Shown here: one piece after another, positions 1 through 64,000 of the stretch
Position numbering within the stretch: position 1 is the first letter of the stretch
Layout: each line of letters opens with the position of its first letter
NCBI RefSeq assembly: GCF_018350175.1
Contig: NC_058381.1
Coordinates: forward strand, 2,170,001 to 2,234,000
DNA from: Felis catus
Taxonomy: Eukaryota
Direction: 5' to 3'
Length of the DNA stretch: 64,000 nt
Translations under genes and position numbers: made by a program
Notes under the pieces: model-generated
The model's database searches: none
The model's input: only the letters and a program-made list of their open reading frames with translations
What the model was told of the DNA's origin: nothing

Positions 1-134
1 CAGCATTATCTCAGATGTGAACCCCAAAACTAAATCATGACCCCCAAATACATCTTCTGATGCTGTCACTCCTGGGCCCCCAGCCCCAGGTTAGGCCTGC
101 CTAACCCCTCCCCACAAACTCATACCCTCCCCCC

Positions 135-801
135 NNNNNNNNNNNNNNNNNNNNNNNNNNNNNNNNNNNNNNNNNNNNNNNNNNNNNNNNNNNNNNNNNN
201 NNNNNNNNNNNNNNNNNNNNNNNNNNNNNNNNNNNNNNNNNNNNNNNNNNNNNNNNNNNNNNNNNNNNNNNNNNNNNNNNNNNNNNNNNNNNNNNNNNNN
301 NNNNNNNNNNNNNNNNNNNNNNNNNNNNNNNNNNNNNNNNNNNNNNNNNNNNNNGAANNNNNNNNNNNNNNNNNNNNNNNNNNNNNNNNNNNNNNNNNNN
401 NNNNNNNNNNNNNNNNNNNNNNNNNNNNNNNNNNNNNNNNNNNNNNNNNNNNNNNNNNNNNNNNNNNNNNNNNNNNNNNNNNNNNNNNNNNNNNNNNNNN
501 NNNNNNNNNNNNNNNNNNNNNNNNNNNNNNNNNNNNNNNNNNNNNNNNNNNNNNNNNNNNNNNNNNNNNNNNNNNNNNNNNNNNNNNNNNNNNNNNNNNN
601 NNNNNNNNNNNNNNNNNNNNNNNNNNNNNNNNNNNNNNNNNNNNNNNNNNNNNNNNNNNNNNNNNNNNNNNNNNNNNNNNNNNNNNNNNNNNNNNNNNNN
701 NNNNNNNNNNNNNNNNNNNNNNNNNNNNNNNNNNNNNNNNNNNNNNNNNNNNNNNNNNNNNNNNNNNNNNNNNNNNNNNNNNNNNNNNNNNNNNNNNNNN
801 N
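135..801. other. Assembly gap (others at 21015-21188, 23876-24007, 31028-31295)
   Basis: Runs of N; the first contains an isolated 3-base island GAA at 355-357. Confidence 0.99.
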
Positions 802-900
802 NGAGAGGCCCTGTGGCCAAGATGGAGGCCTGGCCGGGCACCAGCGCCGACGGCAGAGATGAGGAGGAGGGAGCACCCATGCTGGTTTAAATACTGGAGC
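802..900 (-). promoter_or_regulatory. DLG4: Probable DLG4 alpha-isoform core promoter/5' end
   Basis: Minus-strand TATTTAAA at 886-893 just upstream of the gap expected to hold alpha exon 1; inferred from position only. Confidence 0.4.
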
Positions 901-1211
901 CAGGCCCTGGCCGGGGGCAGGGTGTGAGGGAGGGGCTGGCAGGAGGGAATCCCTGGGGGGCTATTTGCCCCTCAGGATTCACAGGAGGAAGCCTGAAAAG
1001 TAATTTTGTCCTGGACTCTTTGGTGCCTGAAACTGGGGCAAAGAAAAGGGGGGGAGCGGGAGGAGGAAGGGCTGCAGGGTAGGAGAGAGAACATTCTCTG
1101 CACCCCTGACTCGGGATTTTGTCCCCAGGGCCCCCAAGTCTTCAACATTGGCTGTCTTCGCTCCAGCCCTGCCCGCTCCCCTGAGGCAGCGGCCCCACCT
1201 CACCCCCTTAC

Positions 1212-1833
<622 letters not shown>

Positions 1834-2679
1834 TTAATCTCCCTAATCCGCAGGGTTGGAGCTGAGCTGCCTTCTCCCCACCCAGTTCCAGCTGTTAGCC
1901 TAAGGAGGCAGTCTTATCTCCTCCTGGAACTTCCGCACCCTGGCCTCTCTCCCCAGAGCCACGGAGCCATGGATGAGAGTTCGCTACACCTTTCGAGGGG
2001 AGGAGGGAAGGGGACCCCCCCCAAGGAGGCTCCAGCCACCCCAAAGGAGAGGAAGCTGAGCCCAGATCTTTCCTTGGGGGGGGAGGGGGGTTTCCAGTAA
2101 GGATGGCAGAGAGGGGGTGTGAGTTACCGAGGACTCCTCGGCCCAGGGCTAGAGAAGTGGGGGCTGGGGGACGTGAGCACCCCTACAGCTCCTCACAGGC
2201 TGGGAAGCAACCAGAATGCCAGCCGTCTAGCCTGGGCACATGGTCTCAGGAACAAGGGCAGACAGAGACAGGCGTTCAGGAAGGTCTCAGAGGCCCTCAA
2301 GGGGAGGCAGCGAATTGGCAGAAGGGAGGGGACGGTCCTACGCTGAAAATTCAGGTGTTTCCAAAGTTAGTGACACCTCCTAGGTCTCAGGAGAAATGTG
2401 CTTGGGACACTCGCCCTGCAGCTGGAGCCCCCCACCCCACCATGTCCCTGCCTTTCGTGTGGGTGGAGACGGATTTCACAAGGGACCCCAATGGGTCGTC
2501 TTTCCGTGCCTCTGCCTCTGACATCTATCGTAAGCTTCTTCCTTCCCACCTCTCCCTTCCAACTCCACCTGGGAAGTCCTCCTTTCCGTCTACCCTCCAT
2601 CCCTCTGGCTGCGGTCGCCTAAGCCTCTCCCTCTTCCGTCCCAGCCGGTCCCATCACCCCTCCCACACTCTAGGTGGGA

Positions 2680-2929
2680 CAGGCGGGACCTGGCGTTTGG
2701 GGGAGGCGGGGACGTTCGGAGACCGCCCTAGGTCAACCAGAATACAGAGGCCGAGGGCGCACCGGAACTACAGCTCCCGGCATGCCCCGAGGCCGGAAGC
2801 CCCGCCCGCCCACCTCGCGGTGCATTGTGGAGCAAGAGTCAAGACTAGGTGGGGGCGCCCAGACTCGGGCAGACGGGACCGCGGCGCTGGTTCCGCGCTC
2901 TAGGCGGCGGCGGCTCGAGCGGTTCGAAG
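2680..2929. promoter_or_regulatory. DLG4-beta/ACADVL head-to-head CpG-island promoter
   Basis: CpG-rich; ZNF143/THAP11-type motif ACTACAGCTCCCGGCATGCCCCG at 2767-2789 and ETS-like CCGGAAG at ~2793; the divergent start codons are at 1816 and 2930. Confidence 0.75.
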
Positions 2930-8260
<5,331 letters not shown>

Positions 8261-8504
8261 GGACTCCCCGCCACCTGCCCGCCGGCCCCCCCTGTGCCTT
8301 CTCCCAAGCCAAAGCCCAGCCCCCTCGTTCTGCCTTAAGGAGGGCCTGGCCCCCGGGCGGCGGCTGCTCTCGGCGGCCCACTGCCTGCCTCACAAGTAAA
8401 GGTTCTCACCAGCCGTGCCTCGCTGCTGCCTCAGTTCTCTCCCTCACTGCCTGCCTCCCTCCCAAAGAAAGGAGCCAGAGGCGTGCGCAGTTGGCCTCTA
8501 TTGC

Positions 8505-8510
8505 TTTATT
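8505..8510 (-). terminator. DVL2 polyadenylation signal AATAAA
   Basis: TTTATT on the + strand, ~530 nt past the DVL2 stop. Confidence 0.7.
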
Positions 8511-9035
8511 TGGTGTCTTATACAGGTGACTAAATAAATAGAGTAACAAAAGCAGCTACACGGGCCCCCGAGACCGAACACCCCACCTTCCTTTGCTGTC
8601 TAGGGTGCCCAGCCCTTCCTCCTCCCAGGGTACCGCTGACCACCGCTACCCTGCACAGGACAGAGTTGGACGGACAGAGGAGGAGGTCACATTTCGGGGT
8701 TGGGAAGGGCCCAGGAGATAGAGGTTCTTCGTATAAAAAGAGAAACATCTACTAAAAAAAATACTCCGAAAAACGTACGAAAGTCTACTTCAACCCCCCC
8801 CCCCAAAAGGCGTACAAAAACAGTAAAGCTAAAAATAACCCAAGGTCCCTTGCGCACCCCCGGAGGGAAAGGGGAGGAACCAGGCACTGCTGGTGAGAGT
8901 CCCAGGGGCGGCCGCCTCCCAGCAGCCCACAGGCCGGGCTGAGCTGGGCCAGAGGAGTGCCAGGCACGTGACGGACGAGACCCCTGGCACAGGACAGAAG
9001 CACCAAGCGCTGACTGGACAGGCCCGCCACGTGCT

Positions 9036-12000
9036 CTACATGACATCCACAAAGAACTCACTGGGGTTGCCCATGGCCATGTGGAAGCTCTGGCGGCTGG
9101 CGGTCAGCTCCGGGGGCACAGAGCCCAGGTCTCTGACCGGAGGGGCCCCCGGGGGCTGCACTGCTGGAGGCACGGGGGGCGGGGGCGGGGGCACCATGAC
9201 CACCATCATGGGATTGTAGGGGAGGGCCATGCCAGGGGGTGGTCCGTAGGGATGCAGCCCGGGGTGGGCTCGGAGATTGGGCGCGCCCCCCGAAGAGCCT
9301 CTGGAAGGGGGCGGGCCCCCATCACCAGCCCCACCAGGGTCCCCGCCCCGCCGAAGGCTGCCCCCCCGGGTGGAAGGCTCGGACTCACTGCCGCTACCGG
9401 ACTTGGACTCGGGGGCCCGCTCCTCGGGCCTCCCCGTACGCCCCGCCCCCCCGTCGCTCCGTGTTGACCCACTGCTCCGGCTCCCTGTGGGGTGGAGGAG
9501 GGGAGGCCAACTGAGCCCTAGCCCAGCGGCCCCGGGTCACCCCCCCCCCCCCCCCCCCGCCCCAGCCTCTCCTGCCTGCATCCCCCCCGCCGCTGGCGTC
9601 TGGCCGCGACTTACCCTCGCTGTGCTGGCTGCTGGCACTGCCCCCGCCATAGGTGTAGGATGAGAGCTCGTGGTAGGGTGGCGGCTGGGGGCTGTATGGG
9701 TGCGGGGCCGGGTACTGGTAGGAGAAGGTGGGCAGCAGGGGCCACGGGGTCGCCCCAGGCAGAGGGGCCAAGGTGTCCTGGTCCGAAGCCCCGCTGGAAC
9801 CGTCATCGTTCAGGGACAGGTTGACCAGGTCTGGAGAGCGAGAGGGAGACCGGGAGTCACTGCTTCCAGTGGCCAGGACGCAAAGATGGTGAACGGAGGG
9901 AAACTGGGCACTGCTTCCCCAGAACCATCCACGACGGGGGGCGGAGACGAGGGCCTCTGACAGGAAACACCGACCCCTCTGCCGCGGTCAGGGCAGAGCT
10001 CACCCAGGGCCCCGAGTCCCACGCTCTCCTGAGACTCAGGAGACTCCGCTCCCCCCAGCACACAGCCCTGCGCGTGGCGCTCGGCTTGAGAGGCAGGACG
10101 CAAGTGGACGTTGGCCGGGGCGGGGCCTGACGCAGGACACACACTGCTCAAGTGACCACGGGCACCCTGGCGGGCTGTGGGCCGGAGACAGGAAGGGGCG
10201 GGGATGGGGGCGAGGGGGGGGGGGCACTTACAGCTCTCACAGCCGCCACTGAGGTCCCCGAACACGTAATAGCACTGCTCAGAGAAGGTGATTTTGTTCA
10301 CCGTGTGTCGGATGAGGCCAGCCTTGAGCAGCCCGCTGGCGTATTTGCGGGCCTCCCGGCGCTCAGGAAAGCCTTCCACGTGATGGTAAAGCCAGTCAAC
10401 TACGTCCGAGCCTGGGGGCGCACGGAGCAGAAAAAGCGCTCAGGTTTTCCTCCCGGACTGCTGCCTCACCCCTGCCTGGGCCCTTCCCAGCCTGGGCCTC
10501 CTGCCCCGCCCCCTCCCCAGCACCACCTGCCCAGAGACCGGAGCTACCCAGGAAGGCGTTAGGGATGGTGATCTTGAGCCACATGCGGTCCCGAACTTCC
10601 AGTCCAGATTCGGGAGCTGCCATGGCCTTGGTCACAGACGCCATGTCTGTGTGGATGGAGAGACCCCGGCCCTCACAACCTGTCAGAGAAAGGAGACGGC
10701 AGGGTAGGGCCCCAGCACCACGGAGAGGCCTCCCGGGGAGGGGAGAGAGGCGGGGCTGGGGGCTCACCGTCAGGCAGAGAGGACCCCGATGTCATGGTGC
10801 TCATGGACGAGGAGCCCGGATAGGCTGGGAAGGTGCCCGTCAGCGCGGCGGAGTGGGACACCCAGGCAGCGGGGTCAATGGGCTGGATGGGCTCATCTGG
10901 GACAGAGGAGGCCCCCCGAGACGGATGCTTCCCCGGCCCTCCCCGACTCAGACTCCCATCCCGCCTCCCTCCCGACCCTCCCCCACCGCCTCCCGCCACG
11001 CAGAGGCCCAACCCCGACCCCTGCTCTCTTGCCCAGGCAGCCACAGACCCTCCCCGGCGCCACTCACTCCGAGGAAGGGTGAAGTAGGCCTGGGGAGAGG
11101 GATCCCAGCACTTGGCCACCGTCAGCACGATGGGGCTGTGGGAGGGGAGAAGCGGTCAGGCGGGGGTGGCTGGCAAGGGCTCGGGAGTGTGCGGGCCTGG
11201 AACTAACAGGCTGAGGGACAGGACGGAGAAAACACCAGAGACTGAGGGACCCACCAACACAGACTAGTCTAGAAATGCCGCTGAGTGTAAGTCCGGGAAC
11301 CTGAAAGCTAACCGATGTGGTTCACGAACCCACATACACGCGTGCGCACGCACACGAGGTGGGGGGACCGAATGGAGCAGTGACAGCAAGGCAAGAGAAC
11401 GATGCCCTCCGGGGAGACCGAGGACGGGGCGTCGGAGGCGCCGGCCACCTTCTAGGTCACGATCTGAGCCGGGCTCACACAGGCACCCCCACGCCACGGT
11501 TACTTGTCACGTCACACGGTCCCACCTCGCGCTCTCGGGACACGCGTGATGTCACGCCCCCGCTAACCGAGACGCCGCCACCACTAGGAGAGCAGACCCA
11601 GGCCGGGCCAGCGGCTCACCCCGGCTTGTGCACGATGTCCCGCAGCACCCGCACCGCGTCGTCATTGCTCATGTTCTCGAAGTTCACGTCGTTCACCTGG
11701 AAGCCGGGCCAGCGGGTCAGAGGCCGCCGGGGCCCCCAAGCCTACCCCCCGCCCCGGGGCCCGGGACCAGCGCACCTGCAGCAACATGTCGCCCGGCTCG
11801 ATGCGCCCGTCGGCCGCCACGGCGCCCCCCTTCATGATGGAGCCGATGTAGATGCCGCCGTCGCCCCGCTCGTTGCTCTGGCCCACGATGGAGATGCCCA
11901 GGAAGTTGTACTTCTCTGCGGAGGGGGCGCGGGTGACCGGGGGCAGCCCGCCGCGCGCCCCCCGGGCCCCCGCAGACCCGGCCCCCGCCCGGGCTCCCCC

Positions 12001-15000
12001 GTACCCATGTTGAGCGTGACCGTGATGATGTTGAGGGACATGGTGGAGTCGGTGACGCTGCTGAAGGACGAGGCCTGTCGGGGAAACGGGGAAGGAGCCG
12101 CACTGCCTCCGACGGCCCAGGGACGGGCCCTGGGGTGCTCGCTTCCTGTGCCCTCGTACCCCCTGGACCGAGGCCCCCGACTTCTCCGAGGGCCAGCTGT
12201 CCCGTGAGAGCCCCCTCACCCTCTCCAGGCGGGGCGGCCGCTGCTTCCTCCGCCGCCGGTGGCGCTTCAGGAGGCGGGAGGCGCTGCTCTGCTCCGTGGA
12301 GCTGCTGAACCTGTCGGGAGGCGGAGGCGGTCACGGGGTGGGGGGGTGGGGGGGTGGGGGAAAGGGGAGGGAGGGAGGGTGGGCAGAGGAGGGACAGGAG
12401 GAGGAGGAGGACAGGAGGATGGGCGGTGCCCTACCTGCTCATGGTGTCGTCGTCGTCAGAGTCGCCCAGGCTGGTGCTCTCCAGCTCGCTGGTCATGAGC
12501 GTCGAGGAGCTCTCGTACCCGGCCAGGTGGCGCTCCAGCCTCGAGGGGCCGCCAGGCCTGTGGCCCCCCGCTGAGCATGAACAGGAACCTCAGGAAGCTG
12601 TCCCCCCTCCTCACTCCCACCACCGCCCTCCCCGGGCTCCCGGAGGACCCGGCCTCGGGCCCGCCCCCCCTCACCGCCATGCTCACTGCTGTCTCTCCTG
12701 CGAGGCCGTTCCCGCCGCAGAGACACCACCGACTCCGTTTCCGTCTCGGGCTCCAGGTTTTCCCGGCTGCTGGACACGTTAGGGCTGGACGGGCAGAGAC
12801 GGTTCGCAGCCCGCATCAGTGGGCTGGGGCTCCACGTCCTCGACTCCCTCCCCTGGACTCAAGGATCCCCAATCTCACTGGAAGGATGGAGGTCTGGAGT
12901 CGCCAATGCCACTGGTCCTCTCCGGCGGCAAAGGGGGTAACGGTGGCGGCGGTGGCGCCAGCTCGGCCCGAGGCTCGTGGGCTGGGGGAGCCACCTCGGG
13001 TTGGGGGTTATCCGATGACACCAGCTGAAAAGTACAAAGACAGAAACTGGCTCGACCGGGAAGTGAGGCGTCCCAGGACGGGGAGAGGGGCAGGGGGTGG
13101 GTCTGAGCGAGGACGGGGCTTGGGATGAGCACAGAGAGAGCAGGAGCTGGCAGTACGGGCCCCAGAGGAGGCTGATGGGCCGCGGCTGGCTCTCCAAGCC
13201 GCCGAGGAAGCAAAGAGCCAGGGCCTCCAACGAGTGGGCCGGGGACACTGAGGCTCAGAGCGCCTGGCGGCGTGAGAGGGACGGCCGCTCACCCAGGACA
13301 CCACCCTTCCGTTGAAGCAGGGGAGGCGGGCGCTGTCATCTGAAATCTCCTCCTTCACCACCCTGCCGAGAGAGGGCACAAAGGCCGGTGAGACTGGCCT
13401 CACCACCCCCCCAACACACCCCCAATTCAAACCTCCTGAACCGCATCCATGGAGCTCGGGGGCGCCGACTTTCTCCAGCCCTGACCCAGTCCTCTTCCCT
13501 GACGCTGAAACCCTTCGCTTGCGCACCTACGGGGTCTCCCCATTCGCTCCCCTTCCTTCCTTCTCTCCCCAACTCATCCTCCGGGCTCAATGCTGCTCCA
13601 AAGATTTCCTGGGGTCCGCTTCCAACTTCTCACTCGGATCTCAGAGACCGTCCTGTCCCCTTGGGTGACCCTACAGGTAGGTCTGTCTCACCTTGGGAGC
13701 CTTGCCGGCACCTCCCCCAACCCCCACCCCACTCCTCACACCCTGTCCCCAAAACCTTTGGCCCCGAAGCCTCTAGTCTCACGTTTTCCTTGCTTCTCTC
13801 TCTCTCTCTCCCTCCCAGAGAGCTCTCCAAATGGGCTACTTTTCCCCACGTGAAAACACCCGCTAGACCAAAAATGGTACCTCCTCACTAGGCGGGGCCC
13901 TCCCAGGGACAGACAAACCCCAGCCATGACCCGCACCCCCCGTGCTTCCCACAGGTCTCTGCACCAAGCAACCTGTCTTGCCTGACAGACCCCAAAGCCC
14001 AGCGTCAGGATGGACACGACTCGCTCCTTCTTCTCACCCACCACGTGAAATCACGGCCGCCTGTTCTGTTCGGCACCCTGTCCTGGCCACACAGCGACAG
14101 ACCGGACACTTGTTAAGCATCAACAAACGGTTGAATAAATACACGAACTACGAGAATCTCTGCCCTCAACGGGTTCTCTCTCTCACACGCACACATTCTC
14201 ACCTCCAAATTCGAACAGCCTGTCTCATTAACCCTCTGGCTTAACGTGGTTCTAGAAGCCTGGATATGTGACATCTTAATCCCATTTGTTACCAATGGGA
14301 CAACTCAGCCCAATCACTGTCAATCAATCTCGATACAACACAGGATGTTTTGTAACATAATTCAGTCTCTGCGTAACCTAGTCTGGCAAATCACTTCGTC
14401 TTACGTCACACCATAACCTCGCTTATGGACAGGTCAGACCCGACATTATCATCGACGGTACCAACTTACTGAAAAGCTACTGTGCGCCATGCACCTATGT
14501 GAGATTTTCTACACTAACTACGTCAACATACTGCTAACGAACAGTAGAACCTTGATTTAAATCCCAGCCAAGTCCCAGGGGGCGCCTGGGTGGCTGGGTT
14601 GGTTGAGCATCCAACTTCGGCTCAGGTCGTGATCTCACGGTTCCTGGGTTCGAGCTCCACATCGGGCTCGCTGCTGTCAGTGCAGAGCCTGCTTCAGATC
14701 CTCTGCTCCCCATCTCTTTCCCCCTCCCCCTCTTTCTCTTTCCGTCTCTCTCTCTCTCAAAATCAACCAATCAATCAGTCAACCCCAGGTAACTCCCAAG
14801 ATAATACCGCCTTCCCAACATCCAACAAACAGTCTTTCTCGGTAGAAGCCAGTCTGTTCAGCTATCCATAGAAGCCAGACTGCCCCAGTCTAATCCAGCC
14901 TGCCTTCAAGAGCTGAAGGTGGAGGGCTCCGTCTCAAGAGCTATAAACCCAAAAGGGCTCGCTGTGTATTAAAAATCCTAGTCGAGTCCAGAATGACCCA

Positions 15001-15941
15001 AATTACTCCAGAATAGCCCAATATATTTTAGAAACAGCCGAGAATGTCCTCACATGCAGCTGTCTGTACCAATATAGAGCGGATTATCCCTATGCAGTTA
15101 TCTGTACTAGCATAGACCCCCCACCAAAGCCCTGCTTGTCTGCCCCTGTACTGAGGCTCAATAAAAACCAAACCCCAGCAAAAACTAACATCAACCAATA
15201 CAACCCAGTAGAAACCAGGGTGGCCCAAGTTTTTCCCAGACAGTCTCATCTACCCCATGGCAGCCTAGAACATCCCAATACAGCATTCTTTGCATTAGTA
15301 CATACCAGAACGTCCCCAAACAATCCTGTCTGCTCTAATGCAGTCCAGGATGTCCCAAATTGTCCCAACACAAATCAATCTATACCCGAAGATTCCACGA
15401 CATCCCTCATAGCCTGTGTGCTACAGGACTGCTCGGAATACAGGACGGGTGAATTCAGCACCTCCCCAAATAAAGCACTGTGTCCCACTCTATTCCAGGA
15501 TAGCCTAATCTCCCCTAATCTGGTTTAGCACAGCCCAGTCTGTCGTCCTACAGCGCCGAGCGCCCCAATCTGTCCAAGCATAACCTTGTCCGTCCTGGGA
15601 TAGGCAATCTAACCCCAGCATAACACAATCTGCTCCACTAGAACCCAGAAAACCCAGTACGGCCCAGAGCAGACCTGTGCCCCTCGATATTGCCCAATCC
15701 ACGCCAGCACGGCCCCCCATCGGCTGCAATCTAGGCCTCGCGCTCACCCGAAATCCTGATCCATTGACTTGAAAAAGTACTTAGCGCCCGCGGGCCGCTG
15801 CAGGACGCTCTTGAAATCGCCCAGGGTGATGCGCTCCGCGGGGACGGGAATCTTCACCAGGTACGGGGTCTCTTCTTCATCCAGGTGGTAAATCACCTTC
15901 GTCTCCCCGACACCACCGCCCCCCGCGCCGCTGCCCGCCAT
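9036..15941 (-). CDS. DVL2: Dishevelled-2, 15 exons, 735 aa
   Basis: Exons 15941-15748, 13362-13293, 13024-12879, 12784-12675, 12570-12435, 12310-12220, 12074-12005, 11915-11776, 11696-11620, 11135-11068, 10896-10768, 10679-10548, 10411-10232, 9830-9615, 9484-9036 (2208 nt). DIX ([18 protein letters not shown]), PDZ ([13 protein letters not shown]) and DEP ([14 protein letters not shown]) domains; C-terminus EFFVDVM*. Confidence 0.98.
14578..14775 (+). mobile_element. Can-SINE in DVL2 intron 1
   Basis: GGGGCGCCTGGGTGGCT head, GGTTCGAGC B-box-like segment, CT-rich tract. Confidence 0.9.
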
Positions 15942-16150
15942 GGTCTCGCCCGCGCGCTCCCGGGCTCCGCCGCCCACCCAAAGGGGCGAAGCGCCCCCGC
16001 CGCGCCTGCGCACACCCGCCACCCGACGCGCGAGGCGACCAGGACCGGCCCGGCGCCGGAGAGGGGCAGCGGGGCGGAGGGCGGGGGGCAGCGGGGTGGC
16101 GGCCGAGGGAAGGGGGGACGGGCCGTAGGGCTCGACCCGAGGCCGTAGAC

Positions 16151-16209
16151 GCCGCCGCCGCCTCCTCCGCCGCCGCCGCCGCCGCCGCCGCCGCGCGCCA
16201 CCGCCGCCG
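16151..16209. repeat. Interrupted (GCC/CGG)n repeat at DVL2 5'UTR/TSS
   Basis: GCCGCCGCCGCCTCCTCC(GCC)n run seen directly. Confidence 0.85.
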
Positions 16210-16249
16210 ACGTCGCGGGCGCCCTTCAGCACCCCGCCCACCTCTCCCC

Positions 16250-16345
16250 ATGTCACGTGGTCCGCGTCGGCCCGCCCTCCGCCACGTGACCCCTCCCGGT
16301 CACGTGACCTCCCGGCTCCTCCCAGGGCCCCTGACACGTGATCGT
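16250..16345. promoter_or_regulatory. DVL2 promoter cluster of four CACGTG E-boxes
   Basis: CACGTG at 16254, 16283, 16301 (within palindrome GGTCACGTGACC) and 16335. Confidence 0.75.
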
Positions 16346-16693
16346 TGCTTTCAGCAACGGTCTCCCAACCCTCAACGGCCCCGCCCCCGAATGTGTCCCC
16401 ACCCGCGTCCACCCGGCCTCTGCCTCCCCCCGGCCCCCCCCAGCACCCACCCTGCTCTGCTCCGCTCAGGCGGGGTGCTCAGAGCAAGTCTGATCCCCCG
16501 GAGCGTGCGTGTCGGGGGAGCGGATGAGGGGGCGTGGGGGTCCCGGACTGGGGGGAGGGGGGAAGGCGCGCCGCCAGGTCGTGGAGGTGGGTTTCGGCCC
16601 CACTCCCAGCCAGTCTTCGGTCAGCTTTTCCCAAGCCTCCCTCCCAAGCAGGAGAGTCAGTGAGGGCTATAAACACAAAAGAGCCCACTCCGC

Positions 16694-16699
16694 TTTATT
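16694..16699 (-). terminator. PHF23 polyadenylation signal AATAAA
   Basis: TTTATT on the + strand, ~570 nt past the PHF23 stop. Confidence 0.7.
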
Positions 16700-17268
16700 T
16701 ACAACACGCAGGCTGTCTGTACAAACAGCTGGCCGACGGTATTAAAAACAAAAGAGGTGAGTGAGTCCCGTCACCTTTCTGTTTTCCTTCCTCCCCTCGG
16801 CCAGGCTCTGGTTGGCCCTCCACGTCCGAGCTGCCCTGCCCGAAAGGGGAAGGCCGAAATTAAAACTACAACCGGTGTAGAATAAATGGGGAGTGAGAGA
16901 AAAGACGAGGAAGGGGAGGGGGGTGCTGTATTTACACTCGAGTTTTACAGACAACTGTCCCGTTCCACCCCAATTCCAACGCTGGCCCACAAGGTGAGGG
17001 GTGGCAGGTCTAAGGGGGCAGAAATGAAGTGTCGAGGGACCCAGACGGCCTCCCACCCCCAACCGTAATGGGTCCACGTTCAAGTCCACAAGGTGGGAAG
17101 GAAAGGTAAGGTTGGAGCCGAGACACTCATTTCCAAACCAGCCTCCCTCGGGTGTTCCTGCCTTTGAAGTGGGACAATATCCAAGCTCCAGGGGACATAC
17201 TGAGGACCCCGAGGCTCAGTTCCCAAGTCCTGTTGTCATTTGGAAGTCCCAGCCTAGAGATGGCGATG

Positions 17269-20200
17269 TCACGGCTCTCCCGATTTGGGAGGCCCCCCTA
17301 ACCGCCGGGCCTCTGGCCGCAGTTCCTTGCATTTCTGGCAGTAAAAGAAGTCGGGGACATTGGTCTTCTTAATCTTCGCACAGGACAGGTGGATCCATGT
17401 CCCACACAGGCTGCACTCGATCATGGGCCGCCCTGCAAAGGGCTTTCGGCAGTAACACGTGATCAGGTCCCATGAGTCATCACCTGGGGAAAGAAGGTTG
17501 GTTTGGTGCTCTGCCCGAGCTCTTGGGTCCCCAGCAGCCCCGAGCCCGTCCTCCTTGCTAACCCGGGCCAGCCCCAAACCTCGCACCTGATTCCACCATG
17601 ATGTCCTCGTCCATGACGCGCATCTCGCCTTCGCTGGAGCTGGCGTCTCCGTCTTGGCTGGTTTCCGTGCTCCCCACGTCCTTGCTTTCGCTGTCAGTGG
17701 GAGGGGCTCCTTCGGGGTGCACCGTGGCAGGAGGCCTAGGAGCCTCTGGGGGTGTCGGCAGCACAGGGGCGGGGGCTTCACCCCCCACCATTGCCGCCAT
17801 CTCTTCTTCCTCCTCCTCTTCCTCTTCTTCCTCCTCCTCTTCAGAGTCTGTGTCACTGGGGGGTGCCCGGGGAGGCCCAGGAGGTGGGAGTCTATCCCCC
17901 CGCTCTGCCTTTTTCAACTTCCGTTTCTTGCTCTTCTTAATTCGAGACCTCTTTTCCCCATCCCCGGGAGCCGGCCGAGGCCTCCGGAGCACCCCAAAGC
18001 CAGCCCCCCCTCCCGGCCCCAACTTTCGGTTCTTTCGGTCCTTCTTTCGAGGAGGTTGGGAGAGGTCCCCCTGGGAAAGGGGCACCGGGGTGAGAGCAGC
18101 AGGGGGCCGGGAGGCATGTGTCAGGGATGTGGGGGACAGTGGAGACGCCATTTTGGGCCCATCTAGATCAAAGAGCGAGTCCTTGAGCTTCATCTTCTCA
18201 AGCAGGGTCGCGCTGTCAGGGGCCTGCAGACGAGAAAAAGTGGACCTTGGGGGTCCTGGTTGAGTGGGGCCTGCTTGAGCCGCCCTTCTCTTGGATGACT
18301 TTGCTTTCTTAACAAACGTCTGGATGGTTCGGAGATCTGAGGGGGCCGAGTCCCAGCCATCACTGTCTGCCGCACTCTCACCTCGCAAAGGAGAGCTGGA
18401 GCCTGAGGCTGGCCAATCGCTTTCCTTAAATGGGGGGAAGAGACCAGGGTCAGCAGGGGCCCAGGGGCACCTCAGCCCCTGTACAAACCCAGCCTAAAAA
18501 CCAGGGACAAGATCTACCCCGAGATACCCTGGCCCAAACCACTAAAACAAAAAACAAAATCACTGTACTCAGAAACTTTGTCCCCTCCCCAATTCCCCTC
18601 AGCATCTCCCCTTGAACACCTGCACGTCACCTCTGCAGTCCCACAGCCTTGCGGCATTGTCACCCCCAGACCAGAGCGCGATTTCTTTACCTGTTTCCGT
18701 ATAGCCCCGTTTGTTGCCATTTTCAGCTTCCTAATACTTACCCAGCAGCGCCCTCCCATTAATACCCCAAGACCGACCATTCACTGCTGCTCGGCCCCGC
18801 CGAGTCTCTGAGTCACCCAGCTGCCCCCAGGTACTAGTTTTCCCACGTTTCCCATTTCCCTGGTCTTCTGTGTCCCATCGGGTAGAGGTTTCCCTTACAC
18901 AGTGACACAGACTGCCCTCTCCAGTCCTAGGACACCCACCCTCAGGCTACTGGCCCTCCAGTCCCTACCTCTTTGCTAGAGGGAATGTAACCGGCATAGG
19001 CCAACACGAAACTGCAGAATTTGTTGAAGTCCTCAATTGTTCTCCGACGTTTCTCTGGTGGCTGAAAGGAAACATGTATCACAAGGAATTTAAGAGGGGC
19101 ATTCCCAAAGGCAGAAACCCCGGAGCAAGGGATCTAGAAGAGGCAGGAGGAAGGGGGAGAGGGAGAAGGGGGGGGGGGAGGAGAGAGAGACAGAGAGAGA
19201 GAGAGAGAGGAGGGGGAGGGCCCCCGGCAGCAAAAGGAAGAGAAACCTCACCTGAGTTTCTGGCTTAAGGGTCGGAGGTGGATCTGTGGAAGCAATAAAA
19301 GCTGAGTCAAGGCACTAGCGAAGAGTCCGCATGAAACCCCACCTCTAAATCTCGGAGGATCCAGGCAGACCCCCTCTTCTCTCCGGTCTCCCCCGGCCAG
19401 GCCGGCAGGTCCCCAGCTGTGCTGGACCCGCCCCTGCTCCCCCTTCCGCCCTGCGAGGGGCGGAGCCAGGGCGCGGCGCCCTCTCAGGCCTCGCTATAGC
19501 GCTCCCCTTCCCCCCACCGGAGGCCTGGCGCCCCGCCCCCCCAACTCACGGTTTCTCTAGACTCCAGTCTACTCGATCACTCGGCGCCCCACCCCGCCAT
19601 ACCGCTCCCCGGACCGAGCCCGGGCGGCCGCCTGCCCCTGTCCTTCACACGCGCCCAGAGCCCCGAGTTCCTACCCGGTCGCGATCTGCCGCCTGGGGCC
19701 CTCCGCGACCGCACACGCAACCCGCCCGCCCCCAGGGTCCAGGATGACCACGCCGAACCGCTCCCCGCCCTCCGGGCCCCTTCTACTCGAGCACGAGGCC
19801 CGGCGCGCCCCTCACCCCCACCCTAAACACACACAGGCTCACACATCCAACGCCACTTCGCGGCCGGGACAGACGAGCGAGCACTAACCCGGACGCGGCC
19901 CCACCTGCCCCCCCATACCGCGCTCCCCACAATTTCGCCGTCCCTCCGCCCCCATCCGGGGCTTTGGCCCCTCCCCGTCTCGAGCTCCTCGGGCTCCCCG
20001 CCGGGCCCCCGGGCCCAGTTCCGAGCCCTCCGGCCGCCGCCCCCCCTCCGCCCCCGTACTCACCGCCAAGTGACTAGGCTGCGGACCCCTAAACTCTAGC
20101 CCCCCCCCGCCAGCTACTCTCCCTCTACAGCGACCCCCGCTGCTGCCGCCGCTGCCCCCCTCGCCCTCCGCAACTCCCGGGCTGTAGCCCTCGCCGACCA

Positions 20201-20902
20201 ACAGCACCCCCCCCCCCCGCAACTCGCCGGTCTCAACCCCCCCCACACACCCCGCCCCACCGCCCCTACAACTACCCGGCTCTCCTCGCTTCCCGGCGCT
20301 CTCTCCCCACAACTACCCGCCCTGTACAGGTCCCTCTACCGCAGACAATACCCAGACCCCCTCTTCTCCCCACAACTATCTGCCCACCCCTCCAACGATC
20401 CCCGGGCTCTCTCCGGCGGCAACTGCCCGGAGCTCCGGCACCACCGCCACAAACTCCCCCACCTCGGCCAACTACCGGGCTCCTCACTCAGTCCCCTTCC
20501 ACATCCTCCCTCCTCAACAACTCTCCGGCCCCCAGATTCCCCCAGCCTCCCGGCCTCAGGGCCCCAACGTGCTGGAGGCCCTCTCGGCCCCTAACCCCCG
20601 GAGCTCCGGGGTTCAAGCTCCCGCTCCCCACCCCCCACCCCTACACACACACATTCGCGGTGTCTGATCTCCAGCTACCCCCAGCCCGAGCTCCCACTCC
20701 TCTTTCACCAAGGTCTCCCAACTCGCCGCTCTCCTACCTCCAGGGGCAGGCCCCCGACCCCCTCCCCGCGCTCCCCCGCCGGGCTCCGGGCTCGACCTCC
20801 AAGTTTGCCAATTGATTCCTCGCCCGCCCCCCCACCGGCTCAGCGCTCCGTGCCGGTCGAGAGCTCACCTTCGGGACTGGGCTCCGCCATGGCTTCCAGC
20901 AT
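17269..20902 (-). CDS. PHF23: PHD finger protein 23, 5 exons, 403 aa
   Basis: Exons 20902-20869, 19283-19252, 19061-18969, 18424-17587, 17483-17269 (1212 nt). [15 protein letters not shown] start, poly-Glu tract, PHD finger [26 protein letters not shown]...CQKC. Confidence 0.97.
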
Positions 20903-21249
20903 CGCCCCCTCCCCTCCTCCCGGTCCGGCGCCCCCCTCCCCTGAGCCGGGGATCCCGGTGCCGCCTCCGGTGCTCGGTGCTCCTACTGCCTCGCTCCACA
21001 GAGGTGTCTGCCTCNNNNNNNNNNNNNNNNNNNNNNNNNNNNNNNNNNNNNNNNNNNNNNNNNNNNNNNNNNNNNNNNNNNNNNNNNNNNNNNNNNNNNN
21101 NNNNNNNNNNNNNNNNNNNNNNNNNNNNNNNNNNNNNNNNNNNNNNNNNNNNNNNNNNNNNNNNNNNNNNNNNNNNNNNNNNNNNNNNCGACGCGCAATG
21201 CATCAAGGGGCCTGTAGTCCGTCTGGGGGCAGCGGAAAGGGGACCCCAT

Positions 21250-21500
21250 AGGCCTCTGGAACTTCAGTTCCCAGCAAGCCAAGGATGGGCGCAGGCGCAT
21301 TAGTCCGCTCCCCTCCCCCGGGGAGTGGCGGGGAGATTGGGAGCAGAGGGTAGGGCGGAAGAGCGCGCGCAGGATCCTGGGAAATGTAGGCTGGGCGGGA
21401 CTAAGAAAGAAGGAAAAGAAGGGATTAGAACTCTCGGCCACCATACTGCCTCTTTCTGCGGCTTCTTTCTCCCCCGTGGGACCGCCCCACTTCCGGCCAG
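21250..21500. promoter_or_regulatory. PHF23 promoter
   Basis: Two ZNF143-type motifs (ACTTCAGTTCCCAGCAAGCC ~21260; CTGGGAAATGTAG ~21377), GC boxes and ETS/GABPA CACTTCCGG ~21488. Confidence 0.65.
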
Positions 21501-22448
21501 AGGGAGAAAGGGTTGCTGGGGGATGAAGTCCTCCTGATGATAATGGCTCCCTCCTCCCCGTCTTCTGCCTCCCTTGAATTCCACACACCGGCATTAGTCT
21601 GGCCAAGCGAGATGCCAAGCGAGGACGGAGTCCATTCACCAGCTCCCACACGCGACCAGCTCTTCCCTAACCCAAAGGCCGTAACAAACTTGGGAGGTAT
21701 TTATTTAAAGCAGGTACTTTCCAACTTTGTCCACCGGAACCCACGGTGTAAAAAACAAAAACGATTCTTTATATCAAGACCCAAAAGACAGGTATATAAA
21801 ACAGAAGTTTCATGAAACGATACTCCGTATTCCTTTCATCACAGCAAAAACACTGCCCCTCCCCTCCCCCCCCAGGAAAAAAACCAACATGAACAGAGTA
21901 AACCAAAATATATTACTGTCCCTCCAACCACCACTTTGCCCACCTCCGGATAACTATCCCCACCTCGGGACAACTAAAAAGAAAAAGGAGGAGGGAAGCA
22001 ACACAAAGCAAGATCCAGTCCGGCTTGGTGGTTTCCTCTTTATTGATGTGCCTCCTACCTTCCCCCCACAATTACAGTCCCTCCCCTCTACCCCCCAAAA
22101 AGAAGGTAGTGAAAGGAAGGGAATGTCGGGGTTCTGAGCCCCTTGGGCAGTTAGAAAGGGAACAGGAACCAAAACAATCACTAGATGTGACAGAGATTGA
22201 CAATCGAGAAGTCTAAAGCACAGTGGGGAAGGTGGAAAGAGAAAGGGGACAAAGGAGAGGTCCTAGAAGCCACCTCCCCCATGAGCCCTCCTGCTAAGGG
22301 GGGCTGGAGGAGAGCCTCGAACGAACGTTAGGAAGTGCAGGTCCTGAAGGAGGGAGGTGGTGGTCGGGCCTGAAGGAGGACTAGGTCAAGGAAGGGGGGC
22401 CACCTCTCTCTTTGTAGGCTGGGACCCCCCACCTCAGGGGCAGCAGCT

Positions 22449-24007
<1,559 letters not shown>

Positions 24008-24009
24008 GG

Positions 24010-25100
24010 AACCCGGGGGGGGCCGGGACGGGGGGCGGCGGCGACGGCGGCGACGCGCGGGCGGATTCAGCGGAGCGATCCCGGGACTTGCGCCACTTCC
24101 CTATTCACCAACCCCACCCACGACGGTCCGGGGCCGCCCCGCCTGCCACGTTACGCCACCAGCGCAGCGGCCATAACGCCGCCAGCGTAGCACCACCCCC
24201 TGACCGCCCCCCCTCACGCCGTCTGCGTAATCGCTTTGGAATCAACTTGTGGGCTACGCAGACGACGTAGCAAAGGTGGTTGGCTTGTGCTATGGTCGAA
24301 AATAACCGAAAACCCACATTCTGACCTTCCCCCACGAGGCTGGGGATGAAAAGGGCTGCGAGTCCCTAACTGTAATTTGAGGCTCGGTTCTCCGAAAGTT
24401 CTTTTCGGGAATAACGTAAAGAGGGGGAAAAAAAAAAGGCAGAGATAATTACAAGGATAGCTATTCACGAAACGCGTTGGTACGCCGACGGCGGCAGCTG
24501 ACACCAAAACAAAGTAGTACCCAAGTCGGGGAGCTGGTCTCCGGAAATGAAGGGGGACAGAAACGAAACACCCGTTCAGGGAAACGCACCGGACGCTTAG
24601 GTTCCAGGGAAGAGTAGACCAATAGGGACCTGAGAGGAGGTCCGAAAGGTAGGGACTACGTCATCGCGGAGGAACACACTCGGCGGTCGCGAGAGAAAAA
24701 TCATGTGATCTCAGAGAAGGGCGGAGCGTCACGTGGCGGCCGCGGGAAGTAGAGCCGGCCGCGGGGAGGTGGGGGGAGGGGCGCTGGGGGGCGGGGCCGG
24801 GGCGGCCGGAGCGGGGCCGGGCCTGGCGCTAGGCCCCCCGCCGTCGGGCGTGTCCGCGTCGGCCCCCGGCGAGGTCCCGCCTGTCTGGCTTCTGGTCCAG
24901 TATCTCCTGCCGCCACACTGCCGCGTCGTCCTAGCCCGCAGGCCAGGTTCCTTCCGGACACGCGGCCGCCCTCCCGGTCCCCACCGGGGCGCCCATCCCG
25001 TCTCCAAGACCCTTCCCGCCAGAGCACCTGATGCCGAGTCTCCCCCCTCCTCCCCCAAAGCCAACAGCGCCTCGCCCCGACAGGGGGGGACGTGAACAAA
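24010..25100. promoter_or_regulatory. GABARAP promoter CpG island with CRE-like and MiT/TFE-type E-boxes
   Basis: TACGTCA ~24657, TCATGTGA 24701-24708, GTCACGTG 24728-24735 and GC boxes. Confidence 0.65.
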
Positions 25101-25756
25101 GACGCCTCCCTTCATCTCCCAACCCCCAGAGAAGGACCTGGGGCAGCTTTGGTTTCAAAGTTATAATGCATGGTTTAAAAGAGAGAAAGGAGAAAAAAAA
25201 AAAAAAAAAAAAAAAAAAGCTGGTTACAGGTCTGAGGGAGTCTAGGAAGAAGGGAAAATAGAAGGAAAAGAAAGGGGGGAGGGCAGGACAAGTTTGGGGA
25301 AAATCCAGTGGCCCAAAATCCCAGTTTCCCACCCACAGCCCAGCCCTTGGAGTGAAGAATTAGATCAGTTTTGTACAAGAGTTTTTAAAAAATCAAATCA
25401 CAACAAAGCTGGCTTGGCTTTTCTTTGAGCCTCCCGGATTACCGAATGTCTGTCTCTCATTCTGGCCGGTCTGGTCTCTCCACCAGACAGTTCGGGCTCT
25501 CCCCGGCCTCCGCTTCTGTCCCAGTCTGGGGTTTCCAGGGAGCGCGAACTCGAAGTCAGAGTGAGGCTGCTTGCGAGTGTGGCCCGTGTGTCTGTCCAGA
25601 CTCCACACGGAGCGCAGGGCTCCCTGGGCAGAGAGGGGCGGGAGGGGCAGGTCCTGCCCAGGCAGTCCTCACCATCGGACAGGGCATCAGACGGCATCCC
25701 GAGAGCTCACCCTCCCTCTCCCCCCCACCCCAGCGCAGGTGGAGGGGGAGCAGCCG

Positions 25757-28700
25757 TCACCAGAGCCTGTGTTGGTGAAGGTTTCGGCTCAGCACAGAAC
25801 GAACGTCGGCGGTGAACCTGGGATGACAAGATGAAGCCTCGTTGGAGATGGGGGGAGGAAATAATCACCATTCTCACATGACACCGAGGTCCAGTTTGCC
25901 CAAAACCCACTGGCTACAGGTGATGAGCTTTACTGTAAGAACACCTGGGTTCAAAGGCTAAGTTCTTAAGGGAAAAGGGGTAAGTCAAACAGGACGCGTT
26001 TTTATTCCCTCTCGGGATCCCCCACCTCCTTTCCTCAGCAATGTGTCTGGCTTCCCTTACCTGAGGGCGTCCAGCATGGGAAGCAGGTTGAGGAGGGCGG
26101 TGTCGCTGGGGTCACTGAACCACGATTTGATGGGGATGGCGTTGTCTAGGGTGGGTGAAAATAAGCGCACGTGAAAAAAACCACACAATTCAAGACTCAG
26201 GCCGGTTTTTCTTTCCTTTGGGAAAATGGGGATCATTACTTTAAAATCCGTACCCTCTCCCTGACCCACCCAAACCCAACCACTTAGGTAAACCTGCCTA
26301 TTTTATTCTCCAAAACAAACTTTTTAAAAGAGGCATTCATATTCATGTCTATTTGAGAGATGGGGGTGGATGCGTGAGTGGGAGAAGGGAGCGGAGGGAG
26401 AGACTCCCTAGCAGGCTCCACGCTCAGTGCAAAGCCCGACACGGGGCTCGATCCCATGAGCCTGGGATCGTGACCTGAGCCTACATCAGCGTCAGATGCG
26501 CAAATGACTGAGCCACCCAGGCCCCTCCCCAAGATAAAATTAACCTGTAATCACCGTATCTCACATTAACGTGAGGCTTCTAATCAAATTTATTGCTACT
26601 GTCTCACCTGAAGCAAACTGATACAAGCAACGTGACCTACGAAGTGGACAAGTGGGGAAGGGAGAGTGTCTCCCAGAAACCAGAAACACCTGGCATCCTG
26701 ACCTACAGTAAGCCAGGAATCCCAGCTCCAGGCATTCAAAATAACCTTCTCGGAACCACTTCCTGGTCCTGCCAGACTCACCACCCCCACCCCCCATACC
26801 TGGGTGGCTCCGGTAGGCCCCTGGGGAGTTATCCAGGATCACGATGCTGGAGAGGTCGCTGTGGACCACGGAGAGGTCCTTGATGTAGCTGCCCAGTTCC
26901 AAAGTGCAGTGCTGGAGGGTAGGGCCACGCTGGGCATCAAAAGGAGACTCGGCCCCTGTGACGGCTGCCCAATCCCAACAATGCCCACGGGCAGCCACCT
27001 CCCACAGAGGGGGTCATGCAGTACGCCTCCGCTCACCCCCCAGAAGGTCCCTTTCTGGGGAAACTGCTCAAACCCAGACCCCCTCCCTGCCAGCCTGCCT
27101 CCCGAGCCTCCTCTTACCTGTCTGTAGTATCTCCTCTTGAGAATGCTTCTGCTATTGTCCAGTTTATCTGCCACAGCAGAGCCGTAAATCTCCATGCTTG
27201 CTGTGAACACCACCAGCTCGTACCACTGGCTCACCTGAAATTCATCAGGGGGAGGGTGGGGTCAGAAGAAGCGATCCTTCCTCTGAACGCACAACTCTCC
27301 TTCACTAGACTCCGGCCCGGTCCTTCAGGCCTTTCAAGAGCATCAGATGTCTCTGAGAACACAAAATTCTGAAGGCCCCCAAACCCAAGAGTCTTAGGCC
27401 CCGTACACCCTTAAAGATTCAGAGGTGCAAGAACAGAAGATCAGGAAGCCTGTGGAAGAACAGAATTGCATCAGCACCACAAACGAACCCAAGCTACTGA
27501 CAGCCGCCCTCTGACCGGCCCACAACTGCCCTTCTCCAAAACTGCCCACACCTATGTTCTCCTCACCCTGTACTTCCTCCAACCGCTCTGAATTCCCGGA
27601 GCCTTAACGCCATTCCTTCATCACAGGGCTCCCCACAGCTTCTACAAATTCACCATTTTTTTTTTCTAATGTATTTTTTTTCCTTTTTTTTTTTTTTTTT
27701 TTTTGAGAGAGAGAGTGAGTGTGTGAGCCGGGGAGGGGCAGAGAGAGAGAGGAGACACAGAATCCAAAGCAGGCTCCAGGCTCTGAGCTGTGAGCACAGA
27801 GCCCGACGTGGGGCTCGGACCCACGAACCACGAGATCATCATGACCTGAGCTGAAGTCAGATACTCAACCGACTGAGCCCCCCAGGTGCCCCCAAACTCA
27901 CCACTTCTAAGAAGAAATCCACATGGGGCCTCTTATGTACAAAAAACCGGACGGGATGTTTGTCTATTACCACCTGTAGAGGAACAGGGAAGAGCTGGGG
28001 GGGGGGGGTCCTGAGCACAGGCCTGAAGGACACACACCCCTCCCTGCCACCTCCCCCCCCCCCCCCACTGCCTGCTTCCCTCCTGGCTGCCGCTGGTGCC
28101 AGAGGATGGGGACAAGGACGATATGCTCTGGGACTGGGAAAGGAAGTCTAGTTGTGAGCAGAATCACAGGCATGACCATCCCATCACTTCCCACCCCAAC
28201 ACACCTTAAGGATGAAGTCGGGAGGCGTTCCAGGCCGGACGGTAGGCCTCAGGACCCCGTCGTGATGGGAGTGGATAAGTGTCTCATCCAGATCCAGCAC
28301 CAGGATCTTCCTCTTCACCTGGCCTGAACCACAACGGCAAGGAATGATACCCACCAACCTCCAGCCCACACCTTGAGCCCCACCTCACCTTACAGGAGCC
28401 TTCCCAGCCAACACACTCACCTAGCCGATTCCGGGACACGGGAGATAAGGGAAGGATATCATAGCGAACAGTTTGGTACTGAATTATCTAAAAACAGCAA
28501 GAGAGAGGATTAGACCCCTTGAGCGGGAGATCTTGACAGAGGAACGTTTACTATATACGGGGCATCGTGGAAGTGACTGACGATCACCTCATTTAATCCT
28601 CAAGAACGCGGTAACGACGCTATAATAACGACAATGACAGCAACATCATCGTGTCTATTTTAACAACGGAGAGACCGAGGCTTAGCCAGGTTAGATGCCT

Positions 28701-31122
28701 TGTGTAAGACCACACTGCTAGGAATCATCTTATTTGGTCATTTGTCCCCCCAGTTAGAATGAAAACCTGGCGAGAGCACCCGGTCCCGGCTGCGTTCCCA
28801 GGACACTGTCACAGGGTGGGTGGTTAATATCAGAGCGGATGCAGTGGTGGAGCCAGGACCGCCCTAAGGCAGGCCGACCCAAAACCTGCCCTCTTCCCTG
28901 TGCTCTGCAAGGAACAGAGACACGCACGGCTCCCCACATTTCCGCCCCATGGATCCTTCGTGACAACTCTGGTCACTCGGGGGACTGAGAGGAGTCAGTA
29001 CAGGAGGTCCTTGGGTACCTAAGGGGAATGAAGGGCAAGGAGGGAATCCAGGGGTTCTCAGGTCAGCTAAGTTCCCCTGGCTGGTGGCCGCCAGGCCTAT
29101 TTTAACCAGCCACCTGTCCATTTCTGTCTCTACCAGCCAAGTCACAAGTGGAAGAGAACCTCAGCCCTCCGCGCTGCCTCCTTATTCCGGTACCCAGGAC
29201 AAGGCACACTGGGAAGCCCCACCCACCAGGCTGACTGATAGGGTGGCGAGAAGGCCAGAGTGAATGAAGGGCTGTGAGGGAAGTCAAGAGGGGACAAGGA
29301 CGTCAACCTTCCAGCTCCTCCGAGTCTTCTCTAGAAGCTCCTGTTTCTAGCACTCAGTTCTCTTCCACGCGAGCCTGGCAGTCCCTTCCTCTGCCCTTTT
29401 CTTCTAGGCTTCTGTCCATCCCTAGGCCCCATCCCTAGGCCCCAGCCTCGCCAGAACCAGTCTCGCCCCTCGCAAGCCACAGGGCCCTCTCCTCCGAATG
29501 CCAAGGCACCTGCCCTTTTCTCCCTGCAGCAGGATGAAGGCCGCGACAGCTCGGGTGTCCTGGCCTGCTATCTCGGGTTGCACATGCTGGGCATGTAGGG
29601 AATGCTCCAAGCATCTGCCAGCAAGGGGGTGGGGGGAGAAACCAGATTGGAAGGGAAGGAAGGGAAGACAAAAGGCCGTGGGGTCAGCGCCTGCCCGGAG
29701 AGGTGCAGTTTTTCCAAAAGCTAGCCTCTAGAGGGGCTGGAGCTCTACTCCCTGCCTCCAGAACAGAAATTTCAGGGGCAAACGGGGCGTGCTCGGAGCA
29801 AAGCCAGGCAGCTAGAACAGCAGCTGACATGTAGAGAAAACCCCAGAAGCCAGCCCCACACACACCTCAGCATCTCTGACCCCAAATTCTTCCGGGCTCC
29901 TAACATGTGTTTCGGGGAAATAGCCTTGCCTCCCACCGTGATCACCCAGAAACAACCCTCACCCTAAATCAGGAAGCGGAAGGCATAGACCGGTAAAGGA
30001 GACACTGAATCTGAAGCAGGCCCACTCCCCCAAGTCAGTCAACAACGACCACCACCACCCAGGGCTCTCTGGAGACTCTCGGACCTTCCAGGTATTACTG
30101 AGGTACACCAAAGAGCACAGGCCAGGGAACTTCTGCATGTCGGCTTACTGAATTCTCCCCAGCAGTGAGAACACAGCACATTCGCTAAAGGATGTTAGCC
30201 TATGGGAGCTCTGACCTTGGAGAGAAGCTCTCTGGGGGAGGGAACCCACAGATACTTGGGGACGTGCAGTCTTCGCTGCCCACAGGACCCCTCTCAAAGC
30301 TGGGGTCTCCTGGAGAGGCAAGCCTGCCCTCAGGCTCAAGCCTACAACTGCCAAGCACTGTCTTCCCAGAGAGACACCCCAACACCAATGTGCTCCTCTC
30401 CCTAAAGCCCAACATAAAACCATCCTTCTTAGTCCCAGGGACTAGGTGACTCCAGATGCCCACACCAGGAAATAAGTTTCCGGGGCCCTTTTCGGACGAG
30501 TCCCCGTAAAGCCAACAGCAGGGGTTTCTCCTTCACACCCAGGGCTGTTCCCCTGTTTGTCACGTATGGTCTCCCACCCACACCCCTACCCTTGCCACAT
30601 AAGCCCGTCTGTCCCTTGTTCCGAGCCCTAACACACAGGGAGGCTCCTAGTAACGGAAGGGTCTGTCACAAGCCCACAGCCGACAGAGCCGGTGCCATCA
30701 AACAGGTGTTCCCCTCCTCTTGGTCTCTAACAACAACTCCAGCTTTCCTAAACGGCGCCCCACCCACCACCCTGGCCCCCAAGAGTTGCCACATCCAGTC
30801 TCCGTCTTGCCCCCCCCCGCCCCGATCTCGGTTGTCCTACGGGGGTCTCCCCCCTCCCCATGCCACCCCATGCCCAGCCAAGGGTGCCCCAACCCTCTAA
30901 CGGGAAAAGCCGCCGCCAGGACTCCGTTCCGAAGCCCAAATAGAGGCCCGACACTTTCCGAAAACCCGTGAGCACCGCTGACACGGGTTCCCACCACCAC
31001 CAGCGCCCACCCAGGCTCACCGTGCGGNNNNNNNNNNNNNNNNNNNNNNNNNNNNNNNNNNNNNNNNNNNNNNNNNNNNNNNNNNNNNNNNNNNNNNNNN
31101 NNNNNNNNNNNNNNNNNNNNNN
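25757..31122 (-). CDS. CTDNEP1: CTD nuclear envelope phosphatase 1 (Dullard), 8 exons, ~244 aa; most of exon 1 lies in N-gap 31028-31295
   Basis: Exon 1 ends at 31021 (CGC ACG|gtgag). Then 28487-28421, 28323-28205 (catalytic DLDET), 27973-27902, 27234-27118, 26911-26800, 26145-26061 and 25817-25757 (RNLHQHRLW*). The start (~31122) is extrapolated from the expected exon length. Confidence 0.95.
26321..26527 (-). mobile_element. Can-SINE in CTDNEP1 intron 6
   Basis: Reverse-complement head (TGAGCCACCCAGGCCCC) and body. Confidence 0.85.
27661..27892 (-). mobile_element. Can-SINE in CTDNEP1 intron 4, immediately after the splice donor
   Basis: Full head, body and A tail on the minus strand; imperfect 16-bp TSD at 27893-27908 and 27645-27660. 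Confidence 0.92.
28540..28725. mobile_element. MIR fragment in CTDNEP1 intron 1
   Basis: CTCATTTAATCCTCA...GAGACCGAGGCTTAG...AAGACCACAC resembles the MIR core. Confidence 0.6.
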
Positions 31123-31299
31123 NNNNNNNNNNNNNNNNNNNNNNNNNNNNNNNNNNNNNNNNNNNNNNNNNNNNNNNNNNNNNNNNNNNNNNNNNNNNNN
31201 NNNNNNNNNNNNNNNNNNNNNNNNNNNNNNNNNNNNNNNNNNNNNNNNNNNNNNNNNNNNNNNNNNNNNNNNNNNNNNNNNNNNNNNNNNNNNNNCCCA

Positions 31300-32379
31300 G
31301 CGGAACCGGGAGCTGGGGGACAGGCGTGGGCAGCCCGCGGGGGCCCACATGGGCGGGGAGTGGCACCGACGGCTTCGCGGAGGTTGCGGGCCGAGACGGG
31401 TCGGGGTAGGACGGGGTCCTCAGAGACCGGGAGGGAAGGGGATGGAGAATTGGGGGAGGGGGCAGTGGGGGAGGGGGCCAGGGAGAAGGGAGGGAGGGAG
31501 AAGGGAGGGGGAGGGGAAGGGGGAAGCGGAGGGTGGCCCGCTGCGCAGGCGCGTTAGGGGGCTGCCCGCGGGAAAGGGCGGGCGGGGGCCGCGGCGCGCG
31601 AAGGGCCGCGGCGGCGGCGGCGGCGGCGGCGGACGGGCCGGCTGGGCGAAGGAACGGGGAAGGAGGGGGAGGGGGAGCCGAAGGGCGCGGATGGCTAGAC
31701 CGGAGCGGCCTCCCCCTCCCCGAAGTCGGGGGTGCCTTAGCCGCTGGGGAGCGGGGCTGCAGCCTCTGCAGCCTCTGCAGCTGGATTTCCCACTCTGACA
31801 GGCGCCATTTTACCGCCCTAAGGGCTCCCTCCTCCTTTCTTCCCCCCTCCTCTTCCCCTCTGACACTGCTTCCGGTGGTGACGTGTATTCGCTTCACCGG
31901 GACTAAAGTTCCCCCTCCTCGGTCTATGGGGGCGGGTAGAGGAAAGCGAGAGCGCTCCCAACAAGGCCGCAGTATCGCGCAAGCGCGGAAGGTGGCAGCG
32001 GGGCGGACCCCGGGGGCGAGGCGGGCCCCGCCTGGAGCGGCGTGGGCGGGGCGGGTGACGTCTCTCGTCCCCGGGTGTCGGGCCGTCGGACGGGCTCGTG
32101 CGGCCTCCTACCCCTCCCGCCGACAACTGCCCCCAACGGCTCTTCCGGCCCCAGTCGTGGTAAAAATGTCCTGCGTCTGTGCGCCGGAGCTCGGGAGGGG
32201 CCCCTCCGCGTGAGCGCCCCCTGGGATATTGGACATAATCACCTCTCATTCCGGACCGGGCCGGGTCTCGGTTGTGGGAGGACTCATGGGTGCCCCGCCC
32301 CTTTTCCCTGGAGGGGGCGGGGCGGCGGGCCGTGACGCCATCAGAGGGCGCCCGAGGAGGGACGGGCCGCCAGTTGGAG
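31300..32379. promoter_or_regulatory. CTDNEP1/ELP5 bidirectional CpG-island promoter
   Basis: Divergent genes; (GGC)n at ~31608-31632, YY1-type CGCCATTTT at ~31803, CTTCCGG ETS sites, TGACGT half-CREs and GC boxes. Confidence 0.75.
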
Positions 32380-35300
32380 ATGGAGTCGGTGCTGGCTCTG
32401 CGCGGCCTGGTGCTGCTGCGGGGTGAGGGCCAGAGGCGCCGGGGGTTGCGAGCTGGGCTCGAGGGGCGGCAGCGGAGAGCGAGAGCCGCGTGTCACCGGC
32501 GAGGGGTGGTCCCCCGGGGTCGGTGAGGACGGAAACGTCAGCGTTCTCACGCTGGTTATCCGTCCCTCGCTCTCCCCAGACTCCGTGGAGTGGGAGGGGC
32601 GCAGTCTCTTGAAGGCGCTTATCAAGAAAGCTGCGCTGGGGTGAGTATCCCGCAGCCTTCCCCCCGAAGTCCCCGGGAAGGAAGGCTGGGCCCAGCTCTG
32701 TGACACTCTCCTTCATCTCTGCCTTAGTGGGGAGCAGGTCCACATCCTGGGCTGTGAAGTGAGCGAGGAAGAGTTTCGTGCAGGTTTTGACTCCAGTGTC
32801 AACAGCCGGTAAGCGCAGATTGGGAGAGAGTTTGCTGGGTGTAGGATCCCTGTAGGGAAATTGCTCTCCGTCATATTCATTGAAGGAGTGGATATGTGTC
32901 TTTCGGGAGGCCAAGATTCGTAAGAGAAATGAGGAGTGGCGAGTTCATGGAGAACCCAGAGCATGGGCCATAGAAGCGCAGACGGAAATGGAGCGTAGTA
33001 AGAGGCCGACGCTGTAGTTTCGCACCAGAAGCTGTACTGGTGGATAAAAATGAACATATTCTGTCTTTTGAGGTATTCAGAATCCGGGGATGGTTATTCC
33101 AGACGTGGATTCCAGATTTGCACCAACACTAGCTGCCAGCTACTGAGCGATTTGTTCTAGAGGCGAAAGTAACACACTGTGCAAAATTAGGGACGTATGG
33201 GAAGGCAAAGCTGTTCATGGGAGTTGGAAGAGCTTCCTGAGACCAGACCGATAGCAAAGGGTCTCAGCGTGAAAATGAGTTCAGTTGTTATCCCAAAGGC
33301 AGTGACGGCCCTTTCAACGTGTAAGAGGCGAGTGATAATCTCATACTGTTAGACTTCTCCGGTGACCAGTGTGGAGAATGGGATTCGAAGGGGGCAGCCT
33401 CAGACAGACCGGGAGGGAAGGCTGCTGTGGTAGGCCAGGTTCGCTCAGGGGTGTATGTGTACTGAGCACCAGTTACGAACCGGGTGCTGTGGTAGGCACG
33501 GTGAATGAGACGGCTGTGGTCTCTAACGCATCTTAGGGAAAGATGATAGGGGGTGACAGATCTGGCTTAAGACAGTAGCAGTAAGTAAGCATAGAGAGTT
33601 TAATTTCCAGGAGTTATCGACTGATGTGGAATAGACCTTAGGAGACCCCTGAACCCACCTGTGTGCCTGGATAAAAAAGATGACTTCCCGGTCTAGACAG
33701 CTCAGTAGCTTAAACCTGTGTTCAGCTCTGGTTTTTCAACCATGTGATGGAAGTGATGTTTCGCGTTAAGGTGGCACTTACGAGAGAAGCAACAGATAGG
33801 ACGGTGGTGTCCAGGAACAAGTTGGGCCACCGTGAATCCGATCCCAGGATGTCTAACCCACGTCAGACTCCCTTTTTCTGTGGTGCTACTTTATCTATGG
33901 TTAGTAACACAGGATCTAATTCTTGATCTTCTCTAAACCGTCCTACAGGCAGGAACCGTGTCTCACATCCTGTCCCCTCCCTGTTCCTCCAGGGAATGAC
34001 ACGAGTTAGGCTCCACTCGGGAAACGTTTGATGGTGACGATAACTAACGTTTGTCAAGCGTGTAATACGCGTTAAGGATCGTTCTAAAGATCAAACAGTT
34101 GGTATCTGTGCATTTGTTCTACAAATGAAGAAACGGTTTTAGGATAAGTAGCTTATCAGTTAGGTGACCTTGGGTAAGTAGTAAAGCCACGCTCAGAGCC
34201 CAGGGCTTTCTGACACCAAAGCCTGTGCTGCCCACATGGTAGTCTGTGTCTCAGTTTTAGCTCTAAGTCACAGAGAGCCACAGAGATCACAGGGTGAAGT
34301 TCAAGATTGAGGGGAAGGGGCAGGGTTAATAAGTTGTCTCCTGTTTTCCCTTTGCAGGTTGGTTTACTATGACCTCTTCAGAGACCCGCTCAACTGGGCA
34401 CAGACTGGGGAAGCCCTTCCGGGGGGACCCCTGGGAGCCTTGCAGGCCATGTGCGAGAGGACGGATCCTGGTCCTGTCACTGTGGCTCTCGATTCACTGA
34501 GCTGGCTGCTGCTGCGTCTTCCCTGTGCCGCCCTGTGCCAGGCCCTCTGTGCCATGAGCCGTCGGCACGCCTGCCGTGGTGAGACCCCCTTCATTACTGC
34601 TCGTCGTGTACCTTCCCCTGCCAAGGAGTAAGCCCTCTTCCATTCTGAGCAAGAACATAATTAGGGATTGCCAGTTGGGCCTTATTCCGTCTATTTAATG
34701 TTTATTCTAGTTCTGGGCTTCTTCGTAACCAGGCTTTTGTTCCTCTTCCGGGTTCATTTTTACTCATTTGTTTCATTCGTTCACTCAATGAGTACAAATT
34801 ACGCGCTATGTGTCAGGCACAAATCTAGATACCAGGAGAGTAAAGACCAGCTGTGCTCAGGTTCTTGTCTTCCAGGAGCTCAAAGTGCCAGAAAGGATAC
34901 AGACAAGTTAGCAGTTACAAGACAGTCTGATAGCAGCCGTGATGATAAAGGAACATACACAGGGCGTCCTAAGGAAAGAACTGTCTCGAAGAGGAAGGGG
35001 TTAGCCAGGCAAATTTGGCCAGACCAGGGGCCCTGGGAGTAGCCCTGAAGTATACCGTGGATTCTAGAACTGACCATGCAGTCAGCTACCCAACTTTGTG
35101 TTAAGGTGCTTGAGTCTCTCAGTGTTTCAGTTTACTCTGTAAGAGTGGGGGGAAGGGGTGAAATTACAGTATTAGCATGAACTATTTAACTTTTTTTAAT
35201 GTTTATTTTTGAGAGAGAGTGTAAGTGGGGTAGAGGCAGAGAGGGAGACACAGAATCCGAAGCCGGCTCCAGGCTCTGAGCTGTCAGCACAGAGGCCGAC

Positions 35301-37712
35301 ACGGGGCTCGAACTTACAGACCGTGAGATCGTGACCTGAGCTGAAGTCAGACGCTTAATCAACTGAGCCCCCCAGGCGCGCCTAGGAGGAACCATTTAGA
35401 ATTGCTGTTAGGTCAAGTGATAGCGATGTCATATGCTTCAGCCCAAACATGCCGACGTTTGTAAGCATCAAAACACGAAGGCATCTTCTAGCACAGTGCT
35501 GACGCTCTTTAAGTGTGTGTGTGCGCGCTCCGCAAAAGGGAGAGACAACGGGAGGGAGTCAAAGGCACTGACTGAGATGGGGTCAAGTTCCAAAAGCCTC
35601 AAGTAGTTCATCATGTAAGAGATGAAGCTGGAAAGTAAGCAGAGACTGGAAGAGGAAGGGGTTAACTCCGTCCCGAAGGCCCTGAGGGAGGAGCTCCGAG
35701 GAAGGACCAAGTCAGAGTAGGCCTGGCTCACATTCACTCTGAGGAGGTGAGGGCTGCAGCTCCGCAGTCCCAGCCTCACCAAGGGAAGTCAGGATTGTGG
35801 CGGAGCCGCAACGGAACGTGGGGCACCCCCTCCTTCCTCCTCCTTTACTGTTCCATCCCTGGCCTCCACTCTGAGTGTCCCCCACTGCCCTTTGTGCCCC
35901 ACGCTTGTTGTCCTTCCAGGTGGCAGCCTCGCAGCGGAGCAGCTGTGCGTGCTAGGCCTGCTGCACCGAGAGCTCCACGGCCCGGGCCCCATGGGAGCAT
36001 TGAGCAGCCTTGCCCAGACCGAGGTGACCCTGAGTGGTACAGCGGGCCAGGCCTCGGCCCACATCCTCTGTCGGAGGCCCCGACAGCGCCCAACCCTCGA
36101 GGTCAGGAGAACCCCGGGGAACCACTAAGGTCAGGGTCAGACGGAAGGGGAGTCTTGGCGGAAAGAAGAGTAAGAAAGCTGGTGTGGCCGAGCGCTTCCC
36201 TCTGTCTCCTTGTTTTGTCATTTCCCTCCTGATCCTCACCTCGGCCCTGGGAGGTGGCTTGTTTTGTTGTCCCCTTACCCAAGTTACAGACAGTGAGTGG
36301 TAGAGCCAGGATTTGAACGCAGGATTGCCTGATTCGGATCCCGTGGGCTTAACCAAGAGGAGATCTTGACTTCCAAGAAACGGCAAAGGAGAAAAGACTG
36401 GGAGCGGTTGTTGGGGGAGAAGGAGCGAGTCCCTTCGGAGAGCTTTGAAGGAGGGCGAGGGGAAGAGCGGGGGCTGGAAGCTGTTACACTGATGGTGGGG
36501 CGGGCAGGGGTGGGCAGGGGCAGGGCCGCCGGGGGCGGGGGGGGGGGGAGGTGGTCCAAGTTCTTCTCTCTGGTTTGTTCCGTCAGGTGGAAACAACCTT
36601 CCTGTTAATACTCTTTCTTCTCCCCCAGACTCTGTGGTTCTCCGTCCTGCCTGACTTGAGCCTGGATCTCCAAGGGGGACCCCCGCTAGAGTCCCAGCCC
36701 CACCCAGATCCTCACACACCGCAGGTATCTCGCAGGCCAGGGGCGGAAACGAGGGAACGAGGGAACGGGGGAACGGAGCTTGTGGGCCTGGTGAAAGGAG
36801 AGACTGGAAACTGCAGGGGGTGGGGGTGGGGTCAGGGGTGCAGCCATGAGGCAGTGGCAGTATCCCTCGTGCCTGCAGGTGGACCCCGCCTCCCACTTGA
36901 CCTTTAACCTCCACCTGTCCAAGAGAGAGCGAGAAGCCAAGGATAGCCTGACACTGCCTTTCCAGTTCAGCTCCGAAAAGTAAGGTTGGGGGCCGGGCGC
37001 CTGGGTTCCTGAGTAGAGCCCTGCGTCCGGGCCTGAGAGGTGGGGTGATGGCAGGTTATTGATTAACCTCAGACTTTACAGGGGCTGAAGTCCACCTCCA
37101 AAGACAAGTCTGGGGAGTGGTTCTCTACCCGCTCCTGCCCCAACGAGGCTAAAGGGCCTCTATGTCTCCTTTTTCGCCATTAGAGCCTTAGGTCACAGAG
37201 CAATCGGGTCTGGGCTGAGCCAGACCAGACCCTGGGGAAGTGGCCCTGCCCCTCTCTAGGCAACAGTGTTACTGGGAGGACGGGAAGCCAGTTGGGTGTG
37301 GTAGGGACAGGTTCATAATGGCCTCTGTATGCCTGTCGTTCCGTGCTCAGTGTGTGGGCGGGCGAAGCCACACCGTGGCAGGATCCGTGCCCTTGAGCTG
37401 CTAAGAACGTAGGGGATCGTTAGGAGAGCGGCATCAGTCTATCCCGGTGCTGGATGCGGCTCCCATGCTGACTAAACGAGGAGGTCAGAGAAAGGGACTT
37501 GAACCCAGAAAACACGAAAGCCAACGAGAAAGAGGGAGTCAGTCACCAGGAAGCGTGTCCAGACAGGACCAGCACCCGCTCCCCCTCCTCTCCCCAGACA
37601 GCAGGCTCTGCTGCGCCCTGGGCCCGGCCCTGCTACCAGCCGCATCTTCTATGAGCCAGACACGTTCGATGACCTGGACCCAGAAGACCCAGATGGTGAC
37701 CTGGATGTTTGA
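32380..37712 (+). CDS. ELP5: Elongator complex protein 5, 8 exons, 299 aa
   Basis: Exons 32380-32422, 32580-32640, 32728-32808, 34358-34578, 35920-36101, 36629-36724, 36879-36979, 37598-37712 (900 nt). LVLLRDSVEWEGRSLL, DSLSWLL, LTFNLHLS and acidic tail FYEPDTFDDLDPEDPDGDLDV*; AATAAA at 37938-37943. Confidence 0.95.
34030..34230. mobile_element. MIR fragment in ELP5 intron 3
   Basis: TACAAATGAAGAAAC...GGTGACCTTG...CTGACACCAAAGCCTGTGCT resembles MIR. Confidence 0.55.
35190..35382 (-). mobile_element. Can-SINE in ELP5 intron 4
   Basis: Typical reverse-complement SINEC body (GAGAGGGAGACACAGAATCCGAAGC...CCCAGGCGCGCC). Confidence 0.92.
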
Positions 37713-38452
37713 CGGGGAGCCTTGACTAGCCTGTACTGGGGAGGGGGGAGAGAGACCTTGGACGCGTAACCATCCTTTCGTTGTTTGCGGCGGCCTTACC
37801 CTGCCCCACCTGTGTTCCCTGTGTGCGGAGGTCCTGCCTCGTGACCCCCGAGTCAGGGAGTGGCTTCCAGGCGGGACAAGACACGGGAAGGGGCAGAGGG
37901 GAAGGTGAGGGAACAGAGACGCCTCCCTTCCCAGCCTAATAAAATCTATTTTTTTACGAAAAAAGAAACTTTGCTAGCTGTGTAAGCGGGAGTTGGCAGT
38001 GGGAGGGACTGCGTGGGAAGAGGCAGGGAAGCCAGGCACCTGAGTCTTGGAGAGTCACTAGCGTTGGGGCCCAAGTGACAGCGGTGCCACAGGGAGGGCC
38101 TTGCACACCGATAGCGCTCAGGGTGTGTTGTTTTAAACTGAAGCAGATACACTTAAAGGTTCCGGGTTCCCTGCAAGGATCTGGGTTGAAAGAAAGCAGA
38201 GACCCTGAAGGGGGAGGAAAAAAAAGCCTCCTTTCCAAAACATACGGTTTTATTCCTGTACAAAAAGCACACCCTCCTCTTTTTGCGTCCCTCACCCAAC
38301 CCCCTCGGGGGAACTGTACAAGGTGCGCGAGCGAGCGGGGTGGCGGGGCTTGTCTGTCTCCGCACCCCGCCCACGGGCCGAGCTCTGCCCCAGGCCGGTT
38401 CAGGTCCCCGGGCACACCACAGGCTGCCAGGCCGGGCCAGGGGGCCCCCGGC

Positions 38453-40022
38453 TCACACATACTCCTTGGCAGAGTTGGGCTTGGGGTAGGAGCGGGGTGC
38501 GCGGTACCCAGCTTTGCTGTCACTCCCGGGACAGGAGCAAGAGAGCAGGGCGCCTCCCAGGATGACCAGAGCCGACCCCGCCCAGCCAATGAAGATGGCA
38601 GGACCGAACTCGTACCTATGGAGAGAGGGGGTCGGGGTCAGAAACGCTGCCTTTCCTGGAGGGGGATCCGGAACTGTCGCCCCTTTAGGAGGCCGGGCTC
38701 CCATACTTACTTCAGATTCATGGGGACCAACGGGTTATAAAAGTCTGTGACGATCTGGTGGCCGTACCAGGAACAAGCTACCAAGGCAGCAAGACCTGGG
38801 GGCGAGAGAGACTGGCATGTTGGGAGGCCCGGGGCCGGCACCTTGCTCGCCTCCACGCTCCGCCTGGGCCCTCCTTGGGCCTGCAGCTCACCTGCCACGA
38901 TGAAAACGATGCCTCCGGTCATGGCTATCCGGGCCTTCTTCACTTTGTCGTCTCCCCCGCAGCTTGTACACTTCATGCCCATCGTGGCCACGAACATGGC
39001 CAGGAAGCCCAGCACCAGGGACACCACCATGAGGGCTCGGGTGGCCTGGATGGCCGCTGCGGGGAAGGGGGAAGGACGCCCTCATTCCTGGAAACGCGGG
39101 TCGCTGGGCTGGGGCCCCTGGGGCGTCCGAGCCCCGCGCAGCGCCGGGTGGATCCCGCCCCCTCCCGGCTCCGCGGCCTCGCCGCTCCGCCCCGCCCTCC
39201 TTCTGCCTTAGGACCCGCCCGGGGCGCGAGGGTTTCGGCGAAACCGCCCCGGCTGGGGAGAGGGGGGCAGGGAGGAAGGGGCCCGCGGAGAGGGGCGGCG
39301 GCGGCGGCGGCGGCGGCCGGAGCCCCCGCACGGGCCGCAGATCTCGGCCCGCGGCCCAGCCCTGACCCCCATTATCGCGGCCACCGGCTCTGTGGCTTCG
39401 GCTAATCGGCCGATAAGATTACAGGCCGCAGGCGGCGGCCCTCGTCTGACGGCGCGCACGGCTCCTCCGCGGACCCAGCGCCCTCCGCCCCGCGCCGCCT
39501 TTTGTCCGAGAGAAAAGGGCGGGAGACGGAGGCCGCCAGCCGCGCAGGGCGGCGGGGGTAGGAGAGGCCTAGAGGGGGCTGGGCCGCCGGGCGACGAGAC
39601 CCGGGGAGTCTCGGCCGGGGTGGGGGGGGGGGGGCGCAGCCGACGTGCAGCCCCCACCACCCCGCCCCCGGCCCGGTCCGGCCGCTTCCGCGTCCTGCAC
39701 CCCCGCAACCCCGGGCGTCGGGCCTCGCGCCCTTGCTCCGCACCCCGCCCGGCGCCCTCGTTCCCGGGCGCGTCCGCCCCGTCGGCCCCGCGGCCTTACC
39801 CGGCAGGGCGAGCACCGAGTCGTACATCTTGCAGCTCATCATGCCGGTGCTCTGCGTGACGCAGTCCATCCACAGCCCCTTGTACATGGCCTGGGCCGTG
39901 ATGATGTTGTCGCCCGCGTACGAGCTCATCTGCCACTGCGGGATGGCGGTGGCCGCCACCAGGCCCACCCAGCCCAGCAGGGCCAAGGCAAAGCCCAGCA
40001 GCTGCAGGCCCGAATTGGCCAT
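38453..40022 (-). CDS. CLDN7: Claudin-7, 4 exons, 211 aa
   Basis: Exons 40022-39800, 39056-38892, 38795-38711, 38615-38453 (636 nt). [10 protein letters not shown] start, claudin signature W...GLWMDC...C, PDZ-binding tail KEYV*; AATAAA (minus) at 38249-38254. Confidence 0.98.
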
Positions 40023-40439
40023 CTTCGCCCTCGGAAGAGCCTGGGGACGCCGGGCGGGCGACCCTGCGGTACAGCAAACCCACCTCGGGGGGGCAGCCCC
40101 ACAGAAAGAGACGAGTCACCCGAAGAGAAGGTTGGGGTCAAGTGACTGCAGATCTTTTTGTCACTCGAGAAAAACACCAAAAAACAAAAAAAACCACACA
40201 CACACACAAATCGATCCTTCCGGCGGGGCAAGGGTCTCACAGAAGGATCAGGCCACGCCCGGGGACTGGTGGTCGAAAAAGCGATCCCCCGAAGGCCAGG
40301 CGGTCCCCTCCGGCGTTCTCCGCGACCCTACCCAGACGGAAGGCGGAGGGGCGGTGTGTGCGCGGTCCTGGGTACTGGAAGCCCCCAAAGTGCCCTGGGC
40401 TGTCGGCCTGAGGCTGCAGTGCCCGGTGGCTCGGCGGTG

Positions 40440-40800
40440 AGCGGGCAGGTGCTGGCGGACAGGTGCGGCGCACCTGAGTATATGTAGGGCGTCAGGGGCG
40501 CGCCCCCGCGGGCACCGGGAGCGCGGGGGGGAGGCGGGACCAGAGGGCGGCCGAGGGTGACCTGACGTCACCGAAGGGACACTCACCTGAGCCGGAAGTC
40601 CTGGCCCCCACCCCTCCTTGCCCAGGTGAAGAGGAAGAAACCTGAGCCCCAGGGTCACGCCCCTTCTCCTGCCCGGCTTGGATTGCGGGTAGGGAGGAGG
40701 CGGCGGCTTCTCTGGAGTTCCCAGCTTGGAGTCAGCCCCTCCAGACTGGACTTCCCTGGGCGGCGGGATGCCCCTTCTCCTCTCCCCGGCAGGTGCGCCT
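40440..40800. promoter_or_regulatory. CLDN7 promoter with six CAGGTG/CACCTG boxes and a full CRE
   Basis: CAGGTG/CACCTG at 40446, 40460, 40471, 40584, 40623 and 40790 (SNAI/ZEB-type); TGACGTCA 40563-40570; TATA-like element at ~40477-40486. Confidence 0.7.
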
Positions 40801-41719
40801 GGGATACTGCGGCCCCAGAGCGGGGGACACCCTGGGCCCCTCGGTTCCGCACCCCCTCCACCCCTCCCCTCCGCTGGGACTCTTGGTTTCTACTCTAGGC
40901 GCTCTTTGTCCTGCCCTACTTTCGTCCCCACCCCTCTGCTTCCTTTTCTTCAGTCGGCTCTCCTAAGCGTCCCCACCTTGGGGAACCCTAGCTCCAGTCC
41001 CTCAGAACTGCCCCCCTTCAGCAGCCTCCTTGGAGTCTGCATTCCCAGAACCACCAGCCCAGCAGCACCCCGATGCCCGGTGCCCCCTGGCCGCCACCCT
41101 CCTGTCCCGCCCTCCAGCTGACACCTGGCTCCCAGGCCCCGGCCTCCACAGCCCCATCTTCTTGGCTGTCCATTCCAATCCCTATCCCTGACCTGCCTGG
41201 ACCCTTGGCACCCCACCTCAAGGGGGTCACTATCCCCCACCTGCGACGAGGGTCCTTCCTAGCAAAAGGAAGAAAGCACTGAGGCCAGAAGTCAGCAGAG
41301 GGTGGGGAGCGGGGTCAGGCCTAGGTGACATTCTTGGCCACACCTGTCGCTCCCTTCCCTTGGAGACTTTCCAAACCTGTACTCCACTTTCTCCTTCCCT
41401 CCCGTCTTAAACACATTTCCCTTTCCTTCTTTCTGAGCCTGGACCTGACTCTGTGCACCCTCTCCGTCATGCAGGGCTTCCTCCCTCGGGAGTCTACCTC
41501 CCAGCCCCTTCCCTGCCCCTGCGCCCCGCAGCGCCACTCTGCTGCCCCCTGGCCCGGAGTCCTCCCCACCCACCTCTCCGCTCCCAGACCCACGTGTTTC
41601 CAGCCCCCCTCTCCATGTCTATTTTTTCCCTCCACTCTCCCACATTTCCCATTTTTCTTCCTCCTCTCAAACATTTCTCTGTAAGGCTCTCCTTTTTTGA
41701 TTCATGGTGAGGTGTTGTT

Positions 41720-41909
41720 GTTTTTTTTAACCTATCTTTTTTTCTTACAATTTATTTTGAGAGAGAGAGAGAGAGAGAGAGAGAATCCCAAGCAGGCTCC
41801 ACACTGTCAGCCCAGAGCCCGATGTGGCTCGAACCCACAAGAGTGAGATTGTGACTTAAGCCAAAATCAGGAGTCAGAAGCCCAACCAACTGAGCCACCC
41901 AGGTGCCCC
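41720..41909 (-). mobile_element. Can-SINE
   Basis: (GA)n tract and reverse head TGAGCCACCCAGGTGCCCC. Confidence 0.88.
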
Positions 41910-42203
41910 AAGTTTTTTTTTTTGTTGTTTTTTTGTTTTTTTGTTTTTGTTTTTTTTAAGGTGCTTTCCAGCTCCAAAATGTTATGTTTCTCATTACGGA
42001 AGTATATCCAGCTTGTGTGCAAGCTCACTGCCACACCTCAGTCTGACCCGCCACATCTGCCTCTTGCCTGCCCACCCCAGCTGCCTCCAAACCGACAGCC
42101 CCGTTTCCCCGCTTGTCCTTTTGAAATCTATTCTCCGGAAGTGAACTGGTTTGTTTGTTTCAGACTGGGGTCCCGTTACTTTCTGTTTAAAATCCTTAAA
42201 GCA

Positions 42204-42443
42204 GGGGGCACCTGGGTGGCTCAGTAAATTAAGTGTCTGATTTTGGCTCAGGGCCTGATCTCACGGTTCGTGAGCTCGAGCCCCCTGTCGGGCTCTGAGC
42301 TGACCGCGCTGAGCCTGATCCTCTCTCTCTCTGCCCCTCCCCTACTCGTTCCCGGGCGCCGGTGCATGCGCGCGCACGCGCGCTCTCTCTCTGTCTCTCG
42401 CTCTCTCTCTCAATAAATACACTTAAAAAAATAAAAATGAAAC
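42204..42443 (+). mobile_element. Can-SINE with TSD
   Basis: GGGGCACCTGGGTGGCTCAG head; flanking AAAATCCTTAAA at 42189 and 42444. Confidence 0.9.
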
Positions 42444-43280
42444 AAAATCCTTAAAAGCCTCCAAAGTCTCTCCTCGCTCCAGTGTTGCTACACTGGGCTT
42501 GGCAAAATAAATGCCGTGTGTGGCTCGCCGGACTGTGCCTCGGCCATACGAGCCCTCTCTCTGCTCCCGACGTGTATCTCTTTTACTACTTTCCTTCACA
42601 CACTCTGTTCTCTACGCCTGGATGCTCTTGTCCCTGTCCCCTCCCCTCCTTCCTCTACCCTGCTGACCGACGCATCCGACTCATCCTTCAGCAATCAGCT
42701 GGAGTCTCGCTTCTCCTGGGAAGCCTGACCTGACCACCCCGCCCCAGACTGAGTCATATCCCTCGGTGGATGTGCTCACTCACCGCTACTTGGTGCTTTA
42801 ACTGCATGACTTCTTATCACAGAAACTATTTACTCGCGTGCCTATTTACTCAGTGTCAGTCTTCCCCTGTCGATGCCTCCGGGTTTATCGCCAATAAATA
42901 TTTGATGAATGAATGAAAAAATAAACTACAAATTAACGATGTTTTCATCCACTGGTTCAACAAATGTTTCCCGAGGGCCCGTATAAATGGCTCCAGACCT
43001 TGCTCCGGACGTACAGCTGGAACGACCCAGATGAGGACACTGCCCTCCTCGGGTCACTCGGATGCTAGAGGGAGGAAGCAGACAATAAAGGCAGAAACAA
43101 GATGCCACATGTTATCAAGGCAATAAAACAGGGCAATGTGATGAGGTTGGGTCCACTGGAGGGAGACCTTTCTAGGAAGTGACTAGCAAGGAACCAGCCA
43201 AGAGAAAACCATGTTGGGTGAAGAAAGTGGAAAGGGCCGAGACCCTGTGTGGGCTGCCCCTTTGCGATTTTGTAGTATTC

Positions 43281-43502
43281 GTTTCTTTTTTTTTAATTGT
43301 CTTTAACGTTTAATTATTTTTCGGAGAGACGGAATGTGAGCAGGAGATGGGCAGAGAGAGAGGGAGACAGAGAATCCAAAACAGGATGCAGGCTCTGAGC
43401 TGTCGGCCCAGAGCCCGACGTGGGGCTCGACCCCACAAACCGTGAGATCATGACCTGAGCCCAAATCAGGCACTTAACCAACTGAGCCACCCACGTGCTC
43501 CT
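43281..43502 (-). mobile_element. Can-SINE
   Basis: Reverse SINEC body with a poly-T 5' side. Confidence 0.88.
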
Positions 43503-43520
43503 ATGGTACTAATTTTAAAG

Positions 43521-43750
43521 CAGGAGCTCTCCACCTCAGCACCATTGACCTTTGGGGCCAGATAACTCTTTGCTGCAGGTGACTGTCCTGTTCATTATAG
43601 GATATTTAGCATAACATCTTTGACTTCTATTGATTAGATGCCAGGAGAGCCCTCCGCTGAGCCCCAAGGTGACAATCCAAAATGGCTCCAGACGTTGCCG
43701 GATGTCGGGGTGACGAGAGGGGCAAAATGGGTCCCGGCGAAGAGCCACCG
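43521..43750 (-). mobile_element. MER20 (hAT-Charlie) DNA transposon relic
   Basis: CTCAGCACCATTGAC...TAGATGCCAG...GTGACAATCCAAAATGGCTCCAGACGTTGCC...GGGGCAAAAT matches the reverse complement of the MER20 consensus as recalled. Confidence 0.8.
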
Positions 43751-44084
43751 ATTTCAAGCGTGGCCAGGCAGCATCACTGTGGCTGTTTTGCTCTGGTTAG
43801 CCTCCAGTAAACAGTCGGGTACAAGGAGCGAGTAGACGGATGATTGGACTTGACCACGGTTGGGATTTTGCTAAGGAGAGGAAGGAGTTTGAGGTTTTTG
43901 CACGAGAGTGCTGCAGGTGTTCGAGCCCGGATGTAAATCGGGTCGTAAGAAGAGTAAACGCAAAAGGCTTGGGCGTTAGTGGCAAACTGGGGGTGGATGG
44001 TGTGGAGGTCTCTCCCCACGAAGAGAAGGGAGCGAGATACCTGGGAAAATGAGCTGGTCGGCTGGGAATAACATTCGATTTGCA

Positions 44085-44875
44085 TCAAAATTATAAAGCG
44101 CCTAGGAATTAACCAAGTATTGACAAGACCTCAGTGGGAGAAAAAAACAGTTTAATTCAAATAAAGGACATAGATAACTTGGAAGAATAGAGAAACAGCC
44201 CCTGCGCTTATAAATGCGGTGACTTCACATTATAAAGACATCAGTTGTCTCCAGAATAAATAATTTTATATATTACCAGTAAAATCCAATTAAAAAAATG
44301 TTTCTTTAGAGAGTGCGTGAGCGTGAACGGAGGAGGGGCAGACAGAGAGGAAGATAGCAAGAATCCCAAGCAGGCTCCTCACTGTCAGCACAGAGTCTGA
44401 TTCAGAGCTCGAACTCTCAAACGGGGAAATCATGACCTGAGCCGAAACCAAGAGTCGGACACTTAACCGACTGAGCCACCCAGGCGCCCCAAAAAGGAAT
44501 GAACTCTTGAGATACACAACAGCATGGATGAATCTCAAAATAATTACGTCGTGAAAGAAGCCAGCCCCCCCCCCATACATCCTGTATGTGTCCGTTTGCA
44601 TAAAATTCCAGAAAATGCAAAGTGTTCTAGGAAGACTGGCACTGGCTGCCTACAGGGGTGAGTGGAAAGGGCTGTAGGGAGGGATTACAAGAGGTAAAGG
44701 AAACCCCGGGGGATGATGGATATGTCCACTATCTTGATGACGGGGATGGTTTCGTGGGTGTGGACATCGGTCAAAACTTACCAAATTGTACATTTGAAAT
44801 ATGTGCAGTTTATTGTTTGTGAATTATACCTCAATAAAGCCGTTAAAAAAAACAAAAACAAAAACAAAAACAAAA
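44085..44875 (+). mobile_element. Old L1M fragments (ORF2 piece and 3'UTR) interrupted by a minus-strand Can-SINE at 44291-44490
   Basis: AAGGAATGAACTCTTGA...CATGGATGAATCTCAAAA...ATATGTGCAGTTTATTG...TACCTCAATAAAGC plus A tail is a typical L1M 3' end. Confidence 0.75.
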
Positions 44876-44951
44876 ACATAACTGGGTTCGATCTACTCTA
44901 AGCACCATATGAGTGTTCCATTATTCCCCTTCATTAAAACCCTAAGATGTA

Positions 44952-45455
44952 GGGGCACCTGGGTGGCGCAGTCGGTTAAGCGTCCGACTTCAGCCAGGTC
45001 ACGATCTCGCGGTCCGTGAGTTCGAGCCCCGTGTCGGGCTCTGGGCTGATGGCTCAGAGCCTGGAGCCTGTTTCCGATTCTGTGTCTCCCTCTCTCTCTG
45101 CCCCTCCCCGTTCATGCTCTGTCTCTCTCTGTCCCAAAAATAAAATAAAAAACGTTGAAGAAAAAAAAAATTAAAAAAAAAAGTAAATGAACATTTAAAG
45201 ACTTTTTTAAAAATTAAAACTGACGTTGGGGTGCCTGGGTGGCACAGTCGGTTAAGCGTCTGACTTCAGCCAGGTCACGATCTCACAGTCTGTGAGTTCG
45301 AGCCCCGCGTCAGGCTCTGGGCTGATGGCTCGGAGCCTGGAGCCTGTTTCCGATTCTGTGTCTCCCTCTCTCTCTGCCCCTCCCCCGTTCATGCTCTGTC
45401 TCTCTCTGTCCCAAAAATAAATAAACGTTGAAAAAAAAATTAAAAAAAAAAAAAG
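44952..45455 (+). mobile_element. Two young felid-type SINEC copies in tandem (44952-45182 and 45228-45455) within one TSD, inserted in a MIR
   Basis: Near-identical copies; TSD AAAACCCTAAGATGTA at 44936-44951 and 45456-45471. Confidence 0.93.
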
Positions 45456-45610
45456 AAAACCCTAAGATGTAGATGCTATTATTATCTTCCTTCTCGTTTT
45501 ATAGATGAGGTATATAAGACACAAAGAGCTTAGGTAACTTTCCCAAGGGCAAAGTTAGCAAGTTGGTAAGGGCACTCAAACTCAGGGAGTGTGAGCCCAG
45601 AGCCCATACT

Positions 45611-45820
45611 TTTTTTTTTTTCATGTTTATTTGTTTTTGAGAGAGAGACAGAGCATGAGCCCGGGAGGGGCAGAGAGAAAGGGGGACACAGGATCCGAAG
45701 CAGGCTCCAGGCTCTGAGCTGTCGGCACAGGGCCCGACGCGGGGCTCGAACTCACAGACCGTGAGATCAAGACCTGAGCCGAGGTCAGGCGCTCAACCAA
45801 CTGAGCCCCCCAGACGCTCC
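45611..45820 (-). mobile_element. Can-SINE inserted in the same MIR
   Basis: Flanked by CCAGAGCCCATACT / CCAGGGTCCATACT. Confidence 0.9.
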
Positions 45821-46264
45821 CCAGGGTCCATACTCCTAACTGCTGCATCTAGCCGTTTGCTGAGAGGCTGGGGCGGTAACAGAAGCCTCTCGCATTCTCG
45901 CACTGCTGATGGACGCGGAGCCGGGGACAGTCAGTCCTCAGAGCAAGCTGGTAGTACTTAGTCAAAGTAGGTGTTAAGTATGCCCTATGACTCAGAAATT
46001 CCACTTGTGTAGACAGATATAATTAATAATAGACATACGGATAGGCAGCGATGTCTCTCCCAGAGAAGTTCTCACAGGAAGCGGTAACAAGCCGGGTAGG
46101 AAATGTGTGTTGACACATTCTTTTGTTGCGTTTGGGAACTGATGGGTGTTCATCAGCGGGACCTCGAGCAACTACACGTGGCTTGAGTGACACCGTGGAG
46201 CCCCCACGCAACAGACTTGGTAATCACAGAGCATGAAGGAGGACGGAAACCATGGTGCTTACAA

Positions 46265-46369
46265 GGGCACCTGGGGGGCTCAGTCGGTTAAGCATGGGAC
46301 TCGCCATTTTGACTCAGGTCATCGAGTCCCGCGTGGGGCTCTGCACTGACCGCAGGGAGCCTGCTTGGG

Positions 46370-46438
<69 letters not shown>

Positions 46439-46480
46439 CCCTCTCTCTCTCTCTCAAAATAAATAAACTAAAAAAAAAAC
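46265..46480 (+). mobile_element. Can-SINE with expanded (CT)n(CA)n
   Basis: TSD AAACCATGGTGCTT (46247) / AAACCATAGTGCTT (46481). Confidence 0.88.
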
Positions 46481-46563
46481 AAACCATAGTGCTTCTGGTC
46501 AGTAAGTAGGATCAGAATGAAATATATAACAAGATGCTATTTACATAAATTAGAAATGTTTGC

Positions 46564-47218
46564 GGGAATGCCAGCTGGTGCAGCCACTCTGGAAAACAGT
46601 ATGGAGGTTCCTCAAAAAGCTAAAAACAGAACTACCCTATGACCCAGCAATTGCACTACTAGGCGTTTATCCACGGGATACAGGTGTGCTGTTCTGAAGG
46701 GACACATGCACCCCCATGTTTACAGCAGCACTATCGACAATAGCCAAAGGATGGAAGGAGCCCAAATGTCCATCGATGGATGAATGGATAAAGAAGATGA
46801 GGTATATATATGCAATGGGGTATTACTTGGCAATCAAAAAGAAGGAGATCTTGCCATTGGCAACTACGTGGATGGAACTGGAGGGTCTTACGCTAAGTGA
46901 AATTAGAGAAAGACAAAAATCATATGACTTCACTCATATGAGGACTTTAAGACACAGAACAGATGAACACAGGGAAGGGAAGCAAAAATAATATAAAAAC
47001 AGGGAGAGGGGCAAAACAGAAGAGACTCAGAAATATGGAGAACAAACTGAGGGTTGCTGGAGGGGGTGGGGGGGGGAATGGGCTAAGTGGGGAAGGGGCA
47101 TTAGGGAATCTACTCCTGAAATCATCGCTGCACCATATGCTAACTACTTTGGATGTGAGTTTAAGAAAATAAAATAAATAACAAAATAGGATTTGTCAAA
47201 AAATAAAAATAAAAATAA
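46564..47218 (+). mobile_element. 5'-truncated carnivore L1 (ORF2 C-terminus, 3'UTR and A tail)
   Basis: Translation MFTAALSTIAKGWKEPKCPSMDEWIKKM...TTWMELE is the L1 ORF2 C-terminus; TSD AGAAATGTTTGC at 46552-46563 and 47219-47230. Confidence 0.92.
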
Positions 47219-47344
47219 AGAAATGTTTGCACAGAAAACAACTGATGTTTTGCAAGAGCACAAACACAAGTGAGCATGAAATGCATTGGAATGGCTGCCT
47301 TTTGAGGGAGGACAAAGGGAAATGGGTTGTGAATCCAAAAAAAG

Positions 47345-47716
47345 TTTTGTTTTCCTTTTTTTTTTTTTTTAAGTAAGCTCTATGCCCAACGTGGGGCTTG
47401 AACTCACAACCCTGAGATCAAGAGTCACATGCTGTACCAACTGAGCCAGCCAGACGCCCCAAAAGAGAATAGCTTTTAAAATGAAAACAAGACGTATGGG
47501 GCATCTGGGTGGCTCAGTGGGTTGAGCATCCAACTTGGGCTCAGGTCATGATCTCACAGTTCGTGAGTTCGAGCCCCGCGTCAGGCTCTGTGCTGACAGC
47601 TCAGAGCCTGGAGCCTGCTTCGGATCCTCTGTTCCCCTCTCTCTCTGCCCCTCCCCTGCTCGAACGCGCTCTCTCTCTCTCTCTCTCAAAAGTAGATAAA
47701 CATTTCAAAATAAAAT
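47345..47716. mobile_element. Head-to-head SINE pair: short minus-strand tRNA-head SINE (47345-47460) and plus-strand Can-SINE (47498-47716)
   Basis: GGGCTTGAACTCACAACCCTGAGATCAAGAGTC head; the second copy is flanked by AAAACAAGAC. Confidence 0.85.
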
Positions 47717-47913
47717 AAAAACAAGACATCAATCAACACAGACAATGCACCAAGAACTGTGTCATTAATTCAATCCTCTGCACCTCAGACCCTGATCTAT
47801 AGACAAAATGCAGCGAAGGAGTGAACAGGGGAGACAGCATTGCTGAAGCTTGGGAATCCAGGTTGTCTTCCAGAACCTGGAAGCCAAATGGTCCTGTGAA
47901 GTAGGAGCAGAAG

Positions 47914-47916
<3 letters not shown>

Positions 47917-47965
<49 letters not shown>
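47917..47965. repeat. (GT)n microsatellite
   Basis: About 24 GT units. Confidence 0.97.
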
Positions 47966-47966
<1 letters not shown>

Positions 47967-48713
47967 CGGGGGCGGGGGCGTCCTGGCTTTCTCCTGCCCC
48001 CTCCCACCTCCATCGCTTACCCATCACGGGCTGAACCCAGCCAGAAGGCAGTGGTCACAGGAGCTTTGGAAACAAAAGCCTGCAGGGATGAACTCCCCGT
48101 GGCAGAGGGCAGAGTTTGGGAAGGGCTACAGCTGTCTATCAAGAAGCAAGACACACACACACACACACACACGCACACACGCACGCGCGCGTGTGCGCTC
48201 CGATGTAAAGCCCCCCCCCCCCAATGTCATGTGTCTCTCCTCTCCTTCCATCTTCTATCAACAACCCCTTGCCCACCTTCCAGGCCACCTTTCTTTCTCC
48301 CTCCCAGCTCTCCTGACTTCTCTCTTGTCTAGAAGGGTCGCTGAGAAGCACTGGAAACACAGCATCTGAATGAGAGCAGGAATGTGCCCTCGTAGAACGG
48401 AGCCCAGAACCTCACCTGCTACACTGACTTTCCATCTGCCCCCAGTCTGCGCCCCCCTTTAACCCCTCTGTTCTAGGCACCTTGCTTGGCTTTTCCCCTC
48501 CTCCCCTTGTAGCATCCCCGAGTCCCTGGTTCCTCATTGGCCCTTCCCTGCTTCTATCAATGGCCTCCGCTCCTAAAGGATTGGTACTCCTCAATGTTGA
48601 CACTTTAGTTCTTCATCTACGCCCCCTTGGCCAGATAGGTGGAGCCAATCCCCTGATAGTTCCCTCTTTTGTGCCGGCTCTCCAGCCTGTGCTCTTGGCC
48701 ATAAGGCCAGACC

Positions 48714-48750
48714 TTCATTCATTCATTCATTCATTCATTCATTCATTCAT
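48714..48750. repeat. (TTCA)n tetranucleotide repeat at the end of a probable L2 fragment
   Basis: About 9 TTCA units followed by CCAACACGTACTGAGTGCC, which is L2-like. Confidence 0.85.
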
Positions 48751-49055
48751 CCAACACGTACTGAGTGCCCGCCACTAAGGCTGGGTGCTGGGAGCACAGA
48801 GGGAAACAAGGTGAACTTCTATGCTCACGGCTTAAGTACAGAGGGAAGAAAACAAATGACAATCCACTACGCTGGGGACAGGGGGCTTTCTTTCTCTACC
48901 CCCGCCCCCCAGAGGAAGGCCAAGAAAGGTTTCAGAGAGGAGGTGGGCATTTTTTGAAGGGTGAACAGAGGTCTTCCAGATTGAGAGATTCGTACAGCAA
49001 AGGCACTCGGGATAGAAATGACACCATGTGTTCTGGGTACAAGGAGTCAGGTATC

Positions 49056-49250
49056 GGGCCCCTGGGTGGCTCAGTGGGTTAAGCGTCCAATTTCGGCTCA
49101 GGTCACGATCTCCCGGTCGGTGAGTTCCAGCCCCCCTATGGGCTCTGCACTGACAATTCAGAGCCTGCTTGGGATTCTCTCTCTGCCTCTCCTTCTCTGC
49201 CCCTGCCCCACTTGTGCTCACTCTCACAAAACAAATCAATAAGCTTAAAA
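49056..49250 (+). mobile_element. Can-SINE
   Basis: GGGCCCCTGGGTGGCTCAG head, body and A-rich tail. Confidence 0.88.
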
Positions 49251-50098
49251 ACCACCACCACCACCAAGGGGTTAGGTATTGCCTAGAACACGAGGGAAAA
49301 GAAGGGAAGGTGAGGCAGAGGGAAGAAAAGCAGGAGTTTTCGCTCTGAAAAGGGGTTTGAATTTGACGTGGGGACAACAAGGAACCAGAGAGTTTGGGGG
49401 CAGGAGTGATGAGGTTGAACTTTTTGCCTTGAACGCCGTCCTCCGCGGCAGGGAAAGTAAGGAGCAGGAGGTTAATGGTGGTCTGGACCAAGGCGGCAGC
49501 AAGGCAGGTGGAGAAAATCTGGTGAATGAGAATTTAGGAGGCCAGCGCACCAAAGCTGGTAACGCACCGGATAAAGGCGGGAGGCGGGAAGGGGAGGAGG
49601 GGAAGGGGCAAGGGAGGAGGAAGCAAGCAGGACCTCCGGGATTCCCCCAGGAGTGCCAGGGTGGCCAACGGGACCATCCACTGGGATGAAGAGGTCAGAA
49701 GGAAGAGCGGGTGTGGGCATGCTGATGATGCGAGCCGCCCGGCGCAGGCGGTAGCTGAATCCTGGGGTCCGGAGCTCCCGAAGGAGGCCTGGGCTGGATG
49801 TAACGAAGCCTTTCCGAGGCGGACCTGCGAGGGACAGGGGGCCAGAGACGACTGTGCCCGGATCCGCTGCGGATCCTCGCTCGCCCCGCAGGTGGTGCTA
49901 CAGCCCCGCGCTTCGGGGACCCGAGGGCTGCGCCGCGCGTTCCGCGGAACGCGCGGCGCGCCAACACTAGGTCGCGCCCTCCTGGCTGGGGGTTCAGACC
50001 CGGAGCGGCCTCTGGAGAGCGTGTCCAAGTCGTCCACGCGGCCGGCACACTGGTGGCGGCTCGGGAACCTCAGGCTGGTGGCGTGACTGGTGTGAACA

Positions 50099-50410
50099 GC
50101 TGTCCCTCAGGCCGCCTCCAGGAGCCAGTGTGCGGGACGGGTGTAGGGGGAGGGCCAGATAGGTGCAGGGGTGCACGGAAGGAGGACCTCCAGGCCCACA
50201 CACGCCACCCTCTAGGAGCGGAATTTCCTGTCCCCCTCCTCCCACCCGGGCCGTCCCCGCGTGGGAAGCGCGCCTCGGAGCCTTTAAGGCTCCATCTCCC
50301 TGCCCTCCCCCGCCCGGGACAGGCCGGGACACCCGGGACCTGACATTTGGCATCTCCCAACGTGGGAGCTAAAAATAGCCGCGGGGGGGGTTACTCCAGG
50401 CCATTGCTCC
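50099..50410 (+). promoter_or_regulatory. GLUT4 muscle/adipose enhancer: Domain I-like element, E-box, MEF2 site and TRE-like element
   Basis: TGTCCCTCAGGCCGCCTCCAGGAGCCA at ~50101 (Domain I/GEF-like, as recalled), CATTTG 50344-50349, perfect MEF2 site CTAAAAATAG 50369-50378, followed by GGGTTACTCCAGGCCA. Confidence 0.8.
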
Positions 50411-51050
50411 CCAGCCACCCCGCGCGCCACCTCGCGCGCGCTGCGTCGGGCCGCCAGACTTGTCTCCCGGCCCAGCCTACCTGCCGCATCCCCTCCTCCC
50501 GGACCCCGCGGTCCCAACCCGCGGCGCAGGGTACCCAAGTCGCCTCTTCGGCCCCAACCCCGGCTGCGGGGCGGAGTCTCCGCACGCGGCGGGGCGGGGC
50601 CGCTGTGTCCTGGGACCTGGTCTCCAAATTTGCCCGCGGGAGGCGGGCGGGAACCCGCGGGGCGTGTCCCGTCGGGTACGTCGGGGAGGCGTGGTCTCGC
50701 CGGCCCCACCCGCTCCCCGGTGCCAAATTCTGAACACAAGGCTTAGGGAGGGGCGTGGCCTTCTGGGGTGTGCGGGCTCCTGGCCAATGGGTGCTGCGAA
50801 GGGCGTGGCCCGTGGGGGCTGCGGGGGCTCTTCGGGTCTCTCCCCCCAGCCCCGCTGCGCCAGATCCCGGGGAGCCCTGCCGCTCTCTGCATCCTTGGCT
50901 GGCGGCAGTGGGTCCCGCCAGGCTCGCCCTCCGCGCGGTCGCTCCGGGACGCCCGTCGCCCCGCGCCCTCGGCCCGCCAGGCCGGGACCGCCGACCCCCA
51001 GTCGCCTCCCCGTTAACTGCTGCTCCTGCGCCTCGGGTTCTTGAGACAAG

Positions 51051-54000
51051 ATGCCGTCGGGTTTCCAACAGATCGGCTCCGAAGTAGGGTTCAGCATGAG
51101 GGGGCGGGACGGGGGCACAGGGCCCTCTTTACTAGGGCTGGGGTCGCCTTTGGGGTCAGCTAGGGGGCGGTCCCTGCGCAGGCGCAGGGGGGAGGGGGGG
51201 TGGGGGTGGGGGCCTGGCTATTTATACCCTTGCGGGGCAACCCGTGACTGTCGGATTCCAGTCCTTCCAAGAGGCTGAGTGGGTCTCGGGGACAGTTCGG
51301 GGACACGGGCCACCACTGGATTTCCCGAGTCCAGGGTTCGCTCCTTTCTCCAGTACGAGGCGCGCTGCGCCGGGATCGGGGACACCCTGCCCTCGATCCA
51401 GCTTGAGAAAGCAGATCCAGGCGAGCCGTGCCCTCCTGGAGCTGTCCGTCTGTCCCGGCTCTCTCGGGAAGTTTTTCGAGGACCGGAGGCTCTCCGTGGG
51501 CCCCCACCCCCACCCCTGGCCGTCCTCCAGGACGCTGAACTTTCCCTCAGCCCCACGGTTGGTGGAGGGGCTGAGGGGAGTGTCAGCCCCCCCCCTCCCC
51601 CAGCTCAGGTTTCCGCTTAGAGACACTCCGTACCGCCAGCGAGCGGCCACCACCGCCACCGCCCCTCACACCACCTTCCCGCCCCCATCCCCTGGGCCTG
51701 GCTCCCCCAGGCAGAAGCCGGGCACGGCCCCCGCCCTTCGTCGGAGCCTGGAGGGGGAAGGGAGGCCGGGGCGGGGACAGAGAAGGCCACCCCAAGGGCC
51801 ATATGCGGGGAGGAATGACCGCGATGTCCTTTTTGGAATTGTCTTTTGTTGAGCCTGTTGGGCGCCTCTGGGAGCCCGCTGAGGGAGCCCCCAGAGGGGG
51901 AGAGGAAAGAGGGCAGAGGCAGGCAACATCACCCCTACCCGCCCCCCCCCCCCAACCCAGTGGAAACCTAGGCTCAGAGTGGGGAAGGGACTCACCCAAG
52001 GTCACCCAAATTCCAACTCAAGTCTTAAGGCCAAGCCTGTCCCAAGGTCACAGAGGAATGGTGAGGCCCGAGGTCCTCAAACATTTCTCAGCTTGCTGGA
52101 CCCAAAGACCCAGTTTTGGTTTGGTTTTTTTTTGTTGTTTTTTTTTTTTTTCTTTTTCATGGCTGATCACTGTTGGGTTCTTCCTACTACTGTTTACACT
52201 GAGATCTTTGCTCTATTCCTAATATGGCCCAGTTTCCCTCACCCAACATGTTGGATAGAACCCAGCATCTTAAAGCTCCGGCTGGGCCCGGGCCCCTGGA
52301 GGAAAGAAAGGAAGCATGATTCTGTGTGACATGCCTCGTCTCTTCTTCTGCCTACCCAGGACGGGGAGCCCCCACGGCAACGAGTAACTGGGACCCTGGT
52401 CCTCGCCGTGTTCTCTGCTGTGCTTGGCTCCCTCCAGTTTGGCTATAACATTGGGGTCATCAATGCCCCGCAGAAGGTGAGGGGTCTGTGGCTGGCAGGG
52501 TGTGGACTGTCTAAACAAGGAGGGCAGGGGACAGCAAGGGACAGCAGAGGGAGACGCCTCTGCAGGCAGTCACTCTTACGCTGTCCCCCCAGGTGATTGA
52601 ACAGAGCTACAATGAGACGTGGCTGGGGAGGCAGGGGCCGGAGGGACCCAGCTCCATCCCGCCAGGCACCCTCACCACCCTCTGGGCTCTGTCCGTGGCC
52701 ATCTTTTCTGTGGGCGGCATGATCTCCTCTTTCCTCATTGGTGTCGTCTCTCAGTGGCTGGGAAGGTATGGGCCCGGAGGGCAGGGGTGAGGGACAGGAC
52801 CAGGGGTCACAGCATGGCACCCTAACTTCCAGCCCCACTCTTTGCCCTTCAGGAAGAGGGCCATGCTGGTCAACAACATCCTGGCGGTGCTGGGGGGCAC
52901 CCTCATGGGCCTGGCCAATGCTGCTGCGTCCTACGAGATGCTCATTCTCGGACGGTTCCTCATTGGCGCCTACTCAGGTACCGACGGGCGCCATGGCCCT
53001 GCCCGGTGCCCTGCTATCTTGTCCGTTCACCATCACTGAACCTGCAGGGGGGAGTGGCCAGCTGCCCTCAGCCCTGTCTTCTTCCCTCTGCCCAGGGCTC
53101 ACGTCGGGGCTGGTGCCCATGTACGTGGGGGAGATCGCCCCCACTCACTTGCGGGGCGCCTTGGGGACGCTCAACCAACTGGCCATCGTCATTGGCATTC
53201 TGATCGCCCAGGTGACCGGGCCAGGCCTTATGAGTGGCTAGGCGGGGGGGCGGGGGGCTGGGTGGGGCTCCGGGCTGAATGGCCTGGCCCGTTTCCCACC
53301 CTCGTTCCTCAGGTGCTGGGCCTGGAGTCCATGCTGGGCACCGCCACCCTGTGGCCACTACTGCTGGGCATCACGGTGCTGCCTGCCCTCCTGCAGCTGG
53401 TCCTACTGCCCCTGTGCCCGGAAAGCCCCCGCTACCTCTACATCAGCCGGAACCTGGAGGGGCCGGCCAGAAAGAGTGAGCCTGGGCCCCACCTTGCTCG
53501 GCCGCCCTCCCAGGCCCCCCCCCCCCCCCCCCCCGCCGTCCCCCTCCCCGCCCTCCCCGCGCCCCTCCCCGCCCGCCCTCCCTCTCAGGCCCCGCCCTCC
53601 TCGCCCCCAGGCCTGAAGCGCCTCACGGGCTGGGCCGACGTGTCCGGAGCGCTGGCTGAGCTGAAGGAGGAGAAGCGGAAGCTGGAGCGTGAGCGGCCGC
53701 TGTCCCTGCTCCAGCTCCTGGGCAGCCGCACCCACCGGCAGCCCCTGGCCATCGCTGTGGTGCTGCAGCTGAGTCAGCAGCTCTCGGGCATCAACGCTGT
53801 ACGAGCCGCAGCCTCCGGGAAGGGCGGGGGGCGGGGCCCGGCCCAAGAGGAGGGGGAGAAGAAGGGCGCAGGCTCCCCGCGTTCAAACTCGGGTCGGTCG
53901 GGCTTGGTGTGGCCACCAGGGGGGAGAGGGTCACCCCTGCCATCCCCTTCTCTTCTCCCCCGCTCCTAGGTGTTCTACTATTCAACCAGCATCTTCGAGA

Positions 54001-54535
54001 CAGCAGGGGTAGGACGGCCAGCCTACGCCACCATAGGGGCCGGCGTGGTCAACACGGTCTTCACCTTGGTCTCGGTAACTGTGGGCGCCCACCATCGCCT
54101 TCGTGTCCCCCACTAGCCCCCGCCCGCCCGGTCCCTCCCACTCCTGTGCCCGGAGGCCCCCTGCCAAGCCGTGACTCTTCCTCGCAGGTGTTCTTGGTAG
54201 AGCGCGCGGGGCGTTGGACCCTCCACCTCCTGGGCCTGGCGGGGATGTGTGGCTGCGCCATCTTGATGACCATAGCTTTGCTGCTGCTGGTGAGGCCTGG
54301 GGAGGGGGAGGGAGCCAGCGGCCCAGCCCGAGGGCACCGCCCCGACCCCGAGGAGCTCTGGGGCCAGCCTCGGGCCAGGACCATGGTCCGCGTTCCCCTT
54401 TGTTCCTGCACCTCTTCCTGCTCTGGGAGGAAGCTCGGGCAGAACCCTGGCAGCCAGGGAGGAGAGCCACTGTCTAGTTTTAGGAACAACAATTCCTAAG
54501 GACCCAGTTTGAGAACCAAGAGAGAACCAACTAGC

Positions 54536-54566
<31 letters not shown>

Positions 54567-55889
54567 GAGAGAGAGAGGGAGAGAGAGCGCAAGCAGGGGA
54601 AGGGCAGAGCGAGAAGGAGAGAGAGAATCCCCAGCAGGTTCCACGCTGTCCGTGCAGAGCCCAGTGCGGGGCCCGAACCCACAGAACCATGAGATCACGA
54701 CCTGGGTCGAAATCAAGAGTCAGACGCTTAACGGACTGAACCACCCAGGCGCCCGGAGAAGCGACCACCTTGATAGCTGAGAACGTAGAACATTCTCTCT
54801 GCCCTGAATGGAGTAGCAGTTGGGCAGCCAGCTGGATGTCAGTGGTCAGAAATGCTCCAAGACCTGTTCTAACTTAGGGTGGCAGGCTCTTCCGTGAGCT
54901 GCCGGGAAGGGTAGATGTCAGTTCTCTGCACTGAGAGCAAAGGAAGATCCAGAAAGACGGAACCTGAATTCCTTCCTCTCCTTGCCCGTCCCCCAGGAGC
55001 GGGTTCCAGCCATGAGCTACGTCTCCATCGTGGCCATCTTTGGCTTTGTGGCATTCTTTGAGATTGGCCCCGGGCCCATCCCCTGGTTCATCGTGGCCGA
55101 GCTGTTCAGCCAGGGCCCCCGCCCGGCGGCCATGGCCGTGGCTGGTTTCTCCAACTGGACGTGCAACTTCATCATCGGCATGGGTTTCCAGTACATAGCG
55201 GTAGGTGCCCTGCCCCCGTCCCACCTCCTACCCGGTAGGCCAGGGTGGGGCAGGTCCCCGCCAGCCCCCTTGCTTCCTCCAGCCCCCCACCCCCATCCCC
55301 ATCCCCGACCCCAGGGTCGCTCTGGTGGACCACGTGGGCCCTGAAGACCACCTGCTCCACTAGAGTCGAAGGAGACAAGGGAGCTGAAGGGGTAACGACA
55401 GAAGGGCCTCCGAGCTGTGGTGTAACTGCAGAGTGACGCGCCCAGCTTCACGTCCACACTGCAGGTGGCTGGGGATCCAAGCCGAGCGGAAACGCTCTGG
55501 CCCTCACCATGGTAAAGGCGGCGAAGAATTCCGAGAGAGGCTGGGGAACGGAGAAGCCTTTCCTCCCTCCGCTCTCATTCCTGGTTGCTCCCCCTGCCCC
55601 ACGAAGGAACCACCTGCTGTGTGTGTAGCACCCCCCCCCCCCGCCCTCCCCTCCGTCAACACCTCTTCCTCCGCCTGTCCAGGAGGCGATGGGTCCGTAC
55701 GTCTTCCTTCTGTTCGCGGTCCTTCTGCTCTGCTTTTTCACCTTCACCTTCCTAAGAGTGCCTGAGACCCGAGGCCGGACGTTTGACCAGATCTCTGCCG
55801 ACTTCCGCCGGACGCCCTCTCTCTTAGAGCAGGAGGTGAAGCCCAGCACGGAACTGGAGTACTTGGGGCCGGACGATGAGAATGACTGA
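51051..55889 (+). CDS. SLC2A4: Insulin-responsive glucose transporter GLUT4, 11 exons, 510 aa
   Basis: Exons 51051-51083, 52360-52476, 52593-52765, 52853-52977, 53096-53211, 53313-53475, 53611-53798, 53970-54074, 54188-54289, 54997-55200, 55683-55889 (1533 nt). [29 protein letters not shown], dileucine and TELEY motifs. Confidence 0.98.
54536..54754 (-). mobile_element. Can-SINE in SLC2A4 intron 9
   Basis: Poly-T, (GA)n and reverse head CCACCCAGGCGCCC. Confidence 0.9.
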
Positions 55890-56877
55890 GGGGCCTGGCA
55901 GGGGCGGGAGGGCCGTGCTCTCGCCCACCCCCACCCCCACCCAGACCCCCTCCTCACCTGTGCACTTTAACCCTCTCTTCCCTGTTACTTCCAGGGCGGA
56001 GGAGCCCCCGCAGCCTGGGGGGGGTCGGGAAGCTGGAGGGAAGGGCGGTCTTGGCAACGCGTGTGACTCGTGGATTATTGATGTGGTGTGATTAGGCTGT
56101 GGCCGTCAGGGTGGGCCGTTCTCCCGTCTCGCCCCCTCCTTCCTCCGTGGCCCACCCCACCCACCCCCCACCCTCAGTTCCAGAAGACGTGGCTCCCTTG
56201 CTAGAGAAGGGGGGCTGCAGGGAGGGGAGGCCCGGGGACCGTTCAGCGGGCAGACTGAAGCGGAGAGGACCGGAGCCGTGGCGCCTGCCACCTCGGACTC
56301 GCTCTCCTCCTCTGGCACTTTGCTCTGGGTTCTTGCCTCATAGACTCTGGGCCAAGCGGGTCCAGTTTCGACCCCTCCCAGAGGACGCCCCCTCCCAGGG
56401 CCTACGCTCCCCTCTCCTGGCAGGCTCAGCCCTCTGGGCCCAACCTTCTGGGGCAAGAGGGGAGCACGGGCCAACGCGCGGGGAGAGGGGGCCCTGCTCT
56501 GGTCTCTTCTCCCGTCCCGAAGGGTGTTGTACCCACAAGCTTTTGACCAACTAAGGGAAAGAGGAATTTGAAAGGCGGCCTGTAAACAGGGGTGGGAGGA
56601 GCCTTTCGATACTTTTGTATGTGTCTGGAAAAGGGGCAGGGAGAAGGAACCAAAGGTCCGTTGTACGACGTGTATATAGGAGATGCAGACATAAAGTCGC
56701 CGTACAAGACGCGCGTCCTGTCGTGGGGGTGCCCAAGGACCGGCTGGACAGTGAGCACAGCTCCCCTTCCCCCCGCTGTCTCTCTCACCCTGCCTTAGCT
56801 CAAGGCCAAAGAATCCTCCATAGGCGGTCACTCCGCCCCCACTTGTTTCTAGTCATGTTTTAAAAAACACAAAACAC

Positions 56878-56955
56878 ACACCCGACATGGGGACTGAACC
56901 CATGGCCCTGAGATCAAGAGTCACACGCTCTACACCGAGCCTGCTGGGCGCCCCC
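56878..56955 (-). mobile_element. Short tRNA-head SINE between SLC2A4 and YBX2
   Basis: CTGAACCCATGGCCCTGAGATCAAGAGTCACACGCTCTAC...GGGCGCCCC. Confidence 0.75.
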
Positions 56956-57683
56956 AGTCATTGCTCTTATCGACGGCGAATGAGCAGTAAGTTGGAGCCG
57001 AAAGTGCCAGAGCTGCTCTCGGGACTTTCCAGACCATTCATCCTGCAGGAGAGACACCAGCCCCAGGTTACAGATGGGAAAGGGACTCTCACGGGCCAGA
57101 GACGCCAGGAGGAGGGCTCAAGGCCTGGCCCTGCCTCCCCTTCCACGGGGCCTTAGCAGTGATTCTCCACAGAAAAGAGGCAGAGACAAGACCACAGAAA
57201 AGCCTGTTTTCGTTTTTACTGGAGGCTCAGGTGGCACATGACGGTTCATAAAATGGCTTCAGAGGGACGAGCTGGAAGGGAGACGAAAAATAAACTGGGT
57301 GGGAAAGAAAACAACCAGGAGGAGGGAAGGGCCGGCTGGTTCCTTCTCAGCCTGATTCAGGGGAGGGCGGTGGGGCCTCTGAACAAGAAGGCTGGGTCCC
57401 TTCCCTCCACCCACGGTGGGAGGGAGAGAAAGCAAAAGGCGGTTGTTTGGGCCCTCCTGAGTCTCAAGGAAAAGGGGAAAGCCGCTGTTTCGATGTCAGG
57501 AACTGGGTGAAGGGGGGAGGGGGTGCTGGGGGGGGTACAGAGCAGTTGGAAAAACTGGCAGATAACCTGAGAGAGAGAAACGGATAAATCGTGAGTGGGG
57601 ACTCCTCAGGCACAGCGCCCCACCGCCCGGCGCCGGGGCCGCCGCTCACCAGATGATAGCTCTACGTGTCCTTCGAGTTGGGG

Positions 57684-60600
57684 TCACTCCAGTATGGTGG
57701 TGGGGGGCTCCCCACTGTTGATGGGGGCTGAGGTCTAGAGAGAACAGGGGCAGTCAGCCCCCGACCCCAGCCTTCTCGCACACACCCTTTTTCTTTCCGC
57801 TCCTCCCCAGCTCACACCCACGAGTGGCCGCAGTGGCTCCAAGCAGCGCAAGAGAGGGGTCTGCGGGGGTTTGGGGTCGGGGGGGGGGGGGGCACCTGGG
57901 CTGCGCGGCCTGGAGGATGGGGGGGCTTGCAGTCTGGGCCCTCTGGTTCAGGTGGGGGGCGGGGCGGGGCTGGGTGAGGGGGAAGGGAAAGAGGGCGAGT
58001 GGGCCCCAGCCTGTCCTCTTACCTGCCCCCCACCCCCCAAGCGGCCCAGGTGCTCACCTCCGGGGCTGTGGGCTGCCTGGGTCCGGGCGGCTGCTGCCGC
58101 CGCCGCTGGAAGTAGGGCCGGTTTCGCGGGCGCTGGGGCTCCGGCCGAGACCCGTCCGCGGGGCCCTGGCTGGGCTTGGTCTCACCATCCCCACCTTCTG
58201 TGGTAGGCTGCTGGGGCGGCCTGGGGCGGAAAGGCCTGGGGAGAGGAGCAGGGGGGCCGTGGGGGGAGCAGGGACCCAGTGTGCCCCACCTCCCTCCCGG
58301 GGTTCCCCCAGCAGAGGGGGACCATGGTGCCTCCCCATCCTGCGCCCCCGCCCCAGGAGCCAGGCTTCCTACGCCCTCCCCCACTGGGCCCCTTATCAGT
58401 CATCACGGAGCTGCCAGCCCCTCACCGCCGGCTCCAGATTCTCCTAGAACTTGGCTCTTCCCCCTTCCCGGGAGGGCCCAATGCCGGACAGCAGAGGGAA
58501 GACAGCCCCAGAGAGGGACTCTCACCTTCGGTACCTAGGCCGGAATCTGGGTGGGGGGACCCGCTCGTCTCCCTGCTGTTGGTCCCCCTCCAATGGGGCT
58601 GTCTCTTTGGGCTCCACCCCATCGGTGCCCTAGGAACACACGAAGGCCTGGGGGAGCCTGGGGAACGAGGTCGCCGGGCGTCGGCGGCCCTTCCCAGCCC
58701 TCCGGGGGTCTCTGTTCTCGCGGGCGCCCTTCCCGGGGTGGTAGCGGGTTCCACGTCCCCAGGCCCCCTCACCTCTATAGGCTGCTGCTGGTTGGGGGGC
58801 CGAGGGCCTCTCACAAAGCGCCGTCGGTAGAAGAAGGGGGGCGGGCGCCGCCGCCTGGGCCTCTGCCCGGAGTCCTCGGTGCGCTCCCCTTCGCTGCCTG
58901 GCTCCGTCCCGCCCGACGGGGCCTCGGCCACCATGGGCGGCGGGGCGGCCGGGCGCGGCCGGGGGATGAAGCGGCGGAACCGGCGTCGGTTGGGGGCGTA
59001 GCGGCTGCCCTTGACTGGCACGCCCCCCGGCCCAGTTACGTTCGCAGCTTCGGCGCCCTGGGGAGGGGGCGGGGAGCGCGCCGTGAGACCCTGGCCCAGC
59101 CACACGCGGTCCCGAACCTCCTTCCCCGCGTCCCGCTTCCCTCCGGCTCCTGCCTCCCCCGGGGAAGGAAAGAGCGGCTCCCGGACCCTCGGGGGGTGGG
59201 GGCCGGACGACAGACGCCGGCAAGTGCCGGGTGCAGGACGGAGAAGCCCGGAGGTCACCGGGTGCGGGGCAGGGATGCGGTCTGGAGGCCCCGGGCTAAC
59301 GGGCCCCGTCCCCCGCCGCCCGAACCTTCTCTCCCTCCACGACATCGAACTCCACCGTCTCCCCGTCGCCCACGCTGCGCAGGAACTTCCTGGGGTTGTT
59401 TCTTTTAATGGCCGTCTGGGAGGGGAAAGGCCACGCGAAGGTGAGGGCAGCGGGCCCGAGGCCTCCCTCCCCCCTCCCCCCACCCCCGCCGGGTCCGCCA
59501 CCCCATTTCTCGGTCTTCAGCACCTTCCTTCCTCGTGGCCGGGCCGCAGGGTGAGCGCGGAGGCAGGCCCAGCTTAGCGGGGGAGAAGCCGCGAACTAGG
59601 GCCTCCCGGCAGCCTGTGCCCTCAGCACCGCCCCAGGGCGCACTCCCTCCTCCCTTCGCCCCGCAGGGGTTTCCGAAAGGGAGGCCAGAGACTAGAACTC
59701 AAGGCAGAACACACAGCGGAGGCGTCCGAAGTGGCAAAGTGGGTAAAACGCGCCGCGCCTCTTACCTGGGAGCTCCGGCCGCCGCGGCAGCGGTTCTCAA
59801 ACTGGGGCCGCATCAGCATCACCTGGAGAGCTCGTACAACAGGTGGGCGGGCTCCTCCCCCGAGCCTGACTGATTCGGCACGTCTGGGGTGGGGCCCGAG
59901 AATCTGGCCGCCAGGTGATGCTGCTGCCGCGGGGCCGCACTTTGAGAACCAGCGCACCCAAGTATCGCTAGCCTGTGTCCTTTGCCTCTGAACACTGCCT
60001 AGGATTCCTTCTTGTGTCAACGCGTCCCGATGTAGGTAGTGAGCATGCCGTGACCAGAGGGCAACAAGTTGCTTCTCACAAAGACACCCTGACACAAGTG
60101 GGGCCCATGGTGGTTAACACAGGCACCTGAGGCGGGTGGAAGGGGACCATTTCCTGCGGGGCACGCTGTGCGAGGGGAAGGCAGGAGAAACGCTGTGTGC
60201 GGCTAAGGATTATGGCACAGGCCTTCCAGGAGAGGGTGGGTTCTTCCCCCCACCCAAAGACGACCCAGCACTTACCTGGTGAACAAAGACATCCTCCTTG
60301 GTGTCATTCCTGCGGAACAGGAGGGGTTGTCAGAGGGAGTGACCTTGGTGAGGCCTCCCCAGCTGCCTGTTCCTCAAAGCAGCAGGCCAGCATCCCCTGG
60401 CTTCTTGGGGGTACACAGGACGCATGGGGGGACAGGAGCTGGAAGCTCCAAAAACCTCCCTGAAAAGTCTGGGCTTTGTAAGGGCGGGGGGAGGGGTGCA
60501 AAGTCACCTTGAAGAAGCTGGGCCAGCTCTTACCTGCCGAGGACGCAACCCTCCACCCCAGGGGCACCGTAGGACCTGGCAGGACTGGGTGTAACTGTCC

Positions 60601-62632
60601 CTGGCCAGCACCCCCTCTGTTCCAACCCCCATCCCGGCTGGAAAATCCCCGTGTCTTCCCTCCTACAGTCAAGGAGGAAGGTGGGGTGCAGGCAGAGGAG
60701 CAGAATATGTCTGAGAAGGGGACAACTTGTCAAGAGCCTGCTCTGAACATCCCCAAGACTTTATTCTCGCCCTCAGCCCAGAGGGGAACCCCAGGGTCAG
60801 GCCCCCACTCAACACACCCAGGGACCAAGGATGAGAAACAAGATCATACTCGATCCTTCTCTCTGCCTGCTCGCCCGTCACCCCAGTTTAGCCTAGCATC
60901 CCACGGCGGGGAGGGGAGAACGCAAAGGTTTTCCTTCAGAACCTCCCGGGAGTCCTCAGTTTCCAGAATTAGGGAGGGATCCTTCCCTAGATCAAATGTT
61001 CTAGCTTTAAAGCACTTGGATCTGTACAAAGGTCAGCCTGCTAAGAGGGAACTGGGGCCTCCCAGGAGGGCTGGGCTGGGCAGGGTGCCCGGGCTGGGGA
61101 AGGGCCCGCTGGGGGAGACCTGGCTCTGCTCACAATCAGCCACCACAGTCGCTCCCAGCAGCCCAACCGAAGAGAAGCAGCAAGCAGCCGCCTCTGTCTG
61201 CGGGGCTGGCTTCCTGCCTCGGCCCCAGCCCCCAGCCGGCACCGGCCTCCGGCCCGGCCCCCGGGCCGTCAGGTGGGGGATTCAAATGAGCCAGCAGCCC
61301 TTTCTAAGGGCGGTGAGTCAGGGGACCGTGCTGGGAGCCGCCCTGCACGGGAAACAAGTGAGGACTCCAGCCCCGAGCCCCGAGGCGCAGACAGCAGGTA
61401 CATTCGGCCCCAGAGGTGAAGCAAACCAAAGCACAAGGTGAGACAGACGAGCAGCGGGAGGCCCGGAGCCAGGTTGGCCAAGTTCCTAGATCATTAACTC
61501 TCTGCTGCCCTTGAAGATTCCGAGGCGGCTCCATCCCGCCCACGTTTGTGCTGTGGTTAAAGACTTTCAATCAGCGTCAGCTGGACACTGCAACCACGTG
61601 CCTCGGCAGGGGTAGAGATGGGGCTGGGAAGGTGTCCAGCCCCACAGGCCAGTCTGGAAAACACCCGACCCCCAACCCCCCCCCACACCTGGGGTTCTCA
61701 GATACCTGTTGATGAATCCGTAACCGTTCCGGACGTTGAACCACTTGACGGTGCCCAGGACCTGGATCGCTGCCAGGCAGAAGGGCAGTGGGGACAAGAA
61801 GATGGGGGGAAGAGAGAGAGAGCTGGACTCAGTTTGGAGGCACTCCAGATCCAACCTACCTCCCCATGACCTACGAAGCGCCACTTGAAGCCACCAGTTT
61901 CGCCCAGTGGCTTCAAGGCAATCCTGACCCGGTTCCCCCAAATTGAAGCGCCCGTACAGCAGGGCTCAGGCTTTCATGACCCTTCCATCCCTACGTCCTG
62001 TTCCTCGTGAGCTACAAATCCGGGTCCTTCACCTAGAACTAGGTACTCACCAGGCCCACCAAGTCCTGCCCTAGGGGTTCCTAGCGCACCTGCTGCCCGG
62101 GCTGAGTCAACCAGGCCAAGTCTCCCACCGCGGGGACGTGCCCCGGACCCTAGCTGGACCCACCCACCGCGTCCTTGCTGCCAGGGAGGCGCGGCAGGAC
62201 TTCCCACCAGGGGAACACGCTTGGGTCAGCTGCCCCCAGCCCAGCTAGTCCTTCGAGCCTCCGGGGCCAGGCCCGCCTTCGGCTTTCTGGGTTCTGTGGG
62301 CTCCACGACACTCCTCCCCCAGCCCGTCGACACCCTCAGAGCCGCTCTGGCACGCGCCCCCCCTCACCCAGCACCGGCTTGTCCGCCTGACTCCGGGCCG
62401 GGGTCGCGGGGGTCCCCGAGGCTGCCGTCGCCGGGTTGCCCGGGGTGCGGGGACCCTGCGCCGAGGGGGACCCGGCAGCGGGGCCCGAGGCGGCTCCGAC
62501 CCCGCCGCCTGCCCCGCCGCCTGCTTTCTGTGGCTCCCCCGCGGGCACCGGTACCACCACCGCTACCACCCCTGCCGCCGTCGCGGGCACCGTCGCCGCG
62601 GTCGCCACCGCTGCCGCCTCCGCCTCGCTCAT
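57684..62632 (-). CDS. YBX2: Y-box binding protein 2 (germ-cell MSY2/contrin), 8 coding exons plus a non-coding last exon, 356 aa
   Basis: Exons 62632-62368, 61769-61706, 60309-60276, 59415-59326, 59057-58773, 58629-58526, 58235-58058, 57734-57684 (stop). Cold-shock domain [21 protein letters not shown]. 3'UTR intron 57649-57567; probable AGTAAA signal at 57215-57220. Confidence 0.97.
59788..59954. mobile_element. MER5A-like MITE in YBX2 intron 3
   Basis: Terminal inverted repeats CAGCGGTTCTCAAA / TTTGAGAACCAGCG; internal ATCACCTGG and TCTGGGGTGGGGCCCGAGAAT. Confidence 0.85.
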
Positions 62633-62779
62633 CCCGCCGGGTCCAGTACCGGCCCCCGCCGCCGCCACCGCCGCCACCGCCTCCTCCGCCGCCGCCACCG
62701 CCCCGGCCCCTCCCCCCGGCTCGCAAACCCGTCGCCCCGCTCAGTCCTCGCGCCCCGAGCCTCGCCCGCACGCCGGCAG

Positions 62780-63010
62780 CGGGCCCCGGGACGAGGCCAA
62801 TCGCAGCCCGCAGCCGCGGCGCGCGCAGGCCCCGCCTGCCGCCCCCGGGCCAATCCCAGCGGAGCAGCCCCCCGCCCCGGCCCGCACGCCGGCCACGCCT
62901 CCCGGGCTTCGCAAGGAGGCCGCGACCCGGGCTCGCCACCTCGTAAGTACACCTGGGCCCCGCCCCGAGGCCGTCACGTGACCTCCCCGCCCCAGCCCAT
63001 TGGCCGACGG
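62780..63010. promoter_or_regulatory. YBX2 CpG-island promoter
   Basis: CCAAT at 62797 and 62850, ATTGG at 62999, GC boxes and palindromic GTCACGTGAC at 62973-62982. Confidence 0.7.
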
Positions 63011-64000
63011 CCCCTTTCCCCTCCCCCTCCGCCCCTTTCCACCGGCCGCGGGAAATCAAACGGGCTGGTCGCGCCCCAACCGCCACCTGGCCTGTGCGCG
63101 CAGGGCGGGGCGGGGGGCGCAGCTTCGGGGTTGCCCCTGACGACCCGGGTGCGCGGCCGGCGCCGGCAGCCTCCGCTCTGGCTGCGCGCCGCACCGCTCA
63201 TCTCCGCCCTCGAGACGGCACGTGCCCGCACACCGCCTCCTCCCGGCCCGGGGGATGCCCCGCACGCCCCGGGCCGGGGTCCCCGCCCGCCGAGCGAGCC
63301 TCCAGGCGCCGCGGAAGAACGACTCTCCCAGCTCGCAATTGCTCCCACTTTTATTTTTGAGGTGGGACGCACGGAGAGCGGAATGCACGACTCTGTTGTC
63401 CGCGCAGTCAGCGCCCTAAAGGAGAGAGCTCCCCCCGAGCCCTTTCCAGGCATCCCCGGCCTCCCCAAGGACCGTCGCCGCCGTGATGTCCGGCTCCCCG
63501 CAGCTTCCCCCGCCTTCCTTCTTTGCCTGCACCTGCGCTTGCCGCCACCTAGAACGCACCTCCGTGATTTGCAGAGCAACCTTTTCAAGTACCGGCTGAC
63601 CTATCACTCCTCACCATCACGTCATCCTTTCCTTTTCTCGGGGCGTTTTTGAAAATATGAGCGTATCTCGCCCTGTGCCCCCGCTGCGCTGGACGGAGCT
63701 GGTGGGCGTGCCTGACGCCTGCAGCACTGCCTGGCACAACGTGGACGCTCACTTGTTTCTTGAGTAATCGGATGGTCCCCATTGCACAGATGGGAAGACT
63801 GAGGCCCCGGCGCGAAGCTTGCCCCAGGTTTCCCCGGAGCCCGGGTGCTCGGCCCGGAGCTGCGATCTCCCTCCCGGAGTAGTGCGGCTCCAGAGTCGCT
63901 CCTCCCGAGGGCCGCCGCCCCGCCCCCGCTGCCGGACCCGGGCAGCGCGTATTTTTAGCCGGGACGGTGCGCGTGGACCAGCCTTCGTGCCCCTACGCGC

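Follow-up and report, generated by a model that had tools for sequence, protein, structure and literature searches.

A tryptophan codon in the C-domain A motif of a cat SLC2A4 (GLUT4) gene

GLUT4, the product of SLC2A4, is the transporter through which muscle and fat take up glucose in response to insulin. In the window analysed here (the whole stretch of 64,000 nucleotides), codon 350 of this gene is TGG (54215..54217, plus strand) and encodes tryptophan, and the orthologues have arginine there. The locus raised the questions of whether the codon was correctly placed, whether tryptophan was a real and shared allele, and what such a change would do to the transporter.

The SLC2A4 gene and the position of codon 350

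SLC2A4 was located on the plus strand, with its ATG at 51051 and the end of its stop codon at 55889. The gene was intact, with 11 exons, AG/GT boundaries throughout, and a single open frame of 510 amino acids plus the terminal stop. Coding exon 1 (51051..51083) starts with the ATG and has an intact FQQI motif. It is followed on the same strand by exon 2 (52360..52476), exon 3 (52593..52765), exon 4 (52853..52977), exon 5 (53096..53211), exon 6 (53313..53475), exon 7 (53611..53798), and exon 8 (53970..54074). Exon 9 (54188..54289) has AG/GT boundaries and encodes residues 341-374, and exon 10 (54997..55200) carries E409, a modelled salt-bridge partner of residue 350. The last exon, exon 11 to the stop (55683..55889), carries E470 of the C-domain SP motif and the intact LL and TELEY motifs.

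The identity of the gene was supported by several comparisons. Human GLUT4 was the best PDB match of exon 9, the predicted protein was about 97% identical to the GLUT4 of striped hyena and meerkat over 510 amino acids, and the PF00083 (Sugar_tr) domain was matched on exons 9 and 10. The GLUT4 trafficking motifs FQQI, LL, and TELEY and the N57 sequon were all found at the positions named in PMC9106701. Moreover, the SP motifs were present as PESPR at 224 (E225) and PETRG at 469 (E470). By every test of membership but the last residue of the A motif, the gene is an ordinary GLUT4. A pseudogene or a second copy was rejected, as the DNA had a single match in its own genome and the frame was intact.

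The segment 54200-54220 translates as E345-R346-A347-G348-R349-W350-T351, in which tryptophan is the tenth residue of the exon 9 translation. The original prediction had read TGG at this place in exon 9 as codon 350, which was confirmed by the translation and by the 11-exon model; the number is correct because all 11 exons, each bounded by AG/GT, join into a single reading frame 510 amino acids long. The core of the C-domain RXGRR or A motif (residues 346-350, 54203..54217, plus strand) reads R-A-G-R-W. In the excerpt of PMC7898563 that describes this motif, the C-domain copy is printed as Gx3[D/E][R/K]xGx[R/K][K/R], and the GLUT1 copy ends at R334. At the last position, where the pattern has a basic residue, the window has Trp350, while E345, R346, G348, and R349 were kept. 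The alignment of exon 9 with its human orthologue (PDB 7WSM/7WSN) was gap-free. Furthermore, GLUT4 residue 341 aligned with GLUT1 residue 325, so that W350 corresponds to GLUT1 R334 and adjoins R333. The PDB alignment thereby bore out the earlier placing of the codon in the RXGRR motif and next to GLUT1 R333. As for the nucleotide change, we infer that TGG arose from CGG by a CpG transition; AGG to TGG would equally be one step.

Conservation of arginine 350

Besides the query, protein searches and cluster look-ups yielded 297 distinct proteins, of which 55 did not cover the site and were dropped. Arginine was found at the site in 240 of the 242 distinct covering proteins, tryptophan in 2, and lysine in none; the set ranges from fish to mammals and includes isoforms and close relatives, so its rows are not independent. 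The rarity of tryptophan at the motif, which had also been claimed, was in agreement with these counts. When exon 9 was searched against the PDB, eight sequences of human GLUT4, GLUT1, and GLUT3 were matched, with arginine in all five alignments shown. Among the four paralogous exons found in the same genome by protein search, three had arginine and one had lysine. One GLUT3-like exon of this genome, L006 (G000:C47:63309389-63309487), has a diverged motif, with lysine at two positions and without the preceding glutamate, and is possibly a GLUT3 retrocopy or a GLUT14-like copy.

Every named feliform protein that covered the site had Arg350, namely those of tiger (P0003/P0049), striped hyena (P0060), and meerkat (P0038/P0197), unlike the cat. 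Compared with tiger, the window differed at S311T, R350W, and V369I, outside two apparently misannotated stretches of the tiger model and the ends of that model. No compensating change is evident relative to tiger, because these three are the only differences outside the misannotated stretches. The tiger model also contains intron-derived residues preceding exon 9, as does the window, in keeping with a genome of the cat family. The original prediction had suggested that the change may have produced a hypomorphic insulin-responsive transporter in a hypercarnivore, and the hypercarnivore framing was weakened by the arginine of tiger and striped hyena. A general felid or hypercarnivore adaptation was rejected, since both animals have arginine.

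The coverage of small cats was narrower. An Iberian lynx fragment (P0231) was identical over residues 420-510, which also fits a cat-family genome, but this range lies outside site 350. Among the at most 15 listed members of the clusters of 402 and 99, and in a search with exon 11, no small-cat protein with a name was found to span residue 350. For this reason, tiger alone sets a limit on how old the change can be. In addition, JGI metagenome contigs, among which records near the cat's own genome may be left out, gave no matches in a pattern scan, and a search among proteins of 22-70 amino acids gave no candidate.

Reality and spread of the tryptophan allele

The two proteins with tryptophan were unnamed genomic open reading frames matching the SLC2A4 locus, and their cluster had two members, both with tryptophan. 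P0002, from a Logan contig of 1003 bases, was identical to the window frame 53909-54496 and may derive from the same animal as the assembly. P0048, from an ENA contig of 769 bases, differed from the window only at 54041-54043 and in its first four residues. In the GLUT4 frame, the difference at 54041 falls in Ala329 and is likely a synonymous C>T change within a CpG. By its sequence, P0048 is likely another haplotype with the same tryptophan, or possibly a contig with an error. These two records were not selected by allele, as the same search or cluster would have caught an arginine copy of the frame.

Sequencing runs were compared by 55 sampled 31-mers of 53900-54500. All 14 listed conspecific runs of genomic scale, from five studies (2015-2017), held 1.00 of these words; the list was ranked by word share, so that it favours carriers and is no measure of allele frequency, and heterozygotes would score 1.00 as well. 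One of the 14 runs may be the source animal. About three of the sampled words are expected to span the site, and the chance of none doing so is 0.04 if the sampling was random. Three metatranscriptomes had word shares of 1.00, 1.00, and 0.94. Three RNA-like conspecific runs (share 0.64-0.67) were excluded from the evidence. The number and variety of runs under this one species label suggest that the animal is a domestic cat.

The original prediction had left room for a private variant, a consensus error, or cytosine-deamination damage, and all three have become unlikely in view of the two other tryptophan records and the 14 runs from five studies. That tryptophan is a consensus error or a deamination artefact of one assembly would fit a C>T at a CpG within a GC-rich gene. 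However, the same tryptophan occurred in two records from other assemblies, and the 14 runs held every sampled word with the small chance given above that none spans the site, so we regard such an artefact as highly improbable. In our judgement, it is very likely that the Trp350 allele is real.

A segregating and mildly deleterious polymorphism, which this assembly happens to carry while many cats have arginine, deserves more weight and is still unlikely. Humans also have this change as a segregating variant (rs144431498), CpG sites mutate recurrently, and a run list that selects carriers is compatible with arginine alleles. On the other hand, tryptophan was present in both of the two genomic frames found without selection for the allele, one of them likely another haplotype, and carriers occurred in the five studies of 2015-2017 and in two metatranscriptome studies. 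An arginine-bearing small-cat record was not found either, in protein searches that were a weak means of finding one. As regards fixation, the outgroups had arginine and the conspecific-like evidence was all tryptophan, though selected or small. Our judgement is that Trp350 is probably the majority or fixed allele.

Predicted effect on transport and origin of the change

The residues of the surrounding network were compared with those described in PMC2997047, PMC7898563, and PMC9106701. Of the 21 residues checked, 20 were the same, and residue 350 was the sole difference. In a simulated GLUT4 homology model, R350 belongs to an E345-R350-E409 salt-bridge network and to a proposed ATP site (PMC2997047, excerpt), and both were repeated in PMC11374660. 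In the outward state, the SP-motif glutamate bonds the backbone amides of the last two residues of the A motif, as detailed for the N-domain, and weakening of the N-domain SP-A network lowered the apparent affinity about twofold in oocytes (PMC7898563, excerpt).

The same residue change is a listed human variant, R350W (rs144431498), which is predicted to be deleterious: it was among 17 variants called harmful by at least six of seven predictors, whereas its predicted destabilisation was small, from -0.19 to -0.69 (PMC12275759, excerpt). The human variant is known from a list and from computational predictions, whereas in the cat it is the allele of an assembly and of other records. For GLUT1, the deficiency variants R333W, R93W, R92W, and R334Q lie in RXGRR motifs as W350 does, and R93W, which is the Arg-to-Trp change at the pseudo-symmetric position, was listed with GLUT1DS2 (PMC11780263, excerpt). 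The Arg-to-Trp variants among them share with W350 both the change and the motif, in GLUT1 and not in GLUT4, and R334 is the exact position. R333W affects the neighbouring residue, which is R349 in GLUT4 and intact in the cat, and the exact counterpart, R334, is represented in that paper by R334Q alone, with its clinical significance classed as unknown. In coarse simulations of GLUT1, the inside overlap was 47% for R334Q, 62% for R93W, and 24% for R333W, of which R333W was the most disturbing (PMC11780263, excerpt). The main text of the GLUT4 cryo-EM paper, PMC9106701, does not mention R350, and reports for another arginine of the C-domain, R416, an activity loss of only about 20%.

The most likely effect of W350 would be a partial loss or a kinetic shift that is tolerated on a low-sugar diet. 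Our best explanation, for which we consider the chances about even, is that W350 likely came about by a CpG change in the germline, later than the divergence from the tiger lineage, is likely common or fixed, and is predicted to give a working but partly impaired transporter. Under this explanation, the side-chain salt bridge of residue 350 to E345/E409 would be lost, together with part of the proposed ATP-sensing site. The balance between the inward and outward states would shift, the turnover or the apparent affinity would be lowered, and the inhibition by ATP would perhaps be less. R346 and R349 would keep the topology and the backbone contact would survive, so that the loss of the side-chain bridges would lead to a partial kinetic defect. 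A role of these arginines in keeping the topology was reportedly described by Sato and Mueckler in 1999. Schurmann et al. are said to have found in 1997 that GLUT4 lost activity when both arginines were mutated together, a double mutant that does not isolate R350.

Trp350 might instead be real and widespread yet functionally near-neutral, the last position of the motif being the least critical. Tryptophan would sit at the membrane interface, and R346, R349, and the backbone contacts would suffice, or other felid residues would compensate. The reliance of the SP-A network on backbone amides at the final two positions of the motif is consistent with this (N-domain detail; PMC7898563, excerpt), as are the weaker simulated effects at this position than at R333 (PMC11780263, excerpt). 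In addition, the gene is otherwise intact, GLUT4 protein is made in cat muscle (PMC11642086, excerpt), and spread is less likely for a damaging allele. However, arginine was found in 240 of 242 proteins and lysine in none, despite the readily mutating CpG-bearing arginine codons, and GLUT1 R93W is listed with disease (PMC11780263, excerpt). Compensation would also require a change that is not evident relative to tiger, and for a compensated pathogenic deviation the human R350W is solely predicted to be deleterious. Near-neutrality appears to be a reading of some weight, though the less probable one.

Regarding the spread of a partly impaired GLUT4, a partial loss would cost little on a low-carbohydrate diet, and the allele may have drifted to high frequency under relaxed selection. 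Against this explanation, tiger and hyena eat as little sugar and keep arginine, so diet alone is no predictor; relaxed constraint with drift is simpler than adaptation. Conserved residues are known to be lost in single lineages. Among carnivores, losses in sugar handling include the sweet receptor and, in cats, hepatic glucokinase activity. W350 fits the same pattern of relaxed carbohydrate constraint. In those cases, however, a gene or its expression was lost, whereas W350 is a single missense substitution, absent in tiger, that leaves the gene intact.

Type-2-like diabetes arises spontaneously in cats, which serve as a model of it, and its molecular basis is called largely unknown (PMC11642086, excerpt). 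We regard it as rather doubtful that an entire lineage of small cats, with the domestic cat probably among them, has a naturally weakened GLUT4 without this otherwise invariant gating arginine, contributing to slow glucose clearance and a tendency to type-2-like diabetes. If the reading of a weakened GLUT4 is true, the species as a whole would offer a natural model for a human variant whose effect is predicted to be harmful. If W350 transports normally, a residue described as invariant and predicted deleterious when changed would prove dispensable, a more modest result but still of use. W350 offers a lead on feline glucose handling that can be tested, and a fixed change would escape within-species association studies.

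No earlier report of W350 in cats was found in the literature searched, a search that reached few subscription journals and no bioRxiv supplements or feline variant tables. SLC2A4 or GLUT4 had no matches in the four leopard-genome supplements of PMC5090899. In the main text of the Burmese diabetes study, SLC2A4 was absent, and the five haplotype blocks list other genes (PMC7644637). PMC3320886 was without mention of cat, and PMC6290489 and PMC13700501 had no matches for R92, R93, R333, or R334. Probably, W350 is present but unremarked in public cat annotations.

Several minor features of the locus were observed as well. At the C-terminus (55869-55889), the protein has one extra aspartate just past the TELEY sorting motif, giving 510 amino acids versus 509 in most mammals. 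Tiger, striped hyena, and meerkat GLUT4 have the same aspartate as the cat, and with the lynx records also sharing it, it looks like a feliform trait. Residue 321 (54015-54017) is arginine, compared with glutamine in 60 of 66 near-full-length homologues and lysine in 5; the tiger records agree with the window, which suggests a likely felid change. Intron 6 is extremely rich in C (53500-53610) and includes a long stretch of poly-C. Upstream of SLC2A4, an intact MEF2-type site was found at 50369-50378, as in the known GLUT4 enhancer. Downstream, the segment 57600-57960 contains exon-like sequence that probably belongs to a neighbouring gene on the minus strand, which we take to be YBX2 from synteny.
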